Shown: positions 1 to 11,560 of the stretch, piece after piece | How positions within the stretch are numbered: position 1 is the stretch's first letter | Layout of the letters: each line of letters starts with the position of its first letter | Origin: a virus | Lineage: Duplodnaviria > Heunggongvirae > Uroviricota > Caudoviricetes | DNA: 11,560 nucleotides | Virus record (IMG/VR): IMGVR_UViG_2693429774_000009 | Coordinates: 1 to 11,560 of that record | Strand: one strand, 5' to 3' | Notes under the pieces: model-generated | The model's database searches: none | Seen by the model: only the letters and a program-made list of their open reading frames with translations | What the model was told of the DNA's origin: nothing | Made by a program: the position numbers and the translations under genes

Positions 1-280
1 TTCAAACCACTGAAAAAGAATAGGCGTTTTTTCATCAATGACCTTTAACTCATATTCCTTTCCGGCAAAAGAAACCGTTTGACAGGGTGAACTCTGCACT
101 ATATTTGCTGAGTTATGGAAAGTTGTCCTTATCGGTGAAAGCATTCGTCGTCCTGTTTATCCATATTTTCTTCACAACTAACTCTTTAATCTATTAATTA
201 TATTGGCATACTCAACCACAAAACCTCCAGCAGTTTTGCCATCTTTGCTTTCCTAACAAACATCACCATGACATGACAAC

Positions 281-306
281 AAAAACCGGAGCCGGACTCC
301 GGTTTT
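281..306. terminator. Possible bidirectional rho-independent terminator (stem CCGGAG/CTCCGG, loop CCGGA, A-run 5' and T-run 3')
   Basis: Perfect 6-bp GC-rich inverted repeat at 286-291/297-302 flanked by AAAAA (281-285) and TTTT (303-306). Confidence 0.35.
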
Positions 307-354
307 GTGAAGCTGTCGGGTTACTTCATCCCGCCAATATTTTCCCACGTCCCG

Positions 355-561
<207 letters not shown>

Positions 562-599
562 TTATTGTGCGCTGCGGTGCGCGGTGAAATACCGGTACA

Positions 600-627
600 A
601 AAATGCCCCGCATCTGCGAGGCATTTT
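600..627 (-). terminator. Hairpin immediately downstream of the Rz stop, candidate terminator for the late transcript
   Basis: 8-bp perfect inverted repeat AAAATGCC (600-607) / GGCATTTT (620-627) with inner CGCA/TGCG pairing; lies about 40 nt past Rz stop codon on the minus strand. Confidence 0.3.
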
Positions 628-664
628 CCTGAAAGTCACTTGTTAAATTTCAGTGAAATTAAAA

Positions 665-1081
665 TTATTTTAAGCACTGCGTCCTGATGTATTCCTGCAG
701 GTAGTTAACCTGCGCGGTTATCTTGTCGATTCCACCTCGGAGACGGTAATAATTGAGTTCAGCATCTGCTGTAAGTCCTGGGCTTTCTCCATCGCCCATG
801 CTGCTGGCTCCGGTCGTTGACTTTGCACAGGTGGCGGAGACTTGCAGGCGCTTACGCCCAGCAGAAACATCAGCACGGAGACTTTCGATAGTCGCATTAG
901 CATCAGCAAGCTCCTTTGTGTATCTGGCGTCGAGTTCTGCTACATCACGTTGACGCTTCTGCATGTCAGCGATGATGGATGTGGCTTTGTCGCGCTGGTC
1001 TTTGTAGGCGATGGCGTTATCACGGTAATGATTAACAGCCCATGACAGGCAGAGGATGATGCAAATAACCAGAGCGGAGAT
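665..1081 (-). pseudogene. Rz: Rz i-spanin, 5'-truncated (no start codon; in-frame stop at 1094-1096)
   Basis: Minus-strand frame [32 protein letters not shown]...[22 protein letters not shown]... matches lambda Rz from residue about 8 onward; homology to lambda ends at about 1081 and no ATG precedes it. ORF-track entry 665..964 is the internal-Met part. Confidence 0.75.
718..909 (-). CDS. Rz1: Rz1-like o-spanin lipoprotein embedded in the +1 frame of Rz
   Basis: 63-aa [38 protein letters not shown]...: signal peptide, lipobox V-S-A-C, proline-rich mature part, fully nested inside Rz as in lambda. Confidence 0.6.
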
Positions 1082-1151
1082 AGAGGAACAGAGTTAAAAA
1101 GCCGGAAGCGGAATCAAATCACAGGATGACCATCTGCCAGTGGCAGGTCAT

Positions 1152-1178
1152 AAAAAAAAGGCTGCGCAATGCGCAGCC
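1152..1178 (-). terminator. Rho-independent terminator for minus-strand transcripts leaving the cargo cassette
   Basis: + strand AAAAAAAA (1152-1159) then GGCTGCGC (1160-1167), loop AAT, GCGCAGCC (1171-1178); on the minus strand this is an 8-bp GC stem followed by a U-run. Confidence 0.5.
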
Positions 1179-1607
1179 AGAACTCACAAGGAAAATGATA
1201 AAAGGAATAACACTAGTGATGTACGCATGGCGCCTCCCGCTAAGTTCTGCAATGATCAAACAGAACTCGCTACGTGCCCTTAAAACTCGATCATTTAGCC
1301 CCTCCAAGGAGGATTCACCATGCGGTTGATTTTTTAATAAACAGTAAACAAAAAAGTCAAGAATTATTCATTCTGTTCTTTCATCATCGGCCACAGCAAT
1401 ACCACAATGCCGCAGACCAGAGCGCCATCAGTCAGTACCAACATTATCCTGCTGGTGAAATCCATCATCACCATCACTAAAAGCAGGATCACAACAGCAA
1501 GCAGACACAGTTTATAAAACAATGTTCAGAAAACGCATTCAGCATGCCTAAGGTTCTATTCCTACGAATAGCCAACTTGCAACTTAAAATATTATTTATG
1601 CAGCCAA

Positions 1608-2366
1608 TTAAATTCTGGTCCTTACAATATCAACCTGAAGATTCTTATATTGTGCTGATTGATAAATGACAAACCTTTTACTACCTGCATTGAAAGAAGT
1701 AGACAAAACCAGACAATTATCATAACGAGCAAGAACATAATACCAACCATCATTATAATTAATCATTTCATATTCTTTCTTAAACTGTGGTTTGTAATAT
1801 CCTGTCAGAAATGAAAAAAGCCAAAAATATGCCACAAAAGCAATCATCACAATCTCAAAAAAATGTTTTTTTATAAATGGCTTATCATAGAAGCATGATA
1901 CCGATAAAAATCGCCCATAAGATCTTATCGAAATTGTAACCGCCAGCGCAATCGCTGCTGACAGTAGCAAAAGAGGTACCTGAATCTTCTGTCTCAATAT
2001 AGAAAACTCAATAATTGCCGGCACAAACAATAATTCCACAGCAAAATAAAGGCGAAATACATTTAGCTCTTGCATAGAATGTTTTCTTTTCACTGCGAAA
2101 AAGAATACAACACCAATACCCCAACCGATAAGAAATATAGCAATGACGATAACTGCAAAAAATAAACTTCTGGCAACATCATCAACACCTGCACCTACAA
2201 TCCACCATGGGAAGCCGTAGTAAAAAGAAGTACCCCATCCATAGAAATAAGCACTCCCCCATCCAAGGCATCCCATGTAGGCAATAAAAAGTGAAGAACT
2301 CCTGAGCAGCGCACCATCCTTCATAACCACCCCAATACAAGATGATAACATTGGCTTACAACTCAT
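1608..2366 (-). CDS. Hypothetical polytopic inner-membrane protein (about 5 predicted TM helices, aromatic-rich, about 55-aa soluble C-terminal tail); late-operon cargo
   Basis: 252-aa ORF, AT-rich relative to flanking phage genes; hydrophobic segments e.g. SLFFAVIVIAIFLIGWGIGVVFFFAV, VPLLLLSAAIALAVTISI, FEIVMIAFVAYFWLFSFLTGYY; located directly downstream of Q and the pR'-like promoter where lambda has S/R. Start may be the internal Met at 2324 (GGGGTGG RBS). No family recognised. Confidence 0.6.
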   Translation of the reverse strand: MSCKPMLSSCIGVVMKDGALLRSSSLFIAYMGCLGWGSAYFYGWGTSFYYGFPWWIVGAGVDDVARSLFFAVIVIAIFLIGWGIGVVFFFAVKRKHSMQELNVFRLYFAVELLFVPAIIEFSILRQKIQVPLLLLSAAIALAVTISIRSYGRFLSVSCFYDKPFIKKHFFEIVMIAFVAYFWLFSFLTGYYKPQFKKEYEMINYNDGWYYVLARYDNCLVLSTSFNAGSKRFVIYQSAQYKNLQVDIVRTRI

Positions 2367-2532
2367 AACAAAAGCAATTCAATGCCGTCAAGAGGTTACA
2401 GGCTAAAAAAACTCTATTACATAGCAGCCAGCATGTTTACCGTACAAGTACAACTCAGGGCATAAAAACTACTCGGCGGCAGGTTATTGAGACTCATCAA
2501 TGACATGTAAAAAACGCCCATTATTGGTGTCA

Positions 2533-2561
2533 AGTTTCCCCAAAGTTATTCAAAAAGTCAA
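2533..2561 (-). promoter_or_regulatory. pR'-like late promoter (Q-utilisation region) reading leftward into the cargo cassette
   Basis: Minus strand reads TTGACTTTTTGAATAACTTTGGGGAAACTTGACACC, closely resembling lambda pR' TTGACTTATTGAATAAAATTGGGTAAATTTGACTC; -35 TTGACT at 2556-2561, -10 homologue 2533-2538. Homology to lambda is lost a few tens of bp downstream. Confidence 0.45.
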
Positions 2562-2603
2562 TATTATGCCGTTAATATGTTGCCATCCGTGGCAATCATG
2601 GCG

Positions 2604-3227
2604 CTAACGTGTGATCGCATTCAAAATGTTGTCTGCGATTGACTCTTCCTTGTGGCATTGCACAACCAGAGCGTCATACAGCGGCTTAACAGTGCGTGAC
2701 CAGGTGGGTTGGGTAAGGTTTGGGATTAGCATCGTCACAGCGCGATATGCGGCGCTTGCTGGCATTCTTGAATAACCGACGCCTTTACATCTTCCGCACT
2801 CTTTCTCAGCAACTCTCCCCCACAGCTCTGTTTTGGCTATATCAACCGCACGGCCTGTACCGTGGCAATCTCTGCATCTTGCGCCCGGCGTAGCGGCACT
2901 ACGGCAATAATCCGCATAAGCGAATGTTGCGAGCACTTGCAGTACCTTTGCCTTAGTATTTCCTTCAAGCTTTGCCACGCCACGGTATTTCCCCGATACC
3001 TTGTGTGCAAATTGCATCAGATAGTTGATAGCCTTTTGTTTGTCGTTCTGGCTGAGTTCGTGCTTACCACAGAATACAGCCATTCCGAATCCGGCTTGTG
3101 ATTGCGCCATCCCCATAGCAGCCATCACATCAGTACCGGAAAGAGAGTCAGAAGCCGTGGCCCGTGGTGAGTCGCTCATCATCGGGCTTTTTGGCGAATG
3201 AAATTTAGCTATGCTTTCGAGTCTCAT
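2604..3227 (-). CDS. Q: Late-gene antiterminator Q (lambda-type, 207 aa)
   Basis: [94 protein letters not shown]... is essentially lambda Q including the Cys-rich zinc-binding region. Confidence 0.95.
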
Positions 3228-3586
3228 GCGCCTTCTCCCTGTACCTGAATCAATGTGAGGTTTCCGCAGAACACTGCGCCAGTATCGATATACATCTGGT
3301 TGGCAAATTTGAGTGGTTTCACTGCTGGCGTATGACCAAAGATGAACGTGTCCGCGCCTTTGATTTCTTTCACGATCCCGTCTTGTGAGTTGCTGATTCG
3401 TTCGCGGTTCCAGATTACCTGCTGATGATCAACTGGCTTTCCAAACTCGTATTTATCACAAGGATAGCAATCCCCCAATTTGAGGGATGTTTTATCCCTC
3501 GTTTTAGGGGATTTTCCCTCGTTTTGAGGGATACACCATTCTGAGATGTTTTTATTTGGTCCAAACATGCCGCCTTGCTGCTTGAT
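3224..3586 (-). pseudogene. In-frame deletion fusion: internal fragment of replication initiator O (ori iteron segment) joined to the C-terminal half of a lambda-type Ser/Thr protein phosphatase (orf221/PP-lambda)
   Basis: Minus-strand frame [42 protein letters not shown] (lambda O, iteron-encoded) continues directly into [78 protein letters not shown] (metallophosphatase C-terminus); ends 4 nt into Q start as in lambda. P, ren and nin genes are absent. Confidence 0.7.
3471..3532. repeat. ori-lambda iterons (three O-binding repeats; fourth iteron and the AT-rich region deleted)
   Basis: Three tandem copies of the reverse-complemented lambda iteron: TCCCCCAATTTGAGGGA (3471-3487), ATCCCTCGTTTTAGGGGAT (3494-3512), TCCCTCGTTTTGAGGGAT (3515-3532); deletion junction falls in the fourth iteron (TATCC at about 3462-3466). 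Confidence 0.8.
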
Positions 3587-3751
3587 AAGAGGGATTGGAT
3601 TCCAAAGTTCTCAATGCTGCTTGCTGTTCTTGAATGGGGTGTCGTCGACGACGACATGGCTCGATTGGCACGACAAGTTGCTTCGATTCTCACCAATAAA
3701 AAACGCCCGGCGGCAACCGAGCGTTCTGAACAAATCCAGATGGAATTCTGA
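3587..3751 (+). pseudogene. cII: cII 3' fragment (residues about 44-97) on the inverted segment
   Basis: + strand translation [54 protein letters not shown]-stop matches the lambda CII C-terminus. Confidence 0.8.
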
Positions 3752-3783
3752 GGTTATTACTGGAACTATCAACAGGAGTCATT

Positions 3784-4077
3784 ATGACAAATACAGCAAA
3801 AATACTCAACTTCGGCAGAGGTAACTTTGCCGGACAGGAGCGTAATGTGGCAGATCTCGATGATGGTTACGCCAGACTATCAAATATGCTGCTTGAGGCT
3901 TATTCAGGCGCAGATCTGACCAAGCGACAGTTTAAAGTGCTGCTTGCCATTCTGCGTAGAACCTATGGGTGGAATAAACCAATGGACAGAATCACCGATT
4001 CTCAACTTAGCGAGATTACAAAGTTACCTGTCAAACGGTGCAATGAAGCCAAGTTAGAACTCGTCAGAATGAATATT
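3784..4077 (+). pseudogene. O: O 5' fragment (N-terminal 98 codons of replication initiator O) on the inverted segment
   Basis: MTNTAKILNFGRGNFAGQERNVADLDDGYARLSNMLLEAYSGADLTKRQFKVLLAILRRTYGWNKPMDRITDSQLSEITKLPVKRCNEAKLELVRMNI matches the lambda O N-terminus with its RBS AGGAGTCATTATG; homology stops at 4077. Confidence 0.8.
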
Positions 4078-4206
4078 CCACCTGCTGATCTGCGACTTAT
4101 CAACTCCCACAGCTTCCGCTGTCTTCTCAGTTCCAAGCATTGCGATTTTGTTAAGCAACGCACTCTCGATTCGTAGAGCCTCGTTGCGTTTGTTTGCACG
4201 AACCAT
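4078..4206 (-). pseudogene. cII: cII 5' fragment (first 43 codons) with native RBS
   Basis: Minus strand ATG at 4204-4206 preceded by GGAAATACTTACAT; MVRANKRNEALRIESALLNKIAMLGTEKTAEAVGVDKSQISRW then diverges at the inversion junction and stops after 7 more codons. Confidence 0.8.
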
Positions 4207-4285
4207 ATGTAAGTATTTCCTTAGATAACAATTGATTGAATGTATGCAAATAAATGCATACACCATAGGTGTGGTTTATTTTGAT

Positions 4286-4317
4286 GCCCTTTTTCAGGGC
4301 TGGGATGTGTAAGAGCG
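4286..4317 (-). promoter_or_regulatory. nutR (boxA CGCTCTTAC and boxB GCCCTGAAAAAGGGC) between cro and cII
   Basis: + strand shows reverse complements GCCCTTTTTCAGGGC (4286-4300) and GTAAGAGCG (4309-4317), matching lambda nutR boxB and boxA. Confidence 0.6.
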
Positions 4318-4325
4318 GGAATGTC

Positions 4326-5678
<1,353 letters not shown>

Positions 5679-5728
5679 TCCCCACCTCAATCTCGATAAC
5701 AAAAAAACAAACTATTTTCCGTTTAAAA

Positions 5729-5796
5729 ACAATGGAGTTTGTTTTTCACGCCCCTTTTTACAATATCTCTTGTTTACAACATACAATCTTCCTTGT
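5729..5796. promoter_or_regulatory. Left operator OL1-OL3 (434 type) with pL reading rightward toward N
   Basis: ACAATGGAGTTTGT (5729-5742), ACAATATCTCTTGT (5760-5773), ACAATCTTCCTTGT (5783-5796), all ACAA-N6-TTGT; possible -35 TTTACA at 5773-5778. Confidence 0.7.
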
Positions 5797-5842
5797 AATT
5801 TTAAGCCATCAGCAGGACGCACTGACCACCATTGAAGGTGAG

Positions 5843-5872
5843 GCTCTTAAAAATTAAGCCCTGAAGAAGGGC
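5843..5872 (+). promoter_or_regulatory. nutL (boxA-like GCTCTTAA and boxB GCCCTGAAGAAGGGC)
   Basis: GGCTCTTAAAAATTAAGCCCTGAAGAAGGGC matches lambda nutL boxA/boxB, located in the N leader. Confidence 0.65.
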
Positions 5873-6029
5873 AGCATTCAAAGCAGAAGGCTTTGGTGTG
5901 TGTGATACGAAACGAAGCATTGGCCGGAAGTGCGAATCCGGATTAGCTGCCAATGTGCCATTGCGGGGTGTTTTCGTTCAGGACTACGACTCCCACACAC
6001 AACCAAAGCTAACTGACAGGAGAATCCAG

Positions 6030-6353
6030 ATGGATGCACAAACACGCCGCCGCGAACGTCGCGCAGAGAAACAGGCTCAATGGAAAGCAGCAAATCCCCT
6101 GTTGGTTGGGGTAAGCGCTAAACCAGTTAACCGCCCTATTCTCTCGCTGAATCGCAAACCGAAATCACGAGTAGAAAGCGCACTGAATCCGATAGACCTT
6201 ACGGTGCTGGCTGAATACCACGAACAGATTGAAAGCAACCTGCAACGTATTGAGCGCAAGAATCATCGAGTTTGGTATAGCAAGCCAGGTGAGTTCGGTA
6301 TAACTTGTCAAGGAAGACAAAAGGTTAAAGGGGAATCCATTCCATTGGCATGA
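6030..6353 (+). CDS. N: Antitermination protein N (lambda type, 107 aa)
   Basis: MDAQTRRRERRAEKQAQWKAANPLLVGVSAKPVNRPILSLNRKPKSRVESALNPIDLTVLAEYH... including the arginine-rich boxB-binding motif; ORF-track call 5898.. starts at a spurious upstream Met. Confidence 0.9.
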   Translation: MDAQTRRRERRAEKQAQWKAANPLLVGVSAKPVNRPILSLNRKPKSRVESALNPIDLTVLAEYHEQIESNLQRIERKNHRVWYSKPGEFGITCQGRQKVKGESIPLA

Positions 6354-7231
6354 GGTACGTAATGAAGAAGATTGATTACAAGTCCATACCAAAACCAATA
6401 GACTCAGCATCAGAGCGAAAAAAACACAAAAAAGAGGCTGAAAAATTAGCAAATTATATCAGTTTTATTAGAAACAATGCTCACGGCGATGGCGACAAGA
6501 AGTTGCTTTCAGATGCTCGGACCCAAGCGTTCGGTATACTTCGTAAGCAGATGCAATATCGTCTTCATCCTGGCTACATAATTGAAATTCGCCCTACTGA
6601 AAGACAATTGTTCTTATTAAACTCTGTCTTTGACTTTGTAAACGTAGTTGGAGATCTTATCGACAGGTCTGTAGATAAGGATCCTGATACAAATAGTTTT
6701 CTTCTAACAAATAAAGAATACTTATATGGTAAATTCGGTATAAACGGATGGCAAAAATATGTACGCTTCTTACGTGCATTCGTTGATGCGTATAAAAATT
6801 CCGACATGATTTATACATATTTGCCTGGTGGTGATAATTGTACGCTTTCGGCAGACAATAGAATATTCATACCTGTACTTGGTCTTGGGCTGATTAATGC
6901 AGTAAATGAAAAAGATGTTATAATTGTTAAGCAGTGGCGAAAATATGAGGGATATAGATATCTGCCATGCTTTGATATATTAAAAATACAGAATAAATTC
7001 TATGTAAAAATTAAATATAAAGAAGATATTTTCTTCCTCAGAAAAAACATAGATCTTTTACAAGAACTTTCTGGTACAATAGATGTCATCTTAGGTTCTA
7101 GGTTTATAAAAGAACTGAAAGAAAGCAGGTCTTTCTCTCGTGTAGAGATAAGCGAGTCAGAGTTATGGGGTATATCAAATAATCCTGTAAACCACGCTCA
7201 CCAACGAAACCCAAACAAAAAGTGGTCATAA
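6350..7231 (+). CDS. Hypothetical protein (293 aa; likely true start at 6362 giving 289 aa), AT-rich cargo gene replacing the lambda ral/sieB region
   Basis: Long ORF with ATG overlapping N stop (ATGA) and a second ATG at 6362 preceded by GAGG; markedly lower GC than flanking N and ea10; Lys/Ile/Asn/Tyr-rich, no TM segments, no motif recognised. Confidence 0.6.
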   Translation: MRYVMKKIDYKSIPKPIDSASERKKHKKEAEKLANYISFIRNNAHGDGDKKLLSDARTQAFGILRKQMQYRLHPGYIIEIRPTERQLFLLNSVFDFVNVVGDLIDRSVDKDPDTNSFLLTNKEYLYGKFGINGWQKYVRFLRAFVDAYKNSDMIYTYLPGGDNCTLSADNRIFIPVLGLGLINAVNEKDVIIVKQWRKYEGYRYLPCFDILKIQNKFYVKIKYKEDIFFLRKNIDLLQELSGTIDVILGSRFIKELKESRSFSRVEISESELWGISNNPVNHAHQRNPNKKWS

Positions 7232-7373
7232 CCCGCTCAGGCGGATTTCATTTTCACGCAAACAACAGAATAAACACAGCGCTGTGTATTCATTCCAACG
7301 AGTGAATACACGGAGCAATGTCGCTCGTAACTAAACAGGAGCCGACTTGTTCTGATTATTGGAAATCTTCTTT

Positions 7374-7400
7374 GCCCTCCAAGATGAGGGCGATTTTTTA
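7374..7400 (+). terminator. Putative rho-independent terminator between the cargo ORF and ea10
   Basis: GCCCTC (7374-7379) loop CAAGAT, GAGGGC (7386-7391) followed by GATTTTTTA. Confidence 0.35.
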
Positions 7401-7419
7401 TCTGTGAGGATATGAACAG

Positions 7420-7788
7420 ATGTCAAACATCAAAAAATACATCATTGATTACGACTGGAAAGCATCAATAGAAATTGAAATCGACCATGACGTAATGACA
7501 GAGGAAAAACTTCACCAGATTAATAATTTCTGGTCAGACTCTGAATACCGACTCAATAAACACGGCTCTGTATTAAATGCTGTATTAATCATGCTGGCGC
7601 AACATGCTCTGCTTATAGCAATTTCAAGCGACTTAAATGCATATGGTGTTGTGTGTGAGTTCGACTGGAATGATGGAAATGGTCAGGAAGGATGGCCTCC
7701 AATGGATGGTAGTGAAGGAATAAGAATTACCGATATCGATACATCAGGAATATTTGATTCAGATGATATGACTATCAAGGCCGCCTGA
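7420..7788 (+). CDS. ea10: Ea10-like protein (lambda early gene, 122 aa)
   Basis: MSNIKKYIIDYDWKASIEIEIDHDVMTEEKLHQINNFWSDSEYRLNKHGS... recalled as lambda Ea10; position upstream of cIII matches lambda. Confidence 0.8.
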   Translation: MSNIKKYIIDYDWKASIEIEIDHDVMTEEKLHQINNFWSDSEYRLNKHGSVLNAVLIMLAQHALLIAISSDLNAYGVVCEFDWNDGNGQEGWPPMDGSEGIRITDIDTSGIFDSDDMTIKAA

Positions 7789-7860
7789 GCGCGGCGTTAC
7801 CGCATACCAATTACGCTTCACTCGAGGCGTTTTTCGTTATGTATAAATAAGGAGCACACC

Positions 7861-8025
7861 ATGCAATATGCCATTGCAGGGTGGCCTGTTGCTGGCTGCC
7901 CTTCCGAATCTTTACTTGAACGAATCACCCGTAAATTACGTGACGGATGGAAACGCCTTATCGACATACTTAATCAGCCAGGAGTCCCAAAAAATGGATC
8001 AAACAATTATGGCTATCCAGACTAA
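7861..8025 (+). CDS. cIII: CIII, FtsH inhibitor stabilising CII (54 aa; below ORF-track size cutoff)
   Basis: ATG at 7861 after AAGGAG; translation [54 protein letters not shown]-stop matches lambda CIII. Confidence 0.85.
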   Translation: MQYAIAGWPVAGCPSESLLERITRKLRDGWKRLIDILNQPGVPKNGSNNYGYPD

Positions 8026-8137
8026 ATTCACTATCGCCACTTTTATTGGCGATGAAAAGATGTTTCGTGAGGCCGTCGACGCTTATAAAAAATGGATATT
8101 AATACTGAAACTGAGATCAAGCAAAAGCATTCACTAA
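7994..8137 (+). CDS. kil: Kil (host killing / FtsZ inhibitor, 47 aa)
   Basis: Internal Met of ORF 7868..8137: [47 protein letters not shown] matches lambda Kil; overlaps cIII 3' end as in lambda. Confidence 0.8.
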
Positions 8138-8508
8138 CCCCCTTTCCTGTTTTCCTAATCAGCCCGGCATTTCGCGGGCGATATTTTCACAGCTATTTCA
8201 GGAGTTCGGCCATGAACGCTTATTACATTCAGGATCGTCTTGAGGCTCAGAGCTGGGCGCGTCACTACCAGCAGATAGCCCGTGAAGAGAAAGAGGCAGA
8301 ACTGGCAGACGACATGGAAAAAGGCCTGCCCCAGCACCTGTTTGAATCGCTATGCATCGGTCATTTGCAACGCCACGGGGCCAGCAAAAAAGCCATTACC
8401 CGTGCGTTTGATGACGATGTTGAGTTTCAGGAGCGCATGGCAGAACACATCCGGTACATGGTTGAAACCATTGCTCACCATCAGGTTGATATTGATTCAG
8501 AGGTATAA
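8092..8508 (+). CDS. gam: Gam, RecBCD inhibitor (138-aa long form; short form would start at 8212)
   Basis: ...[60 protein letters not shown]...[10 protein letters not shown] matches lambda Gam. Confidence 0.9.
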
Positions 8509-8513
8509 AACGG

Positions 8514-9299
8514 ATGAGTACAGCACTCGCAACGCTGGCAGGGAAGCTGGCTGAACGTGTCGGCATGGATTCTGTCGACCCACAGGAACTGATCACCACT
8601 CTTCGCCAGACGGCATTTAAAGGCGATGCCAGCGATGCGCAGTTCATCGCATTGTTGATCGTCGCCAACCAGTACGGCCTTAATCCGTGGACGAAAGAAA
8701 TTTACGCCTTCCCTGATAAGCAGAACGGCATCGTTCCGGTGGTGGGCGTTGATGGCTGGTCCCGCATCATCAATGAAAACCAGCAGTTTGATGGCATGGA
8801 CTTTGAGCAGGACAATGAATCCTGTACATGCCGGATTTACCGCAAGGACCGTAATCATCCGATCTGCGTTACCGAATGGATGGATGAATGCCGCCGCGAA
8901 CCATTCAAAACCCGCGAAGGCAGAGAAATCACGGGGCCGTGGCAGTCGCATCCTAAACGGATGTTACGGCATAAAGCTATGATTCAGTGTGCCCGTCTGG
9001 CCTTCGGATTTGCTGGTATCTATGACAAGGATGAAGCCGAGCGCATTGTCGAAAATACTGCATACACTGCAGAACGCCAGCCGGAACGCGACATCACTCC
9101 GGTTAACGATGAAACCATGCAGGAGATTAACACTCTGCTAATCGCCCTGGATAAAACATGGGATGACGACTTATTGCCGCTCTGTTCCCAGATATTTCGC
9201 CGCGACATTCGCGCATCGTCAGAACTGACACAGGCCGAAGCAGTGAAAGCTCTTGGATTCCTGAAACAGAAAGCCACTGAGCAGAAGGTGGCAGCATGA
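8514..9299 (+). CDS. bet: Bet (Red-beta single-strand annealing protein, 261 aa)
   Basis: [72 protein letters not shown]... matches lambda Bet. Confidence 0.95.
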
Positions 9300-9976
9300 C
9301 ACCGGACATTATCCTGCAGCGTACCGGGATCGACGTGAGAGCTGTCGAACAGGGGGATGATGCGTGGCACAAATTACGGCTCGGCGTCATCACAGCTTCA
9401 GAAGTTCATAACGTAATAGCAAAACCCCGCTCCGGAAAAAAGTGGCCTGACATGAAAATGTCCTACTTCCACACCCTGCTTGCTGAGGTTTGCACCGGTG
9501 TGGCTCCGGAAGTTAACGCTAAAGCGCTGGCCTGGGGAAAACAGTACGAGAACGACGCCAGAGCCCTGTTTGAGTTCACTTCCGGCGTGAATGTTACTGA
9601 ATCACCGATCATCTATCGCGACGAAAGTATGCGTACCGCCTGCTCTCCAGATGGTTTATGCAGTGACGGCAACGGCCTTGAACTGAAATGCCCGTTTACC
9701 TCCCGGGATTTCATGAAGTTCCGGCTCGGTGGTTTCGAGGCCATAAAGTCAGCTTACATGGCCCAGGTGCAGTACAGCATGTGGGTGACGCGAAAAGATG
9801 CCTGGTACTTTGCCAACTATGACCCGCGTATGAAGCGTGAAGGACTGCATTATGTCGTGGTTGAGCGGGATGAAAAGTACATGGCGGGTTTTGACGAGAT
9901 GGTGCCGGAGTTCATCGAAAAAATGGACGAGGCACTGGCTGAAATTGGTTTTGTATTTGGGGAGCAATGGCGATGA
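9296..9976 (+). CDS. exo: Lambda exonuclease (Red-alpha, 226 aa)
   Basis: [65 protein letters not shown]... matches lambda Exo with a few substitutions; 4-nt overlap with bet. Confidence 0.95.
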
Positions 9977-10155
9977 AGCATCCTCACGATAATATCCGGG
10001 TAGGTGCGATCACTTTCGTCTACTCCGTTACAAAGCGAGGCTGGGTATTTCCCGACCTTTCTGTTATCCAAAATCCACTGAAAGCCCAGCGGCTGGCTGA
10101 GGAGATAAATAATAAACGAGGGGCTGTATGCACAAAGCATCTCCTGTTGAGTTAA
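9967..10155 (+). CDS. Small hypothetical protein, lambda orf60a-like (62 aa)
   Basis: ORF overlapping exo stop (ATG...TGA coupling), [62 protein letters not shown]; recalled as the small ORF following exo in lambda, identity not verified. Confidence 0.55.
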
Positions 10156-10242
10156 GAACGAGCATTGAGATGGCACATATGGGCGCAGATAGCACATGCA
10201 GACGTAACCAATATTCGAATTGAAGAACTGAAAGAACACCAA

Positions 10243-10262
10243 GCCGCCTGATGGCGGTTTTT
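10243..10262 (+). terminator. Putative rho-independent terminator upstream of xis
   Basis: CCGCC (10243-10247) loop TGAT, GGCGG (10252-10256) followed by TTTTTT. Confidence 0.4.
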
Positions 10263-10290
10263 TCTTGCGTGTAATTGCGGAGACTTTGCG

Positions 10291-10509
10291 ATGTACTTGA
10301 CACTTCAGGAGTGGAACGCACGCCAGCGACGCCCAAGAAGCCTTGAAACAGTTCGTCGATGGGTACGCGAGTGCAGGATATTCCCTCCTCCGGTTAAGGA
10401 TGGAAGAGAGTATCTGTTCCACGAATCAGCGGTAAAGGTTGACTTAAATCGACCAGTAACAGGTAGCCTTTTGAAGAGGATCAGAAATGGGAAGAAGGCG
10501 AAGTCATGA
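10291..10509 (+). CDS. xis: Excisionase Xis (72 aa)
   Basis: MYLTLQEWNARQRRPRSLETVRRWVRECRIFPPPVKDGREYLFHESAVKVDLNRPVTGSLLKRIRNGKKAKS matches lambda Xis; 23-nt overlap with int as in lambda. Confidence 0.93.
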   Translation: MYLTLQEWNARQRRPRSLETVRRWVRECRIFPPPVKDGREYLFHESAVKVDLNRPVTGSLLKRIRNGKKAKS

Positions 10510-11560
10510 GCGCCGGGATTTACCCCCTAACCTTTATATAAGAAACAATGGATATTACTGCTACAGGGACCCAAGGACGGGTAAAGAGTTTGGATTAGGC
10601 CGAGACAGGAGGATAGCAATCACTGAAGCAATACAGGCCAATATTGAGTTACTCTCAGACAGCGGACGCAAATCACTGATAGACAGAATTAAAGGCGGTG
10701 ACGCAATCACTCTTCATGTGTGGCTTGACCGATATGAAACAATCCTCACCGAAAGGGGGATCAGGCCGAAAACTCTACTCGACTACGCCAGCAAAATCAG
10801 GGCAATCCGAAGAAAATTGCCGGACAAACCGCTCACTGACATATCAACGAAAGAAGTGGCAGCAATGCTAAACACCTACGTAGCAGAAGGTAAAGCAGCT
10901 TCCGCAAAATTAATCAGGTCAACCCTTGTTGACGTTTTTCGTGAAGCAATAGCCGAGGGGCATGTGGCAACGAATCCGGTAACAGCAACCCGTACAGCAA
11001 AGTCAGAAGTAAGGCGCTCAAGGCTGACAGCTAATGAGTATGTCGAGATTTACCATGCAGCCGAACCTCTCCCTATCTGGCTAAGGCTGGCGATGGATTT
11101 GGCCGTCGTTACAGGGCAGAGAGTCGGCGATTTGTGCAGAATGAAATGGTCAGACATAAACGACAACCATCTTCACATTAAACAGAGTAAAACAGGGGCT
11201 AAACTCGCCATTCCGCTAACGCTAACGATTGACGCGCTCAATATCTCATTGGCTGATACACTACAGAAATGCAGGGAGGCCAGCAGCAGTGAAACTATAA
11301 TCGCATCAAAGCATCACGATCCGCTTTCCCCGAAAACAGTATCAAAGTATTTTACAAAGGCGAGAAATGCATCTGGCCTCTCATTTGATGGAAACCCGCC
11401 AACATTCCATGAACTGCGTAGCCTGTCAGCGAGGCTATACCGGAACCAGATTGGCGATAAGTTTGCTCAACGTCTTCTCGGGCATAAATCAGATTCAATG
11501 GCGGCGCGGTATAGGGACAGCCGTGGACGGGAATGGGACAAAATTGAAATCGACAAATGA
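10487..11560 (+). CDS. int: Tyrosine integrase Int (357 aa), lambda-family; stop codon is the last triplet of the window
   Basis: MGRRRSHERRDLPPNLYIRNNGYYCYRDPRTGKEFGLGRDRRIAITEAIQANIELL... N-terminal arm-binding domain identical to lambda Int; catalytic motifs (R...HELRSL...LLGH...Y) present; central region diverged from lambda Int. Confidence 0.95.
   Translation: MGRRRSHERRDLPPNLYIRNNGYYCYRDPRTGKEFGLGRDRRIAITEAIQANIELLSDSGRKSLIDRIKGGDAITLHVWLDRYETILTERGIRPKTLLDYASKIRAIRRKLPDKPLTDISTKEVAAMLNTYVAEGKAASAKLIRSTLVDVFREAIAEGHVATNPVTATRTAKSEVRRSRLTANEYVEIYHAAEPLPIWLRLAMDLAVVTGQRVGDLCRMKWSDINDNHLHIKQSKTGAKLAIPLTLTIDALNISLADTLQKCREASSSETIIASKHHDPLSPKTVSKYFTKARNASGLSFDGNPPTFHELRSLSARLYRNQIGDKFAQRLLGHKSDSMAARYRDSRGREWDKIEIDK

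Follow-up and report, generated by a model that had tools for sequence, protein, structure and literature searches.

Truncated Rz with an intact nested Rz1 in a decayed Escherichia coli prophage: probably the outcome of a plain deletion in a 434-like late region

In the late region of a decayed lambda-like prophage of E. coli we observed a 5′-truncated Rz (i-spanin) gene, an intact Rz1 (o-spanin) gene nested inside it, and neither a holin (S) nor an endolysin (R) gene. The three features together are best explained by a plain deletion in a 434-like late region that had already decayed, a reading to which we assign a probability of about 0.88. The window, by which we mean the whole stretch of DNA analysed (11,560 nucleotides), agrees base for base with contig CYDV01000007.1 (positions 2-11561) in the draft E. 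coli assembly GCA_001284905.2, and it covers the int-to-Rz part of the prophage, which is heavily decayed.

Read from right to left, the gene order is int, xis, exo, bet, gam, kil, cIII and N; further left come a 434-type repressor gene and cro, then fragments of cII, O and ninI. In the leftmost part, Q and two membrane-protein genes are followed by what is left of Rz/Rz1, by scraps of tail-fibre genes and by the type III effector gene nleB2, of which only the 5′ end is included (scraps and nleB2 in 321-540 and 1-144). In the source contig torS adjoins int, and the best explanation is that the prophage is inserted between torS and torT of its host strain. Two further ORFs were noted on the plus strand, both in classic moron positions: one of 289 aa, AT-rich, between N and the DUF2528 gene (6362-7231), and one of 134 aa with a signal-peptide-like N-terminus (5274-5678), in the rexAB position after the repressor gene. 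Both were without a match in the local Pfam copy or in PADLOC, and they are candidates for lysogenic-conversion or exclusion genes.

Two prophages are needed to read the Rz locus. The first, L001, is an apparently complete prophage in NZ_CP027550.1; the second, which we call the sister, is the torS-torT element of E. coli Z1323HEC0011 (NZ_CP148385.1; loci L002 and L005); no other close relative came up among 5426 complete E. coli genomes. The features of the locus are the following:

665-1082, minus strand: 5′-truncated gene for a P22 gp15-type i-spanin (Rz); residue 8 onwards matches intact Rz in L001 and L002 at 100%
1094-1096, minus strand: TAA in the Rz frame, a stop upstream of the remnant, seen in the translation
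1081-1082: deletion junction, from the overlap of the BLAST segments against L001, L002 and L005 and a base-by-base comparison of the flanks
718-903, minus strand: intact Rz1 gene for an o-spanin lipoprotein precursor of 61 aa (PF06085, 2.4e-20; phrog_3198, 3.2e-28)
910-915, minus strand: Rz1 Shine-Dalgarno AAGGAG, read from the sequence, 7 nt before ATG 903

Rz lacks its first 20 nt, so that codons 1-6 are gone and codon 7 has lost two bases; the part encoding the TMD and the entire periplasmic domain follow in frame down to the stop codon at 665-667. In the minus-strand translation of 665-1126, which ends in QCLK, 138 of 138 residues from I8 onwards match the intact 145-aa Rz of L001 and L002 (WP_001357156.1, ‘lysis protein’), which starts MSRVTAIISALV. 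The periplasmic coiled-coil domain is recognised as such (PF03245 Phage_lysis, 1.3e-34; phrog_13, 1.1e-67, from profile position 8). DNA identity to intact Rz ends at 1082, and a chance match is not an issue, the 544 bp of 539-1082 being 100% identical to the intact relative. On the upstream side, the first base of the TAA stands 15 nt before the first homologous codon, ATC 1081-1079. Between this TAA and ATG 964 there is no ATG, GTG or TTG in the Rz frame, the only start-like codons being the weak near-cognates ATC, CTG and ATT, and no Shine-Dalgarno-like motif (GGAG, GAGG, AGGA or AAGG) was found in the 60 nt upstream of the remnant. A start at ATG 964, the same conserved Met that is the annotated rzpR start in K-12, would yield only 99 aa and miss the TMD. 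A start codon further upstream and a fusion of Rz to an upstream ORF were both considered, and both are ruled out by the TAA at 1094-1096. The frame of Rz lacks the combination of a start, an RBS or coupling, and an N-terminal TMD that a translatable ORF would have, and it does not lie downstream of holin and endolysin genes, both of which the relatives carry in the deleted interval. With no ATG, no Shine-Dalgarno and no coupling to the stop codon of R, Rz would be a pseudogene and is predicted not to be translated.

Rz1 lies wholly inside 665-1082, in the +1 frame of Rz. Its ORF (718-909) opens with a TTG at 909, an alternative start; judging from the sequence, ATG 903-901 is the likely one. 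Residues 1-19 form the signal peptide, followed by a lipobox, VSAC, with Cys20 (assigned by eye); the Cys is invariant in the alignment, and the mature part, in which KSPPP comes right after the Cys, is short and proline-rich. Homology, embedded frame, start signals and lipoprotein signal thus all identify it as an Rz1, whose functional partner is missing, the cognate Rz being without a start. When the window was searched by tblastn, neither lambda S and R nor the pinholins and SAR endolysins from phage 434 and L001 brought out a holin or endolysin homologue, the best value being a short chance match (E = 0.027). The first-pass annotation had described Rz homology from about codon 8, an in-frame TAA 15 nt upstream with no ATG, a complete embedded Rz1 with signal peptide and lipobox, and the absence of holin and endolysin, and on all these points it agrees with what we found. 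It had also concluded that canonical lysis is lost; since Rz is 5′-truncated without a usable start and S and R are absent, this is true, but the inference is nearly redundant, because the prophage is also without every head and tail gene.

The origin of the truncation can be read from the flanks of the junction. The window matches L001 at 100% over 539-1082 and at 99.2% over 1081-3466, and in L001 the interval between the two matches is 1066 bp long and contains the start of Rz, rrrD (a SAR-type lysozyme) and a class II holin gene. The parental flanks share only TA at the junction, a 2-bp microhomology, and on the right the break lies 15 nt ahead of the place where relatives have the ATG of the nanS-p-like esterase gene; at two positions immediately to the right of the junction the window has the bases of L002, where L001 differs. 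The junction is absent from all 5426 complete E. coli genomes. These observations suggest the following course of events. The late region would originally have been built like that of phage 434, with Q, pR′/qut, a 247-aa membrane protein gene, a DUF3927/TciB-like gene and a small ORF with a terminator, continuing into a nanS-p-like esterase gene, pinholin, SAR endolysin and Rz/Rz1. A deletion by illegitimate recombination with the TA overlap would then have brought the third base of Rz codon 7 up to this point, 15 nt ahead of the esterase gene's ATG, removing 1772 bp from a sister-like parent or ~3.0 kb from a 434-like parent. Rz, left with neither ATG nor Shine-Dalgarno and no longer translationally coupled to R, would thereby have become a pseudogene, and Rz1, which begins 180 nt inside Rz with its own Shine-Dalgarno and ATG, would have escaped by position.

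The sister shows what the region may have looked like before. The window is collinear with L005 throughout, with 6 SNPs in 11.5 kb and three structural differences: 1772 bp extra in L005 at the junction, a 491-bp inversion, and 1900 bp extra in L005 near xis. The 1772 bp (L005 16136-17907) comprise the start of Rz, the C-terminal 218 nt of rrrD and a 526-aa esterase gene of the SASA family (nanS-p-like) with its RBS. The sister therefore differs from the window in keeping the full 145-aa Rz, the C-terminal third of rrrD and the esterase gene, and it shares with it the integration site, the junction between tail-fibre and Rz-downstream sequence, the O::ninI fusion and the absence of a holin gene. 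It runs leftwards into nleC', nleH, cif, a DUF1076 gene and espJ, and no head, tail, holin or terminase gene was found anywhere in the element. The shared tail-fibre junction corresponds to one further feature of the window:

321-540, minus strand: tail-fibre gene remnants, from the pseudogene annotation of L002; L001 homology begins at 539

At ~539, tail-fibre scraps abut Rz-downstream sequence, which marks a second and older deletion junction where all morphogenesis genes were removed. Among the 5426 complete E. coli genomes searched, it is common only to the window and NZ_CP148385.1, and since both prophages carry it, their common ancestor was already defective, with the virion genes gone. 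In L005, moreover, a separate junction was observed at 16361-16369, where a deletion with a 9-bp overlap joins the esterase gene, without its last 319 nt, to the middle of rrrD and has taken away the holin gene; this nanS-p::'rrrD junction is private to the NZ_CP148385.1 genome.

Two histories of the lysis region are possible, each with two events needed. The ancestor may have kept S and R, in which case the deletion in the window would have been ~3.0 kb long in the 434 geometry, or it may already have carried the nanS-p::'rrrD fusion, and the deletion would then have taken 1772 bp. The frequency of the nanS-p::'rrrD and 539 junctions was asked in order to put the deletions in sequence, and among complete genomes both occur only in NZ_CP148385.1.

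Other rearrangements were noted relative to the sister, which has neither the inversion nor the 1900-bp deletion of the window. The inverted segment (3587-4077, 491 bp) is 100% identical to the sister in reverse; it puts the O N-terminus on the plus strand (3784-4176) and cuts cII after ~44 residues (4054-4266, minus strand). A repeat search found no inverted repeats of note at its ends, and the same inversion was seen in the Logan contig ERR178178_149. The 1900-bp deletion, at 10177-10179 with a 3-bp overlap (ATA), took DUF1382, TraR/DksA and other small genes between the DUF1317 gene and xis. Next to Q, the NinI phosphatase is reduced to its C-terminal 114 residues (3224-3568, minus strand); P, ren and ninB-ninH are all deleted in the prophage, and in the sister the NinI part is fused to the O N-terminus to give a 219-aa ‘replication protein’.

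As the junction is known from one short-read draft assembly only, and is unique to it, we considered that the join at 1081-1083 might be a chimeric or collapsed assembly, with the intervening segment really present. In fact, it lies 1083 nt from the contig end, E. coli genomes contain multiple copies of Rz and of the 1083-1175 stretch, and an independent Logan contig of run ERR178178 ends at 1115, not crossing the junction. However, a false join by a graph assembler needs a shared k-mer, and the flanks share 2 bp only; they are, moreover, true neighbours in the sister prophage, in the right order and orientation, and the contig has no Ns. An assembly error is accordingly improbable.

Upstream of the junction, the late region is well preserved, with the following features:

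1083-1363, minus strand: tail end of the accessory module with a 62-aa ORF at 1119-1307, 99.9% identical to phage 434
1152-1178, minus strand: strong intrinsic terminator, found by scan, with an 8-bp stem (7 GC pairs) followed by T8
1364-1522, minus strand: DUF3927/TciB-like small membrane protein of 52 aa (PF13064, 3.4e-14; phrog_1470; TciB in phage 434)
1608-2351, minus strand: 247-aa polytopic membrane protein WP_001302581.1 (phrog_1521, ‘unknown function’, 5.6e-153)
2517-2600, minus strand: late promoter pR′/qut-like region downstream of Q, 90-92% identical to an annotated HK97-group site
2604-3227, minus strand: intact Q antiterminator of 207 aa (PF03589, 6e-58; antitermination protein in L001 and L002)

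The HK97-group annotation at the pR′/qut match reads ‘promoter / similar to lambda Qut site’. The first gene after this late promoter, also in 434-like phages, is that of the 247-aa protein, which is widespread in E. coli prophages; it has a precomputed PF27470 TfpB match, and it gave no match in the local Pfam copy, where PF27470 was not reproduced, nor in PADLOC. For the DUF3927 protein the local Pfam match is only to its family of unknown function, and the label ‘TciB’ (PHROGs, phage 434) is by similarity only, the tci names going back to the annotation of phage P1. The 62-aa ORF is the equivalent of CPT_434_70, a ‘putative membrane protein’ of phage 434. The terminator at 1152-1178 separates the accessory genes from the Rz remnant; one is annotated at the equivalent place in phage 434, and in the relatives it stands upstream of the nanS-p and holin genes.

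The integrity of Rz1 raises the question of whether it has been kept by selection as a domesticated outer-membrane lipoprotein, for example in envelope stress or vesiculation. Its Shine-Dalgarno, ATG, signal peptide and lipobox are all kept, and an orphan rzoR persists in K-12 Rac, but several observations make this very unlikely. Neither Rz nor Rz1 has a single substitution relative to the intact phage alleles, so that the deletion must be recent and has left no time for selection to act or show, and only one strain has the junction. The end of the deletion happens to lie 180 nt before Rz1; the gene thus escaped by position and not by selection, and its intactness is uninformative on selection. 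As for its expression, a strong terminator lies upstream, and on the minus strand no promoter-like site was found between 1100 and 1700, the only match being a weak one at 1746-1719. In lambdoid late transcription only a Q-modified polymerase from pR′/qut would read through such a terminator, and Rz1 could still be transcribed from pR′ only if such a polymerase passes 1152-1178. At most, the element might make an orphan o-spanin after induction; the spanin step would be impossible without Rz, holin and endolysin. For the DLP12 o-spanin RzoD it has been reported that overproduction is toxic and that deletion of rzoD reduces vesicle output (PMC9782134, PMC12287860), which speaks for retention by selection. 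By this analogy, an orphan Rz1 expressed from pR′ when Q is made after SOS derepression might alone perturb the outer membrane, by toxicity or vesiculation; if true, what the deletion left in this effector-carrying prophage would be a spanin-half ‘moron’ whose phenotype shows at the level of the host, but we regard this as a long shot.

The first-pass annotation had explained the locus differently, by a single recombination event in which a cargo cassette was inserted and replaced S, R and the first Rz codons together. The cassette does directly abut the truncated Rz in the window, and it is AT-rich and moron-like. On the other hand, the module (1081-2468) is 99.9% identical to phage 434 (OL657226.1) over 1388 bp, in the same order, which identifies it as the 434-type accessory module between Q/pR′ and the lysis genes, and at 97.9-99.9% identity it stands beside intact holin, endolysin and Rz/Rz1 genes in phages 434 and 2B8 and in L001-type prophages. 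Moreover, ~70 complete E. coli genomes carry window positions 539-2700 with ~1.07 kb extra, most with holin, rrrD and lysis protein annotated. Since the module sits beside intact lysis genes in the relatives, it predates the damage and was not the agent of lysis-gene loss. The sequence right of the junction is the normal nanS-p upstream region, still present in the sister, and a 2-bp overlap is typical of a deletion. A replacement by the cassette is therefore hardly credible; of the coincidence between breakpoint and left edge of the cassette, the position holds and the meaning given to it does not, this edge being simply the end point of the deletion, 15 nt ahead of the ATG of the esterase gene.

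Finally, that the remnant is a working i-spanin, started at ATC 1081 or another near-cognate and lacking only 7 cytoplasmic residues of Rz, can hardly be entertained: its TMD and whole periplasmic domain are undamaged and in frame and a gene caller gave a 138-aa model, but no Shine-Dalgarno lies within 60 nt, the coupling to the R stop codon is gone, initiation at ATC is very inefficient in E. coli, the positively charged R3 by which the Rz TMD is oriented is absent, and a spanin has no substrate role when holin and endolysin are absent. The model in question is the source collection's gene call, a product read from the non-canonical ATC 1081 (665-1081, minus strand), which is likely an artefact of homology-guided calling that hides the pseudogene. 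In an index of 153 billion genes the literal Ile-first product has no record, and the Met-first truncated product occurs in the source assembly only.

With a plain deletion as the preferred reading, the torS-torT effector prophage described here cannot lyse its host, and such prophages survive mainly as carriers of type III effectors, nleB2 here and nleC', nleH, cif and espJ in the sister. The membrane-protein cassette is a normal late-operon module of 434-like phages and not the cause of the damage. In the source assembly, the 138-aa gene called as ‘Phage_lysis’ ought to be annotated as a pseudogene, and the importance of the case goes little beyond annotation; the sister pair, however, is a small, clean example of stepwise prophage decay by short-microhomology deletions.

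Among known systems, the locus can be compared with two phages and a cryptic prophage. With gene 15/Rz1 of P22 the window shares the spanin allele family and the embedded architecture: Rz is 87% identical to gp15, and Rz1 is 93% identical to the annotated P22 Rz1 (186 nt) and equal to it in length. The P22 pair differs in following the holin gene 13 and the lysozyme gene 19, and in having its start codon.

In phage 434 the late region runs from Q through a terminator, a 247-aa membrane protein, TciB and a 62-aa membrane protein with an internal terminator to a SASA/nanS-p esterase, further terminators, a class II pinholin, a SAR endolysin, the i-spanin and the o-spanin. The module, its order and the terminator are shared with the window, whose right breakpoint falls just upstream of the position of the esterase RBS. 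By contrast, phage 434 is viable, has a complete lysis cassette and an 82-type Q, and its Rz and Rz1 are of the lambda type, 57% and 36% identical to those of the window.

The closest parallel in kind is the Rac prophage of E. coli K-12 MG1655 (NC_000913.3 1423345-1423644), also a defective lambdoid prophage, in which rzpR is an N-terminally truncated Rz pseudogene with an intact nested 61-aa rzoR and no adjacent holin or endolysin gene. The two remnants are 51% identical in Rz. That of Rac is of the lambda/434 type and has lost ~54 codons including the TMD, whereas that of the window is of the P22 gp15 type and has lost 7 codons, with the TMD-coding sequence kept; the neighbours are ydaW and trkG in Rac and the 434-type accessory module in the window. 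By this direct comparison the window belongs to the class of cryptic-prophage spanin remnants of the Rac rzpR/rzoR type, and it represents a private, recent instance of a pattern of prophage decay that is already known, being annotated in the Rac prophage of K-12.

Follow-up and report, generated by a model that had tools for sequence, protein, structure and literature searches.

A candidate late-operon moron cassette encoding two membrane proteins in a decayed lambdoid prophage

We analyzed a stretch of viral DNA of 11,560 nucleotides (IMGVR_UViG_2693429774_000009:1-11560), referred to here as the window. Its segment 1082-2530 can be read, with a probability that we put at roughly 85%, as a moron cassette in the leader of the late operon that coexists with the lysis genes in intact lambdoid phages; S and R would have been lost by a deletion in this decayed prophage, and the membrane proteins of the cassette would be transcribed from pR' and act in the cell envelope. 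The cassette appears to consist of two real genes, encoding a 238-247-aa protein of the STM1630 family and a 52-aa DUF3927/TciB-like protein, and a strong intrinsic terminator. The order in intact relatives would be Q, pR', cassette, terminator, an optional nanS-p, holin, endolysin and Rz/Rz1, from which one deletion at a TA microhomology would have taken everything from just upstream of nanS-p through Rz codon 7. The cassette as such is already known, being annotated in phage 434 and present in hundreds of genomes.

Results

The prophage in the window retains int, xis, the red genes, N, cI, cro and Q, and is devoid of replication genes, nin and all morphogenesis genes. A 491-bp inversion (3587-4077), positioned between pR and Q, disrupts cII and O'. 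An initial annotation of this DNA had described an AT-rich cargo cassette that takes the place of the S/R lysis genes under the Q-dependent late promoter. All sequence features listed there are present, and the interpretation built on them was partly supported by our analysis. Indeed, GC content is 0.31-0.44 over positions 1200-2500 compared to 0.49-0.53 in the flanks, and the base composition of the cassette is thus unlike that of the adjoining phage genes, as is typical of a moron. Homology to lambda resumes at Rz as described (position 1082, codon 7-8, with 77% identity over the Rz remnant), whereas on the other side it stops at 2529 and not at about 2510. That the element is unable to lyse its host is true but trivial, since the replication, nin and morphogenesis genes are missing too. 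The features discussed below are collected in Table 1.

Table 1. Features of the late region of the prophage; positions refer to the window
Feature	Position	Strand	Basis and remarks
Lambda-type antiterminator Q, intact, 207 aa	2604..3227	-	Pfam PF03589 (Antiterm), E=6e-58; 96.3% nucleotide identity to lambda
Late promoter pR' with embedded Q-binding (qut) region	2520..2561	-	Read directly; homology to annotated Qut segments
Degenerate remnant of a tR'-type hairpin terminator	2462..2487	-	AACCTGCCGCCGAGTAGTTTTT; no hairpin predicted or detected
STM1630-family (PF27470) inner-membrane protein gene	1608..2366	-	phrog_1521, E=6e-153; longest ORF 252 aa
52-aa two-helix membrane protein gene, DUF3927/TciB-like	1364..1522	-	Pfam PF13064, E=3.4e-14
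62-aa ORF, "putative membrane protein" in the 434 annotation	1119..1307	-	Probably not a gene
Strong intrinsic terminator ending the cassette	1150..1178	-	GGCTGCGC-ATT-GCGCAGCC, then T8
Deletion junction with TA microhomology	1081..1082		Lost: from 16 nt before the nanS-p start codon through Rz codon 7
Truncated Rz (i-spanin), codons 8-145	665..1081	-	Pfam PF03245, E=1.2e-34
Embedded Rz1 (o-spanin lipoprotein) ORF, apparently intact	718..909	-	Lipobox LLGVSAC; o-spanin equivalently placed in 434

The cassette occurs together with lysis genes in intact phages

Comparison with sequenced phages and genomes revealed that the cassette is not confined to the decayed element. Positions 1082-2468 of the window are 99.9% identical to wild-type phage 434 (OL657226), and positions 1082-2603 are 97.9% identical to phage 2B8. 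The locus of 434 reads, in order, a Q82-like Q, a terminator, a putative membrane protein (744 bp), TciB (DUF3927) and a terminator-containing small ORF, continuing with a SASA esterase, a class II pinholin, a SAR endolysin, and the i- and o-spanin. The Sp3 prophage of strain Sakai displays this order minus the esterase, and the prophage of E. coli RM14723 (L001) has the cassette followed by lysis genes, as in 434. Holin and endolysin also lie downstream of the cassette in 2B8, as they do in 434, where the spanins follow as well. Of the 5,426 complete E. coli genomes, at least 682 carry 80% or more of the cassette, and in 536 complete genomes it is contiguous with holin, endolysin and Rz. Since the cassette sits with intact lysis genes in 434, 2B8, Sp3 and these 536 genomes, it is not a replacement of S and R, as had been proposed. 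The initial annotation had itself named two observations that would speak against its reading. One of them, the same cassette in intact functional phages, was found, for example in 434; the other, an identity as a diverged holin, was not, as the membrane protein matches no holin family.

A mutant of 434 provides further information on this region. Phage 434B is a plaque-forming clear mutant in which about 5.5 kb, covering Q, the late promoter and the lysis region, are swapped for DLP12 sequence (PMC9119081). A feature termed "region of 434B nonhomology" in the 434 annotation takes in the cassette. Since 434B forms plaques without the cassette region, the cassette is dispensable for lytic growth, and its position, dispensability and composition fit a lambdoid late-region moron. 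The site between Q/pR' and the holin had rightly been recognized as the one where Stx phages carry stx; relatives of the window carry nanS-p directly after the cassette.

The lysis genes were lost in a separate deletion

Holin, endolysin and the Rz start are gone in the window, as had been noted, and comparison with the relatives shows that the first seven Rz codons are included in the loss. Alignments to L001 and to the closest relative, L002, are collinear and break only at 1081/1082, where a 2-bp TA is common to both flanks. Window positions 539-1082 correspond to 3001-3544 of L001 with 100% identity, and positions 1081-3466 to 4611-6996 with 99.2% identity. The sequence missing from the window amounts to 1,066 bp compared to L001, comprising the first seven codons of Rz, an RrrD-type endolysin, a class II holin and a 5' remnant of nanS-p. 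Compared to L002 it amounts to 1,772 bp, which hold the SASA-family esterase gene nanS-p and a 3' endolysin remnant. The junction itself was found in none of the 5,426 complete E. coli genomes. Judged by these alignments, the loss of S/R is a plain, separate deletion and an event of ordinary prophage decay, of which L002 represents an earlier stage.

The deletion also affects the spanins. The reading frame of Rz is closed by a stop just upstream of the junction, and the first Met of Rz is at 964; with no Rz start before this Met, no N-terminal membrane anchor can be produced. The Rz1 ORF appears intact, but owing to the lost Rz start a complete Rz/Rz1 spanin pair is not encoded.

The cassette encodes a conserved polytopic membrane protein and a small DUF3927 protein

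The 252-aa polytopic membrane protein ORF initially described in the cassette is real. In relatives the protein begins at M15 (238 aa) or M6 (247 aa) of this long ORF. Because most relatives, 236-238 aa in length, align from Met15, the ATG at 2324 (238 aa), which is preceded by GGGGTGG, is likely the true start. The protein is 99.6% identical to its phage 434 counterpart, and its PHROG, phrog_1521, is annotated as "unknown function". PF27470, with the Pfam short name "TfpB", is precomputed on all of the 103 homologues, the PGAP name "STM1630 family protein" stands on an E. coli match that covers the cassette, and a Salmonella protein encoded beside sseJ shares 46% identity over 94% of the query. 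These matches place the protein, along its full length, in the STM1630 family (PF27470). With dN/dS values of 0.06-0.2 over eleven comparisons, the gene is under purifying selection. The family is small: an exhaustive profile search of 1.84 billion proteins returned 73 cluster representatives, none of them named. Where the source names an organism, almost all belong to the Enterobacterales, and a scan of genomes added a relative in H. ducreyi; in total, the profile scan of genome contigs yielded six loci.

A structural model was obtained with AlphaFold2 from a 56-sequence alignment (pLDDT 78, pTM 0.70), while a 25-sequence alignment gave a poor model (pLDDT 58). Five long helices are predicted, and after them a C-terminal beta domain of about 55 aa with five strands. 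Hydropathy analysis revealed four strongly hydrophobic segments, to which the model adds an aromatic, glycine-rich N-terminal helix. The positions of basic residues suggest an N-in, C-out topology. Neither sequence nor fold searches pointed to a function of the membrane protein: it had no match in the Pfam and NCBIfam sets scanned, which lack the PF27470 model, a PDB sequence search returned nothing, and comparison of the fold did not retrieve a known Sie or Abi fold. None of the three ORFs of the region matched a PADLOC defense model at E<=0.1. In the literature searched, we found no functional study of either protein of the cassette. A role as a type IV pilus accessory protein, to which the name "TfpB" might point, was considered and rejected, as pilus genes were present in none of the nine genomic contexts inspected; since the relatives have no such neighbors, the Pfam short name is no guide to function. 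In the literature examined, "TfpB" denotes type IVb pili or a pilus extension motor of the PilB family and not a membrane protein of this kind (PMC4628258).

The 52-aa gene of the cassette was overlooked in the initial annotation. Its product belongs to the DUF3927/TciB-like proteins, scoring 53 bits against PF13064 at a cut-off of 25, and also matches phrog_1470 "TciB-like" (E=2.5e-17); the 434 counterpart is annotated as TciB. The name derives from tciB of phage P1, whose function is conjectural and which was non-essential in a P1 CRISPRi screen (PMC10695390). Both cassette genes are intact and 99.6-100% identical to the copies of the functional phage.

The 62-aa ORF was rejected as a third cassette gene on the basis of a dN/dS of about 1 and of 1-nt alignment gaps (in L001 and the relative L013). 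All 4-5 substitutions were non-synonymous against each of L001, 2B8 and L013, and Pfam, NCBIfam and PADLOC scans of this ORF gave nothing useful. The terminator falls inside it. This terminator, initially described as strong and on the minus strand, has a stem of 8 bp with 7 GC pairs followed by T8, and the 434 annotation lists the identical element as a terminator.

Homologues follow three types of Q and adjoin virulence loci

We inspected the genomic settings of the relatives. The homologue of Yersinia enterocolitica (45% identity) is encoded directly downstream of a Q of the PF06530 family. Homologues are thus found directly 3' of three types of Q, namely lambda Q (window), Q82-like (434, Sp3) and PF06530 (Yersinia), and the same gene following three Q types argues for selection of the position itself. 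Outside of phages, homologues also occur as chromosomal or plasmid orphans. In Salmonella the homologue is an orphan adjoining sseJ (the STM1630 locus), in C. rodentium it adjoins lpxR, and on E. coli contigs it neighbors the LT toxin genes eltAB, with insertion sequences around it. We also observed lpxR just upstream of Q in 434 and Sp3. Further orphans adjoin integrase and resolvase genes (Mangrovibacter) or umuC-like genes (Klebsiella aerogenes), or lie between rpoH and mqo (H. ducreyi). The DUF3927 partner was found only with the phage version of the membrane gene; beside the Salmonella and H. ducreyi homologues it was looked for and not found. STM1630 is transcribed from a promoter of its own, which has been mapped, and its expression rises in macrophages; deleting it left growth in LB unchanged, and reduced replication within macrophages was reported only for the other gene tested, STM2475 (PMC6785131).

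A lambda-type late promoter and a degenerate tR' hairpin precede the cassette

Upstream of the cassette, window positions 2529-3466 are 96.3% identical to lambda and span part of ninI, all of Q, and pR'. The promoter had initially been placed at 2533-2561, and its hexamers lie at exactly these positions, with a -35 element TTGACT (2561-2556), a 17-nt spacer and a -10 element GAAACT (2538-2533). An AATAAT, resembling a -10 element and corresponding to a pause element, follows at about 2525-2520. The pR' region and the AATAAT were assigned by eye against the lambda pR' sequence, which has its pause element at this place. A stretch of 77 nt around the promoter matches, with about 92% identity, sequences that carry the annotation "promoter / lambda Qut site" in HK97, HK022 and mEp phages. 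Taken together, the Q family, the promoter, the qut region and the pause element point to a lambda-type Q/pR'/qut switch.

In phage 434 the counterpart of the degenerate element is a hairpin, AAACCCGCTGCCGAGTGGGTTT followed by a T-run, which was detected at positions 4909-4888 of the 434 locus (L003) and also precedes the cassette in Sakai Sp3. The sequence AACCTGCCGCCGAGTAGTTTTT in the window, in L001 and in 2B8 is recognizable as this 434 hairpin, AAACCCGCTGCCGAGTGGGTTT, with folding lost. No canonical intrinsic terminator, and thus no tR', was found between 2535 and 2340, and the first canonical terminator after pR' is the one at 1178-1150, 1.35 kb downstream. Using identical scan criteria, we detected terminators on both sides of the cassette in 434 (L003 4909-4888 and 3597-3579), but only the downstream one in the window. 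The 196-nt leader and the 266-nt tail gave folding z-scores of +0.5 and -1.7, respectively, and structured RNA in leader or tail is therefore unsupported. A scan with Rfam gave no match in the cassette region, the sole match in the window being the cIII thermoregulator. Promoter-like matches were no commoner than in shuffled sequence. Upstream of the membrane gene, the motifs TTGACG and TTGTTATG are also found in the E. coli copy at the LT locus (protein P0046, 59% identity).

Discussion

The late promoter pR' is constitutive in lambda. Both membrane proteins of the cassette would be transcribed from pR', with their level raised once Q is made, and the terminator at 1178-1150 would serve as tR' for the downstream sequence. 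In the lambda-Q version the cassette would probably be transcribed from pR' without Q as well, since the tR' hairpin ahead of it is degenerate, which leaves the terminator behind the cassette as the first canonical one; the missing canonical hairpin is the one observation behind this proposal. Given a promoter that is constitutive in lambda and no hairpin behind it, some transcription in the lysogen is probable in elements of the lambda-Q type. Rho-dependent or weak termination in the leader of roughly 160-200 nt may, however, counteract transcription in the absence of Q. With cI, N, cro and Q all intact, Q could still be raised by SOS induction in this prophage, although the 491-bp inversion between pR and Q intervenes. 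As to function, a role in the envelope to the benefit of the lysogen, for example phage exclusion or tolerance to membrane-targeting toxins, is the most likely one, and our confidence in any specific activity is low; compared to this, a role in lysis is unlikely. More speculatively, the elements of the lambda-Q type without tR' (the window, the RM14723 prophage and 2B8) might make the proteins constitutively in lysogens without Q, as an envelope module of lysogenic conversion for phage exclusion or toxin tolerance. We advance this version tentatively and consider it rather doubtful, yet constitutive expression in lysogens would explain why the genes stay intact in decayed prophages and why orphans are found beside sseJ, lpxR and the LT genes.

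Several other explanations have to be weighed. The idea that the lysis genes were swapped for cargo, with the cassette inserted in place of S/R, is suggested by the direct contact between the cassette and Rz codon 8 and by the lack of holin and endolysin in the window. It is, however, extremely unlikely, given that cassette and S/R are both found in intact relatives, that the window aligns collinearly to L001 and L002 on either side of one breakpoint with 2-bp microhomology, and that L002 shows an intermediate decay with nanS-p and a 3' endolysin remnant. The 252-aa protein might also be a diverged holin, an antiholin or another lysis-timing factor: it is a membrane protein, its gene precedes the lysis genes on the late transcript, and aromatic and glycine residues abound in its helices. 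Against this stand the missing match to any holin family in Pfam or PHROGs, the coexistence of the protein with a class II pinholin and a SAR endolysin in 434, and the orphan homologues far from lysis genes in Salmonella, C. rodentium and H. ducreyi. Moreover, with about 240 aa, five predicted helices and a beta domain, the protein would be unlike known holins, small proteins with 1-4 TM segments encoded beside the endolysin; we know of none with this architecture. Phage 434B, which lacks the protein, still makes plaques (PMC9119081), and we regard a function as a lysis factor as very improbable.

A more specific reading of the cassette is that of a membrane-bound anti-phage system, acting by superinfection exclusion or abortive infection and made in the lysogen by read-through from pR' or from a promoter of its own. 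This would fit the classic moron position, the purifying selection on the membrane gene, the retention of an intact cassette in decayed prophages that have lost its neighbors, the interval free of canonical terminators from pR' to the cassette in the window variant, and the TTGACG and TTGTTATG motifs kept upstream in the LT-locus copy. However, neither a PADLOC match nor a known Sie or Abi fold was found, promoter-like matches occur at the frequency of shuffled sequence, and orphan homologues adjoin housekeeping genes in Pasteurellaceae-like contexts, which makes such a system an unlikely identity for the cassette. Alternatively, the cassette could be without current function, a leftover between random deletion endpoints in a dying prophage. 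The gross deletions, the inversion that breaks cII and O', and a junction unique to the window sequence are in line with this possibility, which nonetheless appears questionable to us, as neither gene is disrupted, their identity to the counterparts in a functional phage is 99.6-100%, and Q, pR' and the terminator are intact as well. The intact state of these elements argues against long neutral decay, without proving selection. We therefore favor the reading as a late-operon-leader moron whose neighboring lysis genes were deleted.

The structural finding itself carries little weight, as it describes textbook prophage decay around a cassette that was already annotated. Of broader relevance is the STM1630/PF27470 family, which is conserved under purifying selection, stands repeatedly first in the late operon behind three unrelated Q families and also adjoins the virulence loci sseJ, lpxR and eltAB. 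The cassette is flanked by terminators in phages of the Q82 type and open to pR' in those of the lambda-Q type. Moving a terminator could thus turn a late gene into a gene expressed in the lysogen, and the cassette offers a simple, testable case.

Among known systems, phage 434 (genes CPT_434_68 to 70; Feiss et al., 2022; PMC9119081) is closest, sharing with the window the membrane gene, the tciB-like gene and the terminator. The two differ upstream, where 434 combines a Q82-like Q with an intact tR' hairpin, whereas the window has a lambda-type Q/pR' and a degenerate hairpin. Downstream, 434 continues with nanS-p, pinholin, SAR endolysin and spanins, while the window has a deletion from nanS-p to Rz codon 7. 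The RM14723 prophage, Sakai Sp3 (ECs_0816) and 2B8 exhibit the same order of Q, membrane protein and DUF3927 gene as the window, followed by lysis genes, and L001 and 2B8 also share its lambda-type Q and leader. Unlike the window, all three keep holin and endolysin, and L001 and Sp3 an intact Rz as well; L001 carries only a 5' remnant of nanS-p. Salmonella STM1630 belongs to the same protein family, yet it is a non-prophage gene with no Q upstream and no DUF3927 partner. TciB of phage P1 has the DUF3927/phrog_1470 family in common with the 52-aa protein, but P1 tciB is part of a tciA-B-C set and the window has neither tciA nor tciC. Finally, the cargo of Stx phages (stx, nanS-p) and of LT-II prophages occupies the same site between Q/pR' and the holin as the cassette. 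In these phages the Q-to-S cargo is driven by pR' under Q antitermination, and nanS-p comes after stx in Stx phages. Their cargo is a secreted toxin or an esterase, whereas that of the window consists of two small membrane proteins.

Rearrangements and deletions in the window

Alignment of the window to its closest relative, L002, revealed a 491-bp inversion at 3587-4077, which matches L002 13361-13851 with 100% identity in reverse orientation. The inverted segment contains the portion of O that encodes the N-terminus, together with the 3' part of cII; as a result of the inversion cII is disrupted and the O fragment lies on the plus strand. No inverted repeats were found flanking the segment. 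At window 3224-3568 (L002 12998-13654), the N-terminus of O is joined to the C-terminal end of the phosphatase NinI. This fusion, which is annotated as "replication protein" in L002, arose by a deletion from O to ninI, and P and the nin region are missing alongside it. Furthermore, about 1.9 kb of L002 (19954-21853) is absent from the window at about position 10179. In L002 this stretch separates xis from the region of the DUF1382 gene and encodes a TraR/DksA-family protein and several hypothetical proteins.

Using an Rfam scan of the window, we detected the cIII thermoregulator RNA and no other match (see the table).

Features located in the window and in related loci
Feature	Location	Strand	Basis or remark
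nleB2 (type III effector gene), 5' end	window, about 1-144		
Tail-fibre pseudogene scraps	window, about 321-540		immediately past Rz
Lambda_thermo (cIII thermoregulator RNA)	window, 7848-7906	+	Rfam, 88.5 bits, E=5e-21
132-aa hypothetical protein WP_012578864 / ECs_0817	L001 (prophage of E. coli RM14723), 4416-4814	+	RefSeq annotation
lpxR (lipid A deacylase gene)	L003 (phage 434), 6119-7078		
lpxR	L013 (Sakai prophage Sp3), 5117-6076		
lpxR	L022 (C. rodentium chromosome), 3863-4823		

Surroundings of the cassette

Window 1-540 contains the 5' end of the effector gene nleB2 and scraps of tail-fibre pseudogenes. The neighbourhood continues in L002 with nleC, nleH, cif and espJ, and is an effector-carrying prophage remnant adjoining torT. 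The hypothetical protein ECs_0817 is encoded by an ORF that overlaps the 5' remnant of the esterase gene nanS-p and the terminator region; the window retains only its 3' part, at 1126-1329 on the plus strand. This ORF looks like a spurious call over non-coding or pseudogene sequence.

Relatives of the membrane-protein gene

A 3-kb contig placed in a metagenome bin (MAG) of Veillonella sp. encodes proteins that are 100% identical to the membrane protein and the DUF3927 protein of the window. Almost certainly, this contig derives from an E. coli prophage and was put in the wrong bin. A 59% identical STM1630-family gene was found at 5001-5714 of three E. coli contigs (L019-L021). It is surrounded by IS elements; eltAB, which encode the heat-labile enterotoxin, lie about 0.9 kb away, and the STb gene is nearby. 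More than 900 contigs are reported to carry this STM1630-family gene. The TTGACG and TTGTTATG motifs 5' of the gene are common to the L019-L021 copy and the phage copy.

In phage 434 and Sp3, Q is immediately preceded by lpxR, and on the C. rodentium chromosome the STM1630-family gene directly adjoins lpxR, without an intervening Q. Linkage of lpxR to Q or the STM1630-family gene is recurrent.

Follow-up and report, generated by a model that had tools for sequence, protein, structure and literature searches.

Dual-function sRNAs are an established class of RNAs. A short hydrophobic ORF located in or beside an sRNA gene occurs with such RNAs (SgrS/SgrT; RyhB/RyhP as proposed by Neuhaus 2017) as well as with type I toxins. 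PasD2 of EPEC E2348/69 has been described as a 172-nt Hfq-dependent sRNA whose identification by RIL-seq was verified by Northern blot analysis (Pearl Mizrahi 2021). According to the RIL-seq data of the same study, its seed UGUGAG recognizes CUCACA(GG) motifs by base pairing, both in core mRNAs and in virulence mRNAs. Among the latter, bfpB, perB, and cesF were reported as contacts of PasD. EcOnc13 is named there as the EHEC homologue of PasD, with reference to Tree et al. 2014. In the study of Zhu et al. 2026 (Zhu, Shabalina & Storz), PasD was defined by synteny and related to STnc100, the Gammaproteobacterial prophage sRNA of Rfam RF02076; in phage 2B8, pasD adjoins Q and lies directly upstream of an esterase gene. 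PasD-type sRNAs were further reported to be enriched in EPEC and EHEC (Zhu 2026).

A second group of relevance are the small membrane proteins of the family DUF3927 (Pfam PF13064; PHROG 1470, 'TciB-like'), which comprise about 52 aa with two helices and a DFTSRIM...GIVVLLWP core. The name 'TciB-like' derives from the P1-type tci locus. DUF3927 relatives are translationally coupled to a gene encoding a TerB-domain protein (tciA-like), and their GTG or ATG start codon overlaps the TerB stop codon. We found no demonstrated function for any member of this family.

Here, we analyzed a stretch of 11,560 nucleotides from a virus of the Caudoviricetes (IMG/VR record IMGVR_UViG_2693429774_000009, positions 1 to 11,560), in the following referred to as the window. 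An initial annotation had noted two short hydrophobic minus-strand ORFs of 36 and 14 aa between a 252-aa membrane gene and a terminator. We conclude that this interval very probably consists of two known adjacent elements, a 52-aa DUF3927/TciB-like gene and the gene for the sRNA PasD2, and that the 14-codon frame arises incidentally from RNA features (Table 1).

Table 1. Features of the PasD2 locus in the window
Feature	Position	Strand	Basis or remark
Deletion junction	1081..1083	.	PasD-locus homology stops and resumes ~20 nt into Rz (BLAST vs three loci)
PasD2 sRNA gene, 172 nt	1152..1323	-	100% identical to E2348/69 NC_011601 741157-741328
Intrinsic terminator of PasD2	1152..1178	-	8-bp GC-rich stem with AUU loop (1160-1178), U8 tail (1152-1159)
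PasD seed UGUGAG	1183..1188	-	Pearl Mizrahi 2021, Fig. S5 and target motif tables; complementary to CUCACA(GG)
14-codon frame MRTSLVLFLLSFSL (then stop), judged non-coding	1184..1228	-	AUG at 1226-1228
U-rich single-stranded stretch GUUAUUCCUUUUAUCAUUUUCCU	1189..1211	-	Upstream of seed and terminator; P(unpaired) = 0.77
GGGAGG, conserved STnc100/PasD scaffold element	1233..1238	-	P(unpaired) = 0.05
CCUCCU, predicted partner of GGGAGG	1307..1312	-	MFE and centroid structures; P(unpaired) = 0.03
-10-like element TTAAAA(A)	1331..1337	-	Mapped 5' end of PasD2 follows after 7-8 nt
-35 element TTGACT of the putative PasD promoter	1355..1360	-	Read from the sequence; 4 nt past the DUF3927 stop codon
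DUF3927/TciB-like two-helix membrane protein gene, 52 aa	1364..1522	-	Annotated TTG start
252-aa polytopic membrane ORF (context gene upstream)	1608..2366	-	ORF list; PHROG 1521, E = 6e-153, unknown function
Antiterminator gene Q	2604..3227		Pfam Antiterm, E = 6e-58

Results

The upstream ORF and the DUF3927/TciB-like gene

Both minus-strand ORFs were present as described in the initial annotation, and the translations of 1364-1474 and 1184-1228 agreed; the former yields MVMMDFTSRIMLVLTDGALVCGIVVLLWPMMKEQNE followed by a stop codon. The 36-aa ORF had been regarded as independent, but its frame is open for 16 further codons upstream, up to a TTG at 1522, and represents codons 17-52 of a 52-aa ORF. 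Therefore, it is not an independent ORF. The 52-aa protein matched PF13064 with 53 bits (E = 3.4e-14), exceeding the curated cut-off of 25 bits, in an alignment of residues 7-50 with profile positions 7-49 of 53, and a match to PHROG 1470 was also obtained (E = 2.5e-17). The ORF is annotated as DUF3927/TciB in RefSeq (WP_000499454.1) and in the record of phage 434 (TciB). In all 14 DUF3927 homologues compared, the frame was open and hydrophobic, and M1, K4, L7, and L13 were invariant. The comparison of synonymous and non-synonymous changes that the initial annotation had called for supported coding constraint on the 36-aa frame: compared with diverged relatives, codons 17-52 had dN/dS values of 0.22-0.55. 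Judged by its sequence, the 36-aa ORF is part of a real small hydrophobic membrane protein, a 52-aa member of the DUF3927/TciB-like group. Thus, of the small membrane peptides suggested earlier, the 36-aa part could be assigned to such a protein, while the 14-aa frame is located within PasD2.

The TTG codon at 1522 is not preceded by a Shine-Dalgarno (SD) sequence, and dN/dS for codons 2-16 was 1.1-1.9 against the TerB-linked subtype, as calculated on only ~45 sites. Therefore, an internal start of the DUF3927 gene is possible. The real product might accordingly be a 36-aa protein starting from ATG 1474, the coupled start having been lost by recombination: in contrast to the relatives, which start over the stop codon of the TerB gene, the locus of the window carries the 252-aa membrane ORF in place of that gene. 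However, ATG 1474 is not preceded by an SD sequence either, both the Pfam and the PHROG profile match from residue 7-8 onward, and the invariant residues K4, L7, and L13 fall within the N-terminal part, where helix 1 is hydrophobic and in frame across subtypes. A 36-aa product would be devoid of this conserved first transmembrane helix, one of the two helices of the family, and we consider such a product unlikely. Searches of both membrane proteins (252 aa and DUF3927) by PADLOC and NCBIfam gave no match. A scan of genome contigs for DUF3927 relatives yielded nothing usable, the 52-aa query being too short for confirmation by tblastn.

Identity of the sRNA gene and its context

In alignments, the window equaled PasD2 of E2348/69 at every column across the sRNA, the promoter, and both flanks, including the seed and the terminator, and the upstream neighbours Q, the membrane ORF, and DUF3927 are the same. 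The coordinates of PasD1 and PasD2, including the PasD2 5' end, were taken from Table S6 of Pearl Mizrahi 2021; the Northern probe, the Hfq dependence, the seed, and the targets likewise come from that paper. Positions 1090-1620 of the window were matched at 100% identity by phage 434 and by hundreds of EHEC/EPEC prophages, and identity to phage 2B8 across the pasD region amounted to 98.1%. A small RNA, which the initial annotation had suggested to search for on the antisense strand, does exist at this locus; however, it is encoded on the sense strand and contains the 14-aa ORF.

A TTGA(C/T)T sequence occupied the -35 position in all DUF3927-linked relatives, and among 50 distinct upstream sequences, nearly all contained T(T)AAAA at a constant distance from GCATGG. 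TTGACT and TTAAAA, separated by 17 nt, would represent a sigma-70-type promoter of PasD2. From the identity of gene and promoter to those of E2348/69, we infer that an Hfq-dependent transcript of ~172 nt is formed here as well. At the 3' end, a terminator scan identified the hairpin GGCTGCGC-ATT-GCGCAGCC followed by T8 at 1178-1152, which also occurs in the predicted fold and carries a terminator annotation in phage 434. The UGUGAG seed is thus followed by an intrinsic terminator and its poly-U tail. The U-rich stretch at 1189-1211 is typical of an Hfq-binding module, a concept attributed to Ishikawa 2012 in the reference list of Tree 2014.

The locus is located downstream of the antiterminator gene Q in a lambdoid prophage context, with neighbours as in the E2348/69 prophages PP2 and PP4. 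A 247-aa version of the 252-aa ORF occurs in RefSeq, and the protein is listed as hypothetical or putative membrane protein in phage 434 and E. coli genomes. No LpxR gene is present in the window. The gene that follows pasD differs between loci: it encodes an esterase in PP2, located ~85 nt downstream of the terminator as in phage 434, and a holin in PP4. Unlike in E2348/69, where esterase or holin/lysozyme genes normally follow pasD, the window lacks the holin and lysozyme genes as well as any esterase gene at the 1081-1083 junction, and the locus abuts a 5'-truncated Rz, the remaining fragment of which matches Pfam Phage_lysis; the RNA itself is unchanged by the deletion. A lambda-type pR' is presumably located directly downstream of Q, at ~2520-2560. 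We also considered STnc100/PasD as a pR' leader transcript resembling lambda 6S RNA; this was rejected in view of that position of pR' and because STnc100 in other loci follows the tRNA genes and precedes the esterase gene. PasD-type sRNAs were found in ~12% of complete E. coli genomes (678/5426). They fall into two allele classes of roughly even abundance, with 317 records at ≥99% identity and 361 at 97.1%.

PasD2 is a diverged relative of STnc100

For PasD2, a minimum free energy of -58 kcal/mol was predicted (z = -3.07). In this fold, the AUG at 1226-1228 contributes the 3' side of the closing stem of the 5' domain and is paired with the 5'-terminal GCAUGG. The GGGAGG motif, part of a hairpin in STnc100, is predicted to pair with CCUCCU in PasD. 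The window matched RF02076 over the full length of the model (1-206) with 41.4 bits (E = 7e-8). The same score of 41.4 bits was obtained for authentic PasD2 and one of 37.7 bits for PasD1, compared to 120-132 bits for true STnc100 copies. Since 41.4 bits is below the gathering score of 47 bits, PasD is a diverged relative and not a member of STnc100 by the Rfam criterion. The STnc100 scaffold, consisting of the closing stem and hairpins 1 and 3, was recovered by Alifold in a set of 49 distinct 5' domains, PasD among them. In 48-49 of these, the closing stem was canonical, its 5' strand being fixed by the search pattern. Hairpin 3 displayed compensatory changes (AU/GC/UA covariation), and hairpin 4 is lost in PasD.

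Both RNAs have in common the 5' end GCAUGGUGAAUCC, a closing stem ending in CCAUGC, GGGAGG, and an internal hairpin with covariation; they also agree in promoter spacing and are located between Q and the lysis genes. In contrast to STnc100, PasD has lost 7 nt of hairpin 4 and possesses a shorter hairpin 1 (CCUCC vs CCCCC), a different central part, and its own 3' seed. In phage Evi, DUF3927 is followed by an STnc100 copy with a PasD1-type terminator.

The 14-codon frame within PasD2

As noted in the initial annotation, GGGAGG (1238-1233) precedes the ATG at 1228-1226 at a short distance, which was determined to be 4 nt (CGCC); the terminator stem follows the stop codon after 5 nt (GTTCT) instead of the 6 nt given there. 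The UGA stop codon (1184-1186) is located within the published seed UGUGAG. In the predicted fold, the probability of being unpaired was 0.00 for the AUG and ≤0.05 for both the SD-like motif and the AUG. The predicted cost of opening this start site was 19.7 kcal/mol, compared to 7.5-12.9 kcal/mol for real starts in the window.

We compared 76 distinct relatives, for which the occurrence of GGGAGG (76/76) was the criterion of selection. A start codon following this motif was retained as AUG in 74 and as GUG in one, and was missing in one. The frames that follow are of unrelated sequence, range from 2 to >35 codons, and mostly enter the terminator. In the sister allele PasD1, an additional T (+1) shifts the frame within the 14 codons, and no stop codon occurs on the terminated RNA. 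Two alleles of the frame exist that differ by an indel, and dN/dS is not meaningful here. A lack of conservation in related sequences, named in the initial annotation as speaking against its own proposal, is therefore what the comparison revealed for the 14-aa frame.

The frame consists of 47% T, and T occupies the second position in 9 of the 14 codons; the hydrophobic codons arise because the U-rich stretch at 1189-1211 supplies them. The window contains 288 ATG ORFs of at least 14 codons, compared to 255 ± 13 in dinucleotide shuffles, and about 5 such ORFs with an SD-like motif occur per shuffled window. Thus, the 14-aa ORF alone is not beyond chance, in line with the earlier caution that short ORFs may arise in this way. 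It is the surrounding RNA, and not the frame, whose conservation exceeds chance. Striking is the near-universal retention of the SD-like motif and the AUG across the family; pairing accounts for it, and a second role is conceivable. The burial of the start site is a thermodynamic prediction, and the 5' stem could become open upon binding of Hfq or CsrA or upon pairing with a target.

Discussion

Several alternative functions of the 14-codon frame and its surroundings were considered. PasD2 might be a dual-function sRNA that is also translated from AUG 1228 into the peptide MRTSLVLFLLSFSL. Its strong SD-like GGGAGG 4 nt upstream, the in-frame stop codon ahead of the terminator, and the retention of motif and AUG in 74 of 76 relatives are consistent with such a role. 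In ribosome profiling of EDL933, some STnc100 copies, which may or may not include the PasD homologue, were likewise associated with ribosome footprints at moderately high coverage, with RCV values >1 and up to 3.2. However, the peptide is limited to one allele, as the frameshifted PasD1 accounts for about half of the natural copies, and the frames of the relatives are unrelated and mostly without stop codon. In addition, SD-like motif and AUG are predicted to be paired at the high opening cost given above, the spacing of 4 nt is short, and chance alone should produce a few 14-codon ORFs preceded by an SD-like motif in each window. With both ORF conservation and start accessibility arguing against a coding sRNA, we regard dual function of PasD2 as very unlikely. 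A real gene corresponding to the 62-aa ORF of the phage 434 record (1119-1307, minus strand, 'putative membrane protein') is extremely unlikely at this locus. In OL657226, this ORF is listed together with an RBS, but it reads through the terminator hairpin, lies inside a validated sRNA, and has no Pfam match; the additional T of PasD1 alters its C-terminal half completely.

Type I toxin-like or leader peptides, as proposed in the initial annotation, gained no supporting evidence; the frame is not conserved, and its start is predicted to be buried in a stem. As a leader peptide, the 14-aa ORF would control the terminator at 1152-1178 and hence read-through to the esterase and lysis genes by attenuation. 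The ORF does end just short of an intrinsic terminator, and an esterase gene closely follows in phage 434 and E2348/69 PP2. We rejected a leader-peptide attenuator, to which we assign a negligible likelihood, because of the frameshift between PasD1 and PasD2 and the variable downstream genes; moreover, the predicted fold contains no alternative antiterminator pairing, and in E2348/69 a discrete sRNA accumulates that is bound by Hfq and has trans targets. In lambdoid late operons, read-through is provided by Q. Equally considered was a type I toxin-antitoxin pair in which the adjacent sRNA represses a small hydrophobic toxin, either DUF3927 or the 14-aa peptide. A gene for a small hydrophobic protein indeed adjoins the sRNA gene, and the pair is kept in relatives such as phage Evi. 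Nevertheless, this reading is highly improbable: the sRNA gene is co-oriented with the DUF3927 gene without overlap, the energy of a duplex between PasD and the DUF3927 mRNA was reached by 38.5% of shuffles (RNAduplex, a blunt measure at such lengths) and hence revealed no excess complementarity, and no PADLOC match was obtained. The DUF3927 mRNA is also not among the published PasD targets retrieved, which are core and virulence mRNAs, and relatives couple DUF3927 translationally to a TerB-domain gene rather than to an antisense RNA. With type I toxins and dual-function sRNAs, the locus shares a short hydrophobic ORF within or next to an sRNA; it differs from them by an unconserved frame, a start site predicted to be sequestered, and the lack of an antisense partner.

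We therefore favor two adjacent known elements, which would both reside in the 'moron' region of a lambdoid prophage, between the antiterminator gene Q and the lysis genes; the context of such moron sites is described in general terms in Tree 2014. A sigma-70-type promoter would drive PasD2 as an Hfq-dependent trans-acting sRNA from 1323 to 1152 on the minus strand. Nucleotides 1-99 of PasD2 are predicted to fold into a closed, structured 5' domain, and the 3' part, comprising the U-rich single strand, the seed UGUGAG, and the terminator hairpin with U8, would serve as the module for Hfq binding and target pairing. The putative start codon of the 14-codon frame would then be the 3' strand of the closing stem, its 'RBS' a conserved scaffold motif paired within PasD, its hydrophobic codons the product of the U-rich stretch, and its stop codon a part of the seed. 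The terminator would also stop unmodified transcription arriving from the upstream membrane genes, and passage into the esterase and lysis genes of intact relatives would be limited to Q-modified late transcription. This proposal is based on sequence identity, on family membership, on a frame that is not conserved, and on the predicted structure; expression, Hfq dependence, and targets were established in EPEC E2348/69 and are taken from the literature. Activity of the promoter, absence of translation, and a role of the terminator as a barrier to read-through would be expected in the strain studied here.

PasD2 harbors two SD-like motifs containing GGA, GGAGGGG at 1299-1305 and GGGAGG at 1233-1238, and both are retained together with the AUG in nearly all STnc100/PasD RNAs. 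They might constitute CsrA sites or a decoy for ribosome docking, an idea that we put forward tentatively and consider rather doubtful. In a 2026 preprint, a chimera of the yjbJ-3'UTR and PasD2 was reported as the single most abundant CsrA-bound RNA pair in EPEC. If the idea holds true, PasD-type RNAs would bridge the Hfq and CsrA networks rather than act as simple Hfq-dependent seed-pairing sRNAs.

Both elements of the interval are already known, DUF3927 from Pfam and RefSeq and PasD2 from Pearl Mizrahi 2021 and Zhu 2026. With one ORF being the tail of DUF3927 and the other a chance frame in a validated sRNA, the observation is therefore ordinary and already explained. It nevertheless calls for caution, as the architecture of an Hfq-type sRNA alone, by its closing stem, U-rich Hfq site, seed, and terminator, can mimic an SD sequence, an ATG, a hydrophobic peptide, and a terminator. 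Spurious coding sequences over the PasD sRNA do occur in public records, namely a RefSeq pseudogene and, in phage 434, a 'membrane protein' of 62 aa. Since PasD-type sRNAs are reported to contact virulence mRNAs, their correct annotation matters for pathogen genomics.

The two short reading frames belong to a TciB-like gene and to the sRNA PasD2

The initial annotation placed two small minus-strand ORFs, of 36 and 14 codons, between the 252-aa membrane gene and the terminator. Both translations were reproduced exactly, and GGGAGG is present at 1238-1233, with 4 nt separating it from the ATG (1228-1226) of the shorter frame; the stop codon of this frame lies 5 nt from the terminator stem rather than the 6 nt claimed. 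Neither frame is a gene of its own. The 36-aa ORF belongs to a DUF3927/TciB-like gene, and the 14-codon frame has arisen by chance within the known sRNA PasD2. As the initial annotation had cautioned, short ORFs arise by chance: the window holds 288 ATG ORFs with a length of 14 codons or more, compared to 255 +/- 13 in shuffled sequences, and about 5 of these per shuffled window also have an upstream Shine-Dalgarno (SD)-like motif. We regard the observation as real but ordinary, and both the DUF3927 gene and PasD2 were already known.

Upstream, the 36-aa frame extends over another 16 codons to a TTG at 1522. The resulting 159-nt CDS (WP_000499454.1) is labelled 'TciB' or 'DUF3927 family protein' in phage 434, RefSeq E. 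coli E2865 and E2348/69. Hence, the suspected small membrane protein does exist, but it is longer than was thought and already annotated. Pfam PF13064 covers residues 7-50 of the 52-aa protein (53 bits, cut-off 25) and PHROG 1470 ('TciB-like') residues 8-51, while searches with PADLOC and NCBIfam gave no match for the protein. Phage 434 and prophages in about 680 complete E. coli genomes match window 1090-1620 with 100% identity. All 14 aligned homologues retain M1, K4, L7 and L13 as well as the first hydrophobic helix; dN/dS against diverged relatives is 0.22-0.55 over codons 17-52.

The start codon is the weak point of this assignment. The start codon of DUF3927 relatives, GTG or ATG, overlaps with the stop of a TerB-domain gene; in the window, the 252-aa membrane ORF takes the place of that gene, and the start is a TTG without SD sequence. 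Comparison of the window region 1364-2366 (minus strand) with viral contig L005 (1798-2393, minus strand) showed that the first three DUF3927 codons differ. Between this subtype and the TerB-linked one, dN/dS is at least 1.1 over codons 2-16, a stretch with very few sites. Because of the SD-less TTG, the lost TerB overlap and this ratio, we keep an internal start as a possibility, albeit an unlikely one.

In phage Evi and many contigs (such as the L005 region), DUF3927 is translationally coupled to the TerB-domain gene by a GTGA overlap, and this tciA-tciB-like pair lies directly upstream of the sRNA promoter. Some Escherichia albertii homologues (P0048, P0066, P0071) carry tandem in-frame repeats (LEAGGWR, CGIVGLWD) in the second helix region and reach 73 aa.

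Identification of PasD2

An Rfam scan yielded a full-length STnc100 (RF02076) match at 1149-1353 on the minus strand (41.4 bits, E = 7e-8), below the gathering score of 47. Authentic PasD2 scores 41.4 bits and PasD1 37.7 bits, compared to 120-132 for genuine STnc100 copies. The EPEC prophage sRNA PasD has been described as a structural relative of STnc100 that is located near Q and LpxR and, in phage 2B8, directly upstream of a sialate esterase gene (Zhu, Shabalina and Storz, bioRxiv 2026); identity between the window and the corresponding part of 2B8 is 98.1%. In NC_011601, PasD1 occupies 1060260-1060432 and PasD2 741157-741328; a Northern probe is given for PasD, its stability depends on Hfq, EcOnc13 is its EHEC homologue, and its seed UGUGAG pairs with CUCACA(GG) in targets that include aceE, uspA, yhdW, gltI, coaE, spr, cesF, perB and bfpB (Pearl Mizrahi et al., Sci Adv 2021). 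In an alignment with both E2348/69 loci, the window and PasD2 did not differ anywhere in the sRNA or its flanks. On the basis of this identity, we therefore assign window 1323 to 1152 (minus strand) to PasD2. By the same token, the expression, Hfq dependence and targets reported for E2348/69 most likely apply to the window copy.

Public records contain CDS features over the PasD sRNA that are probably mis-annotations, among them an antisense 132-aa 'hypothetical protein' in the E2348/69 prophage PP4.

The 14-codon frame is probably non-coding

Relative to PasD2, PasD1 has four substitutions and one inserted T; the 45-nt frame contains three of the five changes. Shifted by the insertion, the PasD1 frame continues through the terminator, leaving the terminated RNA without a stop codon. 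The E. coli copies fall essentially into these two alleles, which are of comparable frequency (317 records at at least 99% identity and 361 at 97.1%) and are present in 678 of 5426 genomes. When viral contigs were scanned with a pattern of the conserved 5' end, 76 distinct relatives were obtained. Each of them has GCAUGGUGAAUCC ... GGGAGG ... CCAUGC, whereas their 3' parts are unrelated. GGGAGG is followed by an AUG in 74 relatives, by a GUG in one and by neither in one. The frames starting at this AUG are not related in sequence, vary in length from 2 to more than 35 codons and mostly extend into or through the terminator hairpin. Thus, the frame is conserved neither between the alleles nor among the relatives.

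In the predicted structure, the AUG is in the 3' strand of the stem closing the 5' domain (GCAUGGUG paired with CGCCAUGC). Of 49 distinct 5' domains, 48-49 form this stem with canonical pairs, and AU/GC/UA compensatory changes occur in an internal hairpin. In STnc100, GGGAGG lies in a small hairpin, whereas in PasD this hairpin has lost 7 nt and GGGAGG is predicted to pair with CCUCCU near the 5' end. In PasD2, the SD is predicted to be unpaired with a probability of 0.05 and the AUG with one of 0.00. Opening positions -14 to +16 of the AUG would require 19.7 kcal/mol, whereas 7.5-12.9 would suffice at seven real starts of the window. Uridine makes up 47% of the frame and occupies the second position in 9 of its 14 codons. 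This composition stems from the U-rich single-stranded stretch ahead of the terminator, which the frame spans and which is modelled as belonging to the Hfq-binding module. The stop codon of the frame, UGA, falls within the seed (1183-1188).

PasD2 also contains a second SD-like motif, GGAGGGG (1305-1299), followed by a PasD-specific 4-codon mini-ORF, AUG AUC GAG UUU UAA (1280-1294, minus strand), whose AUG is predicted to be paired (P(unpaired) = 0.06).

A dual function of PasD2 as a coding sRNA could be suspected from some STnc100 copies of EDL933 with ribosome coverage of up to 3.2, values that are not assigned to PasD; with the start site predicted to be closed, we consider this improbable. 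The locus lacks the defining features of both a type I toxin-antitoxin system and leader-peptide attenuation, rendering the former very improbable and the latter even more so. Just as little can be said for the 62-aa ORF of the phage 434 record as a real gene, since the PasD1 insertion wholly alters its C-terminal half and the frame is not preserved in PasD1.

Family modularity and CsrA

The STnc100/PasD family is modular. Among the viral contigs compared (L005-L125), the 5' domain, ~95-125 nt long and with covarying hairpins, is conserved but combined with many unrelated 3' seed/terminator modules (e.g. L014 8599-8788 and L005 1607-1793), and some contigs carry two copies ~470 nt apart. PasD and the phage Evi variant have the terminator and downstream flank in common but not the central part. 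In CsrA RIL-seq, the yjbJ-3'UTR/PasD2 chimera was the most abundant CsrA-bound RNA pair in EPEC, with ~20% of chimeric reads (bioRxiv 10.64898/2026.08.12.744399). The two GGA-containing SD-like motifs of PasD2 are candidate CsrA sites.

Prophage setting and proposed working of the locus

The window is a degraded lambda-like prophage, and the Lambda_thermo match confirms a lambda-like early-left region. Homology with phage 434 and the E2348/69 prophage PP2 ends at 1081 (junction 1081-1083), and 1082-986 matches Rz of PP4 from about the seventh Rz codon. Judged from these matches, the lysis cassette has therefore been deleted: holin, lysozyme and any esterase gene are absent and Rz is truncated. 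None of 5426 complete E. coli genomes contained this exact junction as a contiguous sequence. From the ORF list, the replication/nin region (3224-4176) likewise looks heavily deleted. Directly downstream of Q (~2520-2560, minus strand), TTGACTTTTTGAATAACTTTGGGGAAACTTGAC... closely resembles the lambda pR' late promoter region and is a candidate for such a promoter; if this site is real, late transcripts would start there and cross the membrane genes and PasD.

Features of the window and of records overlapping PasD
Feature	Position	Strand	Evidence or remark
int	10487-11560	+	
exo, bet	between int and cI-type repressor		
cIII thermoregulator	7848-7906	+	Rfam Lambda_thermo, 88.5 bits
cI-type repressor	4645-5277		
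O-like N-terminal fragment, 130 aa	3784-4176	+	ORF list
114-aa fragment	3224-3568	-	ORF list; overlaps Q start codon, directly after O-like fragment
Lambda-type Q antiterminator	2604-3227	-	Pfam Antiterm, E = 6e-58
252-aa membrane ORF	1608-2366	-	PHROG 1521, unknown function
DUF3927/TciB-like CDS	1364-1522	-	
Putative promoter	TTGACT 1360-1355, 17-nt spacer, TTAAAA 1337-1332	-	starts 4 nt past DUF3927 stop codon
Terminator GGCTGCGC-ATT-GCGCAGCC then T8	1178-1152	-	sequence, terminator scan
Rz, 5'-truncated	~665-1082	-	Pfam Phage_lysis, E = 1.3e-34
62-aa 'putative membrane protein' over PasD	1119-1307	-	phage 434 record OL657226
Frameshifted pseudo-CDS over PasD, opposite strand	~1042-1283	+	RefSeq genomes

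The -10-like element lies 7-8 nt from the mapped PasD2 5' end, and of 50 distinct upstream sequences almost all keep it there. The putative promoter after the DUF3927 stop codon would give rise to a 172-nt RNA ending at its own intrinsic terminator. The 5' 99 nt of this RNA are predicted to form a closed domain, and the 3' U-rich stretch, seed and terminator would constitute the Hfq-binding and target-pairing module. The terminator would also halt unmodified transcription arriving from the membrane genes, and in intact relatives the esterase and lysis genes would be reached through it by Q-modified late transcription only. Such an organization corresponds to the classic 'moron' arrangement that has been noted for sRNAs at this very site (Tree et al. 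2014).

Follow-up and report, generated by a model that had tools for sequence, protein, structure and literature searches.

We find that the replication region of this 11,560-bp stretch of DNA, hereafter the window, contains an in-frame fusion of the lambda-type replication gene O, cut within the fourth iteron of its origin (ori), to the 3′ end of the phosphatase gene ninI. Taken as a whole, the evidence makes it very probable that this O::NinI fusion is a non-functional scar of prophage decay left by a microhomology-mediated deletion. The feature is real, was correctly read in the initial annotation, and represents ordinary prophage decay with no new mechanism.

The window comprises bases 2–11561 of contig CYDV01000007.1 from Escherichia coli assembly GCA_001284905.2 and is the remnant of a phage-434-like lambdoid prophage. 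It is oriented opposite to the lambda map, with int at the right end, adjoining torS. Leftward from int the gene order is xis, exo, bet, gam, kil, cIII, N, cI and cro. Beyond cro come the rearranged cII/O region, then the fusion and Q, then two small genes of the late region, and lastly a fragment of Rz and remnants of tail-fibre genes. Intact genes include int, xis, cI, N, kil and Q. The closest phage is 434 (OL657226.1), with 99.9–100% identity to window positions 3462–7504 (99.88% over 4076–7504) and 99.0% identity at the 3′ end of ninI, which indicates that the early region of the ancestor was essentially that of phage 434. The features that matter for what follows are these, in window coordinates.

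2604–3227, minus strand: Q, an intact lambda-type antiterminator of 207 aa (Pfam Antiterm, E 6e-58), its DNA 96.3% identical to lambda.
3224–3466, minus strand: codons 144–221 and stop of NinI (the lambda nin221-type Ser/Thr phosphatase), with the shared TATCC at the 5′ end.
3224–3568, minus strand: residual 114-aa ORF starting at O Met105; O residues 105–140, then NinI 144–221.
3462–3466, minus strand: deletion junction TATCC, placed by base-by-base alignment with lambda, RM14723 and phage 434.
3462–3588, minus strand: O codons 99–140, including ori iterons 1–3 and a residual 4 nt of iteron 4; 100% identity with phage 434 positions 35416–35542.
3587–4077, plus strand: inverted segment of 489 bp plus an ambiguous 2-bp AA/TT at each end; 100% identical to positions 9978–9488 of the Z1323HEC0011 locus, reversed.
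3700–3727, minus strand: oop intrinsic terminator, from a terminator scan (12-pair stem with 6 G-C pairs, T run) and the 434 oop RNA annotation, transferred by coordinates.
3784–4176: 130-aa ORF with O codons 1–98, overlapping the inverted segment.
4078–4206, minus strand: cII codons 1–43, severed by the inversion (Pfam Phage_CII, positions 1–44 of 91; BLAST block 4076–4319).
4326–5277: 434-type immunity region, with cro (4326–4541, minus strand) and cI (4645–5277, plus strand) both intact; from the OL657226 annotation.

A complete relative of the element, in the E. coli genome Z1323HEC0011, lies between torT and torS and is ≈23 kb long; lambdoid phages are known to integrate at this site (PMC8065619). 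Its tail-fibre remnants are interspersed with cargo consisting of espJ, a gene with a DUF1076 domain, cif, nleH, an nleC fragment and nleB2. The ≈23-kb element has no head or tail genes and no holin, and its lysozyme gene is a fragment only. At the left of the window (positions 1–1082), tail-fibre remnants lie immediately next to a fragment of an Rz-type lysis gene, and the whole head and tail region is therefore gone.

Comparison of the window with the lambda genome (J02459) by BLAST gives two blocks that abut and share the five bases TATCC: window positions 2529–3466 match lambda 44584–43647 (Q and the C-terminus of nin221, 96.3% identity), and positions 3462–3588 match lambda 39104–38978 (O and ori, 99.2%, E 2.5e-61). 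The window retains a single copy of TATCC, and the parental copies lie at O codons 139–140 and NinI codons 142–143, corresponding to positions 35538–35542 and 39416–39420 of the 434 record. Homology at the junction is exactly 5 bp, with neighbouring bases that differ between the two parental sites on both sides in lambda, RM14723 and 434 alike. A short direct repeat at both parental sites, one copy kept and no longer homology are the marks of a microhomology-mediated deletion, and the illegitimate recombination suspected from the initial reading of the junction is thus tied to an exact repeat. The fusion is in frame, with O codons 139–140 (Y-P) joined to NinI codons 142–143 (Y-P). The 114-aa ORF is the translatable remainder of the fusion after the inversion, its frame staying open upstream to the inversion breakpoint at 3588; PHROGs profiles divide it into O-like residues 1–40 and NinI-like residues 35–113.

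On the O side, matches to the iteron consensus are found at 3515–3532, 3495–3512 and 3471–3488 on the minus strand, three in all against none expected (200 shuffles). Of the fourth iteron, which is annotated in both J02459 and OL657226, just ATCC survives, and the sequence beyond it is that of ninI; the proposed course of the O frame, through three iterons and into the phosphatase inside the fourth, is therefore confirmed to the base by the alignment and the iteron search. A lambda-type origin consists of four iterons and the remainder of ori to their right, and here that right part is deleted. The N-terminal part of O binds DNA and its C-terminal part binds P. The DNA-binding domain (Pfam Phage_rep_O) is complete in the uninverted, 218-aa form of the fusion, covering profile positions 2–95, and is split in the window, where the 130-aa ORF covers positions 2–78 of 95 and the remainder lies on the opposite strand. 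The C-terminal domain (lambda O ≈141–299), which recruits P and DnaB, is missing, as O ends at residue 140.

On the NinI side, the remnant is identical to the intact NinI of RM14723 at 78 of 78 residues, with 100% identity as far as the junction in the alignment, and to that of lambda at 75 of 78, and the phage 434 allele carries the same TATCCTTGTGATAAA sequence. The remnant matches the NinI-like family phrog_246 at positions 310–386 of 417. Its assignment to the C-terminal end of the phosphatase therefore stands, and the extent first given to it, a C-terminal half, does not: 78 of 221 residues is about one third. The metal-binding motifs GDxHG, GDxxDRG and GNHE, which lie at residues 19, 48 and 74 of the intact RM14723 NinI, are all absent from the fusion, in which a Pfam scan gives no Metallophos match. 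At its 3′ end the fusion abuts Q as the corresponding gene (orf221) was said to do in lambda: its stop codon overlaps the Q start by ATGA at 3224–3227, like nin221 and Q in lambda (43886–43889).

Measured against 434 the deletion is 3,878 bp long (35543–39420), against lambda 4,547 bp, and against the shorter nin region of the RM14723 type ≈3.5 kb, so that its length depends on the reference; 434 is the better measure, and the lambda figure of 4,547 bp taken alone is misleading. By each of the two phage alignments the event is the multi-kilobase loss, from mid-ori to mid-phosphatase, that had been proposed, with P, ren and nin genes gone. Relative to 434, the window lacks O codons 141–299 and, within ori, iteron 4 together with all that lies to its right; also missing are P, ren, orf26, an annotated terminator, ninB, a gene for a methyltransferase, ninE, ninF, ninG and NinI codons 1–143. 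The terminator that follows ren (OL657226 positions 37035–37065) lies within this interval, so that, as in a nin5-type deletion, the P-to-Q terminator has been removed.

The deletion and the inversion have very different distributions. The deletion junction is crossed by one of 5,426 complete E. coli genomes, that of Z1323HEC0011. Its element is 99.9% identical over the window, and there the fusion is uninverted, an ORF of 218 aa without interruption (positions 9125–9781 of that locus), next to which cII is intact. A protein with exactly this 218-aa sequence is found on 107 public contigs, and is thus unbroken in at least 107 assemblies; it is the sole member of its 90% cluster. One identical sequence on 107 contigs indicates that the deletion is shared and recent, and from copies without sequence variation selection cannot be judged. 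The two ORFs specific to the inverted form, by comparison, are found on a single NCBI contig and also in an independent assembly by Logan of run ERR178178, which probably sequenced the isolate of GCA_001284905.2. We infer by parsimony that the inversion is the later event and specific to this isolate.

The inverted segment contains cII codons 44–97, the pO-oop unit with its terminator, and O codons 1–98. No inverted repeat that could mediate the 489-bp inversion is present at the breakpoints, where the only overlap is the 2-bp AA/TT; the nearest repeats of 7–9 nt are 20–30 bp out of register. As a result of the inversion, pO, oop and the oop terminator (reading from 3727 to 3700) lie in the path and direction of transcription from pR to Q. 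Three structural changes and just a handful of base substitutions distinguish the window from Z1323HEC0011. Besides the inversion, the window lacks 1,772 bp at 1081/1082, containing a SASA-family esterase gene and an rrrD fragment (TA at the junction), and 1,900 bp at 10177–10179, containing five small genes between exo and xis (ATA at the junction); both of these sites are outside the Logan contig, and their support is one assembly. These two extra microhomology deletions point to continuing decay, and all four junctions, those of the ori-to-ninI deletion, the inversion and the two further deletions, have 2–5 bp of microhomology.

These observations are most simply accommodated by the following series of events. 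A 434-like prophage residing between torT and torS would have recombined illegitimately, once, at a pair of TATCC sequences, one lying in O within ori iteron 4 and its partner in ninI codons 142–143, with the loss of ≈3.9 kb. The junction would have come out in frame by chance, a one-in-three outcome, giving a 218-aa O(1–140)::NinI(144–221) protein with the usual ATGA overlap between its stop codon and the start of Q. Afterwards, in the isolate of the window, an inversion of 489 bp, with only 2 bp of homology at its junctions, split both cII and the fusion, leaving the 114-aa and 130-aa ORFs, and turned the oop terminator to face transcription from pR.

Established lambda biology predicts that such an element would be unable to start lambda-type replication either in cis or in trans, because it has neither P nor the C-terminal domain of O and has lost the right part of ori. 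Neither the window nor the ≈23-kb element of Z1323HEC0011 contains a second replication module, a P gene or another helicase loader, so that a search for a replication module elsewhere favours the original reading. That reading had attributed the death of replication to the deletion and the inversion together; the prediction stands, with the deletion alone expected to suffice, and the part given to the inversion does not, as this is a separate and later event in one isolate. The chimera itself is probably best regarded as a non-functional pseudogene, because the phosphatase part lacks the catalytic metal-binding motifs and replication start is predicted to be lost. No observation contradicts the deletion itself. 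A limit on the assignment as a pseudogene is that in the 218-aa form the DNA-binding domain of O is complete, and the start codon of O and three iterons are retained. Recombination with lambdoid prophages resident in the same cell can moreover rescue defective ones (PMC2669165), which likewise limits the claim of non-function, and deletions and other defects are usual in lambdoid prophages that carry effectors (PMC2669165). Loss of replication is one defect among many in this element. It had further been suggested that the cargo genes are more stably kept as a result of the deletion, which is plausible; the idea is weakened by the intact excision functions and by the many other defects of the element, and with int, xis, cI and kil intact, excision and loss would still be possible.

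Two alternatives would deny that any such deletion took place in the prophage. The chimera might be a natural mosaic gene from the replication module of a functional phage, a reading to which the uninterrupted frame and the RefSeq name of the 218-aa form, "replication protein", lend some colour. None of 50,697 phage records, however, carries the fusion as one piece; all best matches stop at nucleotide 419, which is the TATCC, and with the window as query the matches end at 3466. Both halves are 99–100% identical to separate 434 genes, at loci 3,878 bp apart, the origin is cut within iteron 4, the element is without P or another helicase loader, and the protein cluster consists of a single sequence. 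The breaks at TATCC in the phage records and the separate 434 loci effectively refute a natural mosaic gene, the probability of which we put close to nil, and this comparison too comes out in favour of the original reading. An assembly artefact might be suspected in a window that forms the first 11.5 kb of a short-read draft contig and shows three structural differences from its relative among a handful of substitutions. The deletion junction is nevertheless present in a complete genome and on 107 contigs, and the breakpoints have no flanking repeats that could mislead an assembler. The Logan assembly of ERR178178 is 100% identical to window positions 1115–8238, spanning all three junctions, and by reproducing the inversion as well as the deletion junction establishes that the inversion is present in the reads. 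We therefore reject an artefact, which is extremely improbable given the complete genome, the 107 contigs and the independent Logan assembly.

The other two alternatives accept the deletion and give it a use; that either the uninverted chimera has been co-opted, as a dominant-negative blocker, or the shortened pR-to-Q path, as an SOS-triggered, lysis-free effector switch from pR′, we regard as unlikely. In the first case, O(1–140) would bind iterons without recruiting P or DnaB and so block the replication of incoming phages with a lambda- or 434-type ori, a type common to lambda, 434 and 21 and different from that of P22 or 80. The 218-aa form does have a complete Phage_rep_O domain and is intact and identical on 107 contigs, but the same lack of variation means that there is no sign of purifying selection, and chance alone would put one junction in three in frame. 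In addition, the gene lies downstream of pR; in a lysogen this promoter should be kept repressed by the intact 434 cI, and the protein would thus be absent when needed; in the isolate of the window the inversion has destroyed the fusion. This makes a domesticated blocker highly improbable. The second case is a nin5-like benefit, in which loss of the terminators between P and Q would link pR to Q, so that SOS induction leads to read-through from pR′ into effectors on the same strand without lysis. The 434 terminator after ren is indeed within the deleted interval, Q is intact, and in Z1323HEC0011 nleB2, nleH and cif lie on the Q strand 4–8 kb downstream of Q, with the holin gene and most of the lysozyme gene gone. 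On the other hand, N and nutR are intact and antitermination would bypass the terminators anyway, several remnants and possible terminators intervene between Q and the effectors, and the inverted oop terminator in the window stands in the way, contrary to what selection for read-through would produce. Retention of the deletion for such a benefit appears very unlikely, and decay through a microhomology deletion remains the preferred explanation.

The window can be compared with several well-characterized systems. With phage 434 it shares the immunity region, Hex, the protein containing a Nun C-terminal peptide, N, and an O gene with lambda-type iterons; it differs in lacking the 3,878 bp between the TATCC sites, in the inverted 489-bp segment, and to the right of NinI, where the window has a full lambda-type Q and 434 has a Q fragment followed by lpxR and a Q82-like gene. 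In lambda, the classical nin5 deletion takes ≈2.8 kb from the interval between P and Q; terminators are lost with it, and late gene expression no longer depends on N. Like nin5, the deletion described here eliminates the nin region, and with it the terminator following ren, from the interval that separates Q from the replication genes; unlike nin5, the left end of which lies after P, it begins inside O, is larger, and also takes part of ori, the O C-terminal domain and P, with replication predicted to be lost. Any nin5-like N-independent expression of Q and the late genes would, in the window, be opposed by the inverted oop terminator. The ori-minus mutations of lambda are small in-frame deletions of iterons, or changes in the adjacent A+T-rich sequence, that inactivate the origin in cis. 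The fusion resembles them in that the iteron array within O is damaged with the O frame left open, but in the present case nothing remains of the right part of ori or of the C-terminal domain of O, and the defect would therefore act both in cis and in trans. Finally, the element resembles defective lambdoid prophages with effector genes in EHEC and EPEC, for example the Sp prophages of strain Sakai (PMC2669165), in having type III effectors beside tail-fibre remnants, multiple deletions, and integration at a known lambdoid site, here torS/torT; at ≈23 kb and without morphogenesis genes, it is more reduced than most Sp prophages.

The value of the finding is mainly for annotation and for understanding how prophages erode. 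Both deposited names are misleading: the 114-aa remnant is recorded as "Serine/threonine-protein phosphatase" (CTW89116.1) and the 218-aa chimera as "replication protein" in RefSeq (WP_024222065.1), and judged from their domain content neither is likely to have the activity named. A literature search found no description of the O::NinI fusion or its junction. The TATCC junction provides a specific marker for the lineage of torS/torT elements that carry it, and together the rearrangements form a clean, datable decay series in an effector-carrying prophage, in which a shared ori-to-ninI deletion is followed by an isolate-specific inversion and two deletions.

Several further features of the window were recorded. 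A 134-aa ORF at 5274–5678 (plus strand) overlaps the end of cI and occupies the position of lambda rex; by position it is the 434 gene annotated as Hex, said to shield the repressor from RecA-dependent cleavage. Directly 3′ of N, a 289-aa protein is encoded at 6362–7231 (plus strand), whose final ≈20 residues (NPVNHAHQRNPNKKWS) match a termination factor of the Nun type at its C-terminal end (phrog_5632); its homologue in the 434 record is termed "Nun C-terminal peptide-containing protein". The remainder of this protein matches only phrog_12139, a family of unknown function, and the protein has no Pfam or PADLOC match; PADLOC likewise gave no match for the three accessory ORFs searched. The sole Rfam match above the gathering score in the window is Lambda_thermo, the cIII thermoregulator element, at 7848–7906 (plus strand, 88.5 bits), and the Rfam scan has no match in the fusion region. 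Downstream of Q, at 1364–2351 (minus strand), are a 247-aa protein and a 52-aa DUF3927 protein. The former carries a precomputed Pfam label of TfpB, belongs to phrog_1521, of unknown function, and had no match in our own Pfam scan. Proteins identical to this pair occupy the same position in an otherwise different prophage of strain RM14723.

Follow-up and report, generated by a model that had tools for sequence, protein, structure and literature searches.

A 491-bp inversion that divides cII and O in a decayed lambda/434-type prophage remnant of Escherichia coli: probably a fixed, effectively neutral product of illegitimate recombination

Introduction

The closest described counterpart of the locus reported here is the cI-cro-cII-oop-O region of phages lambda and 434, with which it shares both gene content and sequence. 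Its cI and cro genes are of the 434 type, and the N, cIII, kil, gam, bet, exo, xis, int and Q genes of the same remnant are lambda-like. In lambda, 434 and their other relatives the block discussed below is collinear with its surroundings, whereas here it is flipped and, in addition, the C-terminus of O, the P gene and a part of ori are deleted.

A second group for comparison consists of cryptic lambdoid remnants, such as DLP12, Rac and Qin of E. coli K-12 and the effector-carrying remnants of EPEC and EHEC strains, which are likewise grounded prophages. As in the cryptic remnants, int and xis, the immunity genes, the Red genes and Q have been kept here, while the genes for replication, lysis and the virion have been deleted; as in the effector-carrying ones, cargo effector genes adjoin the prophage in its relatives. 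Cryptic prophages normally decay by inactivating rearrangements with little or no homology at the junctions. Still, a small, perfectly conservative and repeat-free inversion differs from the usual lesions of such remnants, being less common than a deletion or an IS insertion.

Programmed inversions offer a third comparison. In the Hin/hix, Gin/gix, Cin/cix and Pin/pix systems, as well as in the FimB/E-controlled fimS element, a short segment is inverted without sequence loss, as it is here. The 2-bp overlap at the breakpoints recalls the crossovers of the serine invertase systems, but an overlap of this size also falls within chance. On the other hand, and unlike all of these systems, the present locus shows no inverted-repeat crossover sites, no likeness to hix or gix, no adjacent invertase gene, no second orientation and no conservation. 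As far as its sequence tells, it is the lambda/434 cII-oop-O module and would fall outside any family of invertible segments; the inversion itself belongs with the ordinary inactivating rearrangements of cryptic lambdoid prophages.

We describe here this inversion as found in an 11,560-nucleotide stretch of viral DNA (IMG/VR record IMGVR_UViG_2693429774_000009), referred to below as the window. We consider it highly probable (roughly 0.85) that it is a genuine, fixed inversion of 491 bp, present in one isolate, which was produced by a single illegitimate recombination event in a decayed lambda/434-type remnant and is effectively neutral.

Gene order of the prophage remnant

The lambdoid prophage in the window runs in reverse to the conventional orientation of lambda (Table 1). 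The torS gene adjoins the integration site, int and xis are intact, and some cargo and lysis fragments are present to the left of Q. Holin and endolysin genes (S, R) and all virion and structural genes are absent, as judged from the ORFs of the window and from annotated relatives.

Table 1. Positions of the features discussed in the text (window coordinates).
Feature	Position	Strand	Remarks	Basis
Inverted block	3587..4077		holds cII 3' end, oop/t_oop, Po-like promoter and O codons 1-98	alignment to L001/L003 and lambda
Collinear junction sequences (breakpoint at slash)			GCAGGTGG/AAGAGGG and GAATATT/ATCAAGC	
cII 5' fragment, codons 1-43	4078..4206	-	reads on into 7 foreign codons, stop at 4054; Phage_CII 1-44/91	
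cII 3' fragment, codons 44-97 and stop	3587..3751	+	on the strand opposite to the cII 5' fragment	
O 5' fragment, codons 1-98	3784..4077	+	on the opposite strand; within chimeric ORF 3784-4176	
Remainder of the O'-NinI' fusion	3224..3586	-	O codons 99 to ~139, ori iterons 1-3 and part of iteron 4, then the C-terminal part of NinI	
Junction of the older deletion	3462..3466		5-bp overlap	lambda comparison
oop terminator (t_oop), predicted	3700..3727	-	stem-loop and T-run; now in the same direction as the pR/cro/cII' transcript	
Po-like sigma-70 promoter, putative	3781..3809	-	TTGAGT-17-CATAAT with extended TG; now co-directional with pR	
Plus-strand genes		+	int (10487-11560), xis, exo, bet, gam, kil, cIII, N, 434-type cI (4645-5277)	ORF list and annotated records
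Minus-strand genes		-	434-type cro, cII, O-derived ORF, Q (2604-3227)	ORF list and annotated records
Lambda cIII thermoregulator RNA	7848-7906	+	intact, upstream of and within cIII	Rfam RF01804, 88.5 bits

The block is inverted without loss or gain of a base

An earlier note, made from the letters of the window only, had proposed an exact 491-bp inversion at 3587-4077 that splits both cII and O, and had suggested pinning its breakpoints by alignment to lambda and 434. As a reference we used the closest complete genome, that of E. coli Z1323HEC0011 (NZ_CP148385.1, locus L001), relative to which the window shows only 6 SNPs. In BLAST searches, positions 1081-3588 and 4076-10179 of the window matched the minus strand of this locus, while the block 3587-4077 matched its plus strand with 491/491 identity (E = 0), and a 100% match of 491 bp in the flipped orientation is far above chance. 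The identical flip was seen in comparison to strain E2 (L003; again 491/491 in reversed orientation), to phage 434 (block 99.8% identical) and to lambda (block 98% identical, equivalent to lambda 38489-38979). The block is thus inverted relative to every related phage and prophage compared.

The subject coordinates on L001 abut, with the block at 8624-9114 and the flanks ending at 8625 and 9113, and as they do so exactly, zero bases were lost or gained at either junction. Because the block begins with AA and ends with TT, both breakpoints are ambiguous by 2 bp and the alignments overlap by two bases. The breakpoints (8623/8624 and 9114/9115 in L001) lie 491 bp apart, between codons 43 and 44 of cII and between codons 98 and 99 of O. 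The proposed inversion was therefore confirmed to the base and needed no correction, the alignments to lambda and 434 included.

cII and O are broken in the window and rejoin in frame

Re-inversion of exactly 3587-4077 gives a CII protein of 97 aa, which covers the whole of the Pfam family PF05269 (Phage_CII, 1-91/91, 163 bits, E 1.7e-48) and which agrees in length and in encoding DNA with the CDS annotated as WP_000251073.1 in Z1323HEC0011. It also gives a continuous O'-NinI' ORF of 218 aa, which at its N-terminus matches PF04492, the iteron-binding domain of O (Phage_rep_O, 2-95/95, 123 bits, E 6.4e-36). The identification of the two genes as cII and O in the earlier note is borne out by these matches, and we found the same residues at the rejoined junctions as it had given, ...SRW/KRDW... 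for cII and ...RMNI/IKQQGG... for O.

In the window as it is, CII is reduced to 43 native residues followed by 7 foreign ones and covers only positions 1-44 of the 91 of Phage_CII. Codons 1-98 of O continue into a chimeric ORF of 130 aa on the plus strand, in which only positions 2-78 of the 95 of Phage_rep_O are matched. An exact protein look-up of the truncated 50-aa CII' returned zero records, probably because no gene was called there.

In GenBank, fragments created by the inversion are annotated as proteins, namely CTW89132.1 ("replication protein o", 3784-4176, plus strand) and CTW89116.1 ("Serine/threonine-protein phosphatase", 3224-3568, minus strand). Both of these, as well as the neighbouring short ORFs, are artefacts of broken genes and not genes. 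Annotators may benefit from knowing that CTW89132.1 and the short ORFs adjoining it reflect the inversion.

Two assemblies carry both junctions

The window is identical (100%) to positions 2-11561 of the GenBank contig CYDV01000007.1 (GCA_001284905.2). It starts one base inside this contig of 187.8 kb, which itself starts within the prophage remnant, at tail-fibre fragments (window 1-540). An independent assembly, made by Logan directly from the SRA run ERR178178, contains a contig of 7,124 bp which is 100% identical to positions 1115-8238 of the window and crosses both junctions unbroken, with neither a branch nor a stop at either of them. The run may have supplied the reads for GCA_001284905, or it may stem from a second isolate; the evidence that it provides is at the level of assemblies and would be compatible with an opposite orientation at low frequency. 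An exact look-up of the 130-aa chimeric ORF found it on record in the same two places, GCA_001284905.2 and the ERR178178 Logan assembly.

As the nearest complete genome is collinear, we also suspected a planted or synthetic edit, which is ruled out by the 100% identity to CYDV01000007.1 and by the junctions in the Logan assembly.

It might be argued that the source DNA is in fact collinear and that the inversion arose during assembly or from chimeric reads. The sequence comes from a draft assembly of short reads, the window sits at the beginning of a contig that is broken off within the prophage, two further private junctions (at ~1081 and ~10178) are outside the coverage of the Logan contig, and the arrangement is absent from all other public sequence searched. 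Yet de Bruijn contigs hold only those k-mers that are present in reads, and a misjoin needs repeats at least k long, whereas the two junctions share 2 bp and have no flanking inverted repeat. Since the junctions have only these 2 bp in common and the k-mers come from reads, reads carrying both junctions must exist. With both junctions present at 100% identity in the GenBank record as well as in an unbranched Logan contig, an artefact of assembly or library, which the earlier note had offered as one option, seems to us very improbable.

The inverted arrangement is a singleton

When a query across both junctions was run against 5,426 complete E. coli genomes, the matches never exceeded the 491-bp block, and none of 50,697 phage records covered the junctions. 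The exact strings of both junctions were found neither in IMG/VR nor in JGI metagenomes, and the left junction, the one searched there, was not found in GTDB species representatives; as a positive control, the collinear junction was present in 53 IMG/VR contigs. The chimeric ORF CTW89132.1 forms a singleton cluster among ~15 billion proteins. The inverted arrangement is thus private to one isolate or read set and, because every relative is collinear, it is the derived state.

A probably older deletion accounts for the loss of P and of parts of O and ori

The remnant also bears an older deletion of 4.5 kb (lambda ~39105-43646), which reaches from ori iteron 4 to ninI and joins O at codon ~139 to the C-terminal portion of NinI, a phosphatase. 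Lost through it are the C-terminal domain of O, the genes P, ren and ninB-ninH, and the AT-rich portion of ori. The identical O-ninI junction occurs in just one of the 5,426 complete E. coli genomes, that of Z1323HEC0011, where the deletion is present, cII is intact and the order is collinear. By parsimony, judging from this collinear sister genome, we infer that the O-ninI deletion predates the inversion.

The complete lambda ori consists of four iterons and an AT-rich region. Such an ori, the P gene and the C-terminal domain of O that interacts with P, all of them expected of a functional initiator system, are lacking from the window and from the collinear sister genome alike. The earlier note had held that the inversion inactivates both the regulator of lysogeny establishment and the replication initiator. 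The loss of cII stands, but not that of O, which had already been truncated and fused by the older deletion. As O, P and ori had been destroyed before, the inversion newly kills only cII, and the loss of cII is all that it adds. Taken together, the gene content is that of a heavily decayed lambda/434-type prophage remnant, which is predicted to be incapable of replication, lysis and packaging.

The inversion consequently carries little biological weight, being one further scar, in a single isolate, on a remnant already without replication, lysis and virion genes.

No repeat, invertase site or att core accounts for the junctions

The only sequence common to the two breakpoints is the 2-bp AA/TT, and in a simulation on this sequence an overlap of at least 2 bp arose in 16% of random breakpoint pairs; this microhomology is at chance level. 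No inverted repeats spanning both breakpoints were found. The nearest perfect one is of 9 nt (TGCTGCTTG/CAAGCAGCA, L001 8652-8660 / 9117-9125), and its arms are off the breakpoints, one of them being set back 28 nt into the block and the other lying 2 nt beyond it. When compared with the 26-bp crossover consensus of the Hin/Gin family known from the literature, the junctions score 4/22 and 6/22, with a background of 5.75 +/- 2.07, and the two junction sites match each other at 7/32 positions. The lambda att core TTTATAC is absent within 60 bp of either breakpoint, and the two breakpoints share 2 bp, against the 7-bp overlap region expected for recombination by Int at secondary att sites. Neither the window nor the 12 kb of contig that were read contains an ORF for an invertase.

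The earlier note had reported neither an inverted repeat nor microhomology at the junctions. This is right as regards any meaningful repeat, but the 2-bp overlap, at chance level, does exist. Its further statement that neither recombination between repeats nor an obvious invertase site explains the inversion agrees with our repeat, invertase-site and att-core tests, all of which were negative. Neither canonical site-specific recombination nor homologous exchange between repeats is supported.

The reading that we prefer is that the DNA broke once at two points separated by 491 bp, in cII between codons 43 and 44 and in O between codons 98 and 99, and was rejoined without the help of repeats. 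The exchange was conservative, with no base lost or gained, and its only new genetic effect is the shortening of CII to its 43 native residues. With O, P and ori destroyed earlier and no genes left for lysis and the virion, such a lesion would be effectively neutral and could have been kept by drift. The term "illegitimate recombination" is used here by exclusion, and not on the grounds of a positive signature. Error-prone end joining usually loses bases, and a base-perfect reciprocal exchange is thus slightly unusual for it; such an exchange would fit a conservative reaction at non-canonical sites, like that of a topoisomerase or a recombinase. For catalogues of illegitimate recombination in E. 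coli, this is a clean case of a base-perfect, repeat-free small inversion.

One may ask whether a recombinase acted at cryptic pseudo-sites instead, either a serine invertase of the Pin/Gin/Hin type supplied by another prophage or the remnant's own Int, in a one-off event or as a reversible switch of cII and of the pR transcript. Serine recombinases make 2-bp staggered cuts and require a 2-bp overlap at the crossover, and the present exchange is perfectly conservative with exactly such an AA/TT overlap; int and xis are still intact, and the flip turns t_oop into the pR transcript, where it could in principle gate expression of Q. We nevertheless regard this as very unlikely. The overlap is one that arises by chance at the frequency given above, the 26-mers at the junctions do not rise above background when scored against the literature consensus, the junctions do not resemble each other and no att core is present. 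The opposite orientation is universal whereas the inverted one is a singleton, which is not what a conserved invertible architecture would look like; the single unbranched contig gives, at the level of assembly, no sign of mixed orientation; and the module that would be regulated is already defunct. In its most specific form, in which a serine invertase from another prophage used pseudo-sites sharing the AA core and low-frequency flipping may still bring the oop terminator into the pR-to-Q transcript and take it out again, the idea is, in our opinion, even slightly more remote.

Of the three possibilities left side by side by the earlier note, a fixed inactivating lesion is thus the favoured one, with both junctions in two assemblies, a singleton arrangement and no recombinase sites. 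A reversible switch is disfavoured on the same two latter counts, and no second orientation was found in the searches.

Two further private junctions and a possible common origin

Two other differences from the sister genome were observed in the window. At ~1081/1082, 1,772 bp of the sister genome are missing (a SASA-family carbohydrate esterase gene and an rrrD fragment), which puts an Rz-like lysis gene directly beside the DUF3927/TfpB cargo region. None of the complete E. coli genomes searched has this junction. In strain E2 yet another, third arrangement is seen here, for which reason the junction may be a mosaic boundary. At ~10177-10179, between the DUF1317 gene (orf60a-like) and xis, a private deletion of 1,900 bp with a 3-bp junction overlap takes out the DUF1382 gene, a TraR/DksA-like gene and three hypothetical genes, all of which are present in Z1323HEC0011 and in E2; its junction was found neither in complete E. 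coli genomes nor in GTDB representatives. The Logan contig spans neither of the two junctions.

Within 9 kb the window shows three structural changes of its own, whose junctions overlap by only 2-3 bp, against only 6 SNPs to the sister genome. This could make one think of a single complex, replication-based event with template switching (MMBIR-like), for example during abortive induction, in which the inversion and both private deletions (of ~1.8 kb at ~1081 and of 1.9 kb at ~10178) would have been made at once. At the junctions of an inversion, events of this kind usually leave behind a duplication, a deletion or a templated insertion, whereas no base was gained or lost here. Kilobases of unaltered sequence separate the three changes, separate steps of decay in a dead prophage account for them just as well, and the polarity of the change at ~1081 is ambiguous, given the third arrangement in E2. 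A common origin of the three therefore strikes us as very improbable, and a separate illegitimate recombination event remains our reading of the inversion.

Predicted consequences of the flip

According to the annotation of phage 434 and lambda, oop is antisense to cII. In the window, oop, Po and the terminator have been flipped into the direction of pR, so that the antisense pairing of oop with cII would be abolished. An Rfam scan of the window matched no oop family, its sole match being the cIII thermoregulator. The flip places a strong terminator-like hairpin, a predicted intrinsic terminator, between cII' and Q in the pR transcript. By analogy with lambda, the N protein, whose gene is present, would be expected to override t_oop by antitermination. 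In a remnant incapable of replication, lysis and packaging, these effects of the flip are most likely selectively irrelevant.

Cargo genes and host

Two cargo ORFs of the window occupy positions at which "morons" are found in lambda, and both are kept in related prophages. One of them (6350-7231, plus strand), between N and the DUF2528 gene, encodes a 289/293-aa protein without a Pfam match. The other (1608-2366, minus strand), downstream of Q, encodes a 247/252-aa membrane protein of the TfpB / STM1630 family (PF27470). Genes for type III effectors, namely nleB2, nleC (partial), nleH and cif, are found in the adjoining DNA of relatives (L001 13935-17701). Because these genes adjoin the prophage in its relatives, the host is probably an EPEC/EHEC-like E. 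coli strain.

Follow-up and report, generated by a model that had tools for sequence, protein, structure and literature searches.

The window, a stretch of 11,560 nucleotides, is part of an imm434 lambdoid prophage of the phage 434 type with its early-left operon on the + strand. Genes and sites follow in the order cI434 (4645-5277), hex, oL/pL, nutL, N (6030-6353), the ORF considered here, a terminator, ea10, cIII, kil, gam, bet, exo, xis and int, and the features relevant to this ORF are listed in Table 1. The boxB of nutL is of the lambda type, which shows that the early-left transcript of the phage itself is N/nut-modified. Similarity to lambda ends at 6286, is absent from 6287 to 7259 and restarts at 7260, and the matching lambda interval holds the end of N and then sieB, orf28 and ral; the sieB/ral interval has thus been replaced, as an earlier note on this DNA proposed. 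The non-coding segment from 7260 to 7400 is generic to lambdoid phages irrespective of the gene that precedes it. The terminator-like hairpin placed by the earlier note at 7374-7400 is real, with a stem at 7372-7393 followed by a T-run, and matches tL2a of O276.

The replaced interval contains a + strand ORF (6350-7231) of 293 aa when read from its first ATG, which overlaps the N stop codon as ATGA. A second in-frame ATG lies at 6362, six bases 3' of a GAGG (6352-6355). All of these elements were correctly described before, and the second ATG is the better-supported of the two: it is likely that the gene starts at 6362 and encodes a product of 289 aa (6362-7231), because all homologues, the PHROG profile and the GenBank record of phage 434 begin at the equivalent position, and because the related gene in locus L005 begins 8 nt after N. 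As read from the sequence, the arrangement of Shine-Dalgarno and start at 6352-6364 implies translational coupling to N, so that the gene is coupled to N and not, as had been suggested, fused onto its end. It is co-oriented with N, lies downstream of pL and is followed by a terminator, in agreement with the earlier proposal that it is read with N from pL. No promoter-like site was found on the + strand between 5526 and 6810, which includes the span from pL to the gene, and the total of promoter-like matches is at chance level.

Table 1. Features of the early-left interval in the window.
Feature	Position	Strand	Basis or remarks
nutL boxB hairpin GCCCTGAAGAAGGGC, lambda type	5858..5872	+	sequence; hairpin detection; nutL annotated at the matching place in phage 434
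Lambda-type antiterminator N, 107 aa	6030..6353	+	PHROG 271 N-like; annotated N in phage 434; stop overlaps the first ATG of the following ORF (ATGA)
GAGG Shine-Dalgarno (6352-6355) and preferred ATG (6362-6364)	6352..6364	+	sequence; homologues; PHROG profile; GenBank annotation
Full CDS of the 289-aa "long Nun" protein, including stop codon	6362..7231	+	
N-terminal extension, aa 1-68, basic two-helix hairpin (modelled), net charge +9	6362..6565	+	only in phage (group A) members; AF2 helices 16-38 and 43-65
Core, aa ~69-220, modelled TnpB/Cas12-type WED beta-barrel with inserted helical REC domain	6566..7021	+	no RuvC or zinc finger after it
Linker, aa 221-275, low-confidence helix and then disorder (modelled)	7022..7186	+	pLDDT <50 for 222-289
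Nun-type RNA-polymerase arrest peptide VNHAHQRNPNKKWS (aa 276-289) and stop codon	7187..7231	+	identical to 6alg_N 96-109
Short hairpin and T-rich run right after the stop, CCGC-TCAG-GCGG ATTTCATTTT	7232..7259	+	common to HK75 nun
Intrinsic terminator homologous to lambda tL2a; ends the interval that precedes ea10	7372..7400	+	stem 7372-7393 then T-run; annotated terminator in phage 434, tL2a in O276

The gene is compositionally foreign, as the earlier note observed: its GC content is 34.6% (GC3 30%), whereas the window as a whole has 45.1%, N has 48.8% and ea10 has 38.5%. It is not a chance reading frame, since it has full-length homologues at 68, 47, 42 and 37% identity, and dN/dS is 0.29 against an allele that is 97.6% identical. 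Minus-strand ORFs within the interval reach 95 aa; the + strand ORF is the one with divergent full-length homologues under purifying selection.

The gene is 99.9% identical to CPT_434_48 of phage 434, whose product GenBank names "Nun C-terminal peptide-containing protein"; the gene goes unmentioned in the phage 434 genome announcement. Of 5426 complete E. coli genomes, 83 (about 1.5%) carry it at full length, always adjoining N and labelled "hypothetical protein" in RefSeq. PHROG 12139 (unknown function) spans the protein end to end, and the only other PHROG match is that of the Nun tail described below. Pfam and NCBIfam profile searches with the full protein found nothing, the PADLOC defence profiles gave 0 matches at E<=10, and a PDB sequence search with the family profile returned only noise. 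The earlier description of the gene as unrecognised therefore holds for Pfam, NCBIfam and PADLOC, but PHROG 12139 contains the family and GenBank names the phage 434 copy; likewise, a search for a match to known proteins brought up no profile from the lambda SieB/Ral slot or from defence systems, but did find PHROG 12139 and the Nun tail. The gene is thus already catalogued but hardly described, and no literature linking Nun with TnpB or analysing the 434 gene was found in open-access PMC and bioRxiv. It is absent from lambda imm434, as from lambda and most lambdoid phages, and its absence from lambda imm434 probably explains why classical genetics never met it.

The family is tiny among the 5.8 billion proteins searched and falls into two groups. 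Group A, carried by phages, consists of proteins of 288-301 aa and includes the four homologues at 37-68% identity. Group B (213-315 aa) has only the core in common with the window protein, at 20-26% identity, lacks the first 70 residues, and ends in a different C-terminus, ...S(K/Q)xY(A/S)RVDF...GxxVxGGxxxxGK(K/R)R. Its carriers are small ColE2-type plasmids and Burkholderia conjugative plasmids, in the latter amid runs of small genes of unknown function, and its tail (..QGGLPSLGKRRR) has no sequence match in the PDB. A motif in the linker, ESRSFSRVEISES (aa 254-266, nt 7121-7159), is conserved family-wide in both groups.

The last 14 residues of the protein, VNHAHQRNPNKKWS, are identical at 14/14 positions to residues 96-109 of HK022 Nun (PDB 6ALG chain N), and PHROG 5632 (Nun) matches residues 274-293 of the 293-aa reading with E=7e-5. 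This identity had been overlooked in the earlier note. Only residues 87-109 of Nun are ordered in the Nun-polymerase complex, and this segment holds all known arrest determinants (PMC5386594). The contact residues are N97, H98, H100, R102, K106, K107, W108 and S109, with N103 dispensable; contacts to the rudder, RNA and template strand come from N97, H98 and H100, the C-terminal carboxylate is paired with R102, and K106, K107 and W108 occupy a pocket between the hybrid and the downstream DNA (PMC5386594). Nun H93/R94 and residues 87-95 make contacts to the beta' zipper and the upstream DNA, and R94A mainly weakens Nun binding (PMC5386594). The tail of the window protein covers every polymerase and nucleic-acid contact from N97 to S109, and its homology to Nun starts at V96, with no counterpart of Nun 87-95, including H93/R94. 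Immediately before the tail, short Nun-like proteins have [HNFY][RK]V preceding VNHAH, and the long family has NNP, NSP, DKA, GQA, VSI or GSP. Upstream of the tail, local alignment of the Nun body with the family body is no better than with shuffled sequences. Two apparent resemblances were rejected: that of FPRDVEKIEDE / FSRVEISESE to Nun, which scores at the level of shuffled sequences and is not conserved, and that of SERKKHKKEAEKLANY as an equivalent of the Nun arginine-rich motif (ARM) by its similar spacing, which is also no better than shuffled sequences and not conserved.

A scan of IMG/VR for the codon pattern of the tail identified more than 119 loci with two architectures. One comprises proteins of 83-123 aa with very diverse arginine-rich N-termini, some of which are almost the same as the lambda N ARM, and in the other the tail is carried by the TnpB-like family, here of 289-301 aa. 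Group A homologues all keep the tail residues V, N, H, A, H, R, K, K and W, with variation confined to the equivalents of Q101, N103, P104 and N105. In homologues that are no more than 37-47% identical, synonymous substitutions have altered codons but left N97, H98, H100, R102, K106, K107 and W108 (Nun numbering) in place, and between the window and locus L003 the tail codons show 8 synonymous and 3 non-synonymous changes, with unrelated DNA downstream. Because these residues are conserved and the changes relative to L003 are mostly synonymous, the tail is, on the codon evidence, under purifying selection and no recent accident. The window DNA is 94% identical to the 3' end of HK75 nun. The identity has a sharp onset at the first codon of the tail (7186) and reaches 170 nt beyond the stop codon, as far as the tL2a terminator at 7401. 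Judged from this alignment, the boundary at 7186 is a mosaic joint within the reading frame.

The remainder of the protein was modelled with AF2. An alignment of four sequences gave a pLDDT of 43, and the final model uses 13 family sequences, including distant homologues from an exhaustive search, with pLDDT of 80-93 for residues 10-220 and below 50 for 222-289. The elements are arranged as two long helices (16-38 and 43-65), a strand (72-77), a helical bundle (80-145), and strands with one helix (152-218). The basic stretch at residues 17-32 is lysine-rich, unconserved among the homologues and modelled as a helix packed in the fold, and the lysine-rich stretch SERKKHKKEAEKLANY in the N-terminal extension is not conserved as an arginine-rich motif. 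Foldseek searches of the PDB and BFVD with the model agree on a TnpB/Cas12-type fold, albeit with E-values of only 0.01-0.06, and the RMSD to TnpB is large, at 4-7 A. The structure-based approach advocated in the earlier note, combining AF2 and Foldseek, thus gives a predicted TnpB/Cas12-type WED/REC fold for residues ~69-220.

A profile comparison points to the same relationship. Using a reference alignment of five real TnpBs taken from plasmids, hhalign places the family collinear with TnpB residues 1-173, ending just before the RuvC-I GxDxG motif. In local mode the score is 25.2, compared with 13.3+/-2.2 (max 19.1) in column-shuffled controls, and in global mode it is 19.7, compared with 3.0+/-2.7 (max 12.3). 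Three motifs are matched: LIELxPxxRQ with rlyPxxxQ, of the general form (Y/L)xhxLxPxxxQ at the first strand, IYIPxLGL with IKLPKLG, and KFYVKI (NKFYVKI) with GKYYxS. The model places at the N-terminus the WED domain with inserted REC that characterizes TnpB and Cas12. A RuvC domain with its D-E-D triad is absent, the ~70 residues after the WED being modelled as one helix and disorder, and so is a zinc-finger/TNB domain, there being two cysteines only (C160 and C203) and no CxxC. The locus has no evident guide-RNA gene and no IS ends or tnpA, and its flanks are ordinary lambdoid genes; an Rfam search at a permissive E-value found only the known cIII thermoregulator and sub-threshold noise. Because the alignment ends before RuvC-I, only a helix and disorder remain after it, and there is no CxxC, the body as modelled is shown to be a WED+REC module of the TnpB/Cas12 superfamily lacking both nuclease and zinc finger. 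In the two-part anatomy of the protein, with a TnpB-like body and a Nun tail, we have considerable confidence, more than in the mechanism proposed below.

The relationship to established systems is partial in each case. In common with HK022 Nun the protein has the 14 C-terminal residues, a disordered linker before them, a position at the start of the pL operon and shared 3' flanking DNA, and in L003 and L130 the long form replaces nun after putL. It differs from Nun in being 289 aa rather than 109-112 aa long, in lacking an arginine-rich boxB-binding motif, an equivalent of residues 87-95 and any detectable similarity outside the tail, in having a folded 150-residue TnpB-like domain and a helical hairpin, and in coexisting with N in most phages instead of replacing it. 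With TnpB, Cas12f and Fanzor (ISDra2 TnpB, PDB 8H1J/8BF8) it shares the WED beta-barrel with inserted REC bundle, collinear with TnpB ~1-173, but not RuvC, the DED triad, the zinc-finger/TNB, a transposon context or an omega-RNA locus, and the sequence relation is so weak that Pfam, NCBIfam and PDB HMM searches miss it. TldR and dCas12f-sigmaE are likewise TnpB-family exaptations for transcription control, some on temperate phages (PMC10705468; PMC12259090). These proteins keep most of the RuvC scaffold and use a guide RNA, acting by steric block or sigma recruitment, whereas the window protein keeps only WED+REC, has gained a polymerase-inserting peptide and has no evident guide RNA; the near-full-length TnpB fold with decayed RuvC site and guide RNA by which TldRs are described (PMC10705468) is not what we see here. 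Lambda SieB and Ral occupy the same N-ea10 interval and are also accessory genes in phage-phage or host-defence conflict, but they have no sequence or structure similarity to the protein, sieB is on the opposite strand, and the mechanisms are unrelated. Strictly, then, the protein belongs to neither the Nun nor the TnpB family, and most likely it acts in a Nun-like manner with a domain borrowed from TnpB.

In other lambdoid phages the long form is always found right after N or directly after putL. It follows N genes of four ARM types directly (the window and L025, and loci L005, L105, L058 and L039), and in L003 and L130 it lies directly after cI-pL-putL with no N gene, which is the place of nun in HK022 and HK75; the L003/L130 putL is nearly identical to that of HK75. 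The gene thus occupies the promoter-proximal end of the lambdoid pL operon, as Nun-family genes do. Both L005 and L003 have a strong terminator where the window has the 7232-7259 hairpin, within ~10 nt of the stop codon. That six divergent phages all have the gene in this fixed position, immediately behind N or putL, argues for its membership of the early-left operon. With no promoter-like site between pL and the gene, the label of moron given in the earlier note, in the sense of a gene with its own promoter, is unsupported.

The reading that we favor, with moderate confidence, is that the protein is probably a "long Nun", a two-part factor for targeted transcription arrest. The TnpB-derived module would replace the boxB-binding arginine-rich motif of Nun in the targeting role, recognizing a nucleic-acid feature that could be either a structure in the nascent RNA or the duplex DNA just upstream of the polymerase. 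The tail would thereby be concentrated locally at certain elongation complexes, where it would insert in the cleft, block translocation and stall the polymerase. The WED and REC domains of TnpB together read the TAM duplex. Since the entry path of Nun into the complex lies between the beta' zipper and the upstream duplex, the WED/REC module would sit beside the emerging duplex DNA and the RNA exit, and its contact with upstream DNA may compensate for the missing Nun H93/R94 contacts. The linker is ~55 residues long, compared with a distance of ~45 from ARM to tail in Nun, and the disordered linker and tail resemble those of Nun. Lambda N traverses the hybrid cavity of RNA polymerase (PMC9378689). 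Because N runs through this cavity and is expressed from pL along with the gene, the N- or put-modified complexes of the phage itself would plausibly be spared, and those of competitor phages or the host arrested; as a speculation, immunity of N-modified complexes would explain the co-expression of N with an arrest factor.

By analogy with Nun, the role of the protein is most likely the exclusion of co-infecting or superinfecting phages. The earlier note had guessed at an exclusion-type function, and this part is strengthened by the tail, which is the Nun arrest peptide and is under purifying selection, Nun itself being known to act in superinfection exclusion. The sequence is compatible with exclusion, host shut-off and self-regulation. 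Nothing supports the abortive-infection or toxin mechanism also put forward there, as there are no PADLOC, Pfam or NCBIfam matches. Exclusion from the prophage state, as in HK022, lacks support, as the search for a promoter that would express the gene in lysogens brought up none. Phage 434 has lambda-type nut sites, and exclusion of lambda by 434 lysogens is not known; the lambda boxB therefore cannot be the target. No target RNA or DNA motif was identified.

Several other accounts can be set against exclusion by a long Nun. The same molecule could have a job other than exclusion, arresting host transcription early in lytic growth or tuning transcription from the pL and pR promoters of the phage itself while N- or put-modified complexes are protected. 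Constant co-transcription and coupling with N, or a place first after putL, fit this account, as do the lack of a separate promoter, the ability of Nun at high concentration to arrest any elongation complex (PMC5386594) and the occupation of the hybrid cavity by N (PMC9378689). The gene is nonetheless dispensable, being missing from lambda, lambda imm434 and most lambdoid phages and found in just 83 of 5426 E. coli genomes, its slot in lambda holds accessory exclusion and anti-restriction genes, and its nearest functional precedent, Nun, is an exclusion factor; on balance we regard a host or self-regulatory role as a secondary possibility, credible but unlikely. A departure of another kind is to regard the tail as having come along incidentally when mosaic recombination took place at the nun/tL2 junction, with all activity residing in the TnpB-like body, which might serve, for example, as a decoy for TnpB/Cas12 guide RNAs, a nuclease blocker or a plain DNA-binding regulator. 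The classic mosaic joint at the first tail codon, with HK75 identity running 170 nt past the stop, would be expected of such an event, and group B has the body without a Nun tail. Retention of the tail in homologues of 37-47% identity despite synonymous divergence and different downstream DNA, and the fit of its conserved and variable positions to the functional map of Nun, make this the least probable of the explanations considered. Given the different tail of the group B plasmid relatives, the body may originally have had a function unconnected with RNA polymerase.

It is also conceivable that the protein is an RNA-guided factor similar to TldR or dCas12f, in which the module and a small guide RNA pair with a DNA target and the Nun tail stalls polymerase there. 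The fold does come from the RNA-guided TnpB/Cas12 superfamily, and nuclease-dead, C-terminally truncated TnpB derivatives, some of them phage-encoded, are RNA-guided repressors (PMC10705468). Here, however, the entire RuvC/TNB half is absent and there is no room for a guide-RNA gene, with terminators within ~10 nt of the stop codon in L003 and L005; Rfam gives nothing relevant, the 7260-7400 stretch is generic to lambdoid phages, and there are no IS ends or tnpA. The RuvC/TNB half of TnpB helps to hold the omega-RNA scaffold. A guide RNA encoded elsewhere, in trans, is possible, but we consider an RNA-guided mechanism of this type quite improbable. A broader form of targeting, to which we assign a small but somewhat greater likelihood, is that WED/REC is a programmable or sequence-reading device, using either a guide RNA in trans or a TAM-like motif on the duplex behind the polymerase to deliver the jamming peptide, with the phage itself escaping because N or put occupies or remodels the cleft. 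If true, this would be a new mechanistic class both of TnpB exaptation and of phage-phage or host shut-off warfare, and a natural fusion of a targeting domain with an effector peptide. It would further imply that phages attach the Nun arrest peptide, as a portable unit, to targeting domains of unrelated origin.

Among phage proteins that stop rivals by wedging RNA polymerase, Nun is the textbook example, and its targeting has so far been only by an arginine-rich peptide on boxB RNA. The gene described here suggests that the Nun arrest peptide is portable between proteins. The family in which it is joined to what appears to be a domesticated half of TnpB/Cas12 occurs in the classical phage 434 and in some 1.5% of complete E. 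coli genomes. If the long Nun interpretation is true, a radically truncated, RuvC-less branch would join the list of TnpB exaptations, and the fusion would serve as a natural blueprint for targeted roadblocks to transcription. The question would also arise of how an N-dependent phage shields its own polymerase from its own arrest factor.

Homology to lambda DNA stops at 6286, before the stop codon of N is reached, and across the 3' end of the gene (6287-6353, about 22 codons) the DNA differs from that of lambda N. The start of the replaced module thus lies inside N rather than at its stop codon.

A more extensive rearrangement is seen in the replication region when phage 434 is taken as the reference. 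An inversion of 491 bp has broken cII in two, such that the + strand now bears the 3' end of cII together with the first 98 codons of O, and a deletion has brought the C-terminal portion of ninI into fusion with O (around residues 105-151). The prophage is thus replication-defective, despite a pL operon that shares 99.4% identity with that of phage 434. A 252 aa ORF lying between Q and an Rz fragment has a GC content of 36% and apparently encodes a multi-pass membrane protein; it matches PHROG 1521, which is of unknown function, and a Pfam search gave no match. By its composition it is a second foreign accessory gene in the window.

Features of the window and of related loci
Feature	Location	Strand	Remarks
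Rz fragment	665-964
STnc100 sRNA match	1149-1353	minus	41.4 bits, below the cut-off of 47
Low-GC accessory ORF	1608-2366	minus	252 aa; PHROG 1521
Q	2604-3227
O-ninI fusion ORF	3224-3568	minus	Deletion relative to phage 434
Inversion	3587-4077		Affected region 3462-4176
Linker motif ESRSFSRVEISES	7121-7159		aa 254-266
Lambda cIII thermoregulator RNA	7848-7906		Known element, 88.5 bits
HK022-like phage locus	L003 2935-3005; also L130		putL almost the same as in HK75
Group B relatives	L006-L010; L139:5824-6768; L140:5911-6693		Plasmid-borne

The long form is also present in an HK022-like phage (L003 and L130), which is without an N gene and in which nun is replaced by a 290 aa long form with 42% identity to the window protein. 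Apart from the Nun tail, the best-conserved stretch of the protein is the motif ESRSFSRVEISES, which falls within a region predicted to be disordered in the structure model. Its counterpart in the group B relatives is SKSYSRVDF, though overall identity is only about 22%. Common to group B are a WED/REC core without RuvC and an S(K)xY(A/S)RVDF motif, and in place of the Nun tail the C-terminus reads ...GxxVQGGLPSLGKRRR, for which no match was found in the PDB. The carriers are small ColE2-type plasmids and Burkholderia conjugative plasmids, in the latter of which the group B genes are surrounded by many small genes of unknown function.

The Nun tail is itself found on other proteins, including with many further ARM types (P22/phi21-like). 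Six IMG/VR loci (L046, L047, L097, L109, L110 and L081) encode 88 aa proteins that end in the tail, and L081 contains two distinct tail-bearing genes (88 and 102 aa) separated by about 300 bp. The ARM of the 88 aa proteins is close to that of lambda N (MDAQARRREKRKEKQEEWK...), and its combination with the Nun tail gives these proteins the appearance of N/Nun chimeras.

Follow-up and report, generated by a model that had tools for sequence, protein, structure and literature searches.

Gene content of the window

The window, that is, the whole stretch of 11,560 bp that was analyzed, lies beside torS in the draft E. coli genome GCA_001284905.2 (contig CYDV01000007.1) and holds part of a lambdoid prophage; the contig has a single base ahead of the window and does not reach the attL side of the prophage. 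The exact window is absent from 5426 complete E. coli genomes, the best match among which covers 96% of it in four pieces. Its features are collected in table 1. The prophage also carries effector cargo in the form of the nleB2 N-terminus at 1–144. A tRNA scan of the window gave no match, the sole match in an Rfam scan of the window was the cIII thermoregulator, and a Pfam search returned no match for the Nun-like gene, hex, or a 252-aa low-GC membrane protein.

Table 1. Features of the window, with identities given as amino acids unless otherwise indicated.
Feature	Coordinates	Strand	Evidence
Rz spanin without its first 7 codons	665–1081	-	1.77-kb deletion junction 1081/1082; endolysin remnant and SASA esterase gene removed
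Q late antiterminator, 207 aa, intact	2604–3227	-	203/207 to lambda Q
O fragment with 3/4 ori iterons, fused to NinI C-terminal fragment	3462–3588	-	Deletion junction GGATA
491-bp inversion splitting cII and the O N-terminus	3587–4077		Inverted versus 434, lambda, L001, and L003; 2-nt junction microhomology; two assemblies
434 cro, 71 aa	4326–4541	-	71/71 to 434
OR1–OR3 with pR and pRM	4556–4619		Positions from 434 annotation; no differences versus 434; pR hexamers seen in promoter scan
434 cI repressor, 210 aa	4645–5277	+	210/210 to phage 434
hex, 434 protein shielding repressor from RecA-stimulated cleavage	5274–5678	+	134/134 to 434; function from PMC3564112
oL3, oL2, oL1, and pL	5729–5801 (oL3 5729–5742, oL2 5760–5773, oL1 5783–5796)	+	Positions from 434 annotation
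oL2 sequence			Window form ACAATATCTCTTGT; other form set against it ACAATATTTCTTGT
nutL boxB hairpin	5857–5873	+	434 annotation; GCCCTGAAGAAGGGC present, identical to 434
N antiterminator, 107 aa	6030–6353	+	107/107 to 434
Nun C-terminal-peptide protein by 434 annotation, 289 aa	6362–7231	+	288/289 to 434
Terminator-like hairpin between N and module	7372–7393	+	Coincides with terminator annotated in 434
ea10 (DUF2528)	7420–7788	+	122/122 to 434 and to lambda
Second terminator-like hairpin	7813–7830	+	Hairpin scan
cIII mRNA thermoregulator, Rfam Lambda_thermo RF01804	7848–7906	+	88.5 bits versus gathering score 50; full-length match
cIII, FtsH inhibitor, 54 aa	7861–8025	+	54/54 to 434, 53/54 to lambda; Pfam Lambda_CIII E = 1.5e-30
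kil, FtsZ-ring inhibitor peptide, 47 aa	7994–8137	+	47/47 to 434, 46/47 to lambda; Pfam Lambda_Kil E = 3e-19
gam, RecBCD inhibitor, 138 aa	8092–8508	+	135/138 to lambda; Pfam Gam E = 6e-64
GamS, 98-aa form of gam	Start 8212	+	98/98 to 434
bet, Red-beta single-strand annealing protein, 261 aa	8514–9299	+	261/261 to 434, 260/261 to lambda; Pfam RecT E = 2.7e-33
exo, lambda exonuclease, 226 aa	9296–9976	+	225/226 to 434, 221/226 to lambda; Pfam YqaJ E = 4e-30
orf60a (DUF1317)	9973–10155	+	ATGA overlap with exo stop
1.9-kb deletion junction, orf63 C-terminus to just upstream of xis	10177–10179		L001 has 1900 bp more; microhomology ATA
xis, 72 aa	10291–10509	+	72/72 to 434
Integrase, 357 aa, torS-torT site	10487–11560	+	267/357 to lambda and 434 Int; DNA identical to L001 and L003; torS directly after

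A first-pass annotation, made from the sequence itself, had described cIII, kil, gam, bet, and exo as full length, and this is confirmed by proper start and stop codons and by zero internal stops or frameshifts in all five genes. The Pfam scores for CIII, Kil, Gam, RecT, and YqaJ are all far over the cut-offs, and Exo retains W24, R28, L78, D119, E129, and K131, which we take from the lambda Exo structure to be active-site residues. The genes gam, bet, and exo follow one another in this order after N and nutL within the pL operon and are colinear with those of 434 and lambda without gaps; with Exo, Bet, and Gam of the right families and in the right order, the window carries a lambda Red module, which is predicted to be active in recombination. 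The start–stop overlaps claimed for these genes are present as an ATGA at bet/exo (9296–9299) and as overlaps of 32 nt at cIII/kil and 46 nt at kil/gam, but gam and bet are 5 nt apart; exo and orf60a share a further ATGA (9973–9976). An 89-aa open reading frame from 7868 is merely the longest reading of the kil frame.

The module had also been called near-lambda. Identity to lambda (NC_001416) is indeed high, with 97.8% at the DNA level over 7260–10179 and 97.8–99.6% for the proteins (135/138 to 260/261), and the window shares with lambda the gene overlaps, the cIII RNA thermoregulator, and the Exo active-site residues; it differs from lambda in having 434 immunity, a Nun-like gene in place of sieB and ral, and a defective prophage around them. 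The sequence is, however, really that of phage 434 (OL657226), with which the window shares the order cI-hex-oL/pL-nutL-N-Nun-like-ea10-cIII-kil-gam-bet-exo-orf60a and identical cI, Cro, Hex, and N proteins. Over a 6.1-kb block from the cII N-terminal fragment to orf63 (4076–10179), the window aligns to 434 without gaps and differs at 35 bases. No difference falls in 7861–9363, so that cIII through bet are identical in nucleotide sequence, and the 19 differences within the module (18 synonymous and one non-synonymous) all lie in exo from 9364 on. This places a mosaic breakpoint inside exo near 9364, with exo beyond that point and orf60a coming from another lambdoid lineage that is about 4% divergent. 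Unlike in 434, the genes for replication, lysis, and morphogenesis are missing from the remnant that holds the operon, and the integrase, which is only 75% identical, uses a torS-torT target instead of the lambda site.

Dismantling by deletion and inversion

The prophage had been characterized as otherwise crippled, and a map of the damage relative to phage 434 and to two sister prophages bears this out. The sisters, remnants in strains Z1323HEC0011 and E2 (loci L001 and L003), are both located at torS. P, ren, ninB-ninG, the holin, the endolysin, and the C-terminus of O are deleted, as is the "ea" region between exo and xis. Most nin genes are absent, and O is cut within the ori iterons and joined to a piece of NinI. 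All head and tail genes are deleted save small fragments of J and of the tail-fibre-assembly gene, in a deletion that spans from Rz to these fragments. With its replication, lysis, and virion genes lost, the prophage is defective (cryptic). The accompanying claim that lysogeny-establishment functions are destroyed holds for cII only; cIII, int, and cI are still present.

All of the inactivating lesions are deletions or inversions with 2–5 nt of junction microhomology, and the window contains no point-mutation pseudogenes; the leftover fragments of O, cII, and NinI are 99–100% identical to intact copies. The source, a short-read draft assembly whose contig begins right at the edge of the window, raises the suspicion that the inversion and the deletion junctions arose in assembly and that the prophage is truly intact. 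We consider it extremely improbable, as the 130-aa chimeric O reading frame and a 7.1-kb identical stretch are also present in a second assembly (Logan ERR178178), the junctions lack flanking repeats that could mislead an assembler, and the deletion joining O to NinI is also found in one complete genome. The two assemblies may share reads, so the confirmation is not fully independent. Synthetic or misassembled rearrangements were nonetheless rejected on the basis of the second assembly together with the repeat-free junctions.

Probable recent decay and the fate of the module in relatives

For the intact module the first-pass annotation had offered two explanations, selective retention of Gam, Bet, and Exo for the benefit of the host and recent decay. 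The window differs from the sister remnants at a single base over the 6.1-kb block (1 SNP per 6104 bp), yet the sisters have different deletion sets. Within the module there is no difference at all to the sisters, and at this rate zero changes in 2116 bp have a probability of P = 0.71. About 11.6 kb is left of approximately 44 kb (from the tail-fibre assembly gene to int, as in 434), which gives a 2.1-kb block a chance of roughly 1/4 of surviving. The comparison of synonymous and non-synonymous rates that had been proposed as a check recovered long-term constraint at the level of the phages, with dN/dS of 0.095 versus lambda and 0.014 versus 434 in exo, but it has no power for the time after crippling, for which there are zero substitutions and no pseudogene to serve as a neutral reference; the low dN/dS reflects selection in free-living phages and not in the remnant. 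Because the damage consists of deletions and an inversion only, without point-mutation pseudogenes, selection since crippling is beyond measurement and recent decay is the simplest reading. It is corroborated by the one-base difference to the sisters, by the type of the lesions, and by the 99–100% identity of the fragments.

Selective retention, in contrast, found no support. The genes cro, cI, hex, N, ea10, orf60a, xis, int, and Q and the Nun-like gene are intact as well, and the module is deleted, disrupted by insertion sequences, or frameshifted in relatives. A remnant in KSC64 with the same integrase lacks both Red and immunity. A fuller 434-like prophage of O103:H2 has an IS3 between kil and gam and an IS3 inside exo, and IS3-interrupted modules occur in the O103:H2 and O121 lineages. 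One relative has a frameshifted exo and another a frameshifted kil, and a frameshifted module is found in one IMG/VR relative. Lambda-type Red DNA has matches in 4287 of the 5426 complete E. coli genomes (about four in five), and lambda-type Red adjoins imm434 in 100 of 207 complete genomes and in four of 19 other loci with enough flank. Preferential retention of the module across decays was not found in what is a small sample, with relatives counted by a kinship-blind tally.

Domestication would mean that the host retains Gam, Bet, and Exo for SOS-induced repair of double-strand breaks or for exchange with lambdoid phages and prophages, including the reshuffling of effectors such as those of type III secretion. 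Several observations are in keeping with it: three differently deleted torS remnants (the window, Z1323HEC0011, and E2) share an intact and identical module, Red-beta drives exchange between phages and defective prophages (PMC3945230), the prophage carries part of an effector gene, and defective stx-negative O157 prophages with exo-bet-gam have been described (PMC8046923). The latter, the Sp15-like prophages of O157:H7, resemble the window as decayed lambdoid prophages that kept exo-bet-gam, but most of them are without cI, whereas the window has cI and the operators. The three torS remnants are, however, close relatives and do not count as independent trials, the zero substitutions leave nothing for a selection test, and adjacent genes without a plausible host role are equally intact. 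Given also the losses and disruptions among relatives, and the presence of Red beside imm434 in only a part of the loci, we regard domestication as quite unlikely; nothing shows that the genes are kept for a benefit to the host.

The reading that we favor, with a probability of about 80%, is that the stretch from cIII to exo forms the distal portion of the early-left (pL) operon in a lambdoid prophage of the 434 type, which illegitimate deletions and one inversion are taking apart, and that the Red, kil, and cIII genes are intact since they have not yet been struck, without demonstrable keeping. Intact Red genes in a decayed prophage are a common situation that is already well understood.

The 434 immunity region and the predicted consequences of derepression

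The module had been placed under the control of the 434 repressor, which fits the sequence: cI, all OR operators, oL1, oL3, nutL, and N are those of 434. A promoter scan of the window found pR but not pL, whose hexamers are under the threshold of the scan, and the position of pL is therefore based on the 434 annotation. Of the six 14-bp imm434 operators with their ACAA...TTGT half-sites, OR1–OR3, oL1, and oL3 are identical to 434. The exception is oL2, which keeps both outer half-sites but departs from 434 at two bases in its center, of which one is private to the strain. This base, a T-to-C change at 5767 (position 8 of 14 in oL2), is the sole private substitution of the strain across the 6.1-kb block; it falls within the inner non-contacted 4 bp of the operator and puts a G·C pair there. 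None of the 107 complete E. coli genomes with a matching oL region has the C variant, and neither do the record of laboratory phage 434 and 38 other imm434 loci, comprising the two sister remnants and 36 metagenome and viral contig loci that were collected by degenerate oL2 scans and all have T. A metagenome scan for the C variant and a degenerate C-variant scan of species-representative genomes gave no match either.

[quoted passage not shown] A more specific proposal is that the C weakens repressor occupancy and makes pL leaky, with low constitutive levels of N, Gam, Bet, and Exo and a strain that would be naturally hyper-recombinogenic, the change perhaps having been selected after the loss of lethal late functions; we think this very unlikely. 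The private substitution is the one item that recent dismantling leaves without explanation.

By analogy with 434 and lambda, the 434 repressor and Hex would be made from pRM in a resting cell, oL1–oL3 and OR1–OR2 would be occupied, and the module would be silent. DNA damage would lead to RecA-stimulated cleavage of the repressor and to the opening of pL, and N acting at nutL would allow RNA polymerase to pass the terminator-like hairpins at 7372 and 7813, giving rise to the Nun-like protein, Ea10, CIII, Kil, Gam, Bet, Exo, Xis, and Int. Gam is expected to block RecBCD, Exo and Bet to carry out single-strand-annealing recombination, and Kil to halt FtsZ-ring formation. Since O, P, the holin, and the endolysin are gone and ori is incomplete, neither replication nor lysis would follow, and cells would be predicted to filament transiently and to die if derepression lasts. 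Intact Cro or renewed cI could close pL again, and Xis and Int may excise the remnant.

The potential toxicity of Kil that the first-pass annotation had pointed out is established biology, and would be expected here by analogy with an immunity-plus-pL defective prophage, derepression of which causes kil-dependent filamentation and death (PMC3961180). A close counterpart is the engineered defective prophage of recombineering strains, lambda cI857 with cro-bioA deleted (PMC3961180), which likewise has immunity and a pL operon with N, kil, gam, bet, exo, xis, and int but no replication or lysis genes, and which yields Red activity in addition to kil-dependent filamentation and killing when derepressed. 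The window differs from it in being natural and the product of spontaneous deletions, in still having cro and Q, and in having a wild-type 434 repressor and Hex, so that the inducer would be SOS and not heat.

A rival explanation is a constraint resembling addiction, in which this toxicity makes deletions of cI or of the operators that spare pL-N-kil lethal, the cI-pL-kil segment is thereby shielded, and gam-bet-exo ride along between kil and int. Consistent with it, the window has retained cI, hex, N, kil, and the operators in intact form, and the one relative with a cI nonsense mutation (L040) has no lambda-type kil downstream, a pattern that is, however, a single case. RacR of the Rac prophage of E. 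coli K-12 is essential by silencing toxic genes of that prophage. Rac (recET, kilR, racR; for KilR, PMC12482147) resembles the window in being cryptic and in combining an exonuclease/annealase pair with a division inhibitor under a prophage repressor, but RecE/RecT and KilR are not sequence homologues of Exo and Kil, and Rac is far older and more diverged. The constraint would, however, guard cI relative to kil and not Red: deletions of gam-exo only or from kil to int would be harmless, such a deletion has already removed the 1.9-kb ea region, and KSC64 shows that joint loss of immunity and module is possible. We therefore consider it an unlikely reason for the presence of Red, and return to recent dismantling that has not yet reached the module.

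As matters stand the finding carries little weight, given that Red DNA is so widespread in E. coli that Red-keeping defective prophages have already been described, and that the effects of derepression in an immunity-plus-pL remnant were established decades ago. Intactness on its own is not readable as selection. The window is, nevertheless, a clean illustration that lambdoid prophages are dismantled fast by deletion rather than by point mutation. Should the change in oL2 indeed relax repression, the strain would be a recombineering host of natural origin, as it were, and this would bear on the reshuffling of effector prophages in pathogenic E. coli.

Source and damage of the remnant

The window corresponds to positions 2–11561 of CYDV01000007.1 (draft E. 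coli assembly GCA_001284905.2), and the Logan assembly of run ERR178178 contains a 7.1-kb stretch of it base for base. The integrase gene forms the end of the window, with torS directly 3' of it. Among 5426 complete E. coli genomes, the closest remnants, both at torS, are those of strains Z1323HEC0011 (L001) and E2 (L003), which are 99.9–100% identical and differ in their deletions. The first bases of the window fall within nleB2, which encodes a type III effector; the remnant is therefore the regulatory end of a lambdoid prophage that carries effectors. In the sister loci, nleH, cif, fragments of nleC, and espJ lie further left.

Mapping against Escherichia phage 434 (OL657226), bacteriophage lambda (NC_001416), L001, and L003, together with inspection of the junctions, confirmed the first-pass annotation in that the prophage is otherwise crippled; the damage consists solely of rearrangements. 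Rightward of the nleB2 N-terminus lie part of the tail-fibre assembly gene, a 148-bp J fragment, and Rz lacking its first seven codons; the entire head and tail region is missing between Rz and J. At 1081/1082, a deletion of 1.77 kb took out the endolysin remnant together with an esterase gene; the window has no holin. Q is intact (203/207 identical to lambda), and the low-GC pair following it, at the position where Stx phages carry their toxin genes, encodes a multi-pass membrane protein of 252 aa, which source annotations place in the STM1630/TfpB family and which had no Pfam match in our scan, and a 52-aa DUF3927 protein. Another deletion, which L001 shares, runs from within ori into ninI and eliminated the O C-terminus, P, ren, and ninB–ninG. 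A 491-bp inversion is unique to the window strain, being found in two assemblies and in none of the complete genomes; it has 2 nt of junction microhomology and no flanking inverted repeats, and it created a 130-aa chimeric O ORF (3784–4176). Finally, a 1.9-kb deletion at 10177–10179 removed the orf63–xis interval. Rearrangement junctions have only 2–5 nt of microhomology, and since the surviving fragments are 99–100% identical to intact copies, the window contains no point-mutation pseudogenes.

Features of the window and of two related loci (identities are for proteins unless stated)
Feature	Position	Strand	Observation
nleB2 N-terminus	1–144	minus	Contig starts 1 base earlier
Low-GC (about 33%) gene pair	1364–2366	minus	Directly downstream of Q
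ori iterons (lambda-type)	3471–3532		3/4 survive; O-to-ninI deletion ends inside the fourth (5-nt GGATA microhomology)
491-bp inversion	3587–4077		Spans cII C-terminus, oop region, O N-terminus; splits cII and O N-terminus
oL2 operator (14 bp)	5760–5773		ACAATATCTCTTGT; T-to-C at 5767 (position 8)
289-aa Nun-like gene	6362–7231		Between N and ea10; 288/289 vs 434 gene annotated with Nun-like C-terminal peptide
cIII mRNA thermoregulator	7848–7906		Present
cIII	7861–8025		54/54 vs 434; 53/54 vs lambda
kil	7994–8137		47/47 vs 434; 46/47 vs lambda
gam	8092–8508 (GamS from 8212)		98/98 vs 434; 135/138 vs lambda
bet	8514–9299		261/261 vs 434; 260/261 vs lambda
exo	9296–9976		225/226 vs 434; 221/226 vs lambda
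L007 (strain KSC64)	5659–21301 of L007		torT–torS integrase/excisionase attached to another, partly deleted phage whose tail genes are of baseplate type
Two copies of one IS3-family element, L009 (strain CEC12044)	15857–19672 of L009		One between kil and gam, one splitting exo

Integrity and control of the cIII–exo module

As first proposed, cIII, kil, gam, bet, and exo are full length: each has a proper start and stop and no internal stop, all five families were confirmed by Pfam, and the catalytic and DNA-binding residues of Exo are conserved. ATGA overlaps occur at bet/exo and exo/orf60a, the overlaps at cIII/kil and kil/gam are more extensive, and gam and bet are separated by 5 nt. By every sequence criterion tested, the module belongs to the lambda Red/434 pL-operon family. 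There are zero nucleotide differences from phage 434 across 7861–9363, and all 19 differences in the module fall in exo after 9364, where similarity is about 96%. This sharp drop is a typical lambdoid mosaic boundary; given 31 differences in the 800 bp at 9364–10163 and none upstream, the 3' portion of exo, like orf60a, comes from another lambdoid lineage.

Regulatory sites were placed by transfer from the detailed annotation of phage 434. No difference from 434 occurs in cI, N, nutL, the three OR operators, oL1, or oL3, and the N–cIII interval contains two terminator-like hairpins; expression of the module should therefore depend on inactivation of the repressor as well as on antitermination by N. 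Hex, which is co-expressed with cI, dampens RecA-stimulated cleavage of the 434 repressor (PMC3564112). Beyond these identities, the hairpins, and the Hex literature, the proposed steps draw on lambda and 434 biology: an induced cell would make Kil, Gam, Bet, Exo, Xis, and Int and could neither replicate the element nor lyse. The suggestion that Kil would be toxic upon pL derepression is sound though not new, having been documented for an immunity-plus-pL defective prophage (PMC3961180). In an imm434 element without lambda-type kil or Red downstream (IMG/VR contig 2595698466_000001), cI carries a nonsense mutation (W58 to stop), a single case that fits repressor loss being tolerated only where kil is absent. 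Between N and ea10, where lambda has sieB and ral, the window has the Nun-like gene, which has no Pfam match.

The oL2 base change is the sole difference from L001 and L003 across 6.1 kb. The equivalent base is T in 38 other imm434 loci (36 metagenome/viral contigs plus L001 and L003) and in the laboratory phage 434 record, and the C is absent from the 107 complete genomes carrying the region, none of which matches the window perfectly. Position 8 lies within the inner, non-contacted four base pairs, and changes in the non-contacted region shift 434 repressor affinity up to 50-fold (PMC1636474); the substitution might weaken repressor binding. The probability of one random change in 6104 bp falling in any of the three oL operators is 0.007, a post hoc value for a single base in a draft assembly, and a functional consequence is unlikely.

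Retention of the module and its fate in relatives

The module lies within a 6104-bp block (4076–10179) that aligns colinearly and gap-free with 434. Equally intact in this block are cro, cI, hex, N, ea10, orf60a, and the Nun-like gene; outside it, xis, int, and Q are likewise intact. This block differs from L001 and L003 by one base, and at that rate zero changes in the 2116-bp module are expected (P = 0.71). The dN/dS ratio is low (~0.1 versus lambda and 0.014 for exo versus 434), which reflects constraint among viable phages and is uninformative on the period since this copy lost autonomy. Because about 11.6 kb is left of roughly 44 kb (tail-fibre assembly gene to int in 434 coordinates), the probability that any given 2-kb block survives by chance is about one in four.

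Relatives show that the module is expendable. KSC64 has an identical integrase and excisionase at torS in a remnant from which both cIII–exo and the immunity region are missing. There, xis is directly adjoined by N, ral, and part of ea10, and the different phage type attached to this integrase shows that the integration module is freely swapped between phage types. The O103:H2 strain CEC12044 carries a 99.9% identical 434-like prophage at ybhC, the lambda attachment site; it is much more complete, keeping O, P, nin genes, Q, holin, lysozyme, and Rz, and its kil–exo region is interrupted by two IS3-family copies. In the same match list, two more genomes give three-piece matches that cover two IS3 transposase genes, and seven give two-piece matches that cover one; these nine are O103, O121, and related genomes. 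Among IMG/VR relatives, exo has lost 1 nt in one and kil has gained 1 nt in another. Of the 207 complete genomes with imm434, only 100 have colinear cro–exo, and lambda-type Red was found in 4/19 imm434 contigs with enough flank from viral and metagenome collections.

With neighbours equally intact and the module lost or broken in relatives, selective retention for host benefit, one of two explanations offered in the first-pass annotation, is unsupported; the other, recent decay, is supported. The presence of lambda-type Red is itself unremarkable, since 4287 of the 5426 complete genomes have DNA matches to it. Red-beta has been documented to act in exchanges of phages with defective prophages (PMC3945230), which makes a benefit of Red to the host or to mobile elements conceivable; the window itself gives no evidence for one. 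In overall layout the remnant parallels the engineered defective prophage of recombineering strains, and it also resembles naturally decayed O157 prophages that keep exo–bet–gam (PMC8046923); this kind of element is already known.
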